A model generated the notes under the pieces. That model had not been told where the DNA came from. It saw only the letters and a list, made by a program, of their open reading frames with translations, and did no database searches. Shown here one piece after another: positions 1-64,000 of a stretch of 64,000 nt of DNA; position 1 is the first letter of the stretch, and each line of letters starts with the position of its first letter. The translations under genes and the position numbers were made by a program. The stretch comes from Bacteroidota bacterium. Its GTDB lineage: Bacteria > Bacteroidota > Bacteroidia > Chitinophagales > CAIODY01. The stretch lies in NCBI GenBank assembly GCA_046051225.1, contig JBJOOR010000009.1, forward strand, positions 40,835 through 104,834. The letters are read 5' to 3'.

Positions 1-2
1 AA

Positions 3-563
3 TTGCTTTTAAAACATCATATTCAGCCCGAACAAATCAGTAAAGTTTTATTATCGCATTTGCATAAAGACCATTTAGGCGGTGCAGTAATGAAGGATGA
101 ATTAGATGCTTCAAAAATGAAAACTGCTTTTCCGAATGCCACTTATTTTGTGCAACAAGGCGAATGGGATTATGCCATTCAGCATAGTGGAAACTCTTAT
201 GATGCCGATGCTTTGGATGTTTTGAAATGGAGTAATCAATTGGAGTTATTAGATGGAAGTGGAACAATTGATGGTTTTATTCATTACAAAATTAGCGGTG
301 GTCATACGCCTTTTCATCAGGTGTATACAATAGAGGCGAATGGTGAAAAATATTTTTTTGGTGGCGATGTAGCGCCGCAGTTAGGGCAAATGCAGCGTAA
401 GTTTGTAGCTAAGTATGATTTTGATGGCAAGCAAAGTGCTCAGCTTCGATTAGATTATACCAAGGAAGGAATAGAAAATGATTATACATTTTTATTTTTT
501 CATGATTTAAAAAATCCAATTGCTAAACTAAAAATGGAAAACGGAATGGTGGCGGTGAAGTAA
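3..563 (+). CDS. MBL-fold metallo-hydrolase (5' end outside window)
   Basis: ORF open at the window edge. HLHKDHLGG matches the HxHxDH zinc motif of the metallo-beta-lactamase fold, with a later GGHTPFH histidine. Confidence 0.75.
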   Translation: MLLKHHIQPEQISKVLLSHLHKDHLGGAVMKDELDASKMKTAFPNATYFVQQGEWDYAIQHSGNSYDADALDVLKWSNQLELLDGSGTIDGFIHYKISGGHTPFHQVYTIEANGEKYFFGGDVAPQLGQMQRKFVAKYDFDGKQSAQLRLDYTKEGIENDYTFLFFHDLKNPIAKLKMENGMVAVK

Positions 564-583
564 AATGGTGTTCAAATAAAATT

Positions 584-591
584 TATCTTTG
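584..591 (+). promoter_or_regulatory. Bacteroidota-type -7 promoter box TATCTTTG (consensus TAnnTTTG)
   Basis: Exact TAnnTTTG match 17 nt upstream of the ATG at 609. Confidence 0.5.
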
Positions 592-608
592 TTTCGTTAA
601 TTAAAACT

Positions 609-2627
609 ATGAACAAAAATCTACTTTATATTTTCTGTATTTTGTTATCAGTTTTTTTTGCTTCGTGTGATGCAGGCAAAGAAATTGAATTAACTGGTGA
701 TAGAGCTTTTGAGCAAAAACAATTTGCTGTGGCAGCCAAGCTATTGCAAGAAGAAATTAAAACTTGTGATAAAAAAGAAGTGGCTGATAAAACGCTTAAA
801 ATTGCACAAAGTTTTGATGCCGCTAACAAAAATAAAGATGCTGCTACATGGTATAAAAGTTATTACGAAATTTCAAAAGAGCCATCTTATTTCTACAAGT
901 TTATTGAGCAACAAAAAGCAACCAATAATTATGCTGAATGTGTTAAAGATTTAAAAGAATTTATAAAAGAAAATCCTACAGAAAAATTAAAAGCAGCTTA
1001 CGAAATACAGCAATGTACTGATGCAGAGCAATGGCTAACTTCTAAATCAATGTATGCTATTAAAAAAATTGATAGCATAAATACTTTCAGAAATGAATAT
1101 GCACCTGTATCGTACGAAAAAAACAAACTCGTTTTTACATCGGATAGAATTGCAGCAACTGGCGAAGAAAAGTATGGCTGGACTGGTGAAAAATTTAGCG
1201 ATTTATTTTACAGCGAAATAAAAGATGGTAAATATCAACGACCTAAAAAATTTAGCTCGGTAATTAATACCGCTGTGCATGAAGGTACTTGCACATTTAC
1301 AAGAAATTATACAGCCATTATTTTTACCCGTTGCGGTAGCGAAAATTCGACTGATGATTTTTGTCAATTATACATCAGCGAACGCCAAAATGATGGCGAA
1401 TGGGGCGATGCATCACGATTATTTTTATTTGGTGCCGAAGATACATTGCAAAATATTGGTCAGCCATTTTTAAGCGATGATGGCAAAGCTTTATATTTCA
1501 GCAGCGACCAAGCTGGCGGATTTGGCGGTAAAGATTTATATGTATGTAATAAAATAAATGGTGGTTGGGGTAAGCCTCGAAATTTAGGAGCTACCATTAA
1601 CAGCAATGGCGATGATGTCTTTCCTTATGTACGCAAAGATGGCACTTTGTTTTTTTCATCCAACGGGCATGGTGGTATGGGAGGTTTGGATATTTTTATG
1701 TGTATGAAAAATGGCAATAAATATGGTCAGCCATTTAATTTAAAATCACCATTAAATAGTGGAGCAGATGATTTAGGATTTTCATTTGTACAATTCGAAT
1801 CGAAAAATTTACCTGATACATTGCAGGGCTATGGCTATATTTCATCAAATAGGGTAGGAGGGAAAGGTGGCGATGATATTTATAAATTTGAATTGAAGAA
1901 AGAAAAAGTAATTACATATTGGTTAAGTGGTGCAATTTCTGAAAATAAATATGAAGATGAAAATGATCCTAAGAGCAAAGTAATAGATACAATATTTGTA
2001 CAAAAAGCTGTGGTGCAATTATTTGAAACCAATAAACAAACTGGTATGCAACACCTTGTAGATACTGATACATCAGATGTTACAGGTGATTATATGTTTC
2101 AGATTGAAAACAATAAAGAGTATAAAATTGTAGTTTCGAAAAAAGGATATTTTAATAAATCGGATATAGTGCTTACTAAAAATCTTTCGCCAAAAGGCGA
2201 TGAAAGTAAAGCTTTTGCTTATAAAGATTTACGAATTGAAAAAATATTTAAGGATAAGCAAATTGAAATTCCGAACATTTTTTATGATGTAGATAAATGG
2301 AATATTCGAGTGGATGCCGCTGCTGTATTGGATACTTTGGTATTGCCCATTATGATTGAAAATCCAACTTTACAATTTGAATTAGGTTCGCATACAGATT
2401 CAAGAGGAAATGATGATTATAATTTAACGCTTAGTCAAAAACGGGCTGATGCCGTGGTTGATTATTTAATATCAAAAGGAATTAACCGTGAAAGATTGAT
2501 TGCCAAAGGATATGGAGAAACTCAAATTATTAATCGTTGTACAAATGGTGTTGATTGTAGCGATGAAGAACATCAGCAAAACAGACGTACAACATTTAAA
2601 GTGGTGGAAAATAAAGTAGAGAAATAA
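609..2627 (+). CDS. OmpA family lipoprotein with TPR-like N-terminus and PD40/TolB-like repeats
   Basis: Lipoprotein-type signal ending FFASC. Repeated DG..LYFSS / DG.LFFSS beta-propeller motifs. C-terminal OmpA domain (GSHTDSRGNDDYNLTLSQKRADAVVDYL ... NRRTTF). Confidence 0.85.
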   Translation: MNKNLLYIFCILLSVFFASCDAGKEIELTGDRAFEQKQFAVAAKLLQEEIKTCDKKEVADKTLKIAQSFDAANKNKDAATWYKSYYEISKEPSYFYKFIEQQKATNNYAECVKDLKEFIKENPTEKLKAAYEIQQCTDAEQWLTSKSMYAIKKIDSINTFRNEYAPVSYEKNKLVFTSDRIAATGEEKYGWTGEKFSDLFYSEIKDGKYQRPKKFSSVINTAVHEGTCTFTRNYTAIIFTRCGSENSTDDFCQLYISERQNDGEWGDASRLFLFGAEDTLQNIGQPFLSDDGKALYFSSDQAGGFGGKDLYVCNKINGGWGKPRNLGATINSNGDDVFPYVRKDGTLFFSSNGHGGMGGLDIFMCMKNGNKYGQPFNLKSPLNSGADDLGFSFVQFESKNLPDTLQGYGYISSNRVGGKGGDDIYKFELKKEKVITYWLSGAISENKYEDENDPKSKVIDTIFVQKAVVQLFETNKQTGMQHLVDTDTSDVTGDYMFQIENNKEYKIVVSKKGYFNKSDIVLTKNLSPKGDESKAFAYKDLRIEKIFKDKQIEIPNIFYDVDKWNIRVDAAAVLDTLVLPIMIENPTLQFELGSHTDSRGNDDYNLTLSQKRADAVVDYLISKGINRERLIAKGYGETQIINRCTNGVDCSDEEHQQNRRTTFKVVENKVEK

Positions 2628-2633
2628 TTTGTT

Positions 2634-3776
2634 TTATGATTGATGCAAAGCAACAATTTTTCCTTTTTCTAATTCAAAAATTTCAAAATCTTTATTTACT
2701 TTTCTTAGCGATTTTTCCAATCTATTTTTATCGGTATCGCTGATAAAAATTTGAGCATCGGTAGGTAAAATACTCATCAATGCATCAGCTCGTTCTTCAT
2801 CCAGCCTATCAAAAAAATCATCAATTAATAAAAATGGATTTTTGTTTAATTGCTTTTGAATGAAATAAAATTGAGCTATTTTTAAGCTAATTATAAATGA
2901 TTTTTGTTGCCCCTGCGAACCATATTTTTTGATGGACTGTTGATTCATTTCAAATACTAAATCATCTTTATGAATGCCAATATTGGTGCGTTGTGTAATC
3001 AAATCTTTTTGAAGATTTTGCTGCAATAGTTCTTTGAAATTATTGCCACTTAAATCGCTTTCATATTTGATAGATACTATTTCTTTGTCGCTGCTTAGCT
3101 TAGCATAAATTTTTTTTGAATAAGCTTCAATTAAAGGAATGGTTTCATTTCGAATAGTAAAAATAAATGGTGCAATAGAAGCCAATTGTTCATCATAAGT
3201 TTGCAACAAACTTAAATTTTGTTTTTGCTGCTTAGCAAATTGCTTCAACAATGTATTTCTTTGTAAAAGCAATTTATTATACAACATCAATTTTTCTAAG
3301 TATTGATTATTAGTTTGCGAAATTAAATTATCTAAAAATTTACGTCGCAATTCACCACCTTCTAAAATCAATTCGTTATCATAAGGCGTTATCATTACAG
3401 CAGGAAATTTTCCAATATGGTCGCTTATTTTTTCATAATTACTATTGTTAAGCAAAAATTCTTTTTTACCATTTAGTGGTTGTTTACAAGTAATTTCAGT
3501 GGTTTCTTTGTCTTTGCTAAGCAATTTTCCTTGAAGTCTGAAAAAATCGTGTTCATGCTGTACATTAAAATTATCATTGCTATTAAAATAGCTTTTTGAT
3601 ATACATAGATAATAAATGGCGTCTAAAATATTGGTTTTGCCCACACCATTCAACCCTGTAAAGCATACTATGGCTTTGCTAAACCGAAAATGGGTTTGGG
3701 TATGGTTTTTAAACTGAATAATTTGAAGTTGATTAAAATGCACTTTGCAAAAGTAGTTGCTTAAAAACAAAACCAA
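2634..3776 (-). CDS. recF: DNA replication and repair protein RecF
   Basis: Walker A GLNGVGKTNILDAIYYL. N-terminus LQIIQFKNH is typical of RecF, and the C-terminal half carries an LLIDD Walker B-like motif. Start is uncertain: ATG at 3776 or in-frame GTG at 3743. Confidence 0.9.
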   Translation of the reverse strand: MVLFLSNYFCKVHFNQLQIIQFKNHTQTHFRFSKAIVCFTGLNGVGKTNILDAIYYLCISKSYFNSNDNFNVQHEHDFFRLQGKLLSKDKETTEITCKQPLNGKKEFLLNNSNYEKISDHIGKFPAVMITPYDNELILEGGELRRKFLDNLISQTNNQYLEKLMLYNKLLLQRNTLLKQFAKQQKQNLSLLQTYDEQLASIAPFIFTIRNETIPLIEAYSKKIYAKLSSDKEIVSIKYESDLSGNNFKELLQQNLQKDLITQRTNIGIHKDDLVFEMNQQSIKKYGSQGQQKSFIISLKIAQFYFIQKQLNKNPFLLIDDFFDRLDEERADALMSILPTDAQIFISDTDKNRLEKSLRKVNKDFEIFELEKGKIVALHQS

Positions 3777-3834
3777 TGAACATTTAAAACTAAAAAGTGT
3801 TTATTATTAAATTTTGGCAAATGAATTTTACAAC

Positions 3835-3842
3835 TAATTTTG
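3835..3842 (+). promoter_or_regulatory. -7 promoter box TAATTTTG
   Basis: TAnnTTTG match 37 nt upstream of the trxA ATG. Confidence 0.45.
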
Positions 3843-3879
3843 TCGGAATAAATTTTAAACAAATAAAATAATTAATAAA

Positions 3880-4197
3880 ATGGCACTAGTATTTACAGAT
3901 GCAAACTTCGATAGCGAAGTAATGAAAGGCGACAAAGTTGCTTTAGTTGATTTTTGGGCAGAATGGTGTGGACCATGCCGCATGATTGGTCCTTCAGTGG
4001 AGCAATTGGCTACCGAATATGAAGGAAAAGCTAAAATTGGCAAATTGAATGTGGATGAAAATCCTAATGTATCAATGCAATTTGGAATTAGAAATATTCC
4101 AGCAATTTTATTTATCAAAAATGGTGAAGTAGTTGATAAACAAGTAGGCGCAGCACCAAAATCGGTAATTGAAGCTAAATTGAAATTACATTTGTAA
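3880..4197 (+). CDS. trxA: thioredoxin
   Basis: 105 aa with the canonical WAEWCGPCRM active site. Confidence 0.95.
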   Translation: MALVFTDANFDSEVMKGDKVALVDFWAEWCGPCRMIGPSVEQLATEYEGKAKIGKLNVDENPNVSMQFGIRNIPAILFIKNGEVVDKQVGAAPKSVIEAKLKLHL

Positions 4198-4216
4198 TTC
4201 AATTAAAAATCCTCTT

Positions 4217-4254
4217 AAAAGCCCTGAAATTTATAAATGATTTTTAGGGCTTTT
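4217..4254. terminator. bidirectional stem-loop terminator between convergent trxA and ligA
   Basis: AAAAGCCCT (4217-4225) pairs perfectly with AGGGCTTTT (4246-4254). A-run and T-run flanks. Confidence 0.7.
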
Positions 4255-6375
4255 TTATTCATTCACCATTTTCAGAAATTCTGCTTCATCAATAATTTTT
4301 ATCGAAGCAATTTTTTGAGCTTTTTCTAATTTGCTACCAGCATCGGCACCCACAATTAAGTAGTTTAATTTTTTGTTGATGCTTCCCAATACAGTTCCAC
4401 CATGTTCTTCAACAATTGCTTCTGCTTTGCTTCTACCCAATGTAGGTAATGTACCTGTGAATAAAAATGTCAATTCACTGAATTTTTTTGACAAAGAATT
4501 TTCAGCAACCTTTGCTTCAAAATTCAATCCTAAATTTTTCAATTCCTCCAACATTTTTAGATTGTTTTCATTGCTGAAATATTCAATTAATGATTGCGCA
4601 CTTTTCTTTCCAATATCTTGAAACTTCATTAATTTCTTTTCGACATCTTCTACTTTTATTTCCTTTTTAAGTTCTACAATGTTTTTTATATCGTCAAATT
4701 GGTGGATACTACGCTCTAAAGATTTGGCTGTTCCCTCACCAACATATCTAATTCCTAGAGCAAAAATTAATCTATGCAGTGGTAACTTTTTGCATTCCTC
4801 AATTCCGTCTTTTAAAATTTGAATTGATTTTTCACCAAAGCCATCGAGCGAAGAAATTTTTTCAAAATCAATTTTAAAAATGCTTGGAATATCAGTAATG
4901 ATGCCCATTTCGTAAAACTTACGAATATTCGCTTCGCCCAATCCTTTCACATCCATTGCATCTTTTGATACAAAATGAATAATGCGTTCAACGCTTTGTG
5001 CAGGGCAATTTACATTCACACACCGCCATACTGCTTCTTCTTCGGGTTTTGTTAAAATTGAATTACATGATGGACAATTCGTAGGAAAAATATTTTTTTG
5101 TTCGCTGCCATTTCGAGCATCAGCTAACGATTTCACGATGTAAGGAATCACATCGCCGCTGCGTTCAATCAACACTTTGTCGCCAATCATCAAATCTTTT
5201 TCACGAATCACATCTTCATTAAAAAGTGAAATGGATGAAATCGTTACACCAGCTAAAGGCACGGGTTCAATTTTGGCAACAGGTGTAATTGCACCTGTTC
5301 TGCCCACTTGATATTCGATGTTCAAAAGCGTTGATGTAGCTTGCTTTGCAGCAAATTTATAAGCTATCGCCCATCGCGGATGATGAGCTGTGTAACCACA
5401 TTTTTCTTGAAGAATTAATGAATTTACTTTCACCACCATGCCATCAATTTCATAATCTAATGAGTTGCGTTTTGCTTCCCATTCGTTGCATTTTGCAATT
5501 ACTTCATCAATATTTTTGCAAACACTCAAAACAGAAAAAGAGCTGCGAATGCCCAATTTATCAATGGTTTCGATGGCTTGTGAATGATGCGTTATGATTT
5601 TACGAAGTGCATCATTGCCATTTTCATCTTCACAAAAACTTACGTGATACAAAAATGCTTCCATGCCACGTTGCGCCACTTCTTTTGGGTCTTTCATCCG
5701 CAAGCCGCCAGTGGCAGCATTTCGGGGGTTTGCAAACGGCGGTAAATTATTTTCAACTCGTTGCTGATTTATCTTTTTAAATTTTTCATTCGGAATAATT
5801 ACTTCGCCACGAATTTCAATTTTGCGAATTTTATTTTTCGAAAAATCTGCCGAAAGTGGAATGCTGCGAAGCTGTTTTAAATTGTTCGTAATCTCTTCGC
5901 CTACGCTGCCATCGCCACGTGTAGCCCCACGAGTGAAAATATTATTTTCAAAAATTATCGAGATTCCACCGCCATCAAATTTTGGCTCAACAACATATTC
6001 CACTTCATCGGCTTCAATAAATTCTTTAACTTTTCTGTCCCAATCTTTCAAATCATTTTCGTCATAACTATTTTCCAAACTCAACATTGGTACGATGTGT
6101 TTCACTTCTGTAAAATCATCGCTCAAGCCCACAGCCACACGTTGTGTAGGCGAATCGGGTGTAATTAATTCGGGATGATTTTTTTCAATTTCTTTCAATT
6201 GATCAAACAAAGTATCGTACTCAAAATCACTTATCAATGGCTCATCTAAAACATAATAACGATGTTCGTGAAAGCGAAGCACATCTTTCAAAGCATTTAT
6301 AGTATCAGCATTTGCAGGATGCTTAATGAATTGATGGGTTTGTTCTATTATTAAGTGTGAATCTTTATGCATCAT
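4255..6375 (-). CDS. ligA: NAD-dependent DNA ligase LigA
   Basis: Adenylation motif EPKFDGG. Zn-finger cysteines CPSC...C..VNC. HhH region and C-terminal BRCT-like FLFTGTL... Confidence 0.95.
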   Translation of the reverse strand: MMHKDSHLIIEQTHQFIKHPANADTINALKDVLRFHEHRYYVLDEPLISDFEYDTLFDQLKEIEKNHPELITPDSPTQRVAVGLSDDFTEVKHIVPMLSLENSYDENDLKDWDRKVKEFIEADEVEYVVEPKFDGGGISIIFENNIFTRGATRGDGSVGEEITNNLKQLRSIPLSADFSKNKIRKIEIRGEVIIPNEKFKKINQQRVENNLPPFANPRNAATGGLRMKDPKEVAQRGMEAFLYHVSFCEDENGNDALRKIITHHSQAIETIDKLGIRSSFSVLSVCKNIDEVIAKCNEWEAKRNSLDYEIDGMVVKVNSLILQEKCGYTAHHPRWAIAYKFAAKQATSTLLNIEYQVGRTGAITPVAKIEPVPLAGVTISSISLFNEDVIREKDLMIGDKVLIERSGDVIPYIVKSLADARNGSEQKNIFPTNCPSCNSILTKPEEEAVWRCVNVNCPAQSVERIIHFVSKDAMDVKGLGEANIRKFYEMGIITDIPSIFKIDFEKISSLDGFGEKSIQILKDGIEECKKLPLHRLIFALGIRYVGEGTAKSLERSIHQFDDIKNIVELKKEIKVEDVEKKLMKFQDIGKKSAQSLIEYFSNENNLKMLEELKNLGLNFEAKVAENSLSKKFSELTFLFTGTLPTLGRSKAEAIVEEHGGTVLGSINKKLNYLIVGADAGSKLEKAQKIASIKIIDEAEFLKMVNE

Positions 6376-6440
6376 AAAACAAATGTAAAAACAAACATTT
6401 TAAAATTGATAGATGAGTATAAAAATAAGTAATGCTAAAC

Positions 6441-6448
6441 TATTTTTG
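6441..6448 (+). promoter_or_regulatory. -7 promoter box TATTTTTG
   Basis: TAnnTTTG match 12 nt upstream of the ATG at 6461. It lies inside the longer ORF-track start (6413), which argues for the 6461 start. Confidence 0.45.
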
Positions 6449-6460
6449 CAATTATCATTC

Positions 6461-7486
6461 ATGAAAAAGACAGCCTTTAAATATAAAATTGATGACAAAG
6501 TATGGTTGATACATACTGCCGAAATTGGCATTGTGAAAGACTTTGTGAATATGCACATGCTTAAAATTCAATTGGATGAACAAAATATTGTTCCTGTATT
6601 TATAGATGATTTAGAGTTGTATAAAGAGCAAGATGCAGTGCAATCAGAACCCGAAATGGTTGATTCGAAACAAATACTATCTGAAGCGGAATTGTACTTT
6701 ATCAAAAATCAAAACAATATTGAAACTGGTTTACATCTTTCATTTTTGCCTGTTGAAATTGATGAGCAACATTTTTTTGAAATGATATTGGTAAATGATA
6801 CCAATGATGATGTACAATTTCAAATAAAATTAAGCCTGAATAATGAATTGTATATGCATTTAAAAAATCGGTTAAATAGGCGATATATCTATCGTTTGGG
6901 CGATTTGGCTTTTGATGAATTAAATGAAAATCCATTAATTGAAATTACTATCGAACATAATTCGCATCCATTATTTCAATTATCAAAAACAATAAAACTA
7001 AAACCAAAATCATTCTTTAAAGATTTATCATCAACGCCAATTTTAAACGAATCGGCTTATAATTATCAATTAGGATTATTACTAAATCAATCAGAAAGCA
7101 GAAATAAAGAAATTGAAATTAATACCACTTTAGTAAAACATGTGGAACGAAAAATAAAAGAAAATTTCAAGAAACCACAACCCGAAAAACACAAACATTT
7201 TTATATTGATGATACGATTGATTTGCATATCGAAAACTTGATTGATAGCCATGCAGGCATGACCAATGCTGAAATTATTAAAATTCAATTACAGCATTTC
7301 AGAAAATGTTTTGAAGAAGCAATGATTCATAAACTAACTAAATTTACAGTAATTCATGGCATTGGCAAAGGCAAATTAAGAGCCGACATTTGGTTGATTA
7401 TTAAAGAGTATAATGCGGTAAGAAGTTTTAAAAATGAATTCCATCCATTGTATGGATTTGGTGCTACTGAAATATTTTTTCGGTAG
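6461..7486 (+). CDS. Smr domain-containing protein (DUF2027-like N-terminus)
   Basis: C-terminal Smr signature IDLHIE...VIHGIGKGKLRADI. Confidence 0.7.
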   Translation: MKKTAFKYKIDDKVWLIHTAEIGIVKDFVNMHMLKIQLDEQNIVPVFIDDLELYKEQDAVQSEPEMVDSKQILSEAELYFIKNQNNIETGLHLSFLPVEIDEQHFFEMILVNDTNDDVQFQIKLSLNNELYMHLKNRLNRRYIYRLGDLAFDELNENPLIEITIEHNSHPLFQLSKTIKLKPKSFFKDLSSTPILNESAYNYQLGLLLNQSESRNKEIEINTTLVKHVERKIKENFKKPQPEKHKHFYIDDTIDLHIENLIDSHAGMTNAEIIKIQLQHFRKCFEEAMIHKLTKFTVIHGIGKGKLRADIWLIIKEYNAVRSFKNEFHPLYGFGATEIFFR

Positions 7487-7529
7487 TTGTTAAACAAAAA
7501 ATTCAACATTCTGTTTTATCTTGCCACAC

Positions 7530-8141
7530 ATGTTAGAAGCATTATTAAAAGGATTTTTATTGGGTTTGGTTTTAATGCTGTCGGTAGGGCCTGCGTTTTT
7601 TGCGGTGATAGATACCAGCATTAATAAGGGTTTCCGAACGGCATTGTATTTTACATTTGGTGTTTGGCTTAGCGATATTACTTATATCTGCCTTACCAAT
7701 TTAGGCGCTACACAATTGCTTACACAGCGTATTACAGCAGTGTATTTAGTGGGTGGTGTGGTGCTATTAATAATTGGTATTATTATGCTGATGAAAAAGC
7801 AAAAAGATGAAGTTGAACATGTAGAAGTTAAAAAAGGCGATTTAGTAAAATCATTTGGCAAAGGCTGGTTAATCAATACCACAGCGCCTGGCGTAATATT
7901 ATTTTGGGCTGCTGCTGCTGTTCATGTGCAAAACGAAGAATTTACTGTGAATCAAAAATTTGCTTTTTTTGGTGCAGCCGTTTTAATTGTAGTTTCAACT
8001 GATATTGGCAAAGCCTATTCGGCACAAAAATTAAAAGACCAATGGTTAAAGCCATCTGTGATACATTTAGTAAACAAATTGAGTGGAATAGGGATGTTGA
8101 TTTTTGGCGCATACATGATTTATAAAGGATTTAAACATTAA
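7530..8141 (+). CDS. LysE family translocator
   Basis: About 200 aa polytopic membrane protein. N-terminus MLEALLKGFLLGL..SVGPAFF is typical of the LysE/RhtB family. The ORF-track TTG at 7521 is less likely than the ATG at 7530. Confidence 0.75.
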   Translation: MLEALLKGFLLGLVLMLSVGPAFFAVIDTSINKGFRTALYFTFGVWLSDITYICLTNLGATQLLTQRITAVYLVGGVVLLIIGIIMLMKKQKDEVEHVEVKKGDLVKSFGKGWLINTTAPGVILFWAAAAVHVQNEEFTVNQKFAFFGAAVLIVVSTDIGKAYSAQKLKDQWLKPSVIHLVNKLSGIGMLIFGAYMIYKGFKH

Positions 8142-8158
8142 TTGATTTAAGATTTAAA

Positions 8159-8491
8159 ATGAATAAGATTACATTTTTATTTGAAGAAAAAGGAAAAGAA
8201 CCTATCGTGTTAGATTGCCCCCAAGGTGAATCTATTTTAGAAATAACATTGCAAAATGATTTGGGTTTACATCATAATTGTGGCGGCGTATGTGCTTGTA
8301 GCACTTGCCATATTTATGTTGAAAAAGGGATGGATTTTTTAGAAGAATTATCAGATAGGGAAGAAGATTTTATTGATAGAGCTAAAAGCCCAAAACTGAA
8401 TAGCCGCTTGGCTTGTCAATGTGTTTTGTTAGAAGATAATAAAGAAATTACGGTTACCATTGCCGACCAAAGTTTGCTACTTGGCGATTAA
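8159..8491 (+). CDS. 2Fe-2S ferredoxin (adrenodoxin/Fdx type)
   Basis: Cluster ligands CGGVCACSTCH plus a distal LACQC. Confidence 0.85.
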   Translation: MNKITFLFEEKGKEPIVLDCPQGESILEITLQNDLGLHHNCGGVCACSTCHIYVEKGMDFLEELSDREEDFIDRAKSPKLNSRLACQCVLLEDNKEITVTIADQSLLLGD

Positions 8492-8517
8492 TATTTCAAC
8501 CCATTAATACAGTTGAA

Positions 8518-9918
8518 ATGAATATAAACGAAAGAAAATTTAACGACCCACAATGGAAACATACCATCGAAGCTATGCAGCAATTATCTGCAAAGTTGCC
8601 ATGGGCAAATCGTTTACGTCATCCTTATTATTTTTCTTTCAAACGTAATTTTAAAAATGGATTAAAACTGCAAATCAGTTTTTGGGTTGAAGCTGTGTTT
8701 TTTTATCTACATCATTTTGCTTTGTTGTTTCGAAAAAAACAGAAAGCAAAATTTTCAAACAACAAGATTGTTTTCTTTTTAGATTTTAATACAGCCTATT
8801 TAAATGCGTTGTTGCCACTTTGCAAAGCGATGAGTGATAAAGGTTTGGGGTTTGATGTATTTATTCCACAAAAAAATTATTCAAAAGTTATTGAACGATT
8901 GCAACAAGAAAATATTCTACTTCAAAATATTATTACCGATTCCGATTTTCTTCCTTCCCATTATTTTAATGCATTTATAAATGCTACTTTTTTATCGAAA
9001 ATAGATGTTTTAAAATGGTTGTTTGCTAATGTAAAAAAGAAATTATTTTTAGTAGCCAATGTGTGGCAATATGCATTTCATCAACGTTTTTATCAAAAGC
9101 AAATACATACATATTTAGCCAATGAAAAATATTTAATTGGAGCTGGTGACCATTGGTTTTGGGATTCGATTTTTTATTTAGAAGCACAAAATACACCTTG
9201 TACAAGCATTGTAGCCCAGCATGGATTAATGGGCGAATTTAATTACCCCATGTTAGCTAAAAAATATTGGGTTTGGGGCAAGCATGATTTTGATGTAATG
9301 ACGCAGCAATTTTTAGCTGATGAAAATGAAATTGAAATTGTCGGTAGTGCTCATTTTGATGCCTTTGCAAACAAGGTTAATCGGCAAATAAATGCGGAAG
9401 AAAAAAAGTACATCACATTTTTTACCCAGCCATATTTTAAATACAAAGCTTTAGGCGATGGATTGTATGAGCAAGTTGTGAAATGGTTTCTATCATTAGA
9501 AATAGCAGCTAAAAAGCATGACAAACAATTGCTAATTAAATGGCATCAATTAGATAATGAAAGCTTCTATCCATTTATAAATAAAGACATAAAAACAAGC
9601 CGTGAAAGTTTGGATAAAGTGCTGTCAGAAACTATGATTGGAATTACAGTTGATTCAGCTATTATGTTCGAATCGGCTATGGCTAATGTGTTGATGGTTC
9701 AGCTAAAGCATCCTAGCTTTGAAAGATTTATTGATTTCAGTAATGATAATCTTACATTAAAAGCCGAATCGGAACTTGAATTATTAACCTTAATTGAAAA
9801 ACTAATTACCGATAAATTATACCTACAACATCAAACTGAATTGATGCAAAAATCCATTTCAAATTATTTAGCTAATCAAGGCAATACAGTAGAAGAAATG
9901 ATAGTTAGATGTAAATAA
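8518..9918 (+). CDS. hypothetical protein (no motif recognised; possibly GT-B-like)
   Basis: Long uninterrupted ORF of 466 aa with no competing frame. Function not recognisable by eye. Confidence 0.5.
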   Translation: MNINERKFNDPQWKHTIEAMQQLSAKLPWANRLRHPYYFSFKRNFKNGLKLQISFWVEAVFFYLHHFALLFRKKQKAKFSNNKIVFFLDFNTAYLNALLPLCKAMSDKGLGFDVFIPQKNYSKVIERLQQENILLQNIITDSDFLPSHYFNAFINATFLSKIDVLKWLFANVKKKLFLVANVWQYAFHQRFYQKQIHTYLANEKYLIGAGDHWFWDSIFYLEAQNTPCTSIVAQHGLMGEFNYPMLAKKYWVWGKHDFDVMTQQFLADENEIEIVGSAHFDAFANKVNRQINAEEKKYITFFTQPYFKYKALGDGLYEQVVKWFLSLEIAAKKHDKQLLIKWHQLDNESFYPFINKDIKTSRESLDKVLSETMIGITVDSAIMFESAMANVLMVQLKHPSFERFIDFSNDNLTLKAESELELLTLIEKLITDKLYLQHQTELMQKSISNYLANQGNTVEEMIVRCK

Positions 9919-9969
9919 AATTAGCAATTAAAATTTGTTATTCGGCAATTCAACTTTACTTTTACATGA

Positions 9970-10088
9970 AACTTTAGGGGCGGCGAAAATAATTTGCTAA
10001 TTGGATAATGTGCTAATCTGCTAATTATGAAATGCCTGAGATGAACCCTTAGAACTTGAAACAGGTAATGCTGGCGAAAGGAAAAGAA
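9970..10088 (+). promoter_or_regulatory. TPP (THI-box) riboswitch
   Basis: AGGGGCGGC ... GCCTGAGATGAACCCTTAGAACTTGAAACAGGTAATGCTGGCGAAAGGAAA matches the conserved CUGAGA / ACCCUU-GAACCUGA-(U)AAUGCCAGCG-AGGGA core. It lies upstream of thiS-thiC. Confidence 0.85.
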
Positions 10089-10205
10089 CGACAATGAGCT
10101 AATGTGATGATATGCTAATTAAATACAAGCTCTTTCTTTCCCAACAATTTTCTGTTTTATTTTATCAGTGTTAATTATAAAAATCAGCGTCATCGGCGTT
10201 CTATT

Positions 10206-10409
10206 ATGCAAATAGAAATTAACAACGAAATAAAAACGATAACTGAAAATTTTTCAGCGCAACAAGTATTTGAACTATTGCAGATTCCAAACACAAATGG
10301 TTATGCTTTGGCAATTAATAATACGGTTGTACCGAAATCAAAATGGACTGAAACAATTTTAAAAGAAAACGATAAAGTGCTTGTAATACAGGCTACACAA
10401 GGAGGATAA
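10206..10409 (+). CDS. thiS: sulfur carrier protein ThiS
   Basis: 67 aa ubiquitin-like protein ending in GG. Sits downstream of the TPP riboswitch and upstream of thiC. Confidence 0.85.
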   Translation: MQIEINNEIKTITENFSAQQVFELLQIPNTNGYALAINNTVVPKSKWTETILKENDKVLVIQATQGG

Positions 10410-10419
10410 AACATTTATT

Positions 10420-12366
<1,947 letters not shown>

Positions 12367-12399
12367 ATAATTAATTGCAAAATTTAGCTTTTGAAAAAA

Positions 12400-12936
12400 A
12401 TGGAAGCAACAGAAACAATAACTACAACTAAGCTGATAATAATAATTTTATCAAGTTCGGTAATTGCATCAATATTGACATCTTTCGCAAATTACTTTCT
12501 AACTCAAATTAATTACAAAAATGAGTACTTTAAAAAGATAATTGACAAAAGATTACTTGCATTTGAAGAAGTTTATGAATTCATAGTTCAATTCAAAGTT
12601 CTTATTCATGATGATGATAAAGTTTCTCCATTCTTTTTTGGTCAAGGTGTCGTTGATGCTGAAGCAAAAATGATTATGTTTTTTGAGTCCACAAAAAATA
12701 GCTTTTGGTTGAGTAAAGAGGTTGGTGAATTAATAACTGAATTTAATGTACTAATTCACAATATCATTACTAAAGCAAAAATAGAAAAAGACAAAGATGC
12801 GGCATTGAAAAATCTCGGAATGAAGCATCTTGATGACCTTAGGAAAACAAGAAAAAAAATTGAAGTACAGCTTTTTAAAGATTTACAAAAACTACATAAA
12901 GTAGAAAATCTTTTTTCCAAAGACTTAATAAAATAA
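12400..12936 (+). CDS. hypothetical membrane-anchored helical protein (ORFan)
   Basis: One N-terminal TM helix (LIIIILSSSVIASILTSFANYFL) followed by a K/E-rich helical domain. No recognisable motif. Confidence 0.5.
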   Translation: MEATETITTTKLIIIILSSSVIASILTSFANYFLTQINYKNEYFKKIIDKRLLAFEEVYEFIVQFKVLIHDDDKVSPFFFGQGVVDAEAKMIMFFESTKNSFWLSKEVGELITEFNVLIHNIITKAKIEKDKDAALKNLGMKHLDDLRKTRKKIEVQLFKDLQKLHKVENLFSKDLIK

Positions 12937-12941
12937 GAAAC

Positions 12942-13565
12942 ATGCAACTTCAAACTAAAAAAATTATCGCTCGTGAATTTTTGCTTTTGATTTTATCAAT
13001 GGCAATTGCATTGGTTGTTTTTGGAGGAACTTATTTGTACAATTTTATTCAAGAAAAAAGAGTTCAGAAAATTGAAGTTCAAATAAGTGCAAAGAAATTG
13101 CTGGTTGATAGTTTGGGGTCGGGAATAATTTTGGAAAAAAGAAATCAAAGGAATTGGTTTTATAATGCAAACAGAAAATATTATGGCGATTTAACCATTG
13201 ATTCTTTTTGGAATTTAATGCAACTTAGACGTGATAGTTTTGTTATTCGTTATCATAAAATTTATACGCCAGAATTAAAATCTTTTTTGACCTCTTTAGG
13301 ATTTGAAACACCTGAAAAATTAAGAGATTTTGTAGTTAGTAATTTGTTTAATGAAAAGGATTTTGCAATTATCAGAAAACAACAAATTATCGAAAAGGAA
13401 ATAAAAAAATTAGAGAAAGAAAAGATTGAAATCACTGAAATTTCCCAACAAGAAGCAAAACAAATTTCAAATTGGACTTTTGTGATTTCAATTATTGTTT
13501 TGTTTTTGCTTCGTTATCTTTTTTATGGAATAAGATGGAGTTTAAAAACATTGAAGCAAGAATAA
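12942..13565 (+). CDS. hypothetical two-TM coiled-coil protein (ORFan)
   Basis: TM helices at both ends and a central KEIKKLEKEKIEITEISQQEAK coiled-coil-like stretch. Lies 5 nt after the previous ORF. Confidence 0.5.
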   Translation: MQLQTKKIIAREFLLLILSMAIALVVFGGTYLYNFIQEKRVQKIEVQISAKKLLVDSLGSGIILEKRNQRNWFYNANRKYYGDLTIDSFWNLMQLRRDSFVIRYHKIYTPELKSFLTSLGFETPEKLRDFVVSNLFNEKDFAIIRKQQIIEKEIKKLEKEKIEITEISQQEAKQISNWTFVISIIVLFLLRYLFYGIRWSLKTLKQE

Positions 13566-13626
13566 TAGTTATAGAGAATCTGTGCTCTGGCATTGCTTGG
13601 TTCAAAAAAAATGAAACAATTTTAAA

Positions 13627-13661
13627 AACTAACAACCTTGTTAGTTACAACTTTGTTAGTT
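13627..13661. repeat. left 35-bp inverted repeat flanking the ATPase gene
   Basis: AACTAACAACCTTGTTAGTTACAACTTTGTTAGTT. Its reverse complement matches 14825-14859 at 33 of 35 positions. Confidence 0.85.
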
Positions 13662-13668
13662 ATCTTTG
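13661..13668 (+). promoter_or_regulatory. -7 promoter box TATCTTTG
   Basis: TAnnTTTG match abutting the left inverted repeat, 16 nt upstream of the ATG at 13685. Confidence 0.5.
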
Positions 13669-13684
13669 TTGAAAATTAAAATAA

Positions 13685-14824
13685 ATGAAAGCCCCATTTA
13701 ATTTCGGCAAAGTAATAGAAGGCGCTTACTTCACCAATCGCACCAAAGAAATGAAGCGATTGGAACAAAACTTCATCAATCAAACCAACACTGTTTTAAT
13801 ATCGCCACGTCGGTGGGGAAAATCATCTTTGGTAAAAAATACTGCCGATAAATTAATCCGCAAAAACAAAAAATACAAAGTGGTTTACATTGATTTATTC
13901 AATGTGCTGAATGAAGATGAATTTTATAAAGAGTTTGCTTATCAGGTCATCAAAGCCACTTCCAACAAAATGGAAGAATGGCTGCATACAGCTCGACAAT
14001 ATTTAAGTAGGCTAAAACCATCTGTTTCATTCGGCGATGTGCCAGGCGCTGAAGTAGAATTGCAATTGCATTTGCCCGAAATCAAAAAAAACTACAAAGA
14101 TATTTTGGATTTGCCCGAGGCTATTGCCAAAGAAAAAGGCATCACCATTTTAGTGTGTATTGACGAGTTTCAAAACATCGAACGCTTTACAAAAGAACAT
14201 GTGGCTTTGCAAAAAAAATTAAGAGCACAATGGCAATTGCAACAGCATGTAGTTTATTGTTTGTATGGCAGCAAACGCCACATGATGATGCATTTGTTTG
14301 AATCGGCTTCGATGCCGTTTTTCAAATTTGGCGATGTGTTTTATTTAGAAAAAATAAAGAAAGAACACTGGCTGCCTTTTATCGAAAAACAATTTGTAGA
14401 AACTAAAAAATCCATAACCTCACAACAAAGCGAAAAGATTGTAGAGTTAATGAATATGCATCCGTATTATGTACAACAACTGTGTCAGTTAGTTTGGTTG
14501 AATACTGATAAAAAAGTAACAGATGCTATCATTACTGACTCTTTGCAAGATTTAATTGAACGCAATAATTCTTTATTTCAACGCGATTTTGAATTGCTAA
14601 GTGAAACGCAAATAAATTTTTTAAAGGCACTTACTAGCGGCGAAACAAGTTTTTCATCGCAAAAAGTTTTACATCAATATGGCATTGGCACATCAGCCAA
14701 TATTCCACGTGTGATAAGCGCTTTGGAGGATAAAGAGATTATTAATAAAACAGGGAAAAGTATCGAATTTGCTGACCCAGCTTTTGAAATTTACTTCAAA
14801 CAAATTTATCATCTTCATTCCTAA
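13685..14824 (+). CDS. ATP-binding protein, Arch_ATPase/DUF234-type AAA ATPase
   Basis: Walker A-like SPRRWGKSSLV and Walker B VCIDEFQ. The size and C-terminal helical/wHTH-like tail are typical of COG1672-type ATPases. Confidence 0.8.
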   Translation: MKAPFNFGKVIEGAYFTNRTKEMKRLEQNFINQTNTVLISPRRWGKSSLVKNTADKLIRKNKKYKVVYIDLFNVLNEDEFYKEFAYQVIKATSNKMEEWLHTARQYLSRLKPSVSFGDVPGAEVELQLHLPEIKKNYKDILDLPEAIAKEKGITILVCIDEFQNIERFTKEHVALQKKLRAQWQLQQHVVYCLYGSKRHMMMHLFESASMPFFKFGDVFYLEKIKKEHWLPFIEKQFVETKKSITSQQSEKIVELMNMHPYYVQQLCQLVWLNTDKKVTDAIITDSLQDLIERNNSLFQRDFELLSETQINFLKALTSGETSFSSQKVLHQYGIGTSANIPRVISALEDKEIINKTGKSIEFADPAFEIYFKQIYHLHS

Positions 14825-14859
14825 AACTAACAATGTTGTAACTAACAATGTTGTTAGTT
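14825..14859. repeat. right 35-bp inverted repeat flanking the ATPase gene
   Basis: AACTAACAATGTTGTAACTAACAATGTTGTTAGTT. Starts on the first base after the TAA stop. Confidence 0.85.
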
Positions 14860-14949
14860 TTTGAAATTAGCTACTCTGTAATTTAGTTACACAAAAGCTT
14901 TATTCTTAATTTAATGCCTTGCTAAATTGATAATTTTTTATTACACATC

Positions 14950-14957
14950 TATATTTG
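14950..14957 (+). promoter_or_regulatory. -7 promoter box TATATTTG
   Basis: TAnnTTTG match 45 nt upstream of the ATG at 15003. Confidence 0.45.
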
Positions 14958-15002
14958 CTGTTTACAACTTAAAGTTGATGCATTTATATTCTTCTTATTT
15001 TC

Positions 15003-17285
15003 ATGCAAACAAAAAATATAAGTTGTAGCATGAAGTTATTAAGAACAATATTTTATTCTTTTCCATTTCAATTGATGTTGTTGCATTTTAAAAAGCATCA
15101 AATATTAATGCTGTTTTGGTTAATTCTGTTTGGAATGATTACTTCATCATTTGGTAGAAGATTTGGCTTGCCCTATTTAATGCTCGACCCCGAATACTTG
15201 GGCAGCGTAAGTGTATTTAGTTTTTTTATTTTAGGATTTGCGGCTGGTGGTTTTATTATGATTTGGCAAATTACTACTTATGTATTGCATGCCTGGCGAT
15301 TTCCGTTTTTAGCTTCTATTCGTGAGCCTTTTATAAAATTTTGTTTAAATAATTCGGTATTGCCTAGTGTATTTATTGCGTTGTATTTTGTTAAAATATA
15401 TACCTTTCAGCAAGATACAGAAATAGGTTTGCATTTCGCCAAGTTTGCTTTTATTGGTTCGTTTGCTGGTGGCGCTATTTTGATTTCGTTAATCACCTTT
15501 ACTTATTTTTTTAGTACCAATCGCAATGCATTATCTATATTTAAAAACCCCAAATCGATATTTGGTAGAAATGTTAAAATAAAATCTACTTCTATCAACC
15601 CGTTATTTTTTAAAGACCATGATAGTGATAAGGACCAAAAAAACATTAAAGTAGATTATTATTTTAATACACCTTTTAAAATTAGACATACTCGTTCAGT
15701 TGATCATTATCGTCCCGAATTAATATCGGCGGTGTATAAGCAGCATTATTTTAATATGTTATTTATCGAAATTGGTACTATTGGTATTATGCTAGCTTTT
15801 AGTTTGTTGATGGATTATCCTTTCTTTCGTATTCCAGCTGGCTCTAGTGTGTTTCTTTGTTTTTCGGTTATTAGTATTTTAATTGGTGCTTTTAGTTATT
15901 GGCTTAGGGGCTGGCGAACTACTATGTTTATTTTCTTTTTTGTAATGCTTAATATTTTTTCGAAATTTGATATTACTGATACGAAGAATAAATTTTATGG
16001 CGTAAACTATAGCGATAAACCTTTACCCTATACGGCAGAAACATTAAGCGAAATGGCAGATTCGAATCATATTAATGAAGCTAGAAATCATACCATTGCT
16101 ATTTTAAATAATTGGAAATCGAAATTTAAGAATGATAGTGTAAACCAAAAGCCTTACATGATTTTATTAAATGTAAGTGGGGGTGGATTGCGCAGTAGTT
16201 ATTGGACTTTTAATGTATTGCAATACCTTGATAGCCTTACCAATGGCAGAATGATGAAACAAACTCAATTAATTACGGGCGGTAGTGGGGGCATGCTGGG
16301 CGCTTCGTTTTTTAGAGAATTATTTTATCAAAAACAATTGCATCCTAAACAAATAAATTTGAATGCTGCCCAATGGCGCAATGCTATTGGTAGCGATTTA
16401 CTTAATCCTGTAACTACATCTATTGCTGTAAACGATTTGTTTTTGCCATGGCAAAGTTTTACTTATGCTAATAAAAGTTATAAAAAAGATAGGGGCTATG
16501 TATTCGAAAAGCAATGGAATGAAAACACTTTGCAAATGATGGATAAAAAAATAATGGATTATTATCAGCCCGAATATAGCAGCACAATACCCATGATGAT
16601 TTTAAATGGTACTATTATTAACGATGGCAGATTGCTAATGATGTCGCCACAGCCATTAAACTATATGGTTAGACCTAATTATAATGAGCATCGAATATCC
16701 GATCCTAAAATTGATGCTATTGATTTTCGGTATTTTTTTAAAACAAAGCAAGCCGATAGTTTACGATTTTCAAGCGCTTTAAGGGTTAATTGCACGTTTC
16801 CGTATGTATTGCCTAGCATTAGTTTGCCTACCAAGCCCAAGTTAGATGTAATGGATGCTGGCATTAGAGATAATTATGGCTTTCAAACCAGTATTAGATT
16901 TATTAATGGATTTAAAGAATGGATTAAAGAAAACACGGCTGGATTAATCTTTATTCAAATTACCGATTTTAACCGCAGCAATTTAAACTTAGAAGATAAT
17001 GAAGAAACGGCTTTAGAACAAATGACTAATCCTATTGGCAATGTGTTTTCAAACCTGCCCGAGTTTCAATATTTTAATCAAAACGATTTATTGTATTTAA
17101 TGAGCAATTCGTTTCCTAAAAATATGTATGTATTAAGGTTTGAATATACACCAGCCAATGCTACCGAACGTGCCTCGTTAAGCTTTCATCTTACAGCTAA
17201 AGAAAAACAAAGCCTTCGTCAAGCTCTATACAGCAAGCAAAACCAACGAGTGTTTACTACCTTTAATCGCTTAGTAAAACAATAA
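15003..17285 (+). CDS. patatin-like phospholipase with a polytopic N-terminal membrane domain
   Basis: Oxyanion motif SGGGLRS, nucleophile elbow GGSGGMLGA (GxSxG), and catalytic Asp motif DAGIRDN. The first ~330 aa contain multiple hydrophobic helices. Confidence 0.85.
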   Translation: MQTKNISCSMKLLRTIFYSFPFQLMLLHFKKHQILMLFWLILFGMITSSFGRRFGLPYLMLDPEYLGSVSVFSFFILGFAAGGFIMIWQITTYVLHAWRFPFLASIREPFIKFCLNNSVLPSVFIALYFVKIYTFQQDTEIGLHFAKFAFIGSFAGGAILISLITFTYFFSTNRNALSIFKNPKSIFGRNVKIKSTSINPLFFKDHDSDKDQKNIKVDYYFNTPFKIRHTRSVDHYRPELISAVYKQHYFNMLFIEIGTIGIMLAFSLLMDYPFFRIPAGSSVFLCFSVISILIGAFSYWLRGWRTTMFIFFFVMLNIFSKFDITDTKNKFYGVNYSDKPLPYTAETLSEMADSNHINEARNHTIAILNNWKSKFKNDSVNQKPYMILLNVSGGGLRSSYWTFNVLQYLDSLTNGRMMKQTQLITGGSGGMLGASFFRELFYQKQLHPKQINLNAAQWRNAIGSDLLNPVTTSIAVNDLFLPWQSFTYANKSYKKDRGYVFEKQWNENTLQMMDKKIMDYYQPEYSSTIPMMILNGTIINDGRLLMMSPQPLNYMVRPNYNEHRISDPKIDAIDFRYFFKTKQADSLRFSSALRVNCTFPYVLPSISLPTKPKLDVMDAGIRDNYGFQTSIRFINGFKEWIKENTAGLIFIQITDFNRSNLNLEDNEETALEQMTNPIGNVFSNLPEFQYFNQNDLLYLMSNSFPKNMYVLRFEYTPANATERASLSFHLTAKEKQSLRQALYSKQNQRVFTTFNRLVKQ

Positions 17286-17642
17286 TATTTCACATCTATT
17301 GCAATATGAATTATGCTTGGCTAAAAGTTTCGTTTTTACCATTTTTATAATAAAAAACACACTGCTACAGCTGTGGCGAAGCATTTTATTTTAAAAAACA
17401 CATAAAAACACTTGTATGGGAGCATTTTAGAAATAGGAATGTACTAAATATAGAAAAAATGTCAGCACAATTTGTCAAATCTAAAAGATTCAATAAATTT
17501 TAAAACATTAGGCTAATCATTTAATCCTTATCAAAAATATACTATAGCTTAATATCACAATAAAAAAATAGAAAAGTATATGTATGGTATAGCAAAATCA
17601 ACAGATATTTATGCAACTGAATAATAATCATCATCCAATACC

Positions 17643-18050
17643 ATGTTTACCACCACCACACAAATACGAGTAAGATATGCCGAAACCGACCAAATGCGCT
17701 ACGTATATTATGGCAACTATCCGCAATATTATGAAGTAGGCAGAGCCGAAGCCATAAGAGAAATAGGATTTACGTACAAGCAATTGGAAGATATAGGCAT
17801 AATGATGCCCGTAGTAGAAATGAATATTAGATATTTTCGCCCAGCATTATACGATGATTTATTAACCATTAAAACCACACTAACGGAGCTAAACAAATCT
17901 AAAGTAAGATTTCATTCCGAAATATTTAATGATAAAAACGAATTGCTAAACCAAGGCATAGTAACGCTTGTATTCGTATCATCCATGGATATGAAACGAG
18001 TAGATATGCCCTCCATATTATTCGAAAAACTAACACCCAATTTTATATAA
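17643..18050 (+). CDS. acyl-CoA thioesterase, YbgC/4HBT hotdog family
   Basis: N-terminal RVRYAETDQMRYVYYGNY is a classic YbgC-type signature. 135 aa. Confidence 0.85.
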   Translation: MFTTTTQIRVRYAETDQMRYVYYGNYPQYYEVGRAEAIREIGFTYKQLEDIGIMMPVVEMNIRYFRPALYDDLLTIKTTLTELNKSKVRFHSEIFNDKNELLNQGIVTLVFVSSMDMKRVDMPSILFEKLTPNFI

Positions 18051-18116
18051 GGTTACACACATTTTGGTATGAATATTTTTATAAAATTTATCACTATATA
18101 ATCTTAATTTTACACC

Positions 18117-18911
18117 ATGAGTAAAACAAATTTAAAAACACAGAACTTTGAATTAAAAGGATTACCAAAGCGCACAGTAAAACCACGAAATAGTGGCTTT
18201 ACCATGGTAATGGATAAAGGATTAAGCACCCCCGAAGTAGAAAATTTTTTAAACATAGCATCGCATTATACCGATGTAGTAAAGCTAGGCTTTGGTACTG
18301 CTTATGTAACCATGAATTTAGATGAAAAATTAGCCGTATATCGCAGACATCATATACCATTTTATTTTGGCGGTACATTGTTCGAAGCATTTATAGCCCG
18401 AAATCAGTTTAACGATTATATAAAAGTATTAGATAAATACGAAATGGAATTTGTAGAAGTAAGCGATGGCTCACTTGAAATACCACATTCTAAAAAAATG
18501 AAATACATTGAAATTTTAGCCAAAAAAGGGTTAAAAGTTTTAAGTGAAGTGGGTAGCAAAGATGCTGAAAAAATATTTCCACCATATCAATGGATCGAGT
18601 TGATGCAAACCGAATTAAATGCAGGCGCTTATAAAGTAATAGCCGAAGCCCGAGAAGCAGGCAATATGGGCATTTATAGAGGCAATGGCGAAGTACGTGA
18701 AGGCTTAGTACAAGAAATATTAACCAAAATAAAAAAAGAAAAAATTATTTGGGAAGCACCTCAAAAAGCGCAACAAACATGGTTTATAAAATTATGTGGC
18801 GCAAATGTAAATTTAGGAAATATTGCCCCCAATGATGTAATACCTGTTGAAACATTACGCATAGGTTTGCGCAGCGATACTTTCCATCATTTTTTAGATA
18901 ATGAAAAATAA
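18117..18911 (+). CDS. comA: phosphosulfolactate synthase (ComA family)
   Basis: KPRNSGFTMVMDKGL and the overall 264-aa TIM-barrel-like layout resemble the (2R)-phospho-3-sulfolactate synthase family. Confidence 0.75.
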   Translation: MSKTNLKTQNFELKGLPKRTVKPRNSGFTMVMDKGLSTPEVENFLNIASHYTDVVKLGFGTAYVTMNLDEKLAVYRRHHIPFYFGGTLFEAFIARNQFNDYIKVLDKYEMEFVEVSDGSLEIPHSKKMKYIEILAKKGLKVLSEVGSKDAEKIFPPYQWIELMQTELNAGAYKVIAEAREAGNMGIYRGNGEVREGLVQEILTKIKKEKIIWEAPQKAQQTWFIKLCGANVNLGNIAPNDVIPVETLRIGLRSDTFHHFLDNEK

Positions 18912-18968
18912 TGATGCAACGATTAGTGTTCATTATATCTCTTACTTATTATACAAATAATTTTTAGC

Positions 18969-20612
18969 ATGAAATTCATAAAGCCATTTTTACTATTAAT
19001 AGCCATTTTATTTTGCACACAAATACAAGCTCAAAAACATTCATCTGCCTGTTTTACAGATACCACAAATAAAAAAATTGTATTTCCAATAGTAAAATGC
19101 ATACCCTACAACGTAGTATTGGATAATTGCTCTACTGGTAATTTTGATTCAGTATCATGGCGAATAAATTATTCTGCAACTTTTGATTGTTTAAACCCAA
19201 CACAAAGTACTTACATAGGTTTTGGTGGCAGCAATGCAAAAAGCTCAATTAATTTTCCTGTAAGCATAAATGGCTCTTATTCCGTTACCATTTATTTGTT
19301 TAATGCCGCACAAGGACAAGGTCCAATAGATTCATTTACTAATTGTGTAGCCATATTAAGCAATCCAATAAACACAAGTATAGTATCCAATAATTGTTTA
19401 GGAACAACATATCATTTTGGTCAAAAATCAGTAACCGCCACAGGGCATTATATTGATACCCTACAAAGTGTAGATGCTTGCGATTCAATAGTAAATCTTG
19501 ATATCACTTTTTTTCAAACACCACCCATGTATTCGTATAGCGTAAATTTATGTAGCGGCACACCATACACATTTAATAATACAGTGTTAACAGCAGCTGG
19601 TAATTATTTAGATACCTTAGTTTCATTTGCTGGATGCGATTCGTTAGTACAATTAAAATTAAAGTATAATGGTGCTCAAGTTTCAGTGTACTATACATCA
19701 ACCCTATGTTATGGGCAGTATCAAATTTTTTATGGCGATACTATTAGAGCTACAGGAACATATTTTGATACCTTAACATCTTCAATAGGTTGCGATTCAA
19801 TTATTGCATTAAATGTAGTAGTACTTAATCCTATTCCACCAGGCTTTACCTATGATACTATTTGCTATGGTAATTCATTTCAGTTTAATGGTAATTTAAT
19901 AACTGTTGCAGGCACTTATGTAGATACCATTCCTGCATTTGGTAATTCTTGTGATTCAATAGTGACACTTTATTTATTCGTTCGTCCAGCAGCATTATTT
20001 TCAGATGTGTATGATACCACTTGTAAAGATGTGCCATTTAATTTTGCTGGTTCTTCATTTACATCGGCTGGCGATTATGGATTTATACTACAAAATCAAT
20101 TTGGCTGCGATTCATCCTTAATGCTCCATTTATCAGTAACTGATCTAAGCCCAGTTATTGTGCAAATGCACGATACACTATTTGCCACAGGCATTGGTGC
20201 TATTCAATGGATTAGATGCGATAGTAATTTGCAAATAGCTGGTGCAAATTCAAATTATTTTATACCAAAAGTATCGGGTGTATATGCAGCTATTTTTACT
20301 GCCAACAATTGTATTGCTACTACCGATTGTGTAGTAGATAGTTTTTCGGTAGGCGGAATTGCTAACGTAAGATTAGGAGGTAATAAAATAATAGTGTATC
20401 CTAATCCTTGTTCAGATAAGTTATTGGTTAATGGTTATTCGCTAATTGGGAATAGAATTGAGGTAAAAGATATTTTGGGTAGAACTTGTATATTGATAGC
20501 ACATCAAAAATCTGAAATCGTAAATATTGAATCATTGCCAAGCGGTATTTATATACTAAAAATTACCGATGCTAATAGCAATGTGATGAATGGCAAATTT
20601 GTAAAAGAATAA
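18969..20612 (+). CDS. T9SS C-terminal sorting domain protein with five tandem Cys-containing repeats
   Basis: Signal peptide ending IQAQ. Five ~50-aa repeats (C.G..Y.F....AG.Y.DTL.S..GCDS.V.L.L). C-terminus VYPNP...GIYILKI... is typical of the type A sorting domain. Confidence 0.75.
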   Translation: MKFIKPFLLLIAILFCTQIQAQKHSSACFTDTTNKKIVFPIVKCIPYNVVLDNCSTGNFDSVSWRINYSATFDCLNPTQSTYIGFGGSNAKSSINFPVSINGSYSVTIYLFNAAQGQGPIDSFTNCVAILSNPINTSIVSNNCLGTTYHFGQKSVTATGHYIDTLQSVDACDSIVNLDITFFQTPPMYSYSVNLCSGTPYTFNNTVLTAAGNYLDTLVSFAGCDSLVQLKLKYNGAQVSVYYTSTLCYGQYQIFYGDTIRATGTYFDTLTSSIGCDSIIALNVVVLNPIPPGFTYDTICYGNSFQFNGNLITVAGTYVDTIPAFGNSCDSIVTLYLFVRPAALFSDVYDTTCKDVPFNFAGSSFTSAGDYGFILQNQFGCDSSLMLHLSVTDLSPVIVQMHDTLFATGIGAIQWIRCDSNLQIAGANSNYFIPKVSGVYAAIFTANNCIATTDCVVDSFSVGGIANVRLGGNKIIVYPNPCSDKLLVNGYSLIGNRIEVKDILGRTCILIAHQKSEIVNIESLPSGIYILKITDANSNVMNGKFVKE

Positions 20613-20626
20613 ATTAATTATTTCGT

Positions 20627-21451
20627 TTACTCATTTGTAGATATTTTGGTAGGCTTTTTATCTAAAAAATCATACATGTGTTTACTTTGTTTGCCAGTAA
20701 TGTAATCATGGTACTCAATCGGGAAGCCTAGGTGGTACGTTATTTCTTTAACTAGCACACTATCTTTCGAAAATACTTTTGTAATGCCTTCTTCTTTACC
20801 AAATTTATAATTTACAATCTCCATTAATTTGCCACTTTCGTAGTAGTTATACCATGTGCTATCTTCCAATTCATCTTTATAAAAACCTGTTGATTTTTTT
20901 GTACCCGAATTATAAAAGCCTTGGTAATTGCCATTCTCCGAACCATTTTTGAATTCTACTATTTCTTTTGTTTTGCCATTTTCGTAATAAAATATCCAAC
21001 TGCCTTCTCGTTTATCATGAATAAATTTTCCTTTTTCTAGTAAGTTGCCATTTTCATAATATTGTAGTGCTTCGCCTTCTAACAAATTGTTTTTATAATG
21101 CTCTATTAATTGATTTTTATTATTGTTGAAATAAAGTATTCTTGTGCCTTCTAACAAATTGTTTTTATAAAATGCTTTTTCGATTAAAGTATTATCTGAA
21201 TTATAATGAAGCATTGAATCGGTCAATAAATTATTACTATAATGTTTTATGAATTCTTTATTTCCATTTTCATAAAATGATTGATAAAGCCCGTCTTTAG
21301 TAGATGGTTTAGATTGTAAAACTTCAAATTGCTCTTTTAATTTGCTAGAATCATTATGCCAATAATTTTTTACTACAAGGGTGTTAACATGCCTGCAGCT
21401 TACTAATATAAACAATCCTAAAATAGTAATTAATTTAGCTTTAACCATCAT
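20627..21451 (-). CDS. MORN-repeat-variant / YwqK-like lipoprotein
   Basis: Signal peptide with LVSC. Repeated YYENGK / YYESGKL / FYENGN MORN-variant motifs. Confidence 0.65.
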   Translation of the reverse strand: MMVKAKLITILGLFILVSCRHVNTLVVKNYWHNDSSKLKEQFEVLQSKPSTKDGLYQSFYENGNKEFIKHYSNNLLTDSMLHYNSDNTLIEKAFYKNNLLEGTRILYFNNNKNQLIEHYKNNLLEGEALQYYENGNLLEKGKFIHDKREGSWIFYYENGKTKEIVEFKNGSENGNYQGFYNSGTKKSTGFYKDELEDSTWYNYYESGKLMEIVNYKFGKEEGITKVFSKDSVLVKEITYHLGFPIEYHDYITGKQSKHMYDFLDKKPTKISTNE

Positions 21452-22246
21452 TTATGCTCCTTTAAATTGGGGTTTTCTTTTTTCATTAAATGCTGTTATG
21501 CCTTCAGCATAATCATTGCTATAGCCTGCTATTTTTTGGCAATAGGCTTCATATTCAAGCATGGTTTCTAAATCGGAATGAAATGATTTATTTAGCATTT
21601 TCTTCATCATCCCAATTGCTTTGGTAGGTGCCGTTGAATAATAATCGGTATAAAATTTTACTGTTTCATCCAGTTGTTCCATGGGTACTACTTTGTTTAC
21701 CAAGCCCAATTGTAAAGCTTCATTTGCCGATACTTTTGTGCCCATGGTACTCATTTCAAATGCTTTTGTACTTCCCACTATTCGTGGTAAGAAATACGAT
21801 GAGCCACTATCTAAAACCAATCCTACATTTACAAATACTTCTATCAAACTGGCATTTTCGGCAGCCACAATAATATCAGATGCAATGGCTAAACTGCAAC
21901 CGGCACCAGCCGCTACACCATTTAATTTACAAATGATTGGTTTAGGCATCATACGCATTAATCGTACAATAGGGTTGTATCGCTTGTATAAAGATTCGCT
22001 TAAATCTCGTTTGCCCGTCATATCTTTTATAGCTTTTAAATCTTGTCCACTACAAAATGCTTTGCCATTGCCTGTAAATACTATCACTCTTACCATAACA
22101 TCGTTGGTAGCCAATTTTAAGGCGTCTTGTAATTCAAAACTCATCTCGTCATTAAATGCATTAAATACATCGGGGCGATTTAATGTAATGGTGGCAATAT
22201 TGTTTTCAACTTCATATACGATTGTGTTAAATTCTTTGGTGCTCAT
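21452..22246 (-). CDS. enoyl-CoA hydratase/isomerase family protein
   Basis: Crotonase signature TGNGKAFCSGQDL and oxyanion region NGVAAGAG. Abuts the downstream MORN gene. Confidence 0.9.
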   Translation of the reverse strand: MSTKEFNTIVYEVENNIATITLNRPDVFNAFNDEMSFELQDALKLATNDVMVRVIVFTGNGKAFCSGQDLKAIKDMTGKRDLSESLYKRYNPIVRLMRMMPKPIICKLNGVAAGAGCSLAIASDIIVAAENASLIEVFVNVGLVLDSGSSYFLPRIVGSTKAFEMSTMGTKVSANEALQLGLVNKVVPMEQLDETVKFYTDYYSTAPTKAIGMMKKMLNKSFHSDLETMLEYEAYCQKIAGYSNDYAEGITAFNEKRKPQFKGA

Positions 22247-22270
22247 TTTTTTGGGGATTAATGAAATGAT

Positions 22271-22309
22271 AAAAAAAAATCCTAAATGCTTAGTATCGCT
22301 TTAGGATTT
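22271..22309 (-). terminator. rho-independent terminator after the Cys-rich gene
   Basis: AAATCCTAAA (22277-22286) pairs with TTTAGGATTT (22300-22309). On the minus strand the hairpin is followed by a run of nine T. Confidence 0.7.
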
Positions 22310-22333
22310 TTCAATTGGTTTATTAATTGTAAT

Positions 22334-22711
22334 TTATTTATGGTTGGCTGTTTCTTCATTTTTTTCATTAGCATGTTCTTCGCTTTCCTCATTTTTTGTT
22401 TCGGCTTTATCGTTTTCTTGTTCACATTTATCTTTCTTTTTACAACAAGCTTTTTCTTCGCCTTCATTGCAGCCCTCACATTCGCCTTTACCAGTTTCAG
22501 CACCCCATAATTGCTGCTGCTCAATATTTTCTATTTTATCTTCTTCGCATTTTTGACATGTGGCGCAAATGCTGCAATGTGCACATTGTTGCCTGCCTAT
22601 TACTATTCGTAACAAACATGCTATGCTGATTACAAAAACAAAAGCTAATGCTATTCTAAAAAGATAGTTGGTTGGTTTATTACTTTCTGATGTGTGATTT
22701 GAATGACTCAT
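22334..22711 (-). CDS. hypothetical Cys-rich, E/K-rich single-pass membrane protein
   Basis: One TM helix (FRIALAFVFVISIACLL), then CAHCSICATCQKC and CEGC...ACC...C clusters, then an acidic/lysine tail. Has its own terminator. Frame choice is supported by the TM segment but the region is low-complexity. Confidence 0.5.
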   Translation of the reverse strand: MSHSNHTSESNKPTNYLFRIALAFVFVISIACLLRIVIGRQQCAHCSICATCQKCEEDKIENIEQQQLWGAETGKGECEGCNEGEEKACCKKKDKCEQENDKAETKNEESEEHANEKNEETANHK

Positions 22712-22924
22712 AAATATTTTTTATTTGATGCAACAAAAATAATTTAAAACTATAAAGTAAGAAGTTTTTTGCAAGGAATATTTTTCAATAGGGGGTGTTA
22801 GATTTATTAATCGTTTATCATTAAGGTGGTGAATAACTCTGAAATAAATTGGAATGAGTTTTCTCTTCTTACATTTTTTTGAAGGATAGGGAAAAATAAT
22901 TAGTGTCGGTTTCATTTTTTTAAT

Positions 22925-22955
22925 TTTTGGTGAAACAAATAGATTTTGGTGAAAC
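22925..22955. repeat. perfect 12-bp direct repeat TTTTGGTGAAAC x2
   Basis: 22925-22936 and 22944-22955 are identical. Degenerate GTGAA(A/C) copies occur at ~22959, ~22982 and ~23054. Confidence 0.7.
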
Positions 22956-23010
22956 ATTAGTGAACCAAAAACCGACGAAAAGTGAAATAGTATGAAATTA
23001 TAAAAAACAA

Positions 23011-23045
23011 AAAAGCCTTTCAAATACTTGATTTGAAAGGCTTTT
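23011..23045. terminator. perfect 15-bp stem-loop terminator downstream of tRNA-Lys
   Basis: AAAAGCCTTTCAAAT / ATTTGAAAGGCTTTT with a 5-nt loop. A-run and T-run on either side. Confidence 0.8.
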
Positions 23046-23068
23046 TTGTTTTAGTGAAACTTACTAAG

Positions 23069-23141
23069 TGATCCCGCTGGGACTCGAACCCAGGACCCCA
23101 ACATTAAAAGTGTTATGCTCTACCAGCTGAGCTACGGAATC
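23069..23141 (-). tRNA. tRNA-Lys (anticodon UUU)
   Basis: Reverse complement GATTCCGTAGCTCAGCTGGTAGAGCATAACACTTTTAATGTTGGGGTCCTGGGTTCGAGTCCCAGCGGGATCA folds as a cloverleaf: 7-bp acceptor stem, anticodon loop CTTTTAA, GGTTCGAGTCC T-arm. CCA is not encoded. Confidence 0.95.
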
Positions 23142-23228
23142 ATCACAAAGTATTTTACTACCTCGTTGCTTTTTTAAGCGGCTGCAAAAATACACCCAGA
23201 TTTTAATTTTGCAAATAGTTTTTAATCT

Positions 23229-24902
23229 TTATTTTTTATTTTTAGAAAAATAATTTTCTATTTCCTTCAAATCCTTGCTATTAAAGCATTGTGTGGCCGT
23301 TAAAAATCCTTTACGTGCTGATGCAATTCCAAATTTTATATCGTCTAATCCTTTTAAATCATGTGCATCTGGATTTATTGAAATCATTACATCTTTTTCA
23401 ATGGCATATGGAATCCATTTCCAATCCATATCTAAACGGTATGGACTTGCATTTAATTCAATGATAACGTTATTGGTTGCACAAGCATCAATTATTTTTT
23501 TGTGATTGATAGGATATCCTTCACGACTTAATAATAATCTACCCGTAGGATGACCAAGTATTGTTGTATAAGGATTTTCAATGGCTTTTATCAATCGTTT
23601 CATAGCTGTTTCTTCATTCATTCGTAATGTTGAATGAATTGATGCAATTACAAAATCAAACGTTTTTAAAATATCTTCCGAGTAATCTAAATCGCCATTA
23701 TATAAAATATCAGATTCAATTCCTTTAAATATTTTAAAGTTGTTGTATGAAGAATTTAATGCATCTATTTCCTGATGTTGCTGAAAAATTATTTCTGCTT
23801 TTAATCCATCAGCATACGTGGCTGATTGCGAATGGTCGCTCATACACAAGTATTCAAACCCTTTATTTATGCAGGCTTCAGCTAATTCTTTGATTGTATT
23901 TTTGCCATCGCTATATTTTGAATGGCAATGAATAATGCCTCTAATATCTCTTTCTTCAATTAATGTAGGAAGATTATTTTCAATCGCTAAATCTACCTCA
24001 ATTGTTCCTTCTCTTAATTCTGGTTCGATAAATGGTAAATTAATTGATTCATAAATTTCTGCTTCGTTTTCATATTCAGCTAATTCAATTTTTTCTAATA
24101 GTTGAAGATGGGCAAAAGATGAAGATGAGTTAAACCAATTAAATTCGAAATATTGCGCTTCAGATAAAATTATTTGAATAGGAAATCGAGTTAAATAATT
24201 ACAGCTTACGATTAAATTTTCTTCATCAAAAGCTACATTGCTAATTTCTTCTAAGCTTTCTAAACATTCAATTAATTCCATTTCATTTTGCAGGGTTGTA
24301 ATTAATTCAATGCTTTCTAATACAATATTTTTTCTTCTGATATTGCCAGTAAATTCAAATCGTTCATCAAAATTTTGATTTAAAATATCCAACAAATGTT
24401 GGGCAACAATTAATCCTTCGGCATAAAAAAACTTATGCTTGTTTATATTAATAAATTGAATTTGCTTGATGATTTCGTTCTGTGTTTTTTCGCCAAATCC
24501 TTTTAATTCAATCAGTCTGTTTTCGTTGCAGGCATATAATAATTCACCTACATCTTCAATTTCTAATTCTATCCAAATTGTTCTTAGTTTTTTAGGACCA
24601 ATTCCTTTAATCCTCATCATCTCTAACAACCCAACTGGTGTTTTATTCAATAGCGTTTGCAATGCCTCAATCGAGCCTTTATTAAGGTATTCTTTAATGG
24701 TCGATAAAACAGAATTGCCAACGGCAGGAATTTTTAAAATAGCATCATCGCTCATTTCGGTTAATGACGTTTTCCATTTATCAATTTGAAACGAAGCAGC
24801 AGAAAATGATTTTGCTTTGAATGAATTTTCATCATGCAAATCCATCAACTTACTAATCAATTTTAATTGGTCAGCAATTTCATCGTTCGAAAAATTTTCC
24901 AT
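23229..24902 (-). CDS. polX: PolX-family DNA polymerase/PHP phosphoesterase
   Basis: N-terminal HhH / pol-beta-like region (IKGIGPKK, LKGFGEKT) and a C-terminal PHP domain (IIHCHSKYSDG, MSDHS, SIH, INPDAH). Confidence 0.85.
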   Translation of the reverse strand: MENFSNDEIADQLKLISKLMDLHDENSFKAKSFSAASFQIDKWKTSLTEMSDDAILKIPAVGNSVLSTIKEYLNKGSIEALQTLLNKTPVGLLEMMRIKGIGPKKLRTIWIELEIEDVGELLYACNENRLIELKGFGEKTQNEIIKQIQFININKHKFFYAEGLIVAQHLLDILNQNFDERFEFTGNIRRKNIVLESIELITTLQNEMELIECLESLEEISNVAFDEENLIVSCNYLTRFPIQIILSEAQYFEFNWFNSSSSFAHLQLLEKIELAEYENEAEIYESINLPFIEPELREGTIEVDLAIENNLPTLIEERDIRGIIHCHSKYSDGKNTIKELAEACINKGFEYLCMSDHSQSATYADGLKAEIIFQQHQEIDALNSSYNNFKIFKGIESDILYNGDLDYSEDILKTFDFVIASIHSTLRMNEETAMKRLIKAIENPYTTILGHPTGRLLLSREGYPINHKKIIDACATNNVIIELNASPYRLDMDWKWIPYAIEKDVMISINPDAHDLKGLDDIKFGIASARKGFLTATQCFNSKDLKEIENYFSKNKK

Positions 24903-24912
24903 ACCAACAAGA

Positions 24913-25995
24913 TTACAAATACTGTTTTAAAATGGCAGTGATTTTTTCAGAAGCTATACCATCACCCAAACAATTTGAATTTAAAGTTGGTATTTTAATA
25001 TTATGATAAGCTTCGATGATATTATGTTTTAATGGTCCAGCCTGCTGATTCCAGCCTTCTTGCACGGTTTCTACCCATTCAGTTTGGGTATCGGTTAGTA
25101 TACCTGGGGTATGATGAAAATAAGCTTCTTTGGTAATGCCACCCGAATCTGTATAAACAAATTTTGCAAAACGGATTAATGTTTGCGAATCAATATACCC
25201 CAATGGTTCGGTTAAAATAATATTGGGTTGATTAATTAAGTTTTCCATTCCATTTTCTTTTACCACTTTTAATGTTCGTGGATGAATAGGAAAAATTACC
25301 ATTTCTTTAAAATTTTGAATGGCTTCCAAAATATTTCGTAAATTCCCCACATCATCAGTGTTTGAAGCCCGATGGCAAGTCATAAAAATAAATTCTTTTT
25401 TCTTTATTCCGTATTTTTCAAATATTGAATATTGGTTGGCTTCAATTTCAGGAATATTTTGTTCGATTATATCAATCATCACATCGCCTACATTATAAAC
25501 GTGCTGCGTTATACCCATACTTTTTAAAATGTCAATGGCTTTGGGCGTAGGACAAAAATAAAAATCGGATAAAATATCGGTGATTAATTTGTTAGATTCT
25601 TCAGGAATATATTTATTAAACTCTCTTAATCCAGCTTCAATATGTGCTAATTTTGATTTTGTTTTGATGGCTGCAATAGAAGCCGCCGCAGTAGAATTTG
25701 TATCGCCAAATACAATTACACAATCGGGTTTTTCTTTCAAAAAAATATCTTCCATTTCAATCAGCATTCGTGCAATCTGCCTACATGGTGTATCCGAGCC
25801 AATTCCTAAATTATAATCGGGGTTGGGTATTCCTAATTCTTTAAAAATATTTCCACTCATACCTGCGTCATAATGTTGCCCAGTATGAATAATTATTTCA
25901 TCAAATTCTTTACGTATTGCTTTCGATAAAGGTGCTAGTTTTATGAATTGCGGTCGGGCACCAACCACAGATATTATTTTTTTTTTCATACTCAT
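24913..25995 (-). CDS. wecB: UDP-N-acetylglucosamine 2-epimerase (WecB-like)
   Basis: VVGARPQFIKLAP N-terminus with GDTNSTAA and HIEAGLR motifs of the epimerase_2 family. Confidence 0.85.
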   Translation of the reverse strand: MSMKKKIISVVGARPQFIKLAPLSKAIRKEFDEIIIHTGQHYDAGMSGNIFKELGIPNPDYNLGIGSDTPCRQIARMLIEMEDIFLKEKPDCVIVFGDTNSTAAASIAAIKTKSKLAHIEAGLREFNKYIPEESNKLITDILSDFYFCPTPKAIDILKSMGITQHVYNVGDVMIDIIEQNIPEIEANQYSIFEKYGIKKKEFIFMTCHRASNTDDVGNLRNILEAIQNFKEMVIFPIHPRTLKVVKENGMENLINQPNIILTEPLGYIDSQTLIRFAKFVYTDSGGITKEAYFHHTPGILTDTQTEWVETVQEGWNQQAGPLKHNIIEAYHNIKIPTLNSNCLGDGIASEKITAILKQYL

Positions 25996-26682
25996 TTAAA
26001 ATGCATTTTTTACAATTGCTGAAGCTTCTTTGCCGCAGTTAAACAATAAATCTATGATTGACATATTAGGAACAAAATCGCCCCAAAGTTGCTTGTATTG
26101 TGGATGTTTGAAATTTGTAATGGTTAATTCAATATTATGTTGGTTGTATAATTCAGCTTCTTGATAATTATTTCCCCCAAATCCCGATAGATATTTTGTG
26201 GCATTAATTTGCTTACAAATATTTATTAATCGTATGGTTGATTCGCCTTCTGCTTTTATTTCGGAAGAAATAATTAGTGGCGTATTTATTTCTAAAACAT
26301 GGCAAACAAATTTTATTAAAGCAATATTTATTGCTGCCATATTTTCGCCGCTGTGCAATAAACAGTTTTCAAACTGGGGAAAATAATCATTATAAAAAGG
26401 GGCTTTTTTATAGTTGCCTTCTACTGTTTTTAACACTTTTTTTATGTTATGTTCAAATTGAACAATGCCTACTTCATTAATGTTTTGCCCAAATTTACCA
26501 GTTTGTAATGCAGGCAGTGTAAGCCATTGAGCACCTTGTGGTGTTTTAATTTGATTTCGATTAATGAAACTGTTTTTTGTAAATTGTACATCATCCAATA
26601 ATACAAAAATATCTGCTTTTTCAATTTTATAAAAATATCCAATCCAAGGCACAAAATTGGGTTGATGAATGGCTGCTATCAT
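25996..26682 (-). CDS. WbqC family protein
   Basis: N-terminal IHQPNFVPWIGYFYKI and C-terminal MSIIDLLFNCG are typical of WbqC-like proteins. Abuts the epimerase gene. Confidence 0.8.
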   Translation of the reverse strand: MIAAIHQPNFVPWIGYFYKIEKADIFVLLDDVQFTKNSFINRNQIKTPQGAQWLTLPALQTGKFGQNINEVGIVQFEHNIKKVLKTVEGNYKKAPFYNDYFPQFENCLLHSGENMAAINIALIKFVCHVLEINTPLIISSEIKAEGESTIRLINICKQINATKYLSGFGGNNYQEAELYNQHNIELTITNFKHPQYKQLWGDFVPNMSIIDLLFNCGKEASAIVKNAF

Positions 26683-26694
26683 TTATTGGTATTT

Positions 26695-27105
26695 TTATAT
26701 ATCGTAATTGTAAATTTTAGCTTCTCCATCAAGTACAATTTCATTATTTTGATTGGTGCATGTAGTAGATAAAATGAATTTAAATTTATCAATTTCAATT
26801 TCTTTTATGGTAATCATAACAGTAATCGTATCATCTATAAAAACAGGAAGAGTAAATTTGATTTGTTGTGCAGCATAGATACTCCCTATACCAGGTAAAT
26901 GATTGCCAATCGCATTAGAAATTAATCCTAAAATAAACATTCCATGAACAATGTTTTTTTTGAATCGTGTTGTTTTAGCATATTCTTCATCAAAATGAAT
27001 TGGATTGTAATCACCCGTAACTTTACCATATAATTCTACATCTGTTTTCAAAATTTTCTTTTGAAAGCTAAATGTATCACCAATATTAAATTTGCTTACT
27101 TCCAT
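26695..27105 (-). CDS. MaoC-like (R)-hydratase/dehydratase hotdog protein
   Basis: 136 aa. GDYNPIHFDEEYAK matches the MaoC hydratase motif. Confidence 0.75.
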   Translation of the reverse strand: MEVSKFNIGDTFSFQKKILKTDVELYGKVTGDYNPIHFDEEYAKTTRFKKNIVHGMFILGLISNAIGNHLPGIGSIYAAQQIKFTLPVFIDDTITVMITIKEIEIDKFKFILSTTCTNQNNEIVLDGEAKIYNYDI

Positions 27106-27650
27106 TTCGATTTATATTCTTCAAATTTTTTATAAAAATTTTCTTTGAATAAACATACAATCATATTATCAATATAAACACCATCTTTAAATAAAGATTC
27201 TTTGTATCTGCCTGTTACTTCGAAGCCAATTTTATTTTGATCGAAATGTAAAGTTTTTTCATTTGTTGATAAAACATAACCATACATCATGTGCATATTA
27301 AATTGTTGAAACAATAAATCGCAAAAAGAAAAAATGGCATCAACTGCATGACCTTTTCCCCAGAAATTTTTATTTCCAATTGTCCAACCAACTTCACAAT
27401 TTTTATTTATATGATCAATTTTCATTGCCGAAATAACTCCAATAGCCTCATTTGTTTCTTTATCGCAAATCACTAATTTCTTTTTTGAATTATCTGTCAT
27501 TTGCTTTTCGTACCATTTTTTCTGTTCGAACATACTTACAGGAAAACTATTCACAAATGAAACTCTAATTTCGGGGTCAAAATTCCAATCTCTAATCATC
27601 GAAATGTCCGATTCTTCCATAGCTCTTAAATAAGTTATTCTTCCAATCAT
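27096..27650 (-). CDS. GNAT family N-acetyltransferase
   Basis: RimJ/RimL-like layout of 184 aa, with W.GKGHA in the acetyl-CoA binding region. Overlaps the MaoC start by 10 nt. Confidence 0.75.
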   Translation of the reverse strand: MIGRITYLRAMEESDISMIRDWNFDPEIRVSFVNSFPVSMFEQKKWYEKQMTDNSKKKLVICDKETNEAIGVISAMKIDHINKNCEVGWTIGNKNFWGKGHAVDAIFSFCDLLFQQFNMHMMYGYVLSTNEKTLHFDQNKIGFEVTGRYKESLFKDGVYIDNMIVCLFKENFYKKFEEYKSKWK

Positions 27651-27664
27651 AATGTGTTATTATT

Positions 27665-28294
27665 TTATTGAATTATTCTAATCATTTCAAATGCTTCGGC
27701 ATATCTGGTTGCTATTTGCGCACCTCTTACTCTTGCCAAGCCAAATATAAATTCATCATCTACATAGCTTCTGAAATTTTGTGTTTTATAGCATCGCATA
27801 GCTTCTGCTTTTTTGTCTACATTTTCTTTTTCTAATTTAAAAAATGAAGTGGTTCTAAATTCAACCGTATCCCACGGTAAATCATAACCATAAATAGTTA
27901 GGTGCTTGTAAGCTCTAATTCCTTCGCTATAAATTGCATGATGATCTTGATGCAAAGCATTTGAGCAAGGCATAAAAATAATATCAGGCTTTAGTTCGCT
28001 ACGTAGCCTTACCATATCTTCTAATATTTCTTGCCTTACGCTACTAAATTTTCTAACTTTATAAGGCATTATAATTAAGTTTTCGGGCTTAATGCCTAAT
28101 ACTTTTGTAGCGTCTTTTACTTCAAGTTCTAACGCATTTTTTGGAAACCCTGCTGGCACCGATTCTTCGCAAGTAGAAAAGGCTACATAAAATACTTCGT
28201 TGCCTTCTGCTATTAATTTATTAATAGTGCCTCCACAACCTAATTCGCCATCATCAGTATGTGGTGCTAAAACTAAAATTCGCTTGTTGATCAT
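27665..28294 (-). CDS. PIG-L/LmbE family deacetylase
   Basis: LAPHTDDGELGCGG (PHxDD) and HQDHH metal-binding motifs. Confidence 0.85.
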   Translation of the reverse strand: MINKRILVLAPHTDDGELGCGGTINKLIAEGNEVFYVAFSTCEESVPAGFPKNALELEVKDATKVLGIKPENLIIMPYKVRKFSSVRQEILEDMVRLRSELKPDIIFMPCSNALHQDHHAIYSEGIRAYKHLTIYGYDLPWDTVEFRTTSFFKLEKENVDKKAEAMRCYKTQNFRSYVDDEFIFGLARVRGAQIATRYAEAFEMIRIIQ

Positions 28295-28324
28295 TTTATT
28301 TTTTTGATATTGAATAATGCAAAG

Positions 28325-29347
28325 TTATTTTTTTATAAAAACTTTTACTAATAAATTCCATACTTGATTTGCAAATGGGCGCAGAATATATTTTTCGGAA
28401 ACACCAGACAATTCGAATACACCAAATCGGCGTTTAAAACTAGATATGCCTTCAATAAATTTTGCATCGCCATTGCTTTCATCTTTTGATGTTTGCCCTA
28501 AATTATAAAATAGAAATCCCCTATCCTTATAAATTTGAATAAGCTGCCATTGGGTATAATTGCCTGCTCCAACCGAATTTTTTAAAGAGCCAGCAAATGC
28601 ATAATAAGCTGTATTGCCGTATACGGTTACAAATGCACCAAACAATGGAATTTCATTGTGATAAGCAATATAAAGTTCAACCGCATTAAAGCTGGATAAC
28701 TTTGAATAATAAAATTTAATAAAATCGTAATTAGGACCATTTTTTTCTTGATGACTATATGTGTTTTTTAAAAGCGAAATGAATAGTTCAATATCATTAA
28801 CTTGAATTAATTTTACACCTTCTTTTTCACCTTTTCTAATGTGATTGCGATGTTTAGCATGCACATTATTCCACAATTCTTCTTTTGTTTTCGATAAATC
28901 TACAATGGCAATATTATATTCTTTTTTAGTAGTAGGATTAAATAAACTATTTAGTGTGATTGGTCGGCCATAATAGTTGCCATGTATTGCTGTTGCTGGG
29001 TTTGATGCCGCAACATATTTTTTTAATTCGGCTTCTATTATGTTCTTAATTTCATCTTTTCTAGTATTCATTATTTCAAGCAAAATAATAGGTTCGCCAA
29101 TAAAGCTAATGCTTTGGCTAATGCTTCTAATAAAAGTTGGTAGGCGTTTACTTTCCCATTTATAAAATTTATAAGCAGCTATTAATTTGCCATTTTCAAT
29201 TAGATGTAAATAGATAGATTGATGTTGAAAAAATTGCTGTACCTCATCGCTATAAGTAGCCTGAATTAAATTGCCGTTCGATTTGGCTAATTCATTCCAT
29301 GCTGCTTCGTCAAGTGGTTTGTTTTCAGTTATTTTGATGTCAATCAT
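28325..29347 (-). CDS. FemAB-like / GNAT-fold acyl- or aminoacyl-transferase
   Basis: HRNHIRKGEKEGV, AYYAFAGS and SSFKRRFG resemble the FemA/FemB/FemX peptidoglycan-bridge transferase family. Confidence 0.65.
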   Translation of the reverse strand: MIDIKITENKPLDEAAWNELAKSNGNLIQATYSDEVQQFFQHQSIYLHLIENGKLIAAYKFYKWESKRLPTFIRSISQSISFIGEPIILLEIMNTRKDEIKNIIEAELKKYVAASNPATAIHGNYYGRPITLNSLFNPTTKKEYNIAIVDLSKTKEELWNNVHAKHRNHIRKGEKEGVKLIQVNDIELFISLLKNTYSHQEKNGPNYDFIKFYYSKLSSFNAVELYIAYHNEIPLFGAFVTVYGNTAYYAFAGSLKNSVGAGNYTQWQLIQIYKDRGFLFYNLGQTSKDESNGDAKFIEGISSFKRRFGVFELSGVSEKYILRPFANQVWNLLVKVFIKK

Positions 29348-29365
29348 TTAGTAATATTCTAATCG

Positions 29366-30544
29366 TTATTCAGAAAAGTGGTTTTGTTTTATTTCACTAA
29401 AAAGCGAAATCAATTTTTTTTGTTCGTTTTCCCAATTCAATTCTTCTTTTGCTTTTTGCAAATTTTCTTTCCAAATATGGGTAGCCATTATTTTATTAAA
29501 GCCATTAAGGTAAGCATTTTTTTCGTCGGGGTTTACACAAATGCCAACATGGTAAGGTTCTACAATATTAATATATTCGGGCTGTTGGGTGGCTAAAATT
29601 GGAATACCCGATATAATATAATCGAACAATTTATTATCTAAAGCATACCAATACGATAAATCACTTTTATTCCAAGTAGGTACTAACCCCACATCTGCCG
29701 ATGCCAACGTTTCAGGTACTTTTTGTAATGGTACATAAGGATGATAAAAAATATTGGAATATCCCTTTGTAGCCACATAATTAAAAATTCCTTTTTTGCC
29801 ATCATTATCGCTTGCCATCATAATGAAAGCAATATTGGGTTGATTGCCAAATTCATCAATTACTTGTTCTAAATTTAAAGTTTTAAGATAAACACTACCG
29901 CCAATAAAAATTAAAATTTTTGTTGAATCAGGCAAGTTAAAATGTTTTCGAAAATAATTGTTCGACTCGTTTATTGATGCTGATTTTGCTGGTATATTTC
30001 GTAATACAACGGCTTTGTTTTTTAACTGCAAGTATTCGTTTAAATTGTCGGCTAATGATTTACAAACGGTTATTACATAGTCCGTTAAATTTGCATTTTT
30101 TCTTTCTCTAATAATTTCATATTTTCTAACCAAATACGATTTTATCATCAACCATTTGCTGCTATAAGATGATACATTTAGCGGCCAAGCATGAAACAAT
30201 TCTCGTGATTCGTAAACTAATATCACATTTGGTTTCAACTTTTTTATTTCTTTGCCAATATGATAATTTAGTTGATTATGGCAATACAATACATCAAATT
30301 CAAATTGGTTAATTAGCGTTTTTACTATTTGTTTTCGGGCTGTAAAATTCTTTGGGTCGTGCAGTGCAGCGCCATCTAAAAGCCTGTGTAATGGTATGCT
30401 TTCAAATGTATCTTCGGTAGGTTTATTGGTTTCTATTTTATGAATTAGCGTTAATTCAAATCCATTATCACGTAATGAAAAAATTTCATTTCTGGCTCGT
30501 CTATCATTGTAGATATGGTTTTCGAGCAACATTAATATTTTCAT
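29366..30544 (-). CDS. glycosyltransferase (GT-B fold, GT4-like)
   Basis: 392 aa with a two-Rossmann layout. C-terminal ...ADVGLVP...NKLFDYI..G.P... resembles the GT4 E-x7-E region. Confidence 0.7.
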   Translation of the reverse strand: MKILMLLENHIYNDRRARNEIFSLRDNGFELTLIHKIETNKPTEDTFESIPLHRLLDGAALHDPKNFTARKQIVKTLINQFEFDVLYCHNQLNYHIGKEIKKLKPNVILVYESRELFHAWPLNVSSYSSKWLMIKSYLVRKYEIIRERKNANLTDYVITVCKSLADNLNEYLQLKNKAVVLRNIPAKSASINESNNYFRKHFNLPDSTKILIFIGGSVYLKTLNLEQVIDEFGNQPNIAFIMMASDNDGKKGIFNYVATKGYSNIFYHPYVPLQKVPETLASADVGLVPTWNKSDLSYWYALDNKLFDYIISGIPILATQQPEYINIVEPYHVGICVNPDEKNAYLNGFNKIMATHIWKENLQKAKEELNWENEQKKLISLFSEIKQNHFSE

Positions 30545-30546
30545 TT

Positions 30547-31176
30547 TTAAATAATGTGTTTTACTTTTTCAACAAATAATAAAAATAAATTAGGCTGTAA
30601 TAATCCTGTAAATACAAATCCATAAACAGCACCCCAAAAATGCGCATCATGGTTAATATTATCTCCTTTTCGTTTTCCTAAAAAATATTCGGCAGCTAAA
30701 TAAATTACACCAAAAACTATCGCTGGCATTCTAATACCCATCATTAAAATATCTGATGTGGGCGAAATTAAAATATTAGCAAATGTAATGGCTGCTACTG
30801 CACCACTTGCGCCTATTGATGCATAATACGGATTGTTTCTGTTTTTAATATAAGTAGGAATTTCCGAAACAGCAATAGCAGAAATGTACAGAAATAAAAA
30901 ATACAAATTTCCTTTTGCACCAAACATATCGTTGAAATAATAATTCAAATTTGAACCAAATGAATAAAACACAAACATATTTAAAAACAGATGCATAAAA
31001 TCGGCATGAATAAAGCCTGATGAAATAAACCGAAACCATTCTAAAGGATTGCGATTTATTAAGTAAGGAACAAATTTATTTTTATTGAAAAAAGTTTCAT
31101 TTCCGAATGCAATTAATGAAGCCAAAATGGTAATACCTAGAATAAGCCACATATAGGAAAATGAAAATGCCATCAT
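30547..31176 (-). CDS. rhomboid family intramembrane serine protease
   Basis: Six TM helices, catalytic GASGAV serine motif, and downstream H..GA..G. Confidence 0.85.
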   Translation of the reverse strand: MMAFSFSYMWLILGITILASLIAFGNETFFNKNKFVPYLINRNPLEWFRFISSGFIHADFMHLFLNMFVFYSFGSNLNYYFNDMFGAKGNLYFLFLYISAIAVSEIPTYIKNRNNPYYASIGASGAVAAITFANILISPTSDILMMGIRMPAIVFGVIYLAAEYFLGKRKGDNINHDAHFWGAVYGFVFTGLLQPNLFLLFVEKVKHII

Positions 31177-31177
31177 G

Positions 31178-32278
31178 TTATGCTGCTTGGTTTGTAGGCT
31201 TTTCGCCCAATTGTTTTAATAATTTAAAATGCGAAGCTATGGCGGTTGTAAAATGTTCGATATTTCTATATTCCAATCCATATTCTTCGGCAGTTTTTTG
31301 CACTATTGGTGCTACTTCCGCATAGTGTGTATGGCAAATTTTCGGAAACAAATGATGTATTACATGCACATTTATTCCGCCCAACATCCAACACCAAAAT
31401 TTACTTTTTCGGGCAAAATCGCCAGTAGTTTCAACGATGTGAATAGCCCAATTTTTTTCAACATTTCCATCTTCATTTTTGTGCGGAAAGCTTGTGCCTT
31501 CGGTTAAATGCCCTGTTTGAAATGTGAAAGCCAACATCATACCCAACATAGCATGACCTAATAAAAATACAGCAAGAATTTGCCAAAATGAGTAGGGTAG
31601 TAGTAGGGTTGGAAGTATTAAGGTGTAGGAATAATAAAATAATTTAGTGCTGATCAGTTTAAACCATTCGGCAGCTGTAGGTTTCATGCCTGTTTGATAA
31701 TTTTTTAGATGAGAAAAAATCCAAAAATCTTTCGAAAAAACATAGTTGATGGTAAGTACACTATAAATCAAAGGGGCATATAAATATTGATATTTAAAGG
31801 CTGGTTTCCATTTGTCTTCCATCGTAAATCGTAAAATGCCATGCCCTTCGCTACTTGTATCTGCACCATCAATATTTACATAACTATGGTGTGCTGTGTT
31901 ATGCGAATAGCGCCACAAGTATGAGTTTACGCCAATTAAATCTAATGAAAAGGAGAGTAAATTATTAACCCATTTTTGTTTGCTTACAGCGCCATGATTA
32001 GCATCATGAGCAATATTAAATGCAATAAATAAATGGGTAAATAAATGTGCAAATGCTAACATTAATTTTATGTAGGTAGGCAAGTTTAGAAACATTATTG
32101 CAAACCATGTAGCAGCCCATGTTATCATCCAGAAAGCAATTTTAAACCACATTCTGCCATCGGCTAAATAGCCATTTGGTTTATTTTTAAAATATTCATC
32201 TAACCTTGTTTTTAAGGTTTTCATGAAATCTGAATTATTATTCTTTGTAAATTTTACTTTAATATTTGTTGACGACAT
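31178..32278 (-). CDS. membrane fatty acid desaturase
   Basis: Three histidine boxes: HDANHG, HNTAHH and HVIHH. Confidence 0.85.
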   Translation of the reverse strand: MSSTNIKVKFTKNNNSDFMKTLKTRLDEYFKNKPNGYLADGRMWFKIAFWMITWAATWFAIMFLNLPTYIKLMLAFAHLFTHLFIAFNIAHDANHGAVSKQKWVNNLLSFSLDLIGVNSYLWRYSHNTAHHSYVNIDGADTSSEGHGILRFTMEDKWKPAFKYQYLYAPLIYSVLTINYVFSKDFWIFSHLKNYQTGMKPTAAEWFKLISTKLFYYSYTLILPTLLLPYSFWQILAVFLLGHAMLGMMLAFTFQTGHLTEGTSFPHKNEDGNVEKNWAIHIVETTGDFARKSKFWCWMLGGINVHVIHHLFPKICHTHYAEVAPIVQKTAEEYGLEYRNIEHFTTAIASHFKLLKQLGEKPTNQAA

Positions 32279-32422
32279 CTATATTGAATATGAATGAAAG
32301 TTAATTTTCGCAAAGAAAATAAAAAAAGTATAGAATTAAAATGATAAGTAATACTTTATGAAAAACTAAAATTCACAATTACCATGTTAGTGAAATTATG
32401 TAACGAAAAAACCTTTTTAAAA

Positions 32423-32430
32423 TACTTTTG
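32423..32430 (+). promoter_or_regulatory. -7 promoter box TACTTTTG
   Basis: TAnnTTTG match 45 nt upstream of the clpP ATG. Confidence 0.45.
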
Positions 32431-32475
32431 TTCTACATTTCGGAAATATTAAATTAAAATAAAAACAAATTAAAT

Positions 32476-33153
32476 ATGAAAATTCAATCAGAATTCAGAA
32501 AGTATGCAGTCCATAATTTAAATATGAGCGGCAACACAATTGATAGTTATATGAAGAAATCTGTAACTAATCTTACACCATACATTATAGAAGAACGACC
32601 ATTAAATGTAGCTACAATGGACGTTTTTAGCCGATTAATGATGGATAGAATTATTTTTATGGGCGAAGGTATTAATGATTATGTTGCTAATATTATTCAA
32701 GCGCAATTGTTGTTTTTAGAATCTACTGACGCTAAACGTGATATTCAAATTTATGTAAATAGCCCTGGTGGTTCGGTTTATGCTGGTTTAGGTATTTATG
32801 ATACTATGCAATATATTAATCCAGATGTAGCTACTATTTGTACAGGTTTGGCGGCTTCTATGGCGGCTGTTTTATTGTGTGCCGGTGCACCTAAAAAACG
32901 CACAGCATTAAAACATAGCCGTGTAATGATTCATCAGCCATTAGGCGGTGCCGAAGGACAAGCAAGTGATATTGAAATTACTGCTCGTGAAATTTTGAAA
33001 TTGAAAAAGGAGTTGTACGATATTATTGCTAATCATTCAGGCAAAACATATAAAGATGTTGAAAAAAATAGCGATAGAGATTATTGGATGACAGCTGATG
33101 AAGCCAAAGAATATGGAATGATTGATGAAGTGTTGATTAAAAAGCCTGTATAA
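32476..33153 (+). CDS. clpP: ATP-dependent Clp protease proteolytic subunit
   Basis: Catalytic Ser context GLAASMAAVLL, His context MIHQPLGG, plus the Bacteroidota-type N-terminal extension. Confidence 0.95.
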   Translation: MKIQSEFRKYAVHNLNMSGNTIDSYMKKSVTNLTPYIIEERPLNVATMDVFSRLMMDRIIFMGEGINDYVANIIQAQLLFLESTDAKRDIQIYVNSPGGSVYAGLGIYDTMQYINPDVATICTGLAASMAAVLLCAGAPKKRTALKHSRVMIHQPLGGAEGQASDIEITAREILKLKKELYDIIANHSGKTYKDVEKNSDRDYWMTADEAKEYGMIDEVLIKKPV

Positions 33154-33175
33154 TTCTATCAAATATTTTTAAAAA

Positions 33176-33220
33176 CAAAAAAGCGAAGGCAACTTAAAAG
33201 TTTGACTTCGCTTTTTTGTT
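33176..33220. terminator. bidirectional stem-loop terminator after clpP
   Basis: AAGCGAAG (33181-33188) pairs with CTTCGCTT (33206-33213). A-run upstream, T-run downstream. Confidence 0.75.
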
Positions 33221-33310
33221 TTTTAATATCAGCCTACTTCAATAGTAGCTATATTAAAAATTTACTGTGGGATTTTGGGCTTAAGAGCTTACAATGTATA
33301 AATGTTAACG

Positions 33311-33868
33311 GTTGTGTGTTTTATAGAGTAAGTTGTGTTTGTGTATTTGTTGTTAGTTTTTAATTTTCATTTTCTGATTTTTGATTAACGATTGTTGTCG
33401 CCACTTTTCAATTTTAATAGGTTATTAATTATTTTGGGTTGTGTTATTGTGTTGTGTGTTTTGTGTGTGTTTGGTTTTTCAAAATTGTATTTCTAATTTT
33501 TGGTAGCGATTGTTGTCGCCATTTTTATTTTAATGATTACCTACTATTCATAAATTTCTTGCTTCCATATTTTAGCGATTGTAGCCGCTATACTATAGTT
33601 TGGGTTAAATCAAAAATTGGGTTTCAGTTTTTTTGTTCACTTAAATTATTTTTTTTATTGCATGTATGTAAGGTTGTTTTAAAAGGTTAAAATAGATTTT
33701 CTGATTACTAAATTCGTTACGTTTCTTTCATGTTTTAGATGCAGCAATTGTAGTTGCTTATAATTTGATTTAGGTTAAATAATAGGGTTAATAGTTTTGG
33801 TGAAGCAAAGTTTTTTTGTTTCGCTAATTTTGATTTGGCGATTGTTGTCGCAATAAAATGGGTTTAAT
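33311..33868. repeat. array of five same-orientation hairpin-containing repeat units plus two TG-rich tracts
   Basis: Core copies: 33387-33403 (ACGATTGTTGTCGCC), 33504-33522 (AGCGATTGTTGTCGCC), 33573-33590 (TAGCGATTGTAGCCGCTA), 33741-33758 (GCAGCAATTGTAGTTGCT), 33837-33854 (GGCGATTGTTGTCGCAAT). Blocks 33371-33418 and 33490-33534 are near-identical. TG-rich tracts at 33311-33356 and 33436-33474. Confidence 0.8.
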
Positions 33869-34363
33869 TTAATTTTGAGATAAGGTATTGGTTTGATGTA
33901 ATAAACCAACTGGTCGGCCATTAAGCATTGTAAAGCAAAATATCTGCTGCCCTACCAATATTTTTGTTTCGCTTTCATATTCAAATCCATCGTATAGCGG
34001 TATGTTGTTATCTTTCACGGCATATAAAAACGAAAACAATTCTTTATCTTTTTTGAAATAATAATGATAATCATCTTTAGTAACCATTATTTTATTAGCA
34101 TCTTTTTTCTCTAATAATTCAGGATGTTTTTGCGTTTGTTGAATGGCTTGTAATGAGCTGGAATTATTGACGGGAAAATAAGTGTAAGCAAAATTTACAT
34201 ACAATTCGGCTATCATTGACATTTGATTTATTGAGCCAAAAATGCTGCTCGATTTAATTTTATGTTTTGCTGATTTATCTGAAGCCATTGTAGCAAAGCT
34301 TATTAAAAAGCAAAATACCATAGCCATACTTCCTAATGACAGGAATGAAATTTTTCTTAACAT
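33869..34363 (-). CDS. hypothetical secreted protein
   Basis: 164 aa with an N-terminal signal-like hydrophobic segment. No recognisable motif. Confidence 0.5.
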   Translation of the reverse strand: MLRKISFLSLGSMAMVFCFLISFATMASDKSAKHKIKSSSIFGSINQMSMIAELYVNFAYTYFPVNNSSSLQAIQQTQKHPELLEKKDANKIMVTKDDYHYYFKKDKELFSFLYAVKDNNIPLYDGFEYESETKILVGQQIFCFTMLNGRPVGLLHQTNTLSQN

Positions 34364-34579
34364 GATGTTGGGTTATAATTTATGTTTTCTTGTGTTTTGT
34401 GTTATCAATTTTTTCTTTCGATTGATGATACAAAGATATAAGCAGCCATAGCCCTTTCGCATCAGTATCATCTTGCAAATTGATACGTGATAAAACTTAA
34501 AGTAAATAGTTATCAGTTTTTAGTTGATAGTAACTAATTACTAAAAGCTAATAACTCATCCATGCATAATTTATTTATC

Positions 34580-34587
34580 TATATTTG
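34580..34587 (+). promoter_or_regulatory. -7 promoter box TATATTTG
   Basis: TAnnTTTG match 22 nt upstream of the ATG at 34610. Confidence 0.45.
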
Positions 34588-34609
34588 AAGCCAATAATTA
34601 ATACAATTA

Positions 34610-35347
34610 ATGCAACCATTATTTCATTTTGGAAGATATTTAATGATGCTAAATGCCACATTCAGCCGCCCCGAAAACCGCAGAATGTATAGCCGTGAAA
34701 TTCTTCGCCAGATAGTTTCAATGGGCATAGGCTCATTGGGTATTGTATGCGTAATTTCATTTTTTTTGGGCGCTGTTACCACAGTGCAAACAGCCTATCA
34801 ATTAGTATCGCCATTAGTACCATTATATGTAATTGCTTCTATCGTTCGTGATTCATCAATTTTAGAATTATCGGTAACCGTTATATCTTTAGTATTGGCT
34901 GGTAAAATTGGTAGCAATTTGGCTTCCGAATTAGGCACCATGCGCATTAGCGAACAAATTGATGCTTTAGAAATAATGGGTGTAAATAGTAAATCGTATT
35001 TAATTTTACCCAAAATATTAGGCGCTTTAGTTGCCATTCCATCTTTAGTAATTATATCTACAGCCGTTACTATTTTTGGTGGCTATTTTGTTACACTTTT
35101 TACCAGCATACTTACACCCGAACAATATATTTATGGCTTACACGATTCGTTTGTGGGCTTTAATGTTACATTCAGTTTAATAAAAGCATTTACGTTTGCG
35201 TTTTTAATTTCAACTATTGCTTGTTATTATGGTTATTATACCGAAGGCGGCGCTTTCGAAATAGGCAACAGCAGTACAAAATCAGTAGTATGGAGTTGTA
35301 TTTTTATTTTATTTAGCGATTATGTTTTAGCACAATTAATTCTTTAA
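34610..35347 (+). CDS. mlaE: MlaE-family ABC transporter permease
   Basis: 245-aa polytopic protein. SIVRDS..LEL and MRISEQIDALE..GV match MlaE/Ttg2B permeases. Confidence 0.85.
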   Translation: MQPLFHFGRYLMMLNATFSRPENRRMYSREILRQIVSMGIGSLGIVCVISFFLGAVTTVQTAYQLVSPLVPLYVIASIVRDSSILELSVTVISLVLAGKIGSNLASELGTMRISEQIDALEIMGVNSKSYLILPKILGALVAIPSLVIISTAVTIFGGYFVTLFTSILTPEQYIYGLHDSFVGFNVTFSLIKAFTFAFLISTIACYYGYYTEGGAFEIGNSSTKSVVWSCIFILFSDYVLAQLIL

Positions 35348-35359
35348 TAATATTTTTAG

Positions 35360-35986
35360 ATGAACTCAATTCAACAGCTATTAACTGATATTCAAACCAT
35401 CATTCAAGCCCAATCTTTATCACTAATTGATAAGGATATTGCATTGCAAAAAACAAGAAAATTGTATGAAGAAATCAGCGCTTTATCAACTCATAAAATA
35501 GTTGAACATCAAATTGAAAAAGATAGACTTTTTCAGGAAATACCGCAGAACATCTTTCATCATACAAATTCCTATCCTGTTGGAGAGGATAAAGTTGAGG
35601 TTATAAAAATAAATGATGAAAGAGGTTCGAACTTTCCTATTGAAGAAACTGTAAAAACAGAAACTGCAAAACACGAATTAAATACAGAAAGTTTAAACGA
35701 TATTTTAAATAAAAACAGAAAAACAGAATTGGCTGATAAGCTGGAACATTCACCCATAAAGGATTTAAAAGCAACCATTGGCTTTAATGATAAATTTAGT
35801 TTTATACAAAATTTGTTTGCAGGCAATGATGCAGCTTATAAAATGGCAGTTGACCAACTCAATTCGTTTACTTCTAAAGCCGAAGCCGAACAATTAATAA
35901 CCGAACTTTCAAATCAAAATAAATGGAATGAAAACGAAGAAATTTCAGAACATTTTAAAGAATTAATAAATCGTAAATTTTTATAA
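35360..35986 (+). CDS. hypothetical protein
   Basis: 208-aa ORF between mlaE and panB. No motif recognised. Confidence 0.45.
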
Positions 35987-35997
35987 AAAATAATTTT

Positions 35998-36819
35998 ATG
36001 AGTACCGAAAGAAGAATGAATGTAAATAAAGTTACTACGCATGTTTTACAAGCTATGAAAGAACGTGGCGAAAAAATAAGCATGCTTACTTCGTACGATT
36101 ATTCGTTAGCAAAAATTGTGGATGCAGCAGGTATTGATGTGATATTGGTAGGCGATTCGGCAAGTAATGTAATGGCTGGCTACGATACCACATTGCCTAT
36201 CACTTTAGACCAAATGATATATCATGCATCATCGGTAAATCGAGCCGTAAAACGTGCATTAGTAGTGGTAGATTTACCTTTTGGTTCATATCAAGGCAAT
36301 TCGAAAGAGGCACTTCAATCATCTATTCGTATCATGAAAGAAAGTGGCGCACATGCTGTAAAAATGGAAGGCGGTGTTGAGATAAAAGAATCAATAGTAA
36401 GAATATTATCGGCAGGTGTACCAGTAATGGGGCATTTGGGTTTAACGCCACAATCTATTAATAAATTTGGTACTTATACTGTAAGAGCTACAGAAGAAAA
36501 AGAAGCCAAAAAATTAATTGAAGATGCCTTATTATTAGAAGAATTAGGATGCTTTAGTATTGTGCTTGAAAAAATACCAGCGGCTTTAGCTGCCGAAGTA
36601 AGCAAGCAATTAAAAATACCTGTAATAGGCATTGGTGCTGGTGCTGATGTGGATGGACAAGTATTAGTATTACACGATATGTTGGGCATTAACCAAGGCT
36701 TTTCGCCACGATTTTTGCGCCGCTATTTAAATTTGTATGATGAAATAAAAACAGCGGTTGGCAATTATATTGAAGATGTAAAATCCGAAGATTTTCCTAA
36801 TGAAAACGAAAAGTATTAA
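35998..36819 (+). CDS. panB: 3-methyl-2-oxobutanoate hydroxymethyltransferase
   Basis: [26 protein letters not shown] and GHLGLTPQS are canonical PanB motifs. Confidence 0.95.
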
Positions 36820-36907
36820 GTTTAAAATACCAAATATACTTAATTTCCATTTTTACAATTTTATGCAATATTGGAGTTGATTATTTGGTGTAATTTTGTA
36901 AAAAAAA

Positions 36908-37420
36908 ATGACAATAGCTGCAATTCTTTCATTTGCTGGTAAAATACTTGAACCAGTAATTACATCAATTAGGAAAAAATATTTTTCTCAACCTAAATTA
37001 GATTTTAGGTTTGTATTTTTTTCAGGTTCTAATTCGCTTATTTTCCCAAATAATGTTTTCTCAAAAATCACATGGAAATATCAAATTGAGGTTTATAACA
37101 ATTCCGAACATTCTGCACATAAATTAAAAATTATTCGACCTAAAGAGAATGAAATATTTACTTAAAAATCTTTTATCGATGAGTTGAAATCAATAAAACC
37201 AATTGAAAAAGCAACTTTTGACATTGAGTTTTACAAAAAGGTAAATAATAGTACAAAAGAAAATATAGTTAATACTCAAAGTAATACACCTGAAATTTTA
37301 GCAACAGAAAAAATAATTTTTCAGTATGAAAACATTAAAGGAAAAGCATTTTTTACAGAGTTTTCATTCAATAATAAAATCGGGGAACAAAATGTTTATT
37401 TGAGTAAAGTTTCTGATTAA
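36908..37420 (+). pseudogene. small hypothetical gene split by a single in-frame TAA (37163-37165)
   Basis: ORFs 36908-37165 and 37184-37420 are in the same frame. The second has only a TTG start. The read-through peptide runs ...ENEIFT*KSFIDELKSIKP... Confidence 0.4.
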
Positions 37421-37426
37421 CTCCCA

Positions 37427-39055
37427 TCACACCTGCATCACACCAACATTATAGCGTTTCACTTCGGGGTTGTGGTTTGCCATTTCAATGCCCATTGATA
37501 AAATTTTTCGGGTATCTAATGGGTCAATAATAGCATCTACCCACAATCGTGAAGCAGCGTAATAAGGCGTTGTCTGGCTGTTGTAACGGTCGGTAATGGT
37601 TTTCAGCATTTCCTTTTCTTCTTCGGGTGTGATTTCTTTTCCTTTAGCTTTCATGCTTGCCACTTGTATTTGCAATAAAGTTTTAGCTGCTTGTTCGCCG
37701 CCCATCACCGCAATTTTTGCAGTAGGCCATGCTACAATTAATCGTGGGTCGTAAGCTTTACCACACATGGCGTAGTTGGCTGCACCATAGCTATTTCCAA
37801 CTACCACAGTAAATTTCGGTACAACAGAATTGCTCATGGCATTCACCAGTTTTGCACCATCTTTAATAATGCCACCATGTTCGCTGCGGCTGCCCACCAT
37901 AAAGCCTGTAGCATCTTGCAAGAACACCAACGGAATATTTTTCTGATTGCAATTCATAATAAATCGAGCTGCTTTATCTGCCGAATCGCTGTAGATAACG
38001 CCACCCATCTGCATTTCGCCTTTTGCACTTTTGGTTACAATTCTGTTATTCGCCACAATGCCCACACTCCAGCCATCAATTCGGGCATAGCCGCAAATAA
38101 TTGTTTTGCCATAATTTTGTTTGTATTCATCCAGCTCACTATTATCTACCATTCGCTCGATGATTTCTCTCATGTCGTAAGGTTTGCCATCGGCAGGAAA
38201 TAAACCGTAAATTTCTTTTTCATCTTTCAATGGTTTCACACTTTCAATGCGGTCGAAACCTGCATTGCCTCTGCGTCCCATCTTGTTTACTAATCGGCGA
38301 ATTTGTTTCAAACACTCTTCATCATTTTTCATTTTGTAATCCGTTACACCACTAATTTCTGTTGTAGTAGTTGCACCGCCAAGCGTTTCTACATCAATAT
38401 TTTCGCCTATTGCAGCCTTTACCAAAAACGGACCAGCTAAGAAAATACTTCCAGTGCCTTCTACAATCAATGCTTCATCACTCATAATTGGCAAGTAGGC
38501 ACCACCTGCCACACATGCACCCATGATAGCTGAAATCTGCGGAATGCCTTTGCTGCTCATCACTGCATTGTTTCTAAACATTCTGCCGAAGTGTTCTTTA
38601 TCAGCAAAAATATCTTCTTGCAATGGCAAATAAATTCCTGCGCTATCCACCAAATAAATTATCGGAATAAAATTTTCCATCGCAATTTCTTGCGCTCTTA
38701 AATTCTTTTTACCAGTGATGGGAAACCATGCACCACTCTTTACAGTCGCATCATTTGCTACCACTAAACATTGTCTGCCTTCGATATAACCCAACACCGA
38801 AATTACGCCACCAGCAGGGCATCCGCCATGTTCGGCATACATTTCATAACCCACAAATGCACCCATTTCAAACTGCGGTTTGTTTTTGTCGAGCAACAAT
38901 TCTATTCTTTCTCTTGCAGTTAATTTTCCTTTTTCGTGCAATTTGTCAATGCTTTTTTGTCCGCCGCCTAATTGAATTTTTTCAAATCGTTTTTTTGCTT
39001 CGCTTAAAAGCAAACGCATGGCATCATCGTTTTTATTGAAAGTTAAATCGGTCAT
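37427..39055 (-). CDS. acyl-CoA carboxylase carboxyltransferase (beta) subunit, methylcrotonyl/propionyl-CoA type
   Basis: 542 aa with two crotonase-like CT halves and motifs such as VVANDATVKSGAW and IMGACVAGGAYLP. Confidence 0.9.
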   Translation of the reverse strand: MTDLTFNKNDDAMRLLLSEAKKRFEKIQLGGGQKSIDKLHEKGKLTARERIELLLDKNKPQFEMGAFVGYEMYAEHGGCPAGGVISVLGYIEGRQCLVVANDATVKSGAWFPITGKKNLRAQEIAMENFIPIIYLVDSAGIYLPLQEDIFADKEHFGRMFRNNAVMSSKGIPQISAIMGACVAGGAYLPIMSDEALIVEGTGSIFLAGPFLVKAAIGENIDVETLGGATTTTEISGVTDYKMKNDEECLKQIRRLVNKMGRRGNAGFDRIESVKPLKDEKEIYGLFPADGKPYDMREIIERMVDNSELDEYKQNYGKTIICGYARIDGWSVGIVANNRIVTKSAKGEMQMGGVIYSDSADKAARFIMNCNQKNIPLVFLQDATGFMVGSRSEHGGIIKDGAKLVNAMSNSVVPKFTVVVGNSYGAANYAMCGKAYDPRLIVAWPTAKIAVMGGEQAAKTLLQIQVASMKAKGKEITPEEEKEMLKTITDRYNSQTTPYYAASRLWVDAIIDPLDTRKILSMGIEMANHNPEVKRYNVGVMQV

Positions 39056-39117
39056 TTATTAGTTATATGAAATTTTAATGAATTGCAAAAATAACCAAGG
39101 AAGGCAGTAAAAGAAGT

Positions 39118-39705
39118 TTATTTTTTAGCTTTTGAAAATTCGATTTCTGCAATGGCCCTTTCTAATAAAAATTGCTCATCGGCATTGTATTTTCTTTTCA
39201 TATTCAAATCATCATCATAAGTACTCATCATTAAATTATAAGCAAATGTTTTTAGCCCACCTTTAAATTCTTTAATCACATCATAGCAACTACTTCCTGT
39301 TTCTCTATTGATAAGCAAAATCAATAATCTACCTTGATGCGTTGTCATATTCACCAATTGATCTTTAAATTGTTTGTTCAATTCGTCTTCTTTACTTTTC
39401 AAATATTGCCTTCTTTCTTTTCTTGTATGGCAGTTGGTTAATTCATTTTTTATTTGATTAAGCAATGATGCAGTTCTTTTTGCATAAGGATAAACAATGG
39501 CTACATCCGACACCAAATTTTTGTATAATCGTTGTTGTTCGTAATCTTTAAACGGACGGAAATCGGTAATAAAAACTGTTCGTAAATATTTTGCAGGAAA
39601 AGTATCGCCTTTAATAATTACGGCATAAACTTTCAATGTATCATTGGCAAATGATGCAGATGTAAAAAAAATGAACCCGAATAGTAGTAGCCAGATTCTT
39701 TTCAT
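39118..39705 (-). CDS. conserved secreted protein (DUF4294-like)
   Basis: Signal peptide MKRIWLLLFGFIFFTSASFA begins at the internal ATG at 39705. A minus-strand -7 box lies between it and the ORF-track start. Confidence 0.5.
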   Translation of the reverse strand: MKRIWLLLFGFIFFTSASFANDTLKVYAVIIKGDTFPAKYLRTVFITDFRPFKDYEQQRLYKNLVSDVAIVYPYAKRTASLLNQIKNELTNCHTRKERRQYLKSKEDELNKQFKDQLVNMTTHQGRLLILLINRETGSSCYDVIKEFKGGLKTFAYNLMMSTYDDDLNMKRKYNADEQFLLERAIAEIEFSKAKK

Positions 39706-39741
39706 TAGTGGTTTAAAACAAAACTTAATTTTATTTGCATA

Positions 39742-39749
39742 CAAACGTA
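39742..39749 (-). promoter_or_regulatory. -7 promoter box TACGTTTG (minus strand)
   Basis: The reverse complement of CAAACGTA is a TAnnTTTG match, 36 nt upstream of the ATG at 39705. Confidence 0.4.
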
Positions 39750-39905
39750 CATACTTTGTAAATAGTACATTCAAATAATCATCAACACCTATTCAATTTT
39801 AATAGACAACCAACAATTTTCGAGTTATTTAAAACTCATTTTTTTATTTCCAACAATAAAATTAATTTTACTTTTATTGCACAATATTTCAATCAAATCT
39901 ATTTT

Positions 39906-41678
39906 ATGGGAAATTTAAAAGGTGGCGAATTTGTTGTTAAAAATTCAATAGCAGAAAATACTTACACACCAGAAAGTTTTAGTGAAGAACAAAACTTAAT
40001 TGTACAAACTTGTAATCAATTTTTGGAAGCCGAAGTGTTTCCAAATTTAGATAAAATTGATAAGCAAGAAAATAATATAATGGTTGATTTGCTAAATAAA
40101 TGTGGCGAATTAGGATTGTTGGGCGCAGCCATTCCAGAGCAATATGGTGGCTTGGGCGAAGATTTTATTACAGGTACTTTAATTAATGAAACATTAGGTG
40201 CTGGGCATTCATTTGCGGTAGCAAGCGCTTGTCATACAGGCATTGGTTCATTACCAATTTTATATTTTGGAACAGAAGAAGTGAAACAAAAATATTTACC
40301 AAAATTAGCTACAGGAGAATGGAAAGGTGCTTATTGCCTTACTGAACCAGGCAGCGGCAGCGATGCACTAGCTGCAAAAACCAGAGCCGATTTATCTGCT
40401 GATGGAAAACATTATATTTTAAATGGACAAAAAATGTGGATTACCAACGCAGGTTTTGCTGATGTGTTTTCGGTTTTTGCAAAAATTGATGGCGATAAAT
40501 TTACTGGCTTTGTAGTTGAACGTGGCTACGAAGGTGTGAGTTTTGGCGAAGAAGAATATAAAATGGGGATTAAGGGTAGTAGCACTCGTCAGGTATTTTT
40601 TAATAACTGTAAAGTGCCAGTTGAAAATGTTTTGGGAGAAATAGGGAAGGGGCATAAAATAGCATTTGATATTTTAAATATTGGCAGATTGAAATTATGT
40701 GCGGCTACATTAGGCGGTGCAAAACGTAGCGCCAATCTATCATTGCACTATGCACTTACTCGTCAACAATTTAATTTACCAATTGCAAAATTTGGCGCCA
40801 TTCGTCATAAATTGGCCGAAATGGCGATATTAATTTATGCATCCGAAACGGCTTTGTATCGTACGGCTTCATTAATTTCTGAAATGGAAAATGAATTGCA
40901 TAAAGGCGGAATGGATATATCAAGTGCATTATTAAAAGCATCTGAAGAGTATGCAGTTGAATGCGCTATTTTAAAAGTATTTGGTAGCGAAACTTTAGAT
41001 TATGTAGTAGATGAAGGTGTGCAAATATTTGGTGGATATGGCTTTAGCGAAGAATATCCGTTAGCTCGTTCGTATCGTGATTCAAGAATTAACAGAATTT
41101 TTGAAGGTACAAATGAAATAAACAGATTGCTAAGCGTAGATATGTTGTTGAAAAAAGCAATGAAAGGCGAATTAGATTTAATGACGCCAGCCACTGCTGT
41201 TCAAAAAGAACTGATGAGCATTCCAGATTTTTCTGAATCGAATGAAGGATTGTTAGCTGCCGAGAAAAAAGTATTAGCAAATATGAAAAAAGCAGTATTG
41301 CTAACTGCTGGCGCTGCTGTTCAAAAGTTGATGATGACCTTAACTAAAGAACAAGAAATATTGATGAACTGCGCTGATATGTTGATTGAAATGTACATCT
41401 GCGAATGTTTATTGCTAAGAGTTGAAAAATTGATTCAAACCAAAGGCGAAGCTGAAGCAACTATTCAATTAGATATTTTAAGAACCTATATGAGCGATGC
41501 TTGCGAAAAAATGTATTTGCATGGCAAGCATGCCGTTACATCATTTACCGAAGGCGATGAGTTAAGAATGATGCTTTTAGGTTTAAAACGATTTACAAAA
41601 ATGGATGCATTTAATACAAAAGATGCACGAAGAAGAATAGCTGCAAAAATGATTGAGCAAAATGCTTATGGATTTTAA
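39906..41678 (+). CDS. acyl-CoA dehydrogenase (long, ~590 aa type)
   Basis: YCLTEPGSGSDA motif, IFGGYGFSEEYPLARSYRDSRINRIFEGTNEI, and a C-terminal extension domain. Confidence 0.9.
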   Translation: MGNLKGGEFVVKNSIAENTYTPESFSEEQNLIVQTCNQFLEAEVFPNLDKIDKQENNIMVDLLNKCGELGLLGAAIPEQYGGLGEDFITGTLINETLGAGHSFAVASACHTGIGSLPILYFGTEEVKQKYLPKLATGEWKGAYCLTEPGSGSDALAAKTRADLSADGKHYILNGQKMWITNAGFADVFSVFAKIDGDKFTGFVVERGYEGVSFGEEEYKMGIKGSSTRQVFFNNCKVPVENVLGEIGKGHKIAFDILNIGRLKLCAATLGGAKRSANLSLHYALTRQQFNLPIAKFGAIRHKLAEMAILIYASETALYRTASLISEMENELHKGGMDISSALLKASEEYAVECAILKVFGSETLDYVVDEGVQIFGGYGFSEEYPLARSYRDSRINRIFEGTNEINRLLSVDMLLKKAMKGELDLMTPATAVQKELMSIPDFSESNEGLLAAEKKVLANMKKAVLLTAGAAVQKLMMTLTKEQEILMNCADMLIEMYICECLLLRVEKLIQTKGEAEATIQLDILRTYMSDACEKMYLHGKHAVTSFTEGDELRMMLLGLKRFTKMDAFNTKDARRRIAAKMIEQNAYGF

Positions 41679-41697
41679 CCAATTGAAAAAAATGATA

Positions 41698-41705
41698 TAA
41701 CTTTG
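41698..41705 (+). promoter_or_regulatory. -7 promoter box TAACTTTG
   Basis: TAnnTTTG match 46 nt upstream of the ATG at 41752. Confidence 0.4.
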
Positions 41706-41751
41706 AATTCACTTTTTGAATCAAAGAAATATTCAACTCAAAAAGAAAACC

Positions 41752-42276
41752 ATGATAAAAAAATATTTATTTATTTTAACATTAATTACCTCAATGGCTT
41801 TATCAGCTTGTGGTCCCGAAACTTCATTTATTGAAAAAACGGATACTAAAGGCAACACAGTTTATGTGGGCAAAGGTGGTAATAATCAAATATTATTTGA
41901 TAGAGAAGATTTGTTTTGGTTCAGAACTGGCTTTGAAGATTATGTACCAAATGAAGACACGATTAAAGAATTAAAAAAATGGAAAAACGATATTTATATT
42001 TTTGCATTTGCAGGCACTTGGTGCGATGATACAAAAGTATTATTACCCAAATTTTATAAAGCCATGTCGGAAGCCGAATTTACAGGAAACGATGTAACTT
42101 TATATTTGGTTGATAGAGACAAAACTACTGAAGATGGCGTTGCACAAGCATTACATATTGATAAAATTCCAACATTTGTTGTTTTTAGAAATGGTAGAAT
42201 GATTGGAAAAATAGAAGAAACAACCGACAAGCCTATCGAATCGGCTATTCTAAATATCATTAAAAGTAATTGGTAG
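41752..42276 (+). CDS. thioredoxin-fold lipoprotein (single-Cys WCDDT variant)
   Basis: Lipobox LSAC after MIKKYLFILTLITSMA. Thioredoxin-like FAGTWCDDTK in place of CxxC. The ORF-track TTG start at 41716 is judged less likely. Confidence 0.65.
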   Translation: MIKKYLFILTLITSMALSACGPETSFIEKTDTKGNTVYVGKGGNNQILFDREDLFWFRTGFEDYVPNEDTIKELKKWKNDIYIFAFAGTWCDDTKVLLPKFYKAMSEAEFTGNDVTLYLVDRDKTTEDGVAQALHIDKIPTFVVFRNGRMIGKIEETTDKPIESAILNIIKSNW

Positions 42277-42279
42277 AAT

Positions 42280-43131
42280 TTATTTTTTAGTGGCAAAAAC
42301 AAATCGTTGTTTGCCATACATATCATTTATTATTTCAGCCGAAAAATTTTCATCATCAAACAAACTACAAGTTTCTTTTGCTAATAAAGCATTTATTTCT
42401 AAATAAATTCCCCCCCCCCTTTTTAAATTTGTTAAGGCTATTTTTTTTATTTGATGATAAAACAATAAAGGCGCTGAATCATCTACAAATAGAGCAATTG
42501 AAGGTTCGTGGAGCAATACATTTTTACCCATCGTTTGTTTTTCAGTTTCTTTAATATAGGGCGGATTACTTACCATAAAATCGAATTGTAAAACAGATTG
42601 CCAACTAAAAATATCTGCCTTATAAATTTCAATACCCACATTATTTAGTATTGAATTTTGAGCAGCTAATTCAACCGCTTTTTCACTTTTTTCAACAGCA
42701 AATAATTTTGAAGATGTAAATTTTTTGGCTAGCGAAATAGCTATACAGCCACTTCCTGTACAAAAATCTATTATATTAAATGATGCATTTTTATCTATGC
42801 TTTTCGAAATTAAATATATTAATTCTTCAGTTTCGGGTCGGGGTATTAATACATTTCTATTTACTTTGAATGTGCAGCCACTAAAACACACTTTACCAAT
42901 AATATGCTGTATAGGCTCATCGCAAAGTAATCTAAATAAAATATGTTGAAGCAATGCAAAGTATTTTGTTTCTTTTAGCTCTTCTATTTGCATCAATGAT
43001 AAGCGTTTATTATCAGCTTTAAACACAAATTCAAATACCAGTTTTGATATTGCTTTTGCTTCTTCGATATCATATATTTTGCTAAGTGCTTTGGTGTAAA
43101 GTTGAAATAAATTCATGCGTATAATTTTCAT
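42280..43131 (-). CDS. prmC: release factor glutamine N5-methyltransferase
   Basis: SAM motif DFCTGSGCIAI and catalytic NPPY (VSNPPYI). Confidence 0.85.
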   Translation of the reverse strand: MKIIRMNLFQLYTKALSKIYDIEEAKAISKLVFEFVFKADNKRLSLMQIEELKETKYFALLQHILFRLLCDEPIQHIIGKVCFSGCTFKVNRNVLIPRPETEELIYLISKSIDKNASFNIIDFCTGSGCIAISLAKKFTSSKLFAVEKSEKAVELAAQNSILNNVGIEIYKADIFSWQSVLQFDFMVSNPPYIKETEKQTMGKNVLLHEPSIALFVDDSAPLLFYHQIKKIALTNLKRGGGIYLEINALLAKETCSLFDDENFSAEIINDMYGKQRFVFATKK

Positions 43132-43192
43132 TAATCATCAAATGTAAAATTCGGATTTTATTATTGTAATTTTGTAATTCACTATTTATTTT

Positions 43193-43843
43193 ATGCCAAC
43201 AATTATTGCCCCATCACTTTTATCAGCCAATTTTTTAGAATTAGGAAAAGATATTGAAATGATTAACAATAGCCAAGCCGACTGGTTTCATTTTGATGTA
43301 ATGGATGGCGTTTATGTGCCTAATATTAGCTTTGGGTTTCCTATTTTAAAGGCAGTACGAAAAGCAACTAAAAAGTATATTGATGTGCATTTGATGATTG
43401 ATAAATATGATGCTTATATCAATGAATTTAGAGATGGTGGCGCTGATGGATTAACTATTCATTTCGAAAACAGTATTCATCTGCATCGCTCTATACAAGC
43501 CATTAAAAAGGCTGGTATGAAGGCTGGTGTGGCATTAAATCCACATACATCAATTACTGTATTAAATGATATTATTACTGATGTAGATGTGGTATTATTG
43601 ATGAGCGTAAACCCAGGTTTTGGTGGACAAAAATTTATTGAACATACTTACTCGAAAATAGCCGACTGTAAAGCTTTAATTCAGCATAAAAATTCATCGG
43701 CAGTTATTGAGGTGGACGGCGGTGTAGATTTGCTAAATGCAAAAAAAATTATTGAGAATGGTGCAACTGTTTTAGTAGCTGGTAATACTGTTTTCGGTTC
43801 GGTTAATCCAATGCAAACTATTGCCGATTTAAAACAGTTATAA
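43193..43843 (+). CDS. rpe: ribulose-phosphate 3-epimerase
   Basis: IAPSLLSANF, HFDVMDG.YVPNISFG and VNPGFGGQKF are canonical. Confidence 0.95.
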   Translation: MPTIIAPSLLSANFLELGKDIEMINNSQADWFHFDVMDGVYVPNISFGFPILKAVRKATKKYIDVHLMIDKYDAYINEFRDGGADGLTIHFENSIHLHRSIQAIKKAGMKAGVALNPHTSITVLNDIITDVDVVLLMSVNPGFGGQKFIEHTYSKIADCKALIQHKNSSAVIEVDGGVDLLNAKKIIENGATVLVAGNTVFGSVNPMQTIADLKQL

Positions 43844-43885
43844 TTTAAGTGAATTTAATTTAGCTTCTACTATTTTTCCAAAAGA

Positions 43886-46800
43886 TTAAAAACTAATGGT
43901 AAAGGTAGTTCCTTCGTTTATCTTGCTTTTAACTTTTATTGTACCATTAGCATTTTCAATAATAGTTTTCGCAATGGCTAATCCTAAGCCAGTACCTGAT
44001 GATTTGGTGGTGAAATTTGGTTCAAAAATACGTTCTAGTTTGTCCTCATCAATACCGCATCCATTATCGCTAATGGCAATCAGGCATTTATCGTTTTCAT
44101 TAAATTGATGTACTATTATTTTACCATCTTTATTATCACCAATAGCTTGAATGGCATTTAAAATCAAATTATTAAACACACTAATAAATTGATTTTTATC
44201 GGCTCTAATTAATGATTTATCTGAATCTAAATCCAACATAATTTTAATTGATTCATTCTGGTTGCTAAATAATTCAACCACGTTTTTCAATATTTCATTT
44301 ATATCAAATACTTCAAAATCAGCAGAACTAATTCGTGCAAATTGCGAAAATTGGGTAGCTATTTGTGTTAAATTATCAATCTGTTCAATTAATGTTTTCG
44401 ATACTTTAATAGTCATTTCATTAGCATCATCTCGTTTATCTTTTATTGCCCGTTCTAACAATTGAATACTTAATTTCATTGGCGTCAATGGGTTTTTTAT
44501 TTCGTGCGCCACCTGCCTTGCCATCTCTCTCCAAGCCGATTCACGTTCAGTTTGTGCCAATTTCGAAGTATTAATTTCTAATTCAGCAATCATTTTATTG
44601 TATTCGTTTACCAAAGCTCCAATTTCGTCATTCGCCTTCCAAATAATGGGTTCGTTGCGCTTTCCAAGTTTTAAAGCAGCTAATTTTTCTTTAATTATTT
44701 TAAATGATTTTGTAAGATTATTGCTAATAAAAATGGCAATAATAAAAGCTACTAAAATTAGCAGTAGATATACATTTACTAATATAATAATTAAGTTATT
44801 AAAATTGTCAGTCAGTTCTTTTTCTCTAAAAAAATAAGGCACTGAAAGGATATATTTTAACTCATTTTTTTCGCTGGTAATAGGCAAATAAGCGGCTTTG
44901 AAATTTAATTTCCCAATCGTTTCATCATTAATTATTAGCGATTTTTTTTCGTTAATAATTGAATTTAAAATACTGTAATTAATTTTCGGATTCAAAATTC
45001 CATTTTCATAAATCAAAGCTTGCGATGAATTTATTAAATTGCCTTTGGCGTTAAATAAATTAATATCTACGTCGTGTACTTCAGATAAATGTTGAATCAA
45101 TTCATCAATCGAACTTTCATCAACTAAATGGAATATTTTTTTATAAACTCGATTTTCTAAATTCAACATCAAATCTTTTTGAACGTTGTTTATTTTATTT
45201 GTTAAATTTATTCGTAGCAAATCATCGTATTGCCTTGCATAAAAAATTGAAAATAAACATCCTGTTGAAATTAAAACCAGAAAAGTAATAAAGCATATTG
45301 CCATCAATACTTTATTACGAAACGAAAAATCTTTAAGCGATAAGGTTTTGAATTGCATACACACAATTCCTATGATACCAATTGCGAATAATAAAATTAA
45401 AATAACCCCGAATAAAGAAAGAAACTGAAACAAATCTTTATTGTAATCTATAATCCAAATCACCTTACCCGAATCGGATTTTAATATTAAATTTTCGGCA
45501 TTGCTGCTATTAAAAATAATAACCGAATCAATTTTTAAATTTTTATTGTTGGCTAATTCTAATGGAAATGCATAATTGCCCGATTGCCTAATTAATTGAT
45601 TGTTGTTGTAAATAGCAAAATCAATTTGTTCTAAAAAATCATTCGAATTAGCTTTTTGTTCAACAATAAGCGATGGATATATTTTATCTTTTTTAAATGA
45701 TTTCGAATTAAATGAAATAAAAATTGTGGCAATAACCGAGTTAGAATCAACTATTAAAATCTTTGAATAATATTGGTTTTCAGCTTTTTTGTTTTCTAAA
45801 TAATACAATCCATCTGTTATTTTATTTTGCAAAATACAGATAGAATCTAAAGTTTTGAATTGCAAATCGGCCACTTGCCAATGTTTTCGCAATACAAATA
45901 CTTCGATATTATATTTTTCGAAATAACCTTTAAAATATCGTTGTTTAAAAAATTTTATGAATTCGTTTTTCTTAAAATTATTTTGTTGTAAAAAGTTTTT
46001 TAGATAATTGTCTTTCTGAATTTTATCATACGATTCTTTAAATAAAAATTCGGTAGCTTTATCTTTCTCATCGCTTAATTTTTTGGCTAATATTTTTCTT
46101 AACTCTAATTCTTTGTTTTCCAATTTTGAATTAAAATAGATACCTGAAATGGCAGACAATGCTGCAATAAAAGCAATGGAATAGATTATTGAATTGAATT
46201 TTTTAAACCAAATTCTAACAATAAAGAGCAATACACATAGTTGAATAGCTAAAATAAAAATACCGATAAACGAGAATAAATTAATTGCTGCTCTATCAAA
46301 TACCGAAAAGCTGATGCTTGAATCGTTTACCAAACTAAAGATAGTAAACCGAATAATTATTGTAGTAATAAAGAATAATAGAAAGTAGAAAATGTGTTGG
46401 TAAAAAGCACGATTTAAAAATGTATTGGCTTTAATGGATAACAAAATAAAACTCCAACAAAATAGAATTGAAAAAAATAAAAGATGCCCCAACGATTCGA
46501 AATATTTTGATGCATAAATTTCGGGATTAAATAATTCGGAATGAAAAATTGAAACTTGAAAATTAAATTTGAATACAGTAAAATAAATTATACCAAACAA
46601 AACAATATTTGATATAAGCAATACCCAAGGCGAATTTGTTTTTAAGGTTAGCCAGTTTAATAATTCTGTAATATTGATTAATAAAAGTATTAAAGCAAAA
46701 AAAAATAATACGGAATAATATAAATTTAGCTTACTGAAATTATTGTTTAAAGATGAACGGAGATAGAAATAGATTTCAGAAGAAATACCTTTTACGGCAA

Positions 46801-47305
46801 TATTATTTTTATTGGGTTGCTCGGCAATTTCTAACTCATCTTTTTTTGCAAAATTTATTAGCCATTCATTTTTTAAAAATTTATTTGTAAAACTATAATG
46901 CGAATAAATAGGCTTAAAAACTGCATAAATCATTTTTTTTGATGCAGATGTTTTTTTACAAACTAAATAAAAGCCGTTTGAAAATCGTTGAAAACTTTTA
47001 CCATCTTTTATTGAAGTAATATTATCGGTTATAATAAATTCAGGATTATTCCATTGTATCAAACTATCGCCTTTATAAATACCATAATAAAATCCAGTTT
47101 CAATTTCAGCAATTGAGGATGGTGATGTTTCAAGTTTCGAAATTATTTTTTGCTCGGTGTTAAAATTTAATTCAATTATTTTTTCGATAGATTGAACTTG
47201 AGTTTGAATGGTTACTGTATTGTTGCTCCACTCAATACTTGCAATGGTACATATACCAATTAAAAGAAGTAGCTGAAAAGTATATTTGAAAATAAAGGAT
47301 TTCAA
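43886..47305 (-). CDS. large multi-pass sensor histidine kinase (NtrY-like core)
   Basis: H-box ARQVAHEIKNPLTPM, N-box NLILNAIQA, and G-boxes DNGCGI and GTGLGLAI. Many TM helices in the N-terminal ~850 aa. No adjacent response regulator. Confidence 0.85.
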   Translation of the reverse strand: MKSFIFKYTFQLLLLIGICTIASIEWSNNTVTIQTQVQSIEKIIELNFNTEQKIISKLETSPSSIAEIETGFYYGIYKGDSLIQWNNPEFIITDNITSIKDGKSFQRFSNGFYLVCKKTSASKKMIYAVFKPIYSHYSFTNKFLKNEWLINFAKKDELEIAEQPNKNNIAVKGISSEIYFYLRSSLNNNFSKLNLYYSVLFFFALILLLINITELLNWLTLKTNSPWVLLISNIVLFGIIYFTVFKFNFQVSIFHSELFNPEIYASKYFESLGHLLFFSILFCWSFILLSIKANTFLNRAFYQHIFYFLLFFITTIIIRFTIFSLVNDSSISFSVFDRAAINLFSFIGIFILAIQLCVLLFIVRIWFKKFNSIIYSIAFIAALSAISGIYFNSKLENKELELRKILAKKLSDEKDKATEFLFKESYDKIQKDNYLKNFLQQNNFKKNEFIKFFKQRYFKGYFEKYNIEVFVLRKHWQVADLQFKTLDSICILQNKITDGLYYLENKKAENQYYSKILIVDSNSVIATIFISFNSKSFKKDKIYPSLIVEQKANSNDFLEQIDFAIYNNNQLIRQSGNYAFPLELANNKNLKIDSVIIFNSSNAENLILKSDSGKVIWIIDYNKDLFQFLSLFGVILILLFAIGIIGIVCMQFKTLSLKDFSFRNKVLMAICFITFLVLISTGCLFSIFYARQYDDLLRINLTNKINNVQKDLMLNLENRVYKKIFHLVDESSIDELIQHLSEVHDVDINLFNAKGNLINSSQALIYENGILNPKINYSILNSIINEKKSLIINDETIGKLNFKAAYLPITSEKNELKYILSVPYFFREKELTDNFNNLIIILVNVYLLLILVAFIIAIFISNNLTKSFKIIKEKLAALKLGKRNEPIIWKANDEIGALVNEYNKMIAELEINTSKLAQTERESAWREMARQVAHEIKNPLTPMKLSIQLLERAIKDKRDDANEMTIKVSKTLIEQIDNLTQIATQFSQFARISSADFEVFDINEILKNVVELFSNQNESIKIMLDLDSDKSLIRADKNQFISVFNNLILNAIQAIGDNKDGKIIVHQFNENDKCLIAISDNGCGIDEDKLERIFEPNFTTKSSGTGLGLAIAKTIIENANGTIKVKSKINEGTTFTISF

Positions 47306-47351
47306 TAGTAATAATAATTATGCATACTTTAAAATATAAGCGGCCGCTAAA

Positions 47352-48182
47352 TTAGTTACTAAAATGAAGCATTGTCCAATTTTTATCTACCATTTGATGA
47401 ATAAGTTGTAAGCCTAACTGATTAGCTAATTTAATAAAATCATTGGCATCCGATTCATAGAATCCACTTAACAATATTTTGCCATTTTTATTTAACAAGG
47501 TAGTATACAATGGAAGATTAGCTAAATTGAAATTTTTAGTAATGTTTGAAATAATAATATCAAATTTTTCATCCTTGTGTAGCAATTTTTCATCGCCTAA
47601 TTTTACAGTTATTTTAGTACAATTGTTTGCTTCACAATTTTCAATTGAATTTTCGTAGGCCCAACTATCATTATCAATGGCTATAATTTTTTTGGCATTT
47701 GCCAACTCGGTATAAATTGCCAATACAGCCGTACCGCAGCCCATATCTAATACCGATTTATTAGCTACATCTATTTGCAATAGTTCTTCCAACATTAGTT
47801 TAGTAGTGCTATGATGCCCCGTTCCAAAACTCATTTTGGGTTGAATAGTAATGGTATGTTGTATATCATTTCTTTCAGGATGAAATAATGCTCGTAAATA
47901 TATTTTATCTGCAATTACGATAGGCTCAAAATTGCTTTCCCATGTTTTGTTCCAATTCTGATTTTGCTGTTCGGCAATTATCCAATCTTCTTTTTTCAAA
48001 GAATAATTAGTTAGCAATTCTGTAATTACATGCTCACTAAAAGTTGTGGAAGTGGAGTAGGCTAGTAGCTCATTGTCGTTTTGTACAAAGCCTTCAAAAT
48101 CGTATTCGGCTAATTCGGCTATTAGTATTTCTTGTAAATCTGAATTAGCTTTTATGGTAAGCTCAAAATATTTATCTGCCAT
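47352..48182 (-). CDS. prmA: ribosomal protein L11 methyltransferase
   Basis: FGTGHHSTT and DMGCGTAVLAI motifs. Confidence 0.9.
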   Translation of the reverse strand: MADKYFELTIKANSDLQEILIAELAEYDFEGFVQNDNELLAYSTSTTFSEHVITELLTNYSLKKEDWIIAEQQNQNWNKTWESNFEPIVIADKIYLRALFHPERNDIQHTITIQPKMSFGTGHHSTTKLMLEELLQIDVANKSVLDMGCGTAVLAIYTELANAKKIIAIDNDSWAYENSIENCEANNCTKITVKLGDEKLLHKDEKFDIIISNITKNFNLANLPLYTTLLNKNGKILLSGFYESDANDFIKLANQLGLQLIHQMVDKNWTMLHFSN

Positions 48183-48194
48183 TAAATTTTAATT

Positions 48195-48242
48195 TTTTAA
48201 AAAGGAAAAGGTGGAGACAGTAACCATCAACTGCTCCACCTT
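48195..48242 (-). terminator. stem-loop terminator between the DUF6580-like gene and prmA
   Basis: AAGGTGGAG (48208-48216) pairs with CTCCACCTT (48234-48242). On the minus strand it is followed by TTCCTTTTT. Confidence 0.6.
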
Positions 48243-48301
48243 AATTCACACTTTAACCAAAAAAACCATCTCTTTGCAGTGTGTGAAAACTGCTTATAAT
48301 A

Positions 48302-48835
48302 TTATACTTTGGCTTTAACCAACCAATTAGTTTGTTTAATATATTCAAAAGCACTAAAGAATACAGCACTAAAAAATAAATCGCTTATCATTGTATTTCT
48401 TAAGAATGGAATAGCTGATACATAACAAGTAATTAAGCCATTTAAATCTTTCGTATACATATTTTGCATTACCCAAACTCCAAAATTGGTAACTACAAAA
48501 AATATAATTGATGATACTATGCTTGCTCCAATTATTTTATAAACAGATATTTTATTACGTAAAAATGAAGAACCAAGCAAACATATTAATGCAAAGCTTC
48601 CATAAGTAAAAATCATGGTAGAATGAAATTGTAAAAAACAATCGCTAATCAACATGATGCAAAATGGAATGATAAAACCTAATGTTTTGTTTTTAAAATT
48701 TGCTGAACCAAATAATGCTATGGCAGCTATTGGCGAAAAATTAGCCAACCATTGAAAATTAGAATTGAACAATCTGAAAATAATTGCCGCAATCATTATT
48801 CCTACTATTGCAATATGGTATTTATTAAAACGCAT
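48302..48835 (-). CDS. DUF6580-like putative transport membrane protein
   Basis: 177 aa, ~6 TM helices, ECF-S-component-like layout. Assignment made by overall resemblance only. Confidence 0.5.
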   Translation of the reverse strand: MRFNKYHIAIVGIMIAAIIFRLFNSNFQWLANFSPIAAIALFGSANFKNKTLGFIIPFCIMLISDCFLQFHSTMIFTYGSFALICLLGSSFLRNKISVYKIIGASIVSSIIFFVVTNFGVWVMQNMYTKDLNGLITCYVSAIPFLRNTMISDLFFSAVFFSAFEYIKQTNWLVKAKV

Positions 48836-49018
48836 TAATTTCTATTTGTTATTTGTGTGAGGCAAATATATGCACTTTTGAATTTGTTTTGGTTGCTTTA
48901 TTCAAAAATAATTTATTCACACTTTTGGGTTATCTTCTTTTAATACTTTAATAATAACATTAGTAAATATTTATAAATATATGATTATCAATTATATAAA
49001 AATAATTATTGAATATAT

Positions 49019-49642
49019 TTAAAGAAAACTACTAGCATTGTTTCCTTCGGCAAAAAGTAAATCAATAATACTCATATTTGGCAAAAAACCTGTTTTTGAT
49101 TCGAATACTTGGTAATATTTGGGCAGTATAAATGTATTTTCGACTGCTGAATTTGGTTTTAAAAAATTACGTTTATCATCCATATTTGCATTTGCTTTTT
49201 CGTAGCTGGTGGTATAATTTATTTCAATGTTTAATTGTAAATGCTTAATGATAAGGTGCAATAAATCCATATTCAAGTCTATCAGTTTTTCGTATTTAGT
49301 TGAATAAATAGTTTTAAAACTTTCTTCATAATATTCAAAATAAGGTGAGCTGCGATATGAAAACATTATAGTTTTCCAATGTTCTTTTTGCCAATTATTT
49401 TCATAGCTAATATGTACATCTTTTACGGCAGTATGCTGTTGATATTTTCCTTTTTTTAATGGTATGCTTAATAATATAACGCCATTAGGTCCAGCTATGT
49501 AACATCTATTTCTGTAAGTTGATTTTATGTAATGTTCATATTGTTCTATTTGCAACCCTTTGCTATTTTTTATCATCTTAAAAAAAGTAATGGGTGGTAA
49601 ATATTGAGGCTCTATTAAAATAATATTATTCATTGCATGCAA
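49019..49642 (-). CDS. WbqC family protein (second paralog)
   Basis: C-terminal NMSIIDLLF and general similarity to the protein at 25996-26682. Confidence 0.75.
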   Translation of the reverse strand: MHAMNNIILIEPQYLPPITFFKMIKNSKGLQIEQYEHYIKSTYRNRCYIAGPNGVILLSIPLKKGKYQQHTAVKDVHISYENNWQKEHWKTIMFSYRSSPYFEYYEESFKTIYSTKYEKLIDLNMDLLHLIIKHLQLNIEINYTTSYEKANANMDDKRNFLKPNSAVENTFILPKYYQVFESKTGFLPNMSIIDLLFAEGNNASSFL

Positions 49643-49675
49643 AAATGCTAATTTTACAATTCTAAATCTTAAAAA

Positions 49676-51166
49676 ATGACAACAAGATTTTTACTTTTAG
49701 TTTCTGCTGTTTTTATTTGCTTTGGTTTTAAAGCAAATGCTGCTTTGGTTGAAGTTCATGTAACTCATGCTGTGTTTCATCGCCCATCTAGTAATGAAAG
49801 CTATGTTGAATCGTATTTTTCAATTAATCCGCAAACATTATCTTATAAAAAGCAAAGTGATTCATCATATCAGGCTAGTTTAATTATTACAATGCTTTTT
49901 AAAAATGAAAAAAATGAAATTATTCATTTTGATAAATTTGAACTTAAATCGCCAAAGTATAAAACTATATCGGCTATTGCGGCTGATGAACAAGCATTTT
50001 TAAGCGAACGGCGCAATGCTTTGGCAAAAGGTAATTACACTATTGATATTGAAGTGGTAAATGATAAACTTACTACATCGGCTTCTGAAAAATTGAAAAT
50101 AGAATTAAACGAAACAAAATATTCATTTTCGAATATTGAACTTTTAGATACATTTTATGAAAATAAAACTATATCTGCTTTTAGTCGTGGCAATGTTGAT
50201 TTAATACCATCTGTAATTAATTATTTTCCTTCGTTTAAAAATCAGATGCATTTTTATACTGAATTATATTCGCCAAAAGGTGCTGAAATTAAGGGCAAAA
50301 TATTGCTTCAATATGCTATTGTGAAAAAAGAAAATGGTAAAGTTATGGATGAGTTTTCAAACTCGTTTGCTGTTGAAATGGCAAATTTAACACCCATACT
50401 TAACTCGGTTGATATTTCGAAATTGCAAAGTGGTAATTATGAATTTCAAATTCAAGCTTTAAGCCGTGGCAATGAGATATTGGCTAAGGCATCTATCAAT
50501 TTTCAACGTAGTAAATTAAATAGAAATTTGAATTGGCAACTAAATGATACATTGGCTATGGTATCTAAAACGGATGTGCAAAATACTTTTGTAAATCAAT
50601 TTACGATGGATGAAATTCAAAAGCGGCTAACTACTTTATACCCAGTTGCTAATGCTGCCGAAACGGGTTATATTGATAATCTTTTAAAAGATAAGAAAGA
50701 AAACAATATGAAAATGTTTTATTACAATTTTTGGGTAAATCGTAATCCCGAAAATCCGATTGCTGCCTATACCGAATATGAAACGCAATTAATGCTGGTA
50801 AACAATGCTTTTGGATTATCTTTTAAATATGGTTTTGAAACATCAAGGGGGAGGGTGTATTTGCAATATGGCGCTCCTAATTCTATTAATAAATCTACCC
50901 AATCAAGCGATATGCTGCCGTATGAAATTTGGGAATATTATGCTATCGGTAATCAAAAAAATGTAAAATTTGTATTTTATGCCAAAGACCGTTCTACAAA
51001 TGATTATGAACTGGCATATAGCAATAAAAGGGGTGAAGTGGGCGATCCTGATTGGCTATCCAAAATTCAAAACTTACCTGCCAATACAGATTTAGATAAC
51101 AATACGTATAATAAAAACGTGGGTAATACATTTGATAGAGATTTTAATCAATCTATTATAAAATAA
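49676..51166 (+). CDS. GWxTD domain-containing secreted protein
   Basis: Signal peptide, then C-terminal GFETSRGRVYLQYGAPNSI ... PYEIWEY resembling the GWxTD domain. Confidence 0.55.
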   Translation: MTTRFLLLVSAVFICFGFKANAALVEVHVTHAVFHRPSSNESYVESYFSINPQTLSYKKQSDSSYQASLIITMLFKNEKNEIIHFDKFELKSPKYKTISAIAADEQAFLSERRNALAKGNYTIDIEVVNDKLTTSASEKLKIELNETKYSFSNIELLDTFYENKTISAFSRGNVDLIPSVINYFPSFKNQMHFYTELYSPKGAEIKGKILLQYAIVKKENGKVMDEFSNSFAVEMANLTPILNSVDISKLQSGNYEFQIQALSRGNEILAKASINFQRSKLNRNLNWQLNDTLAMVSKTDVQNTFVNQFTMDEIQKRLTTLYPVANAAETGYIDNLLKDKKENNMKMFYYNFWVNRNPENPIAAYTEYETQLMLVNNAFGLSFKYGFETSRGRVYLQYGAPNSINKSTQSSDMLPYEIWEYYAIGNQKNVKFVFYAKDRSTNDYELAYSNKRGEVGDPDWLSKIQNLPANTDLDNNTYNKNVGNTFDRDFNQSIIK

Positions 51167-51170
51167 TCCA

Positions 51171-51569
51171 ATGGCAACTATTTTTTCGAAAATAATTAAG
51201 GGTGAAATACCTTGTTATAAAATAGCCGAAGATGAAAATCATTTAGCTTTTTTAGATATTAACCCTTTAGCTAAAGGGCATACCTTGGTAATTACAAAAA
51301 CCGAGAATGATTATATTTTTGATTTAGATGATACTTCGTTATTGGCTTTACATTTATTTTCAAAACGAGTGGCAATTGCGCTTAAAAAAAGTATGGTTTG
51401 TAAGCGAATTGGTATGGCAGTAATTGGATTTGAGGTACCACATACACATATTCATTTAATACCAATGAATGATGCCAGCGATATGAATTTTGCCAATCCT
51501 ACTTTAAAGCTTGATGCTATCGAAATGGCAACTATTGCTAATACGGTAGTCGCCCAATTTGTGATTTAG
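51171..51569 (+). CDS. HIT family protein
   Basis: Histidine triad HTHIHLIP. Confidence 0.9.
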   Translation: MATIFSKIIKGEIPCYKIAEDENHLAFLDINPLAKGHTLVITKTENDYIFDLDDTSLLALHLFSKRVAIALKKSMVCKRIGMAVIGFEVPHTHIHLIPMNDASDMNFANPTLKLDAIEMATIANTVVAQFVI

Positions 51570-51689
51570 TAATTTGGTTTGTGCACGGTTTAGCCAAGGA
51601 TGGTGTTCGCTTGAAGAGCTTTTAATTCACTACTCCATTTTTTATTCATTTGTAGAACAAACTATTGTAACGGTTAGTATCGAAGATAA

Positions 51690-52553
51690 TTATATATCTA
51701 TAACATTCACTTTTTCCCAAAGCATTATCGTTTCCACAGTTTCTTTTACATCATGCACTCTTAAAATGTTTGCGCCATTTTGTAATGCAATAGTGTTTAA
51801 AACTGTAGTTCCATTTAATGCCTTATCGGCTGTGGTTTGTAACGTTTTGTAAATCATTGATTTTCGTGAAAGCCCTGCTAAAATAGGTTTATTTAGTACT
51901 TCAAATTCTTTCATGCATTTTAATAATTCAAAATTTTGTTCTGTAGTTTTTGCAAAACCAAAACCCAAATCAATAATTATATTTTCAAAATCAAGTTGTT
52001 TTAATTCATTTATCTTTTGATGAAAATAATGTAATATATCATCTACCAAATTATCGTAAGTTGTAAATGATTGCATAGTTTGTGGTGTGCCTCGGCTATG
52101 CATCAACACATAAGCTGCTTTTGTGTTAGCAATGGTTTTAAACATGTCAGCATCCATACTTCCACCCGAAATGTCATTAATCATATTTGCGCCGCAATCA
52201 ATAGTTGCTTGTGCTACTTTCGAATAAAAAGTATCTACCGAAATAATAATTTCAGGAAATTGTTTTCTGATATTTTTAACTACAGGCAATACTCTTTTTA
52301 ATTCATCATCTACCAAAATTAATTCGGCATTTGGTCGGGTTGATTGCCCACCAATATCAATAATAGCAGCACCATCTTGTATCATTTTTTCGGCTACTGA
52401 TAAATATTCTTTATCATCGCCCACTCTACTATTTTCATAAAACGAATCGGGTGTAATATTCAAAATGCCCATTACCACAGGCTTTTGCAGCCATAGTGTT
52501 TTACCATTACAGGATAAAGTTTTTGAATAATTAGTTAATGAATTGTGCAACAT
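51690..52553 (-). CDS. folP: dihydropteroate synthase
   Basis: GILNITPDSF, DIGGQSTRP and NDISGG motifs. Start placed at the ATG at 52553 because the ORF-track TTG at 52589 overlaps the putative -7 box. Confidence 0.9.
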   Translation of the reverse strand: MLHNSLTNYSKTLSCNGKTLWLQKPVVMGILNITPDSFYENSRVGDDKEYLSVAEKMIQDGAAIIDIGGQSTRPNAELILVDDELKRVLPVVKNIRKQFPEIIISVDTFYSKVAQATIDCGANMINDISGGSMDADMFKTIANTKAAYVLMHSRGTPQTMQSFTTYDNLVDDILHYFHQKINELKQLDFENIIIDLGFGFAKTTEQNFELLKCMKEFEVLNKPILAGLSRKSMIYKTLQTTADKALNGTTVLNTIALQNGANILRVHDVKETVETIMLWEKVNVIDI

Positions 52554-52577
52554 TCTATTTTTAATAAATCTGTTATA

Positions 52578-52585
52578 TATCTTTG
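52578..52585 (+). promoter_or_regulatory. -7 promoter box TATCTTTG for the DUF1599 gene
   Basis: TAnnTTTG match 28 nt upstream of the ATG at 52614. Confidence 0.45.
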
Positions 52586-52586
52586 G

Positions 52587-52594
52587 CAAAGCTA
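52587..52594 (-). promoter_or_regulatory. -7 promoter box TAGCTTTG for folP (minus strand)
   Basis: The reverse complement of CAAAGCTA is a TAnnTTTG match, 33 nt upstream of the ATG at 52553. It sits back-to-back with the plus-strand box. Confidence 0.4.
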
Positions 52595-52613
52595 AATATT
52601 AGCAACCTAATTA

Positions 52614-53156
52614 ATGGAAAAAACAATTCAACAATATAATAAGGCTGTTGGCGATTGCGCAAAGATATTTTTATTAAAAACAAAAGATTATGGCACTGCT
52701 TGGCGCATACTTCGTACATCAAGCATTACCGACCAAATTTTTATTAAAGCCAATCGCATTCGTACTATTCAAGAAAATGGCGAACAAAAAATTAATGAAG
52801 GAATTGAATCTGAATTTGTGGGTATTGTAAATTATGCTGTGATTGGATTGATGCAGTTAGAAATGAAAAGTGAAGAAAGAATGGAATTGCCTTATGCCGA
52901 AGTTGAACAACGATTTAATAAAGTAATTGATGATGCAAAATCATTAATGAATAATAAAAATACTGATTATGGGGAAGCTTGGCGCAGCATGAGAGTAAGC
53001 AGTATTACAGATTTGATATTGATGAAAATTTATCGCATACGCCAAATTGAAGACAATAAAGGCAAAACATTAATTAGCGAAGGCATTGATGCATCGTATT
53101 TTGATATTATTAATTACGCCATTTTTGCTTTGATATTGATGAGTGAAGAGAAGTAA
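52614..53156 (+). CDS. DUF1599 domain-containing protein
   Basis: Internal duplication of DYG.AWR..R.SSITD....K..RI. Confidence 0.7.
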   Translation: MEKTIQQYNKAVGDCAKIFLLKTKDYGTAWRILRTSSITDQIFIKANRIRTIQENGEQKINEGIESEFVGIVNYAVIGLMQLEMKSEERMELPYAEVEQRFNKVIDDAKSLMNNKNTDYGEAWRSMRVSSITDLILMKIYRIRQIEDNKGKTLISEGIDASYFDIINYAIFALILMSEEK

Positions 53157-53169
53157 TACAAATACATTT

Positions 53170-53223
53170 TTACCACATAGGTTTTATTGAAGAACGTTGA
53201 ATTAATGTTGTGGTAATTTTTTG
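53170..53223 (+). terminator. stem-loop plus T-run after the DUF1599 gene; degenerate member of the GAACGTT palindrome family
   Basis: TTACCACA (53170-53177) pairs with TGTGGTAA (53209-53216), followed by TTTTTT. The loop centre contains GAACGTTG. Confidence 0.6.
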
Positions 53224-53335
53224 TTTTACAATAAATTTGAAATAAGAAAAGATAGAAAACAGAGGAAGCTGTGCTTCGAATACGAATAAAGTTTTAAACT
53301 AATAACAAGTAACCATTAACCAATAACTTTTTACC

Positions 53336-54451
53336 ATGAGATTCATCATTCAATTTTTTAGAATAATAGTAGGCGCATTGTTTTTATTCAGCGGCGCTAT
53401 TAAAGCCAACGACCCAATGGGTACGAGTTATAAACTGCAAGAATATTTTACCGTATTCCACATGGGTTTTTTAAATGGCATTACCGATTATCTTTCAATT
53501 GCATTTTGTGGATTAGAAATAGCTTTAGGTTTTGCTTTGTTAATAGGTGCATTTAGTCGCATAACTACGTTAGCATTAACGGGCTTGATTATATTTTTTA
53601 CTTGGCTTACTGGCTACTCTGCCATGACAGGTAAAGTAACCGACTGTGGCTGCTTTGGCGATTTTATTCACCTTGAACCTACCACATCATTTTATAAAGA
53701 TATTGTATTACTAGTTTTATCAATTGTGTTATTGTTGGGCAGAGATACCATTAAACCATTGTTTGCTGGCAAATGGAATAATTTTGTTTTGGTGTTGTTA
53801 GTTGGTGCATCTTTCTTTTTGCCAATATGGGCGTTTATGCATTTGCCTGTGATAGATATGTTGGCTTATAAACCTGGTAATAATATTAAAGAAAAAATGA
53901 CTTTGCCACCTAATGCAAAACAAACTATTGTAAAAACTGTATTCATTTGTAAGAATAAAAAAACAGGCGCTGTTGAAGAAATGGCTTCGGAAGATTATGT
54001 AAAAAAATATCAAGATTACGATTACATGGATAGAAAAGATAAAGTAATTCAACAAGGTGATAAGCCCGAAATACATGACTTTGTGATATTTGATGATAAC
54101 AACCGCCAAGTGCAAGATAGTTTATTAAGCATTCCTACTTATTGTTTTTGGGTGGTGGTATATGATGTTACAGATGCCAACAAATCATGTTTTACAAAAA
54201 TAAATGCATTGGTAAAAAATTGCGATGCACAGCATATTCCAGTAATTGGTTTAACCCATAGCGATTATAAAACTGCCGAACCATTTAGGCACGATGTGCA
54301 AGCAGCATTTCCGTTTTATTATGCAGGCGATGATAAATTTGTAAAGACCATGATGAGAAGTAGCCCAGGTATTATGCTAATGAAAAATGGAATTGTAATT
54401 AAAAAATGGCATTATAATGATGTGCCCACTTACGACGAAGCAATTCGATAA
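53336..54451 (+). CDS. DoxX-like membrane domain fused to a thioredoxin-like C-terminal domain (BT_3928-like)
   Basis: N-terminal ~170 aa with four TM helices of DoxX type (FRIIVGALFLFSGAIKAND) and a soluble C-terminal domain. Confidence 0.6.
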   Translation: MRFIIQFFRIIVGALFLFSGAIKANDPMGTSYKLQEYFTVFHMGFLNGITDYLSIAFCGLEIALGFALLIGAFSRITTLALTGLIIFFTWLTGYSAMTGKVTDCGCFGDFIHLEPTTSFYKDIVLLVLSIVLLLGRDTIKPLFAGKWNNFVLVLLVGASFFLPIWAFMHLPVIDMLAYKPGNNIKEKMTLPPNAKQTIVKTVFICKNKKTGAVEEMASEDYVKKYQDYDYMDRKDKVIQQGDKPEIHDFVIFDDNNRQVQDSLLSIPTYCFWVVVYDVTDANKSCFTKINALVKNCDAQHIPVIGLTHSDYKTAEPFRHDVQAAFPFYYAGDDKFVKTMMRSSPGIMLMKNGIVIKKWHYNDVPTYDEAIR

Positions 54452-54456
54452 ATCAA

Positions 54457-54545
54457 CTTCTTCGAAAAATACCATTCTTCTCTCCCGAACGTTCGGGAAG
54501 GAGAAGATAAAAATGAGGTCATTCTATAAGCATTTTTCGAAGAAG
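54457..54545. repeat. 89-bp nested palindromic element
   Basis: Perfect 14-bp outer arms CTTCTTCGAAAAAT (54457-54470) and ATTTTTCGAAGAAG (54532-54545). Inner imperfect hairpin at 54475-54507 centred on CCCGAACGTTCGGG. Confidence 0.8.
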
Positions 54546-54561
54546 TATAATATTATTCTAC

Positions 54562-55227
54562 ATGATTATGATTAAAAAAATAGTATGTGTGGCATTATGC
54601 ATAGCTACACTAAGCGCTGGGGCAAAGCCCAAAAGCATTGGCATACAAGGCGGCATGAATTATAGCAATATGTATTCACCATTTAATTTATCGCCAGCGT
54701 TATCAAATAATTTTGCTATTACGATTCAAAAATATAAAAACAAATATGTGTTTTTTGAAACAGGTTTAGCATTAGATAAAGCTGCTGTAATCAGTAAATT
54801 AATAACCGACCCACAAGGAAATGTAATTCCAAACGCCGAAATTACTACTACCTCATCTTATATTTCTGTACCATTAATTGTAGGTTTTAAAACGGGTGGA
54901 AAGTTTTTCATTTATACAAAATTAGGTGTAACGCCTTCTGTTTTTTTATCGTGGAATGATAAAGCAAATACAGATAATACAAATATTGATTTAAGTAATT
55001 TTAAATTTAATTTCAAATATTCGCCATCGTTAAAAATTAGCCCAACTGCCGAAGTAGGCTTTGGTAAAATGTTTGGTAGTCGTTTTGCCATTACAGCTGG
55101 CACAAAAGTTAATTATCAACTATTTTCAGTGTATGATAAATCAATTATTGTTACTGATGGAAAATATTTTTATAAAAGTTTAAGTGCAAATATTGGCCTT
55201 CATTTTTTTATTAAAAGAATGGAGTAA
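54562..55227 (+). CDS. outer membrane beta-barrel protein
   Basis: Signal peptide, alternating-hydrophobic beta-strand pattern, and a C-terminal aromatic-rich strand (NIGLHFFI). Confidence 0.6.
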   Translation: MIMIKKIVCVALCIATLSAGAKPKSIGIQGGMNYSNMYSPFNLSPALSNNFAITIQKYKNKYVFFETGLALDKAAVISKLITDPQGNVIPNAEITTTSSYISVPLIVGFKTGGKFFIYTKLGVTPSVFLSWNDKANTDNTNIDLSNFKFNFKYSPSLKISPTAEVGFGKMFGSRFAITAGTKVNYQLFSVYDKSIIVTDGKYFYKSLSANIGLHFFIKRME

Positions 55228-55275
55228 AATAAAACGCTATTTGATCATCACCTTTTCAAATTTTGTATAATGAAA

Positions 55276-56946
55276 TTATACAGCTTTTTTTAAGGTTATC
55301 TCATCAACTATCACAATTGGCTTATTTACTCCATCATATTGAAAAATAAGATTAAAATTACCCCATTCAATTTTATTGTTTTCAATTAATTCATTGTAAT
55401 TAAATGATATTGGAATTGCAATAAATCTAAATTTATGCAAATTTAAATGGAGTTGATGTATTAAAATATTTTTTTCATTTTTTGGCAAATCTTCTATATA
55501 TAAAATTTGTGGTTTTACTTTGTTTTGCAAATAATAATCAATAGCAATCAGCTCTTTCAGTATTTTGTCTTCAGCAAAATTGGTGGTTGCATAATGAAAA
55601 ACGATATCATAAATATCTTTCAACGAATATTTATGAAAGCTTTTTTGTGTAGCAAAATAATTGCCTAAGCCTAATAAAAAATCGAAAATGCTGTAATTTT
55701 CGGTAACATATTTAAGTGTGTTTACAATCCGTTTTTTATTCCAATAAATTTCTAAAGCATTTTCGGCAACGGTTACTTGCTGCAATTCATGTTCGGATAA
55801 ATATTTGCTTTTAATAATTTGATAAGGTGGCATTGGGTCGAAAACATAATCATGCTGTGTATGTTTTTGGCGTACTGGTGTACCTTTTAAAAATTTCAAA
55901 AATCCTAATTGCAATTCGGGTGGATATAGCTTAAAAACCTCTTCAAAGCTGTATTTTATATCTTCCCAATAATCTAAAGGCAAGCCCACAATTAAATCTA
56001 AATGCATTTCAATCTTGTCTTTCAAGTTCAAAATTACACCTTTTGTTTTATCAAAATTTTGCTTTCGGCTTACTTCTAAATTTGCTTTTTGATTTACTGT
56101 TTGAATACCAATTTCAAACCTAAATAATCCTTTCGGAATTTTATCATGAATAAACTGCATGATATCTGGGTGTAAAATATCGGCAGTAATTTCAAATTGA
56201 AAAACATTTTCGGGGCTATGATTATCTAAAATAAATTGAAAAATATCAATCGTAAAATCACGTTTCACATTAAATGTTCTATCCAAAAATTTAATTACTC
56301 TGCCATGTTTCATCAAATAAAATAAATTCGATTTTATATTTTCGATGGGCAAATACCTAACTTTATTATCTAAGCTGGCCAAGCAAAACTCACATTTATA
56401 GGGGCATCCACGAGATGTTTCGATATATAAAACTCTGTTTTTTAATTCTTCAGGTTTATCATCAATATAAGGGTTTATCGAAGCATAATTTTCTAATTCA
56501 AACATTACATTTTGAGGATTGTAATGCACTTCGCCATCTGTTTTCGAAATTAAATTAGGTACATTTTTTACATCGGGATATGATTTTAAAAAATCGGAAA
56601 ACGGAATTTCGCCTTCGCCAGTTATAATAAAATCAATATTTTCATTGGTAATAATTTCTTGCCATTCGTAGCTCACTTCGGGGCCACCCAGCATAATTTT
56701 TATAGCAGGATTTAATGCTTTTATTTTTCGGGCTACTTCTAAAGTTGGTGTAATATTCCATATATAACAGCTGAAACATACTAGATCAAAGGCTTTGCAT
56801 TGCTCGGCTATTTTGTCTCTATCTTCATTTATCGTAAATTCTTTCCAAGCCAATCCTTCATGGTTTTTATTTAATTGATACATTAATCTAATCGCTAAAT
56901 TAATATGAATGTATTTGGCATTAAGGGTTGTAAGTAAAATTTGCAT
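55276..56946 (-). CDS. B12-binding domain radical SAM protein (DUF4080-type C-terminus)
   Basis: Radical SAM cluster SRGCPYKCEFC preceded by a Rossmann-like B12-binding N-terminal domain. Confidence 0.85.
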   Translation of the reverse strand: MQILLTTLNAKYIHINLAIRLMYQLNKNHEGLAWKEFTINEDRDKIAEQCKAFDLVCFSCYIWNITPTLEVARKIKALNPAIKIMLGGPEVSYEWQEIITNENIDFIITGEGEIPFSDFLKSYPDVKNVPNLISKTDGEVHYNPQNVMFELENYASINPYIDDKPEELKNRVLYIETSRGCPYKCEFCLASLDNKVRYLPIENIKSNLFYLMKHGRVIKFLDRTFNVKRDFTIDIFQFILDNHSPENVFQFEITADILHPDIMQFIHDKIPKGLFRFEIGIQTVNQKANLEVSRKQNFDKTKGVILNLKDKIEMHLDLIVGLPLDYWEDIKYSFEEVFKLYPPELQLGFLKFLKGTPVRQKHTQHDYVFDPMPPYQIIKSKYLSEHELQQVTVAENALEIYWNKKRIVNTLKYVTENYSIFDFLLGLGNYFATQKSFHKYSLKDIYDIVFHYATTNFAEDKILKELIAIDYYLQNKVKPQILYIEDLPKNEKNILIHQLHLNLHKFRFIAIPISFNYNELIENNKIEWGNFNLIFQYDGVNKPIVIVDEITLKKAV

Positions 56947-57032
56947 TAAAAAGTTTCTTTGTTTTCAAAGATAATTTCAGAAAGTGGAATAAAAAATTTA
57001 AAGCCTTTAATATTCAGTTGATTCAATTAAAT

Positions 57033-57040
57033 TATCTTTG
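57033..57040 (+). promoter_or_regulatory. -7 promoter box TATCTTTG
   Basis: TAnnTTTG match 44 nt upstream of the aspartate kinase ATG. Confidence 0.5.
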
Positions 57041-57084
57041 CAAAAAAATAGTTCTATAAAATTTTAATTCGGGGGAAAAACAAA

Positions 57085-58335
57085 ATGATTCAAGTTTTTA
57101 AATTCGGGGGGGCTTCGGTTAGGGATGCAAATAGTATAAAAAATGTATCCTCCATTATTTCAAAATATTCTTCAAAACCTTTATTAGTAGTAGTCTCGGC
57201 ATTAGGTAAAACAACCAATGCTATTGAAAAAATAACGCAACATTGGTTTAAAAAAGATACCACAACTGCCATTGTATTGTTACAGCAATTAAAGCAAACT
57301 CATCTTCAAATAATAAAAGATTTGGAATTAGATGAAACCATTATTGATGATTTATGTAAACAATTGGAAGATAAATTAAATCAATCGCCATTTACTATCT
57401 ACGATTTTTATTACGACCAAATGGTAAGTTTTGGCGAATTATTATCTACCACAATTGTAACAGCATATCTGCAAAAATGCAGTATTAATGCGCATTGGAT
57501 GGATGCAAGAACATTAATAAAAACGGATGCTAACTATCGTGATGTAAATATTTTATGGACAGAAACCGAAAAAAATGTAACCCATAATTTGTTGCCTTTA
57601 TTAAATGAAAATAAAATTATTATCACACAAGGTTTTATAGGTTCAACCAAAGAAAATTTCAGCACTACATTGGGCAGAGAAGGCTCGGATTATTCAGCTT
57701 CCATTTTTAGTTATTGCTTAAATGCTGAATCAATGAGCATTTGGAAAGATGTACCAGGGGTGATGAATGCCGACCCTAAACAATTTGCTGATGCTGAAAT
57801 TATTTCAGAATTAAGCTATTACGAATCGATAGAAATGACATTTTATGGAGCAAAAGTGATACACCCCAAAACCATAAAACCAATTCAGAATAAAAAAATT
57901 CCATTACATGTAAGATCGTTTATTGATACGGATAAAATGGGAACTATCATTTCTGAAACGGATAAATTTATTCCTTATCCAGCTATTAAAGTTTTAAAAG
58001 AAAATCAGGTTTTGATGAGTATTCAAACCCGTGATTTTTCATTTATTGGTGAAAAACATTTACAAAAAATATTCGAAGTATTTGCTACTTACCGTATTAG
58101 AATGAATGTGATGCAAAATGGTGCTATCAGCTTTAGTTGCTGCGTTGATGCCAACGACAGAATAAACGAAGCGGTAGATGCTTTACATTTTGAATTTAAA
58201 GTATTGCTTAATGAAGGTTTAGAATTGGCTACCATTAGGCATTACAACGATTCAACAATTGCAGAATTAATCAGCGGAAAAGAAATTTTGGTAGAACAAA
58301 AATCACGACATACCATTCAGTTTGTGTTGAAATAG
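57085..58335 (+). CDS. aspartate kinase
   Basis: N-terminal VFKFGGASV and GREGSDYSA motifs, with C-terminal ACT-like repeats. Confidence 0.9.
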   Translation: MIQVFKFGGASVRDANSIKNVSSIISKYSSKPLLVVVSALGKTTNAIEKITQHWFKKDTTTAIVLLQQLKQTHLQIIKDLELDETIIDDLCKQLEDKLNQSPFTIYDFYYDQMVSFGELLSTTIVTAYLQKCSINAHWMDARTLIKTDANYRDVNILWTETEKNVTHNLLPLLNENKIIITQGFIGSTKENFSTTLGREGSDYSASIFSYCLNAESMSIWKDVPGVMNADPKQFADAEIISELSYYESIEMTFYGAKVIHPKTIKPIQNKKIPLHVRSFIDTDKMGTIISETDKFIPYPAIKVLKENQVLMSIQTRDFSFIGEKHLQKIFEVFATYRIRMNVMQNGAISFSCCVDANDRINEAVDALHFEFKVLLNEGLELATIRHYNDSTIAELISGKEILVEQKSRHTIQFVLK

Positions 58336-58345
58336 TACCGATAAA

Positions 58346-58792
58346 TTATTCTGTTACTAATTTATTTACACTACGATAAACAAATTCGGTAAAAATATGA
58401 CGACGGGCAAAACGAGCTTGTGCAGGCGCATTCACCAATTTTACATAAATAGCTTTAGGTACGTCAAAATATTCATAACTATTTCCATCGGTAAATGTTA
58501 CAGTTAATTTTTGACTTTTTAATTGAAAATCTTCAATGCCAGCCACATTAATTGTTTGATTATATTGCTCTAAACCTGCTGCAATAGTTTCGGGTGCTAT
58601 GCTTACCAAAAAATGATACGCCTCAATTATTAGCTTACTTTTCTCCTCGGCTGCCAATTTTCCAGGTTCATCATTTGCAAATTTATCAGGATGGCAATCC
58701 TTCATTGCATTTCGATAAATGGTTTTTAACTCCTTTAATTCTGCGTCTTTTGTTACTGATAAAAGCTTTCTATAATCGTCAATTAATTTCAT
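58346..58792 (-). CDS. J-domain plus KTSC-domain protein
   Basis: J-domain YRKLLSV...LKTIYRNAMKDCHPDKF and a C-terminal KTSC-like TVTFTDGNSYEYFDVP. Start set at the ATG at 58792, because the longer ORF to 58900 runs to within a few nt of the lepA -7 box. Confidence 0.7.
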   Translation of the reverse strand: MKLIDDYRKLLSVTKDAELKELKTIYRNAMKDCHPDKFANDEPGKLAAEEKSKLIIEAYHFLVSIAPETIAAGLEQYNQTINVAGIEDFQLKSQKLTVTFTDGNSYEYFDVPKAIYVKLVNAPAQARFARRHIFTEFVYRSVNKLVTE

Positions 58793-58905
58793 AATGGCGG
58801 CAAAGGTAAATTTTTTATTTGTGAATTTGAAAGGTTCAGCTATCATTTCATTAAAATTGATTACAAATAACCTATCCCAATTCAACAAAATTTGCTTCAA
58901 AAATC

Positions 58906-58913
58906 TATCTTTG
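58906..58913 (+). promoter_or_regulatory. -7 promoter box TATCTTTG immediately upstream of lepA
   Basis: TAnnTTTG match ending 7 nt before the lepA ATG. Confidence 0.45.
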
Positions 58914-58920
58914 CGCCCGA

Positions 58921-60708
58921 ATGAAAAACATAAGAAATTTCTGCATCATTGCACATATTGACCACGGCAAAAGTACGCTTGCCGATAGATTATTAGAAAC
59001 TACCAAAACCGTTACCCAACGGGAGATGCAAGCCCAAGTGTTGGATGATATGGACTTGGAAAAAGAACGTGGCATCACCATTAAAAGCCATGCTATTCAA
59101 ATGGATTTGGTGTTGAGAGGCGAAAAATATGTTCTCAATTTAATTGATACGCCCGGTCATGTTGATTTCAGTTATGAAGTGAGCCGTGCCATTGCTGCTT
59201 GCGAAGGCGCATTGTTGTTGGTGGATGCCACACAAGGCATTCAAGCGCAAACTATCAGCAACCTGTATCTGGCTATGGATAGTGGTTTGGAGATAATTCC
59301 TGTCATCAATAAAATTGACATGGATGGTGCGATGATTGAAGAAGTGAAAGACCAAATTGTTGATTTAATTGGTTGCGACAGAGATTTAATTATGACAGCC
59401 AGCGGCAAAACTGGTTTGGGTGTTCCTGAAATTTTAGAAGCCATTGTGGCTCGTATTCCTTCGCCAAAAGGCAATGTAGATGCACCTTTGCAAGCTTTGA
59501 TATTTGATTCGGTGTACAATTCTTTTCGTGGCATTATTGCCTATTTCAAAATCATGAATGGTACGTTGAAAAAAGGTGACAAAGTGAAATTTGTAAATAC
59601 CGACATGGAATATTTTTGCGATGAAGTGGGTGTTTTAAGAATGAAGCTTTCGCCTCAACCACAATTGAGTGCAGGCGATGTAGGCTATATTATCACTGGC
59701 ATAAAAGATAGCCACGAAGTAAAAGTTGGCGATACGATTACTGTTGTAAATAATCCTTGCGAAAAAGGAATTGATGGCTTTGAAAACGTGAAGCCAATGG
59801 TGTTTGCAGGTGTTTACCCGATTGACACTGATGATTATCAAGAGCTTCGTGAAAGCATTGATAAATTAAGATTGAATGATGCATCATTAACTTACGAGCC
59901 TGAAAGTAGTGCTGCGCTTGGCTTTGGATTCCGTTGCGGATTTTTAGGATTGCTGCACATGGAAATTGTGCAAGAAAGATTAGAACGTGAATTTAACATG
60001 ACGGTGATTACAACCATTCCAAACGTAAGCTACATCGCATACACCAGCGATGGAAAAAAGCATATCGTCAACAATCCATCCGAATTTCCTGACCCTAGTA
60101 AACTTGATTATTGCGAAGAGCCTTTCATCAAAGCATCTATTATTTCAAAGCCCGAATATATTGGTGCGATTATGAAATTGTGCATGGATAAACGTGGCAT
60201 TTTGATGAATCAAACTTACTTAACTACGACAAGAATTGAAATGATTTTTGAATTGCCTTTGGCAGAAATCGTTTTCGATTTTTATGATAAATTAAAGTCT
60301 ATAAGCCGCGGCTATGCTTCGTTTGACTATCATCCATTAGATTATCGAACTGCTGATATTGTAAGAATGGATTTGAAATTAAATGGCGAACCAGTTGACC
60401 CATTATCAGCATTAATTCACCATTCAAGAGCGCATGCTTTTGGCAAACAAATTTGTGAAAAGTTGAAAGAATTATTGCCACGTCAGCAATTTCAAATTGC
60501 TATTCAAGCAGCCATTGGCGCAAAAGTTATTGCTCGTGAAACCATATCGGCAATGCGAAAAGATGTAACTGCTAAATGTTATGGTGGTGATATTTCTCGT
60601 AAACGAAAATTATTAGAAAAACAAAAAGAAGGTAAGAAAAAAATGAAACAGATTGGTTCGGTAGAAGTGCCACAATCAGCATTTATGGCGGTATTGAAGT
60701 TGGATTAA
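58921..60708 (+). CDS. lepA: translation elongation factor 4
   Basis: [23 protein letters not shown]1 motif, [12 protein letters not shown], and the LepA-specific C-terminal domain. Confidence 0.97.
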
Positions 60709-60714
60709 AGCATA

Positions 60715-60763
60715 ATTAACCACAGAGGCACTTCCGAACGTTCGGAAGTGCTTCTGTGGTTAA
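60715..60763. repeat. 49-nt near-perfect palindrome (hairpin) between lepA and folD
   Basis: TTAACCACAGAGGCACTTCCGAAC / GTTCGGAAGTGCTTCTGTGGTTAA: 24-nt arms with one G-U position, centre AACGTT. Only A-rich sequence follows on the plus strand. Confidence 0.85.
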
Positions 60764-60778
60764 TAAAAAAAATAATTA

Positions 60779-61642
60779 ATGGAATTGCTCGACGGAAAAT
60801 TTTTATCAGCACAAATAAAAGAAGAAATCAAATTGCAGATTGATGGTTTGAAATCTGAAGGTAAACGAGTGCCTAATTTGGTTGCTGTAATTGTTGGTGA
60901 TAATCCTGCATCACAAACTTATGTAGCCAGCAAAGCAAAAAACTGTGATGCTGTTGGAATGCAATCTTCTGTAAAAACATTGCCCGAAAATATTTCTGAA
61001 GCTGAATTATTTAATGTGATTTCTGAATTAAATATGGATAAGGCAGTTGATGGATTTATTGTTCAACTTCCATTACCAAAACATATTTCAGAAAAAAAGA
61101 TCATTGAAGCCATTGCACCTGATAAAGATGTAGATGGTTTCCATCCAATCAACTTAGGTAAATTAATGTTGGGTGAAGACACATTTATTCCAGCAACACC
61201 TATGGGAATAATGGAAATGTTAAAGCGTTATCAAATTGAAACCAAGGGTAAAAATGCTGTTGTAATTGGAAGAAGCAATATAGTTGGAACTCCAATTTCA
61301 TTGTTGCTTTCAAGAAATACAAATCCTGGCAACTGTACAGTTACTCTATGTCATTCATCAACAAAAAATTTAAAGGAAATATGTCAATCGGCTGATATAA
61401 TTGTGGCAGCCATTGGTAAAAAGAATTTCGTAACGGCAGATATGGTTAAAGATGGAGCTGTAATAATTGATGTGGGCATTAACAGAATAGCAGGCGAAAA
61501 GAAAATTTATGGCGATGTTGATTTTGAAAATGTAGCGCCTAAATGTTCGTACATAACGCCAGTACCAGGTGGTGTAGGATTAATGACCATAGCGGCTTTG
61601 ATGCTGAACACAATTAAATCTTATCAAAATAAAAATTTATAA
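60779..61642 (+). CDS. folD: bifunctional methylenetetrahydrofolate dehydrogenase/cyclohydrolase
   Basis: LVAVIVGDNPASQTYV, DGFHP.N.G and PGGVG motifs. Confidence 0.95.
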   Translation: MELLDGKFLSAQIKEEIKLQIDGLKSEGKRVPNLVAVIVGDNPASQTYVASKAKNCDAVGMQSSVKTLPENISEAELFNVISELNMDKAVDGFIVQLPLPKHISEKKIIEAIAPDKDVDGFHPINLGKLMLGEDTFIPATPMGIMEMLKRYQIETKGKNAVVIGRSNIVGTPISLLLSRNTNPGNCTVTLCHSSTKNLKEICQSADIIVAAIGKKNFVTADMVKDGAVIIDVGINRIAGEKKIYGDVDFENVAPKCSYITPVPGGVGLMTIAALMLNTIKSYQNKNL

Positions 61643-61648
61643 AATTAT

Positions 61649-63418
61649 ATGAAACAGTTTTTCAAAATCGTATTAGGCAGCATGGTAGGTTTTATTGTTG
61701 CCGCAGGATTATTTACCATTTTAATGTTCATCATTATTGCTGCCATTATTTTGAGCAGTAAAAAATCTGAACAATCAGAAGCCGAACCGCATTCGGTTTT
61801 AACCATTAATTTGAATAAACCAATTGCCGAACGCATGGATTATTCGGATATTAATTTTAGCTCCATTTCAAATTTAGCTACGGCAAAAAATTTAGGATTA
61901 AAAGAACTTACAGCCAATATTCGCAAAGCAAAAAATGATGAATTTATAAGCGGAATTTTTATTGATACCAGAATGGTTGAATCGGGTTGGGCTACTTTAG
62001 AAGCTTTAAGACGTGAATTAATTGAATTCAAAAAATCTAAAAAATTTATTATTGCTTATGGCGAAGTGATGACGCAAAAAAGCTACTACATAGCCAGTGT
62101 AGCCGATAAGGTGTATTTAAACCCAAGTGGATTAATGGAATTTTCGGGCATGAGTGTAAATATTATGTTCTTAAAAGGCACATTAGATAAATTAGGAATT
62201 GAACCTCAAATATTTTATTGTGGTAAATTTAAAAGTGCTACCGAGCCTTTGCGTTTAACAAAAATGAGTGATGCCAATAGATTGCAGACAACAGAATTTA
62301 TCAATTCGTTCTACTCACATTTTATGAAAAATATTGCTGATAGTCGCAAAATGAATTACGATTCATTAGATAATATTAGTAAAGAATTATTGGTTCGTAA
62401 CCCTGCATCAGCCTTAAAATATGGCTTAGTAGATGGCTTAAAATATTATGATGAAGTATTAGCAGAGTTGAAAAAAACATCGGGTACGGATGAAAAAAAT
62501 CCAAAATTTGTTTCGATTGAAAACTATGATAATATGAATGGTGGCGAAAAATTTAGTTCATCAAAAAATAAAATTGCGGTGGTATATGCCGAAGGCGATA
62601 TTGTTGATGGGCAAGGTGATGACGATAATATTGGTGGCGAAAAATTTGCCGAAATGATTCGTAAAATACGCCAAGATGAAAAAGTAAAAGCGCTGGTAAT
62701 TCGTGTTAATTCGCCAGGTGGAAGCGCATTGGCAAGCGATATTATGTGGAGAGAAATTATGTTGGCTAAAAAGAAAATGCCTGTTGTAATCAGTATGGGC
62801 AATTATGCTGCAAGTGGCGGCTATTATATTTCTTGCGCTGCCGATTCAATTTTTACCGAGCCTAATACTTTAACAGGTTCAATTGGTGTATTTGGCATTT
62901 TGCCATGTATGGAAAATTTCTTACATGATAAATTGGGCATTACACACGATGGTGTAAAAACAGGTAAATACAGCGATATGCCTAACTTAACCCGTCATTT
63001 AAATGATGATGAAAAACGAATTATTCAAGCTGGCGTTGATACTATTTATAGCGATTTTTTAAATCGTGTGGCTCAAGGTCGTCATAAAACAAAAGCCGAA
63101 ATTGACAGCATTGCACAAGGCAGAGTTTGGAGTGGTGAAAAAGCAATATCAATTGGTTTGGTAGATAAATTAGGAAATTTAGATGCGGCAATTGCTTGCG
63201 CAGTAAGGGCTGCAAAGGTTAAAGATTTTTCGGTAACAAATTATCCAAGTCGTGAATTTGGTGTAAAAGAAATTTTATATCAAATGGGCGAAAGCAAAAA
63301 ACAATCGTATATAAAAGCCGAATTGGGCGAATATTATCAAGTATTTGAACAATTACAATTCATCAAAAAATGGAATGGTGTTCAGGCTCGTTTGCCATTC
63401 GAAATGGATATTCGTTAA
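61649..63418 (+). CDS. sppA: signal peptide peptidase SppA, 67K type
   Basis: N-terminal TM anchor and two S49 domains, the second with GNYAASGGYYISCAAD. Confidence 0.9.
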   Translation: MKQFFKIVLGSMVGFIVAAGLFTILMFIIIAAIILSSKKSEQSEAEPHSVLTINLNKPIAERMDYSDINFSSISNLATAKNLGLKELTANIRKAKNDEFISGIFIDTRMVESGWATLEALRRELIEFKKSKKFIIAYGEVMTQKSYYIASVADKVYLNPSGLMEFSGMSVNIMFLKGTLDKLGIEPQIFYCGKFKSATEPLRLTKMSDANRLQTTEFINSFYSHFMKNIADSRKMNYDSLDNISKELLVRNPASALKYGLVDGLKYYDEVLAELKKTSGTDEKNPKFVSIENYDNMNGGEKFSSSKNKIAVVYAEGDIVDGQGDDDNIGGEKFAEMIRKIRQDEKVKALVIRVNSPGGSALASDIMWREIMLAKKKMPVVISMGNYAASGGYYISCAADSIFTEPNTLTGSIGVFGILPCMENFLHDKLGITHDGVKTGKYSDMPNLTRHLNDDEKRIIQAGVDTIYSDFLNRVAQGRHKTKAEIDSIAQGRVWSGEKAISIGLVDKLGNLDAAIACAVRAAKVKDFSVTNYPSREFGVKEILYQMGESKKQSYIKAELGEYYQVFEQLQFIKKWNGVQARLPFEMDIR

Positions 63419-63436
63419 TCTTAAAACTCATTACTG

Positions 63437-64000
63437 ATGAAGCTTATAGGTTATATTTTGTTTTTAATTTTTGCTATTCCATTTTCTTATTTACCATTAA
63501 AAGTGCTCTATCTTTTTAGTGATTTTTTGTATTTAGTTATATACAAAATAGTGGGTTATAGAAAAAAAGTGGTGAGGCAAAACTTAGTAAATTCATTTCC
63601 CGAAAAAACAATTGCAGAAATAATTTCGATTGAAAAAAAATATTACCACAACCTTTGCGATTGGATAATTGAAACTATTAAATTATTCAGTATTTCGGAA
63701 GCTGAATTGAAGCAACGAATGAAATTTACGGATGAAGAAAAATGGAATTCGTATTACGTAGAAAACAAACATATTATAATGGCTGCAGGTCATTACAATA
63801 ATTTTGAATGGGGAGCACAGCGCATTTCATTAAATGAAAAAATAAAAGTGGTGGGTTTATTTACACCTTTATCTAATTCATATTTCAATACATTTATTTT
63901 AAAAAATCGTTCCCGATTTGGTGCTATAATGGTTGCTTCAAAAGAAATTAAAAATTTTATCAACCAATTATTAACCGAAAAATATGCCTTTGGATTTGTA
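63437..64000 (+). CDS. lysophospholipid/lipid A acyltransferase family protein (3' end outside window)
   Basis: Hand translation from the ATG at 63437 is open to the window end: MKLIGYILFLIF...RKKVVRQNL..SFPEK...AAGHYNNFEWG. It carries the HX4(D/E) motif context of LpxL/HtrB-type acyltransferases. Not listed in the ORF track. Confidence 0.7.
   Translation, partial: MKLIGYILFLIFAIPFSYLPLKVLYLFSDFLYLVIYKIVGYRKKVVRQNLVNSFPEKTIAEIISIEKKYYHNLCDWIIETIKLFSISEAELKQRMKFTDEEKWNSYYVENKHIIMAAGHYNNFEWGAQRISLNEKIKVVGLFTPLSNSYFNTFILKNRSRFGAIMVASKEIKNFINQLLTEKYAFGFV

Follow-up and report, generated by a model that had tools for sequence, protein, structure and literature searches.

The 35-nt repeats that bracket an orphan ATPase gene in the window, the whole 64,000-nucleotide stretch of Bacteroidota DNA analysed here, are real, and they are two copies of the promoter array of putative binding sites that belongs to an uncharacterised family of Orc1/Cdc6-shaped ATPases. 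Since both repeats are copies of the family promoter array, the most likely reading of the gene is as a module that regulates itself. We consider it probable that this ATPase module and its two copies of the operator array are acquired, lost and moved together, and that the module is neither a classical transposon nor an invertible switch. The regulatory reading is better supported than the speculative reading as a transposon or invertible switch. The features of the locus are as follows, with positions counted from the first letter of the window.

Positions 13588 to 13610, no strand: 23-nt stretch to the left of the cassette, also present to the left of a solo array in locus L051.
Positions 13617 to 13626, no strand: stretch by which the left repeat extends outward, CAATTTTAAA; left limit of homology with L123 and L124 (blastn start at 13617).
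Positions 13627 to 13661, plus strand: putative upstream operator array of three boxes with 15-nt spacing, also found upstream of homologues with 42–93% identity.
Boxes of the upstream array, plus strand: AACTAACA at 13627–13634, TGTTAGTTACA at 13639–13649, and TGTTAGTT at 13654–13661, separated by the 4-nt spacers ACCT and ACTT.
Positions 13661 to 13668, plus strand: TATCTTTG, which matches the Bacteroidota -7 box TAnnTTTG, adjoining the last box.
Positions 13685 to 14824, plus strand: ATPase gene, 379 amino acids, PF01637 (open reading frame, Pfam, AlphaFold2 model).
Positions 14825 to 14859, plus strand: downstream copy of the array, starting one base past the stop codon.
Boxes of the downstream array, plus strand: AACTAACA at 14825–14832, TGTAACTAACA at 14837–14847, and TGTTAGTT at 14852–14859, with the spacers ATGT and ATGT.
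Positions 14823 to 14861, plus strand: terminator-like RNA hairpin of the downstream array, with a 17-bp stem and the 5-nt loop AACUA (14840–14844), followed by UUUUU.
Positions 14860 to 14876, no strand: right extension, TTTGAAATTAGCTACT, common to relatives in the alignment (blastn homology ends at 14873).

The assignment of the gene to the Arch_ATPase type in the preliminary description is borne out, as the protein matches PF01637 (ATPase_2) with a score of 45.5 bits (cut-off 33.2) over model positions 1–225 of 225. The AlphaFold2 model (pLDDT 89.9) predicts an AAA+ core and a helical lid, followed at the C-terminus by a winged helix, which had already been suggested by the letters of the gene. 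The recognition helix of the predicted winged helix comprises residues 337–349, and its wing residues 353–362. The Walker A motif P41-R-R-W-G-K46 and the Walker B motif D160-E-F-Q-N164 are invariant in 47 homologues. The two best structural matches in Foldseek are 2qen and 2fna (E-values of 5e-14 and 8e-13; full length, TM-score 0.65–0.72), followed by Orc1/Cdc6–DNA complexes (TM-score 0.47–0.55). The Pfam matches of the ATPase contain no Cdc6 or ORC models. The cassette lies in the chromosome with housekeeping genes as its neighbors in the window, and a PADLOC search for known defence systems gave only two weak matches, with E-values of 2e-4 and 2e-3.

The reverse complement of the left 35-mer, AACTAACAACCTTGTTAGTTACAACTTTGTTAGTT (13627–13661), matches the right 35-mer, AACTAACAATGTTGTAACTAACAATGTTGTTAGTT (14825–14859), at 33 of 35 positions, as originally described and confirmed on re-reading the sequence. 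A repeat search showed that the inverted repeat is longer, with arms of 44 nt at 13618–13661 and 14825–14868 that are 93% complementary. The two copies also align directly (81% over 37 nt in the repeat search), as either 35-mer taken alone is a quasi-palindrome. Each array is composed of three boxes, TGT-TAGTT-ACA or its complement, placed 15 bp apart from center to center, and the middle box of the downstream array, TGTAACTAACA, is flipped with respect to the middle box of the upstream array. The 9-mer AACTAACAA, from which the repeats were said to be built, occurs eight times in the window versus 1.07 times expected; none of 100 shuffled sequences reaches eight copies, and six of the eight fall within the two repeats, in agreement with that claim. 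The full box was found nowhere else in the 64 kb, and the array is confined to the two ends of the gene, with no dispersal of the repeat through the window.

The contacts of the repeats with the promoter and the coding sequence are as reported in the preliminary description. The last base of the left repeat is the first base of the -7 box TATCTTTG at 13661–13668, ahead of the ATG at 13685. TAnnTTTG is the -7 promoter consensus of Bacteroidota. The upstream array thus overlaps the promoter, with the -7 box abutting the last box, and a TTG at 13638–13640 that is presumed to be -33-like lies within the array. At the other end, the TAA stop codon occupies 14822–14824, and therefore the right repeat begins at the next base, 14825. 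The layout of repeat, promoter, gene and repeat, put forward as an exact unit of 1233 bp, holds in its order; its limits do not, as the shared unit is slightly larger, from about 13617 to 14876. This unit measures approximately 1.26 kb, and the promoter array and the downstream array are 1.16 kb apart.

The upstream array is a property of the family. A contig scan with AACTAACANNNTTGTTAGTT identified 119 loci, 22 of which directly adjoin a homologue of the ATPase (42–85% amino acid identity), and these 22 are spread over three phyla. In nearly all of them, the motif is positioned 25–80 nt upstream of the ATG. At the ATPase loci it is formed by a palindrome followed by one to four additional direct boxes at 15-nt spacing. 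Homologues L125–L149, which were found via protein sequence and not via the motif, also have 15-nt-phased repeats or palindromes beside TAnnTTTG, made of other words. Self-similarity is highest at a lag of 15 in about 37 of the 41 upstream regions that are non-redundant, versus about 2.2 expected from shuffled sequence, and the final box abuts TAnnTTTG in most homologues. The left repeat, previously read as one end of a single-gene cassette, is not peculiar to this locus; it is the promoter array of the ATPase family. A search for further copies of the repeat had been proposed earlier. In the contig scan, 22 of the 119 loci lie by an ATPase gene, and about 90 of the 119 matches to the 20-nt palindrome are lone hairpins, many of which resemble terminators, in AT-rich genomes that are unrelated.

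The word of the box changes clade by clade, in step with the recognition helix within the winged helix predicted at the C-terminus. The helix GTSANxxR is accompanied by the box TGTTAGTTACA, including in one Aminicenantes homologue; helices TSANISA and NSANVQS by TTCTTAGTAAG; helix TSANVLK by GGTAAGTTACT; helices of the SSPTSVAR type by TGTTATTACA, TGTAGCAACA, or TGTTATATCA; and helix GAPRTITK by GGTATA/TATACC. Such joint change of box and helix suggests that the ATPase regulates its own gene. As in autoregulatory operators, the boxes overlap the promoter of their own gene and co-vary with its DNA-binding domain, to which they are predicted to bind. The case for this link between protein and DNA is built on co-variation and co-transfer among sequences that share phylogenetic relationships.

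The downstream copy of the array is rare, being present in the clade of the window and, beyond it, in two distant homologues. Most homologues lack this copy, so that the family does not depend on it. In L001, L002, L094, L110, L123, and L124, the downstream copy has identical boxes and variable spacers. The window, L124, L001, and L110 share just 51–70% identity at third codon positions, which places synonymous sites near saturation, and every box position of both arrays is identical among these four loci, with differences in the 4-nt spacers. The invariant box positions and varying spacers argue for paired protein-binding arrays, putative operators, as one of the earlier proposals had it. The accompanying argument from mirror-image orientation fails, because L001, L094, L123, and L124 carry direct copies downstream. 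Inverted and direct downstream copies differ only in the 5-nt hairpin loop. The mirror-image orientation in the window is incidental, as the 5-nt loop flips during evolution.

The unit of repeat, gene and repeat has an array-bounded pattern of presence and absence. The left boundary of homology lies at the end of the array, within 10 nt. The right boundaries are ragged: beyond the array, the unit runs on for about 17 nt (window) or about 28 nt (L001 and L110), and in L124 it continues for 110 nt or more, carrying a TspO fragment along. The closest pair, the window and L124 (93% amino acid identity), occupies different contexts, whereas L001 and L110 (82%) retain synteny. Solo arrays with no ATPase gene occur in other genomes. 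In L051, the sequence to the right of the solo array, an intact TspO gene included, matches that to the right of the filled locus L124, and the right extension at 14860–14876 is homologous to the 5' UTR of the TspO gene located 3' of the array in L051 and L124. The reverse complement of L051 also matches the window at 22 of 23 positions of 13588–13610, at a similar distance to the array (short-word blastn), a match that is weak alone; this stretch may be the ancestral left flank of the cassette.

In a comparison of patatin loci, as suggested in the preliminary description, the cassette is absent from L150, L151, and L152, where the patatin gene is 79–93% identical. The entire upstream region differs in these three loci, with homology only from 14924–14934, so that the insertion junction is unreadable and none of them serves as a clean empty site for the window's locus. 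An empty site of the L110/L002 type was sought in the window itself at the aspartate-kinase-type orthologue (57085–58335) and was rejected, as synteny breaks right after this gene. The second gene in L147 was rejected as a tandem paralogue. The cassette was also dismissed as an integron gene cassette, since it stands alone in each of the contexts found, with no integrase beside it.

The discrete unit and its three genomic contexts uphold one part of the earlier proposal of a mobile single-gene cassette. They could reflect a non-autonomous mobile element with 44-nt terminal inverted repeats that are recognised by a transposase or recombinase encoded elsewhere, with the ATPase as a passenger gene product (cargo) or as an accessory factor. 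The left boundary close to the array, the change of context between the window and L124, the patatin relatives that lack the cassette, and the solo arrays are all in keeping with such an element. Nevertheless, we regard it as rather unlikely. Target-site duplications, which the preliminary description proposed to look for, were not found at the homology boundaries in the flanks of the three contexts. In line with what is stated there, Pfam identified no transposase or recombinase among 46 scanned of the window's 52 open reading frames of at least 150 amino acids. The 64 kb contain no further copy of the array. The relative orientation of the ends is not conserved, as the terminal repeats are inverted in the window (44 nt at 93%) and direct in L001, L094, L123, and L124, each copy being palindromic. 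The ragged right-hand boundaries do not fit such an element, and neither does an upstream array that lacks a downstream partner across most of the family. The candidate empty site L089, considered as an excision footprint, is a plain deletion of the open reading frame, in which the ATPase 5' UTR is fused to the ATG of the next gene. No tRNA genes that could serve as attachment sites were detected near the cassettes, and an Rfam search over the cassette and the L124 flanks returned nothing meaningful.

We speculate, while considering it quite unlikely, that the module is selfish and recognises itself. ATPase oligomers would synapse the arrays and lead to recombination, by which the gene and one array would be excised and integrated at solo arrays, for example that upstream of TspO in L051, so that the module would spread from genome to genome without a transposase. 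In this view, thousands of orphan PF01637 ATPases would possess private 15-bp-phased operator codes.

Both arrays fold into hairpins with A-runs and T-runs at their flanks. The downstream hairpin reaches -18.3 kcal/mol (z = -5.3), and none of 200 shuffled sequences folds as well. It was not called by a consensus terminator scan that requires G-C pairs, because its stem is AU-rich and has too few of them. In L124 the hairpin contains a 2x2 internal loop. Pairing is not kept by compensatory change, which weakens the terminator reading. The hairpins, together with the isolated and often terminator-like palindromes in other genomes, would suit generic AT-rich terminators or REP-like elements, the likeness of which to each other and the position of which around the ATPase gene carry no particular meaning. 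This explanation is very improbable, since 22 of the 119 matches adjoin an ATPase homologue in three phyla, the boxes are conserved and the base pairing is not, the arrays are phased at 15 nt and border on the -7 box, the word shifts along with the recognition helix, and no further arrays are scattered through the window.

Even less probable is an Orc1/Cdc6-like initiator whose arrays would serve a small integrated replicon as origin elements of the iteron or ORB type. Foldseek places Orc1/Cdc6–DNA complexes right behind the two archaeal ATPases, and a palindrome with direct repeats at the gene's own promoter resembles the arrangement in iteron plasmids. However, the module is located among chromosomal housekeeping genes, and the ATPase has no Pfam match to Cdc6 or Orc. 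There is no AT-rich unwinding element between the arrays, because they flank a coding sequence. Relatives on plasmids or phages are distant only (21–41% identity); 14 homologues with 39–46% identity are on contigs labelled viral in IMG/VR. The least probable alternative is an invertible, phase-variable segment with a recombinase acting on the inverted repeats: a long inverted repeat does bracket promoter and gene, but both lie within the same segment, so that inversion would not switch expression, several relatives have direct copies, no recombinase gene is nearby among the 46 open reading frames scanned in the window, and the orientation of the cassette relative to its flanks is constant in the synteny sets L001/L002/L094/L110 and L123/L124/L128, with no relative carrying it inverted.

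We favor the self-regulated module, in which the ATPase would read the boxes through its recognition helix, oligomerise along the phased array, and repress its own transcription. Two points speak against it: a regulator with itself as the sole visible target in 64 kb is unsatisfying, and the 15-bp spacing fits no simple same-face helical repeat. The downstream array probably has two roles. Its hairpin and U-run could terminate transcription, and the array could provide a second binding platform, either a roadblock or a partner with which the promoter array forms a loop. The positions of the downstream boxes would be kept under the same selection as those of the upstream boxes. The two arrays would insulate a self-contained 1.26-kb module, and its gain, loss and relocation in related Bacteroidota would likely proceed by recombination between or at the arrays together with illegitimate recombination, without a dedicated transposase.

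The closest structural relatives, PABY2304 (2qen) and SSO1545 (2fna), belong to the same PF01637 family and have the same architecture, and the homologue profile matches both chains. They share only 18% sequence identity with the ATPase, and the phased box array is a feature of the bacterial clade described here. Both entries carry generic names only, and literature searches on the PF01637 family, including SSO1545, yielded no function, DNA target or operator arrays. Archaeal Orc1/Cdc6 proteins (2qby, 2v1u) likewise combine AAA+ and winged-helix domains and bind repeated, dyad-like origin recognition boxes by their own gene; they differ in sequence family, and the boxes of the ATPase flank a coding sequence instead of an unwinding element.

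DnaA is an AAA+ protein with a C-terminal helix-turn-helix that oligomerises on DnaA boxes and represses the dnaA promoter. The ATPase resembles it as an AAA+ protein with arrays of short boxes at its own promoter, which it presumably binds. It differs in its DNA-binding fold and boxes, in the 15-bp spacing, and in being encoded by a non-essential, patchily distributed gene with no associated origin. Iteron Rep proteins, such as RepA of pPS10 and RepE of F, are winged-helix proteins that autorepress at an inverted repeat and bind direct repeats nearby. In contrast to the ATPase, they have no AAA+ domain, their iterons measure about 22 bp and are helically phased, and the locus studied here has no sign of a replicon. 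RAYT genes are flanked by inverted REP hairpins that are thought to be recognised by the encoded HUH Y1 transposase. The cassette is similar in that a single gene lies between two copies of a palindromic repeat. However, REPs number tens to hundreds per genome, whereas here the gene encodes an AAA+ ATPase and the array is found only at that gene in 64 kb.

The STAND/AAA+ regulators MalT and IniR also couple an ATPase module to a DNA-binding domain, which is predicted in the ATPase, and act at promoters. They contain 800–900 residues with sensor repeats and a LuxR-type helix-turn-helix, and activate other operons, whereas the ATPase has 379 residues, no sensor domain, and its own gene as the only visible target. 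SSO1545 served as the template for a model of the N-terminal ATPase domain of IniR (PMC5760070).

Box arrays at the gene's own promoter, the word of which tracks the recognition helix, offer a testable handle on PF01637 ATPases and an entry point to what these proteins do. They would predict the DNA target of any family member from sequence alone and constitute a natural set of potentially orthogonal protein–operator pairs. The second, 3' array of the window's clade gives a compact insulated module, and a case for single-gene movement without a transposase. The PF01637 family is very large, with 4012 clusters at E-values up to 0.001 in 1.84 billion representative proteins.

The predicted ATPase gene is the only open reading frame (ORF) between two 35-mers, and its TAA stop ends one base ahead of the right one. 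Elements of the cassette and the sources of their positions are as follows.

13627–13661: left 35-mer, upstream of the ATPase ORF (sequence inspection)
13661–13668: TATCTTTG box, upstream of the ATPase ORF
13685–14824: ATPase ORF, 379 aa, sole ORF between the repeats
14825–14859: right 35-mer, downstream of the ATPase ORF (sequence inspection)

The reverse complement of the left 35-mer is identical to the right one at 33 of 35 positions, as the preliminary description had it, and a repeat search widened the inverted repeat to 44 nt (13618–13661 and 14825–14868, 93% complementary). The 9-mer AACTAACAA occurs eight times in the 64-kb window against 1.07 expected, a count reached by none of 100 shuffles, and six of the copies are inside the two repeats. 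The two isolated copies outside the cassette, at 33350–33358 (intergenic, reading TTGTTAGTTTTT) and 53795–53803, have no second box nearby and are treated as chance occurrences. Each 35-mer is composed of three boxes and 4-nt spacers, so that the boxes repeat every 15 nt. In full, a box is 11 nt long and reads TGT-TAGTT-ACA or, as the complement, TGT-AACTA-ACA. The outer boxes are always symmetrical and face one another, and the middle box alone, TAGTT on the left and AACTA on the right, tells the two arrays apart. Each 35-mer is therefore a quasi-palindrome, and this explains why one copy aligns with the other in inverted (93%) as well as direct (81%) orientation. As RNA, the right array forms a 17-bp hairpin (−18.3 kcal/mol, z = −5.3) followed by a U-run, with a 5-nt loop coinciding exactly with the middle pentamer. 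The fold of the left array is weaker (−12.6 kcal/mol).

The ATPase scores above the Pfam threshold for PF01637 ATPase_2. Its AlphaFold2 model (pLDDT 89.9) combines an AAA+ core with a helical lid and a C-terminal winged helix, with the recognition helix at residues 337–349 and a β-hairpin wing at residues 353–362. The top Foldseek matches, 2qen and 2fna, are uncharacterised ATPases of archaea, and Orc1/Cdc6 proteins bound to origin DNA follow. The PF01637-type family comprises 4012 clusters at 50% identity (E up to 0.001), and we found no literature on its function or its promoter arrays. The database homologues P0001 and P0002 are 395 residues long, with the start called 16 codons early. Since this start codon falls inside the upstream array or immediately ahead of it, their N-terminal extension is spurious, translated from the operator. 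In the P0002 gene (locus L001) the early start is an ATG within the array; the same 395-aa ORF at L124:3953 is listed with a TTG start.

A scan for AACTAACANNNTTGTTAGTT with one genome per species returned at least 119 loci. About 90 of the matches listed stand alone as AT-rich hairpins in unrelated genomes, and 22 directly adjoin an ATPase homologue (42–85% amino acid identity), nearly all of them 25–80 nt upstream of its ATG. At ATPase genes, one to four more boxes spaced by 15 nt come after the palindrome and the series ends at a TAnnTTTG box, in genomes of Chitinophagales, Cytophagales, Bacteroidales, and Ignavibacteria. Because this motif-first sample risks circularity, homologues were also picked by protein sequence only (14 IMG/VR loci, three metagenome loci, and four protein-database proteins). 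These too carry 15-nt-phased repeats or palindromes beside TAnnTTTG, with different words, and the homologue from an Aminicenantes-labelled MAG has the same words, AACTAACA and TGTTAGTT, as the window. Self-similarity peaks at a lag of 15 in about 37 of 41 non-redundant upstream regions (shuffled, about 2.2), and at most loci the last box stops no more than a few bases from the −7 box. The upstream array is characteristic of the whole ATPase protein family. At L145:392–1049, the Aminicenantes homologue adjoins a HepT-like/nucleotidyltransferase toxin-antitoxin pair and a DUF433 gene, a neighborhood of the kind typical of variable genome regions.

Recognition helices were aligned against the box words across homologues.

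Recognition helices and their box words
Helix GTSANxxR: TGTTAGTTACA
Helices TSANISA, NSANVQS: TTCTTAGTAAG
Helix TSANVLK: GGTAAGTTACT
Helices SSPTSVAR, SSTTSISR, SSPTMISR: TGTTATTACA, TGTAGCAACA, TGTTATATCA
Helix GAPRTITK: GGTATA / TATACC
Helix GTSGNASK: GGTATGCTACT

The pairing of helix and word is consistent over this alignment, which is of related sequences with kinship ignored. Since the array accompanies the gene across phyla and is altered where the helix is altered, we infer, as the simplest reading, that the promoter array is bound by the ATPase whose gene it precedes. By analogy, the protein would work most like AAA+ readers of box arrays, for example DnaA on the promoter of dnaA and Orc1/Cdc6 on origin boxes, which likewise use a DNA-binding domain to read arrays beside their own genes; it also resembles iteron Rep proteins, which repress their own expression from an inverted repeat. 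A PF01637 member, it belongs to none of the DnaA, Orc1/Cdc6, or iteron Rep families. The putative ATPase–array pair would be of a known kind, a DNA-binding protein that controls itself through an operator array; its AAA+ partner, strict 15-bp phase, and clade-specific words are unusual, as is the second array closing off the gene in the window's clade.

This second array lies directly past the stop codon in the window and in L001, L002, L094, L110, L123, and L124, the loci of its clade. It is degenerate or displaced in the distant homologues L063 and L102, and absent from the other homologues compared. All box positions are identical in both arrays of the clade and the 4-nt spacers vary, those of the L124 downstream array not pairing. 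Third-codon-position identity within the clade is only 51–70%, so selection acts on the downstream boxes themselves and not just on the hairpin they form. The downstream array looks like a candidate second binding platform that is terminator-shaped too. The two copies had been described as mirror images and hence not terminator-like; this argument fails, and the orientation is not conserved. The downstream middle box is flipped in the window, L002, and L110, and oriented as in the upstream array in four relatives (L001, L094, L123, and L124), and given the protein identities among the carriers, the box must have flipped independently at least twice. What flips is the hairpin loop, and stem-loop DNA is known to mutate by small inversions of this part.

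The cassette is found in three contexts. In the window, where its neighbors are thiC, two small unknown ORFs, and a patatin-like gene, it is located between an unknown 207-aa ORF and patatin. In L001, L002, L094, and L110 it separates a large gene from AHSA1 and amino-acid kinase genes, and L123, L124, and L128 share a third neighborhood. Homology between contexts begins at most 10 nt from the left array and fades 17–28 nt beyond the right array. The window contains an orthologue of the L110 kinase (57085–58335) with no cassette at that place, and the cassette is missing upstream of patatin in relatives whose patatin gene is 79–93% identical. Contexts differ in the closest pair, the window and L124 (93% amino acid identity); synteny is kept in the more distant pair of L001 and L110 (82%).

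Arrays with several boxes of the same word and no adjoining ATPase gene are present in four other Bacteroidota genomes, and could be gene-loss relics or extra targets of the regulator.

L051:7234–7273, solo array
L074, about 7172–7207, solo array
L115:2507–2541, solo array
L089:2886–2922, solo array

L089, compared with L047 and L069 as a second empty site, is a plain ORF deletion instead. An intact TspO gene begins 19 nt after the L051 array; array and TspO 5′ end match the right array and a truncated TspO fragment of L124 (84.6% identity over 143 nt), and a 23-nt stretch left of the array matches window positions 13588–13610. Between flanks that are shared, the gene and one array are thus either there or missing, as would be expected if the two arrays had recombined with each other or an array had served as an integration site. 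A 117-nt repeat (91% identical) occurs in direct orientation on both sides of the cassette in L124 (3658–3774 and 5286–5402, 158 and 97 nt away), and in L123 and L128 too. Its second copy in L124 truncates the TspO gene after 29 codons. The repeat has no Rfam match, is absent from all other loci compared, and may mark a 1.6-kb segment moved along with the cassette.

Comparison of the flanks revealed no target-site duplication at the homology boundaries of the contexts. The right-hand ends are ragged, and L124 has at least 110 nt of foreign flank. The window contains no other array, and a Pfam scan of 46 of its 52 ORFs of at least 150 aa identified no transposase or recombinase (0 of 46, in agreement with the first reading); the recognisable ORFs are all housekeeping. 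By tests of membership on the window and its relatives, the cassette does not qualify as an insertion sequence, an invertible switch, part of a REP/RAYT system, or an integron cassette. From these sequences we conclude that the module changes position, and is acquired and lost, in one piece with no recognisable transposon mechanism. Of the mobile or invertible cassette proposed initially, relocation is retained on account of the three contexts, and the invertible switch and a recognisable transposon mechanism are judged unlikely.

A different orphan ATPase (AAA_14 and DUF4143, 397 aa) is located between MFS transporter and patatin genes at L151:3616–4809, with its own palindrome TGTAATGTACAGATTACA beside a TAtcTTTG box; the same two genes are adjacent, with no ATPase between them, at L152:1879–2156. 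Together with the window, L151 makes two lineages in which patatin is preceded by an orphan ATPase gene whose promoter element is palindromic. About 100 nt past the ATPase stop codon of L136, a different palindrome, CTACTACGAAAAATAGTAG, is followed by TAtcTTTG, and has the appearance of a promoter element belonging to another gene of similar self-regulated type.

Follow-up and report, generated by a model that had tools for sequence, protein, structure and literature searches.

A narrowly distributed array of short palindromic units beside an orphan secreted-protein gene of uncultured Bacteroidota, a candidate 3'UTR-borne RNA element

The RNAs CsrB, RsmY and RsmZ of Gammaproteobacteria display one short motif, (A)GGA, in many hairpin loops of a weakly structured molecule that ends at an intrinsic terminator, and they are built of modular units in variable copy number. 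CrcZ and CrcY of Pseudomonas sequester Hfq/Crc via AAnAAnAA motifs that are single-stranded. The 3'UTR-derived sRNAs, such as CpxQ and SroC, lie after a stop codon, carry a conserved block upstream of a shared terminator and are co-inherited with the upstream gene. Such 3'-derived sRNAs exist in Bacteroides thetaiotaomicron (PMC11697453). Passages of PMC13370968 describe Bacteroides, and by extension Bacteroidota, as lacking CsrA and Hfq, and according to passages of PMC11697453 and PMC13370968 RRM-1 proteins are the only global RNA binders that have so far emerged in Bacteroidota.

The locus described here is a 715-nt spacer between clpP on the plus strand and the convergent gene of a 164-amino-acid orphan secreted protein, p164, on the minus strand. 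No other intergenic region of the window, the whole 64-kb stretch of DNA that was analysed, is longer, and no reading frame in it is conserved across lineages, both in agreement with an earlier note made from the sequence alone. The sole small-frame coincidence between lineages in the spacer was a four-codon MKET/MTKT frame. The spacer also has the strongest base skew among all long intergenic regions of the window; the composition of its minus strand is A 0.48, U 0.24, C 0.19 and G 0.09.

The resemblance to the CsrB/RsmY/RsmZ group lies in one short motif repeated in many predicted hairpin loops of a weakly structured RNA, in modular units of variable copy number and in an intrinsic terminator at the end. 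In contrast to the (A)GGA of that group, the loops here would be CAACAA or CUACAA (minus strand), or else UUGUUG or UUGUAG (plus strand). The spacer is also apparently the 3'UTR of a coding gene rather than a stand-alone sRNA with a regulated promoter, and its distribution is very narrow. The likeness to CrcZ/CrcY consists of five to six CA-type motifs and a long, CA-rich tract predicted to be single-stranded. The core ACAACAA matches seven of the eight positions of the CrcZ motif AAnAAnAA (it fits AnAAnAA), but it lies in a predicted loop that a conserved GCGA/UCGC stem closes, whereas the CrcZ motifs are unpaired. To our knowledge, an Hfq/Crc partner is not to be expected in Bacteroidota. 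Membership of the CsrB/RsmZ or CrcZ families, to which the note had likened the architecture, was not borne out, as GGA loops and an Rfam match were both absent; cmscan against Rfam (E<=10) over 32900-34500 and over the corresponding loci of two related lineages, L096 and L102, returned only sub-threshold terminator-like matches. The spacer resembles 3'UTR-derived sRNAs in following a stop codon, in having a conserved block directly ahead of the common terminator and in being inherited together with the upstream gene, but a length of about 690 nt and an internal array of repeated hairpins would be unusual among them.

The five cores which had been placed on one strand were recovered there, starting at 33388, 33506, 33575, 33744 and 33838. 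The units, together with a decayed sixth copy, are as follows.

33372-33409, minus strand: unit 1, core 33388-33401 (plus-strand letters ACGATTGTTGTCGC), covariance-model score 40.3 bits.
33490-33527, minus strand: unit 2, core 33506-33519 (GCGATTGTTGTCGC), 40.9 bits.
33559-33596, minus strand: unit 3, core 33575-33588 (GCGATTGTAGCCGC), 35.1 bits.
33728-33765, minus strand: unit 4, core 33744-33757 (GCAATTGTAGTTGC), 34.4 bits.
33822-33859, minus strand: unit 5, core 33838-33851 (GCGATTGTTGTCGC), 44.2 bits.
33655-33680, minus strand: decayed sixth unit, aligning with an intact-looking unit of the sister lineage, CCGATTGTTGTCGT.

The conserved core is 14 nt long and the start-to-start distances are 118, 69, 169 and 94 nt; the irregular spacing and the shortness of the core uphold the view that this is not a CRISPR array, in which identical repeats of 23-50 nt would alternate regularly with unique spacers of about the same length. 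The core of unit 5 ends 17 nt from the stop codon of p164. A covariance model built from the units scored the five copies at 34-44 bits, while the next best match in the rest of the 64-kb window reached 15 bits (E=0.27), and zero units were found in 615 kb of other Bacteroidota loci. The decayed copy at about 33655-33680 gave no match to the model. Core matches with three mismatches outside the spacer numbered two in 64 kb, against 3.2 expected by chance per window. Among the further repeats reported before, motifs of the GGGTT/GGTTWA type were indeed in excess (seven counted, about 0.5 expected), and copies 3 and 4 do share a downstream tail (77% over 22 nt).

The comparison between lineages, which rests on about three independent ones, distinguished the units from their surroundings. 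The sister lineage has a different left-hand gene and yet a spacer of about 706 nt with six units, and the orthologue of unit 1 was found in L084, L102, L096 and L100. Between the window and the L096 lineage, identity was about 60% at synonymous sites (60-64% at codon position 3 of mlaE and panB), 80% over the whole spacer and 93% in the 14-nt cores, and it dropped to 20-50% in neighbouring segments of the spacer. The 33490-33519 segment of unit 2 and the 33810-33852 region of unit 5 were 95-100% identical between lineages. The units are orthologous one-to-one, and the distances between them differ by indels. The unit centre TTGT(T/A)G, which is asymmetric, is nearly invariant. The units are thus under purifying selection as independent modules, at this locus only.

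A history of neutral decaying duplications, or a dispersed repeat of the REP/BIME or MITE kind, has to be weighed against this pattern. The units did arise by local duplication: the blocks 33371-33418 and 33490-33534 are related (41/48 identical), although the description of them as near-identical did not hold, and one unit has decayed in the window lineage, leaving five against six. Neutral decay was the case that the earlier note had named as refuting its proposal, and it is contradicted by the conservation of the units in related genomes, where all five of five were retained as orthologues across lineages and the cores were far better kept than synonymous sites or adjacent segments. As for REP/BIME elements, the spacer resembles them as a set of short multi-copy palindromes between convergent genes that could affect mRNA 3' stability. 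REPs, however, occur as hundreds of scattered copies, take alternating orientations within BIMEs and have palindromes of 20-40 nt, as opposed to 14-nt cores in one orientation at one locus. No further copies occurred in the 64 kb or in the 615 kb of related loci, and terminal inverted repeats and target duplications were absent. Neutral or dispersed origin is accordingly scarcely probable.

Linkage to clpP was not supported. Neither the synteny nor a motif cluster was shared by 80 other Bacteroidota clpP loci, relatives with 91-96% ClpP identity were without the spacer, and in L096 and L102 the spacer adjoins a different left-hand gene. Two identities suggested by the clpP neighbourhood were rejected. 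A remnant of clpX was discarded, as the GCAATTGTTGACGC that relatives carry about 400 nt after clpP corresponds to FAIVDAT codons of an intact clpX, and tblastn of ClpX against the window found nothing within the spacer. The other was homology to the tandem genes for GG-leader peptides found after clpP in the relatives with 91-96% ClpP identity; a sensitive blastn gave only marginal matches (best E=0.007), and matching ORFs were absent from the spacer. Other small peptide genes were also dismissed; tiny frames cross the core on both strands, reading AIVVA (plus) and ATTIA (minus), and their starts, lengths and downstream sequence are all unconserved.

The spacer instead co-travels with p164 on the minus strand and with a bidirectional terminator. 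These features and the remaining parts of the spacer are listed below.

33869-34363, minus strand: p164, open reading frame of the 164-aa orphan secreted protein.
34431-34438, minus strand: predicted -7 promoter box of p164, TATCTTTG, an exact, correctly oriented TAnnTTTG 68 nt before the start codon.
33165-33229, both strands: predicted bidirectional intrinsic terminator, G+C stem GCGAAGGCAAC/GTTTGACTTCGC, an A-run to its left and a T-run to its right.
33232-33249, minus strand: small stem-loop adjoining the terminator, minus strand GCUACUAUUGAAGUAGGC, from an RNAalifold consensus.
33267-33316, minus strand: unique conserved block, its minus strand including GUUAACAUUUAUACAUUGUAAGCUCUUAAGCCCAAAAUCCCAC.
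33311-33356, minus strand: TG-rich tract 1 (CA-rich on the minus strand), 55-65% identical between lineages.
33428-33470, minus strand: TG-rich tract 2, whose minus strand has a 33-nt pure A/C run, AAAAACCAAACACACACAAAACACACAACACAA.
33805-33824, minus strand: short conserved hairpin, GCGAAAC-A7-CUUUGC on the minus strand.

The p164 protein has homologues in eight clusters, none of them annotated, and its codon-position identities of 80/87/60% indicate selection in that frame. It matched no Pfam or NCBIfam family above threshold, and its AlphaFold model (pLDDT 72) matched no PDB fold. A single locus came out of a metagenome scan with the alignment of p164. Among homologues at 53-59% identity the spacers are short, at 194-340 nt, and the motif was absent from the spacer of a 59%-identity homologue, the sole one with DNA at hand. 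These comparisons mark the repeat spacer as a new candidate element of narrow range, occurring in a few uncultured freshwater Bacteroidota lineages.

The terminator agreed with its earlier description: its arms, 33165-33192 and 33202-33229, form an inverted repeat of 28 nt with 89% complementarity, which folds as a long helix on either strand and has the G+C-rich stem-loop and following U-run of an intrinsic terminator on both. It is kept in L096 and L102, whose left-hand gene is not clpP. The adjoining stem-loop is 80-90% identical between lineages, and one pair in its flanking helix is altered on both sides, AU to CG. The block at 33267-33316 is 90-95% identical between window-type and L096-type spacers, where synonymous sites reach about 60%; it may be a seed segment or the 3' end of an sRNA. 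Tract 1 aligns only loosely with tract 2, which is 95% identical between lineages. The longest A/C-only tract of the whole 64 kb lies at 33447-33479. Tract 2 is also similar to the 5'UTR of p164, with a local alignment score of 31 where shuffles averaged 21.6 (sd 2.7), and a conserved CA-rich 5'UTR follows the p164 -7 box, the region being kept in L084, L096 and L099. The short hairpin at 33805-33824 is 80-100% identical between lineages, and it has a G·U pair on the minus strand for which the plus strand would have A·C.

The two strands were compared for the folding of the units. On the minus strand all five share one fold with a 6-nt loop C(A/U)ACAA, whereas the loops predicted on the plus strand measure 4, 4, 8, 7 and 4 nt; mean z-scores were -2.7 (minus) and -1.9 (plus). 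The stems are 4-6 bp, with minus-strand energies of -3.7 to -6.1 kcal/mol: unit 1 forms UGGCGA-CAACAA-UCGUUA (-3.8 kcal/mol, 6-nt loop), unit 2 folds at -6.1 kcal/mol (z -4.2) and unit 3 at -5.7 kcal/mol, its variant being also retained in L096. The independent single-sided changes in otherwise intact stems, at position 14 of unit 1, at position 4 of unit 3 (pair 4-11) and in the outer pair of unit 4 (A-U vs G·U), all leave a G·U pair in the minus-strand RNA, where the plus strand would have A·C. The change of copy 4 from GCG..CGC to GCA..TGC, reported earlier as compensatory, proved a genuine double substitution, as the L096 orthologue reads GCGATTGTTGTCGC; the pair, G-C to A-U, is tallied as AU:3, GC:2. 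This two-sided change favours a hairpin over a symmetric protein site. Since the cores are almost invariant, covariation in the units could not be told apart statistically from that in shuffles. Altogether, composition, the G·U pairs, the common hexaloop fold and the terminator co-inherited with p164 favour the minus strand. The A-rich sense also lies on the gene-sense, presumably transcribed, strand of several other same-strand intergenic regions here.

Hairpins of the plus strand, GCGAU-UGUU-GUCGC with a U·G closing pair, could alternatively be carried by short transcripts or by a long RNA antisense to p164. Equally stable structures are possible through the invariant U5·G10 pair, which can form in 18 of the 18 unit instances, and units 2 and 5 are as stable there as on the minus strand (-5.9 and -6.3 kcal/mol). 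Units 1 and 2 of the window are followed by T-runs in a terminator-like arrangement, but these runs are not conserved in L096. The A·C mismatches of units 1, 3 and 4 and the fold varying unit by unit speak against plus-strand RNA, as do the U/G-rich sense, which is atypical of presumed transcribed strands in the window, and the strong clpP terminator that would block read-in from the left. Hairpins of the plus strand are therefore an improbable explanation.

The main rival treats the array as plus-strand DNA, in which a -7-like box T[A/G]ATTTT[T]G is followed within 0-5 bp by the 14-bp quasi-palindrome GCGAT-N4-GTCGC. The palindrome might be an operator at a transcription start, and the array might bind RNA polymerase/sigma-A, a dimeric regulator or both. 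It might then drive or regulate transcription antisense to p164, or serve as a decoy or titration cluster; this reading and these roles appear unlikely to us but deserve serious consideration. The flank on the plus-strand box side of the cores (15 nt) is 79% identical against 51% for the opposite flank, and it reads as a box resembling the -7 element TAnnTTTG of Bacteroidota sigma-A promoters, exact at unit 5 and with one or two mismatches at the others. The earlier note had set such TAATTTTG-like boxes 5-10 nt upstream of the cores; the box ends were found at 0-5 nt before them, with an exact TAATTTTG at 33825-33832 on the plus strand, 5 nt before the core of unit 5. Exact TAnnTTTG copies in the spacer, at 33792 and 33825, are on the plus strand only. 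This motif is enriched intergenically and marks most of the recognisable promoters in the window, about 17 of its 33 exact intergenic copies being correctly oriented and a short way upstream of a gene. Conservation between lineages is 100% over the 30 nt that precede unit 5, as is typical of promoters, and the asymmetric centre of the units would also suit a DNA-level role.

The difference from known sigma-A promoters is that the spacer would be a tandem array without downstream genes in which most boxes carry one or two mismatches, and matches with one mismatch are common in T-rich DNA. Downstream on the plus strand there is neither a gene nor a conserved ORF, but only p164 in antisense. It is hard to see a use for five or six tandem promoters at intervals of 50-170 bp that lack conserved terminators between them. 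The sequence after the boxes is T/G-rich, unlike the A-rich leaders of real promoters in the window, and a -33 TTTG is absent at the usual distance from unit 5. The variable spacing speaks against cooperative phased binding, and the symmetric double change in unit 4 is predicted by a hairpin and not by a homodimer site. ECF-type promoters on the minus strand (TAACC ... GCGAC) were rejected, their spacing being 9-18 nt and unconserved.

The transcript that the earlier note had considered, running on the minus strand from the stop of the upstream gene to the terminator, was the best fit to composition, substitution pattern and synteny. We infer that transcription would start from the p164 promoter (-7 box 34438-34431), pass the stop codon at 33869 without a nearby terminator and end at the bidirectional terminator 33229-33165. 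A terminator scan gave no candidate site on the minus strand of the region it covered, and it failed to pick up the main terminator hairpin as well. No exact -7 box was found on the minus strand within the spacer, and thus an independent sRNA gene is not indicated. The untranslated tail of about 690 nt would be a 3'UTR or give rise to an ncRNA made from it. As an A/C-rich and G-poor RNA, it should be largely single-stranded, and would present five hairpins (six in the sister lineage) with stems of 4-6 bp, each displaying C(A/U)ACAA as its hexaloop and followed by an A-rich tail similar to CAAAAUYA. The conserved CA tract and the conserved block right before the terminator would lie on the same RNA. 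Repeated identical loops on a flexible scaffold may serve as a platform for one RNA-binding partner, putatively an RRM-1, KH or cold-shock protein, or an sRNA. Such binding could act in cis on the fate of the p164 mRNA or in trans via titration, and the terminator-proximal block could also yield a 3'UTR-derived sRNA. To this reading, a long 3'UTR of p164 or a derived ncRNA acting as a multivalent binding platform, we assign a probability of roughly 40%; its transcription, its strand and any partner are inferred. The unstructured, C>G RNA could also simply be a Rho loading zone.

Several other identities were tried and rejected. An oriC was suggested by a local minimum of cumulative GC skew near 32 kb, but the skew tracks gene orientation; no DnaA box TTATCCACA with <=1 mismatch occurred in 27272-37990, and the count in the window was below chance. 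A phage or mobile origin was also rejected, as a scan of viral contigs gave single chance-like matches and no arrays. The RNA antitoxins of type III systems (ToxI-like) consist of head-to-tail repeats of about 34-36 nt, and such arrays sit directly upstream of an endoribonuclease toxin gene. The units here are not in tandem, and the neighbour is a signal-peptide protein without a family match, located upstream of the array rather than downstream.

We know of no protein-titrating or multi-hairpin scaffold RNA from Bacteroidota. The spacer might be the first multivalent sponge or assembly RNA of these bacteria, a 3'UTR scaffold whose five to six identical hexaloops and CA tracts mimicking the 5'UTR of p164 would titrate some global RNA binder, perhaps one of the RRM-1 proteins, although we hold this specific version to be quite unlikely. 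If the DNA-level reading were true, a selected array of boxes and palindromes in the gap of a convergent gene pair would represent an uncommon form of regulatory organisation. Little is understood of post-transcriptional control in Bacteroidota, and a conserved RNA with repeated loops, if true, would provide a concrete ligand with which to fish for its partner.

The 715-nt spacer between clpP (32476-33153, plus strand) and p164 (33869-34363, minus strand; a 164-aa secreted-protein gene) exceeded every other intergenic region of the window in length. Its five same-orientation copies of a hairpin core, noted earlier, were confirmed by a motif search and by a covariance model trained on the units, which scored them at 34-44 bits and the next match in the window at 15 bits. 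Outside the spacer, two core matches with at most three mismatches were present in 64 kb versus 3.2 expected, the chance level. The relatedness of the ~45-nt flanking blocks (41/48 identical), the shared tail of copies 3 and 4, the enrichment of GGGTT/GGTTWA motifs and the bidirectional terminator after clpP were also borne out. The Rfam search recommended in the earlier note gave only sub-threshold terminator look-alikes, and no conserved ORF was found in the spacer on either strand.

Features of the spacer (cores are 14 nt long, all in the same orientation)
33165-33229, both strands: bidirectional terminator within the conserved block, kept between the window and the L096 lineage
33232-33249: conserved small stem-loop
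33267-33316: conserved unique block, 90-95% identical
33388: unit 1 core, ACGATTGTTGTCGC
33428-33470: conserved TG/CA tract, 95% identical
33506: unit 2 core, GCGATTGTTGTCGC
33575: unit 3 core, GCGATTGTAGCCGC
33744: unit 4 core, GCAATTGTAGTTGC
33838: unit 5 core, GCGATTGTTGTCGC, the same as unit 2

Selection was judged between the window and L096, a sister lineage with a six-unit spacer, against the codon positions of mlaE and panB, the conserved neighbours of p164, which were 96-99% identical at positions 1 and 2 and 60-64% at position 3. The cores were 93% identical and the spacer overall 80%; the 15 nt beside the cores showed 79% identity on the plus-upstream side and 51% on the other, and some inter-unit stretches fell to 20-35%. 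The homologous units sought in related genomes were found: five were orthologous one-to-one, with distances shifted by indels (69 nt between units 2 and 3 in the window versus 53 nt in L096), and L096 had a counterpart of a sixth, of which the window keeps a decayed copy at about 33655-33680. As the cores were conserved beyond the position-3 baseline and the units were orthologous, neutral decaying duplication, the outcome that the earlier note had set against its own claim, was rejected.

The window was identical in sequence to a lake-metagenome contig from JGI that carries a Bacteroidota annotation. Linkage to clpP was not upheld. The best 80 clpP loci among species-representative genomes (ClpP identity at most 82%) had the order tig-clpP-clpX, and showed neither synteny with the window nor the motif cluster. 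An origin of the spacer as a clpX remnant was rejected; the motif-like 14-mer GCAATTGTTGA(C/T)GC about 400 nt after clpP (L004 4581-4604, also L005, L006 and L037) represents FAIVDAT codons in the conserved PFAIVDAT segment of clpX in other Bacteroidota, a coincidence to heed in pattern searches. Among closer relatives, found via exact-protein look-ups, L084 (ClpP 98%) had the layout of the window and a 96% identical spacer. Lineages with ClpP of 91-96% had a different neighbourhood: between one and three small genes for double-glycine-leader peptides lay on the opposite strand after clpP (L086-L089 4355-5014; L093 1317-1439; L094 2667-2792; L090-L092 715-936), and their DNA was not convincingly homologous to the spacer. 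These tandem genes, with the leader MKN..LELININAMSTVKGG and the conserved C-terminus GEWWGAGSL, differ in copy number between samples and adjoin a TPR-HisKA-receiver hybrid kinase; they have no family match and resemble an array of precursors for a pheromone, bacteriocin or RiPP.

It was p164 homologues that led to the informative relatives. The spacer was about 706 nt with six units in L096-L098 and L100 (p164 69% identical in amino acids) and of the window type in L102 and L103 (68%), and the far-side gene in L096 and L102 was a 168-aa secreted protein instead of clpP. Since the terminator is part of the conserved block, spacer and terminator are linked to p164-mlaE-panB rather than to clpP. 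For p164 homologues of 59% and 53% identity the spacer was short, at most 340 nt and 194 nt respectively, which confines the element to a narrow clade; the motif was absent at the 59% homologue, the only one of this pair with DNA to search. The spacer element is a real non-coding feature, under selection, specific to this locus and linked to p164; the protein, a beta-rich secreted orphan, offers no functional clue.

The spacers of L084 (4179-4893) and L102 (496-1220) were 98% identical, yet their p164 DNA was 79% identical and their left neighbours differed (clpP versus the 168-aa secreted protein), with breakpoints at the terminator and the p164 stop. This suggests that the spacer recombined as a cassette, or that the p164 allele was replaced. 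Two contigs of NCBI MAGs break at or beside the spacer (L085, 141 nt after clpP; L099, inside p164); the internal repeats may have hampered assembly, or strain heterogeneity at this locus may be the cause. L084, L096 and L099 strongly conserve the region upstream of p164 (34364-34520, minus strand); it carries an inverted-repeat-like element TTATCACGTATCAATTTGCA..ATGATACTGATGCGAAAGGG before a -7 box TATCTTTG, and within the CA-rich 5'UTR is CATCAATCG, which resembles the unit core CAACAATCG. Downstream of panB is a second long gap of the convergent type (36820-37426, 607 nt), in which the JGI annotation places two small genes, of 85 and 78 aa, that lack family matches.

The change in copy 4 from GCG..CGC to GCA..TGC proved to be a genuine double substitution in one orthologous unit (GCGATTGTTGTCGC in L096 versus GCAATTGTAGTTGC in the window), turning pair 3-12 from G-C to A-U, as predicted by a hairpin and not by a homodimer DNA site. 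As the cores scarcely vary, covariation statistics over the unit alignment did not reach significance. One-sided changes in otherwise intact stems (unit 1 position 14; unit 3 position 4; the unit 4 outer pair, A-U in the window versus G·U in L084) give G·U on the minus strand and A·C on the plus strand. In minus-strand folding all five units shared a 4-6 bp stem and a hexaloop CAACAA or CUACAA (-3.7 to -6.1 kcal/mol, mean z -2.7); plus-strand loops were 4, 4, 8, 7 and 4 nt for units 1-5 (mean z -1.9). The MFE structure of the minus strand showed units 2, 3 and 4 as isolated hairpins amid mostly unpaired RNA. The spacer had the strongest strand skew among long intergenic regions (minus strand A 0.48, C 0.19, G 0.09) and the longest pure A/C tract of the window; several other same-strand intergenic regions were likewise A-rich on the gene-sense, presumed transcribed strand. 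The conserved CA tract resembled the p164 5'UTR, with an alignment score reached by 1/300 shuffles. The symmetric terminator was kept regardless of the left-hand gene, and no minus-strand terminator-like site was found in the scanned region by a scan that also missed the main terminator. Pairing changes, common fold, skew and terminator pattern together lean toward the minus strand.

The exact motif TAnnTTTG was enriched intergenically (33 copies in 6.9 kb versus 100 in 57 kb), and about 17 of the 33 were correctly oriented and 15-75 nt ahead of a start codon, rarely with a fixed -33 TTTG. It behaves here as the -7 promoter box, in agreement with the Bacteroidota -7 box. On the plus strand, the better-conserved unit flank resembles this box, exactly in unit 5 (33825-33832) and with 1-2 mismatches in units 1-4, and conservation across lineages is complete over the 30 nt that precede unit 5. 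The main alternative, which we consider rather unlikely, is therefore a DNA-level or plus-strand promoter-like array, where a -7-like box and a palindrome at the start site would form operators or decoys, or antisense promoters facing p164. However, no gene lies downstream of the boxes, the leaders would be T/G-rich and atypical here, the spacing varies, the tandem units lack conserved terminators between them, and unit 4 carries the compensatory change.

The resemblance to CsrB/RsmZ or CrcZ proposed in the earlier note holds for the architecture, one motif repeated along a flexible scaffold, but fails in the defining features tested, as the spacer lacks GGA loops and matches no Rfam family. 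Partners of such RNAs are reported to be lacking in Bacteroides (PMC13370968). RbpB, which acts as the global RRM-1 binder in B. thetaiotaomicron, favours single-stranded regions, and its known ligand families include FopS, deposited in Rfam, and GibS (PMC11697453); both are unrelated to the spacer, which had no match to the FopS family. REP/BIME elements were rejected on the tested features, with no copies beyond the locus in 64 kb or the other loci scanned, and so were type III antitoxin repeats, oriC, a phage or mobile origin and, in line with the earlier view, a CRISPR array. The unique 50-nt block (33267-33316) and the stem-loop (33232-33249) lie directly upstream, in minus sense, of the terminator, the layout of a candidate 3'UTR-derived sRNA with a conserved seed.

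We infer that the spacer is transcribed, from the minus strand, into an RNA with a binding partner. The most likely reading, to which we give a probability of roughly 40%, is that this RNA would be a long 3'UTR of p164 or an ncRNA, whose repeated C(A/U)ACAA hairpin loops would serve as a multivalent binding platform.
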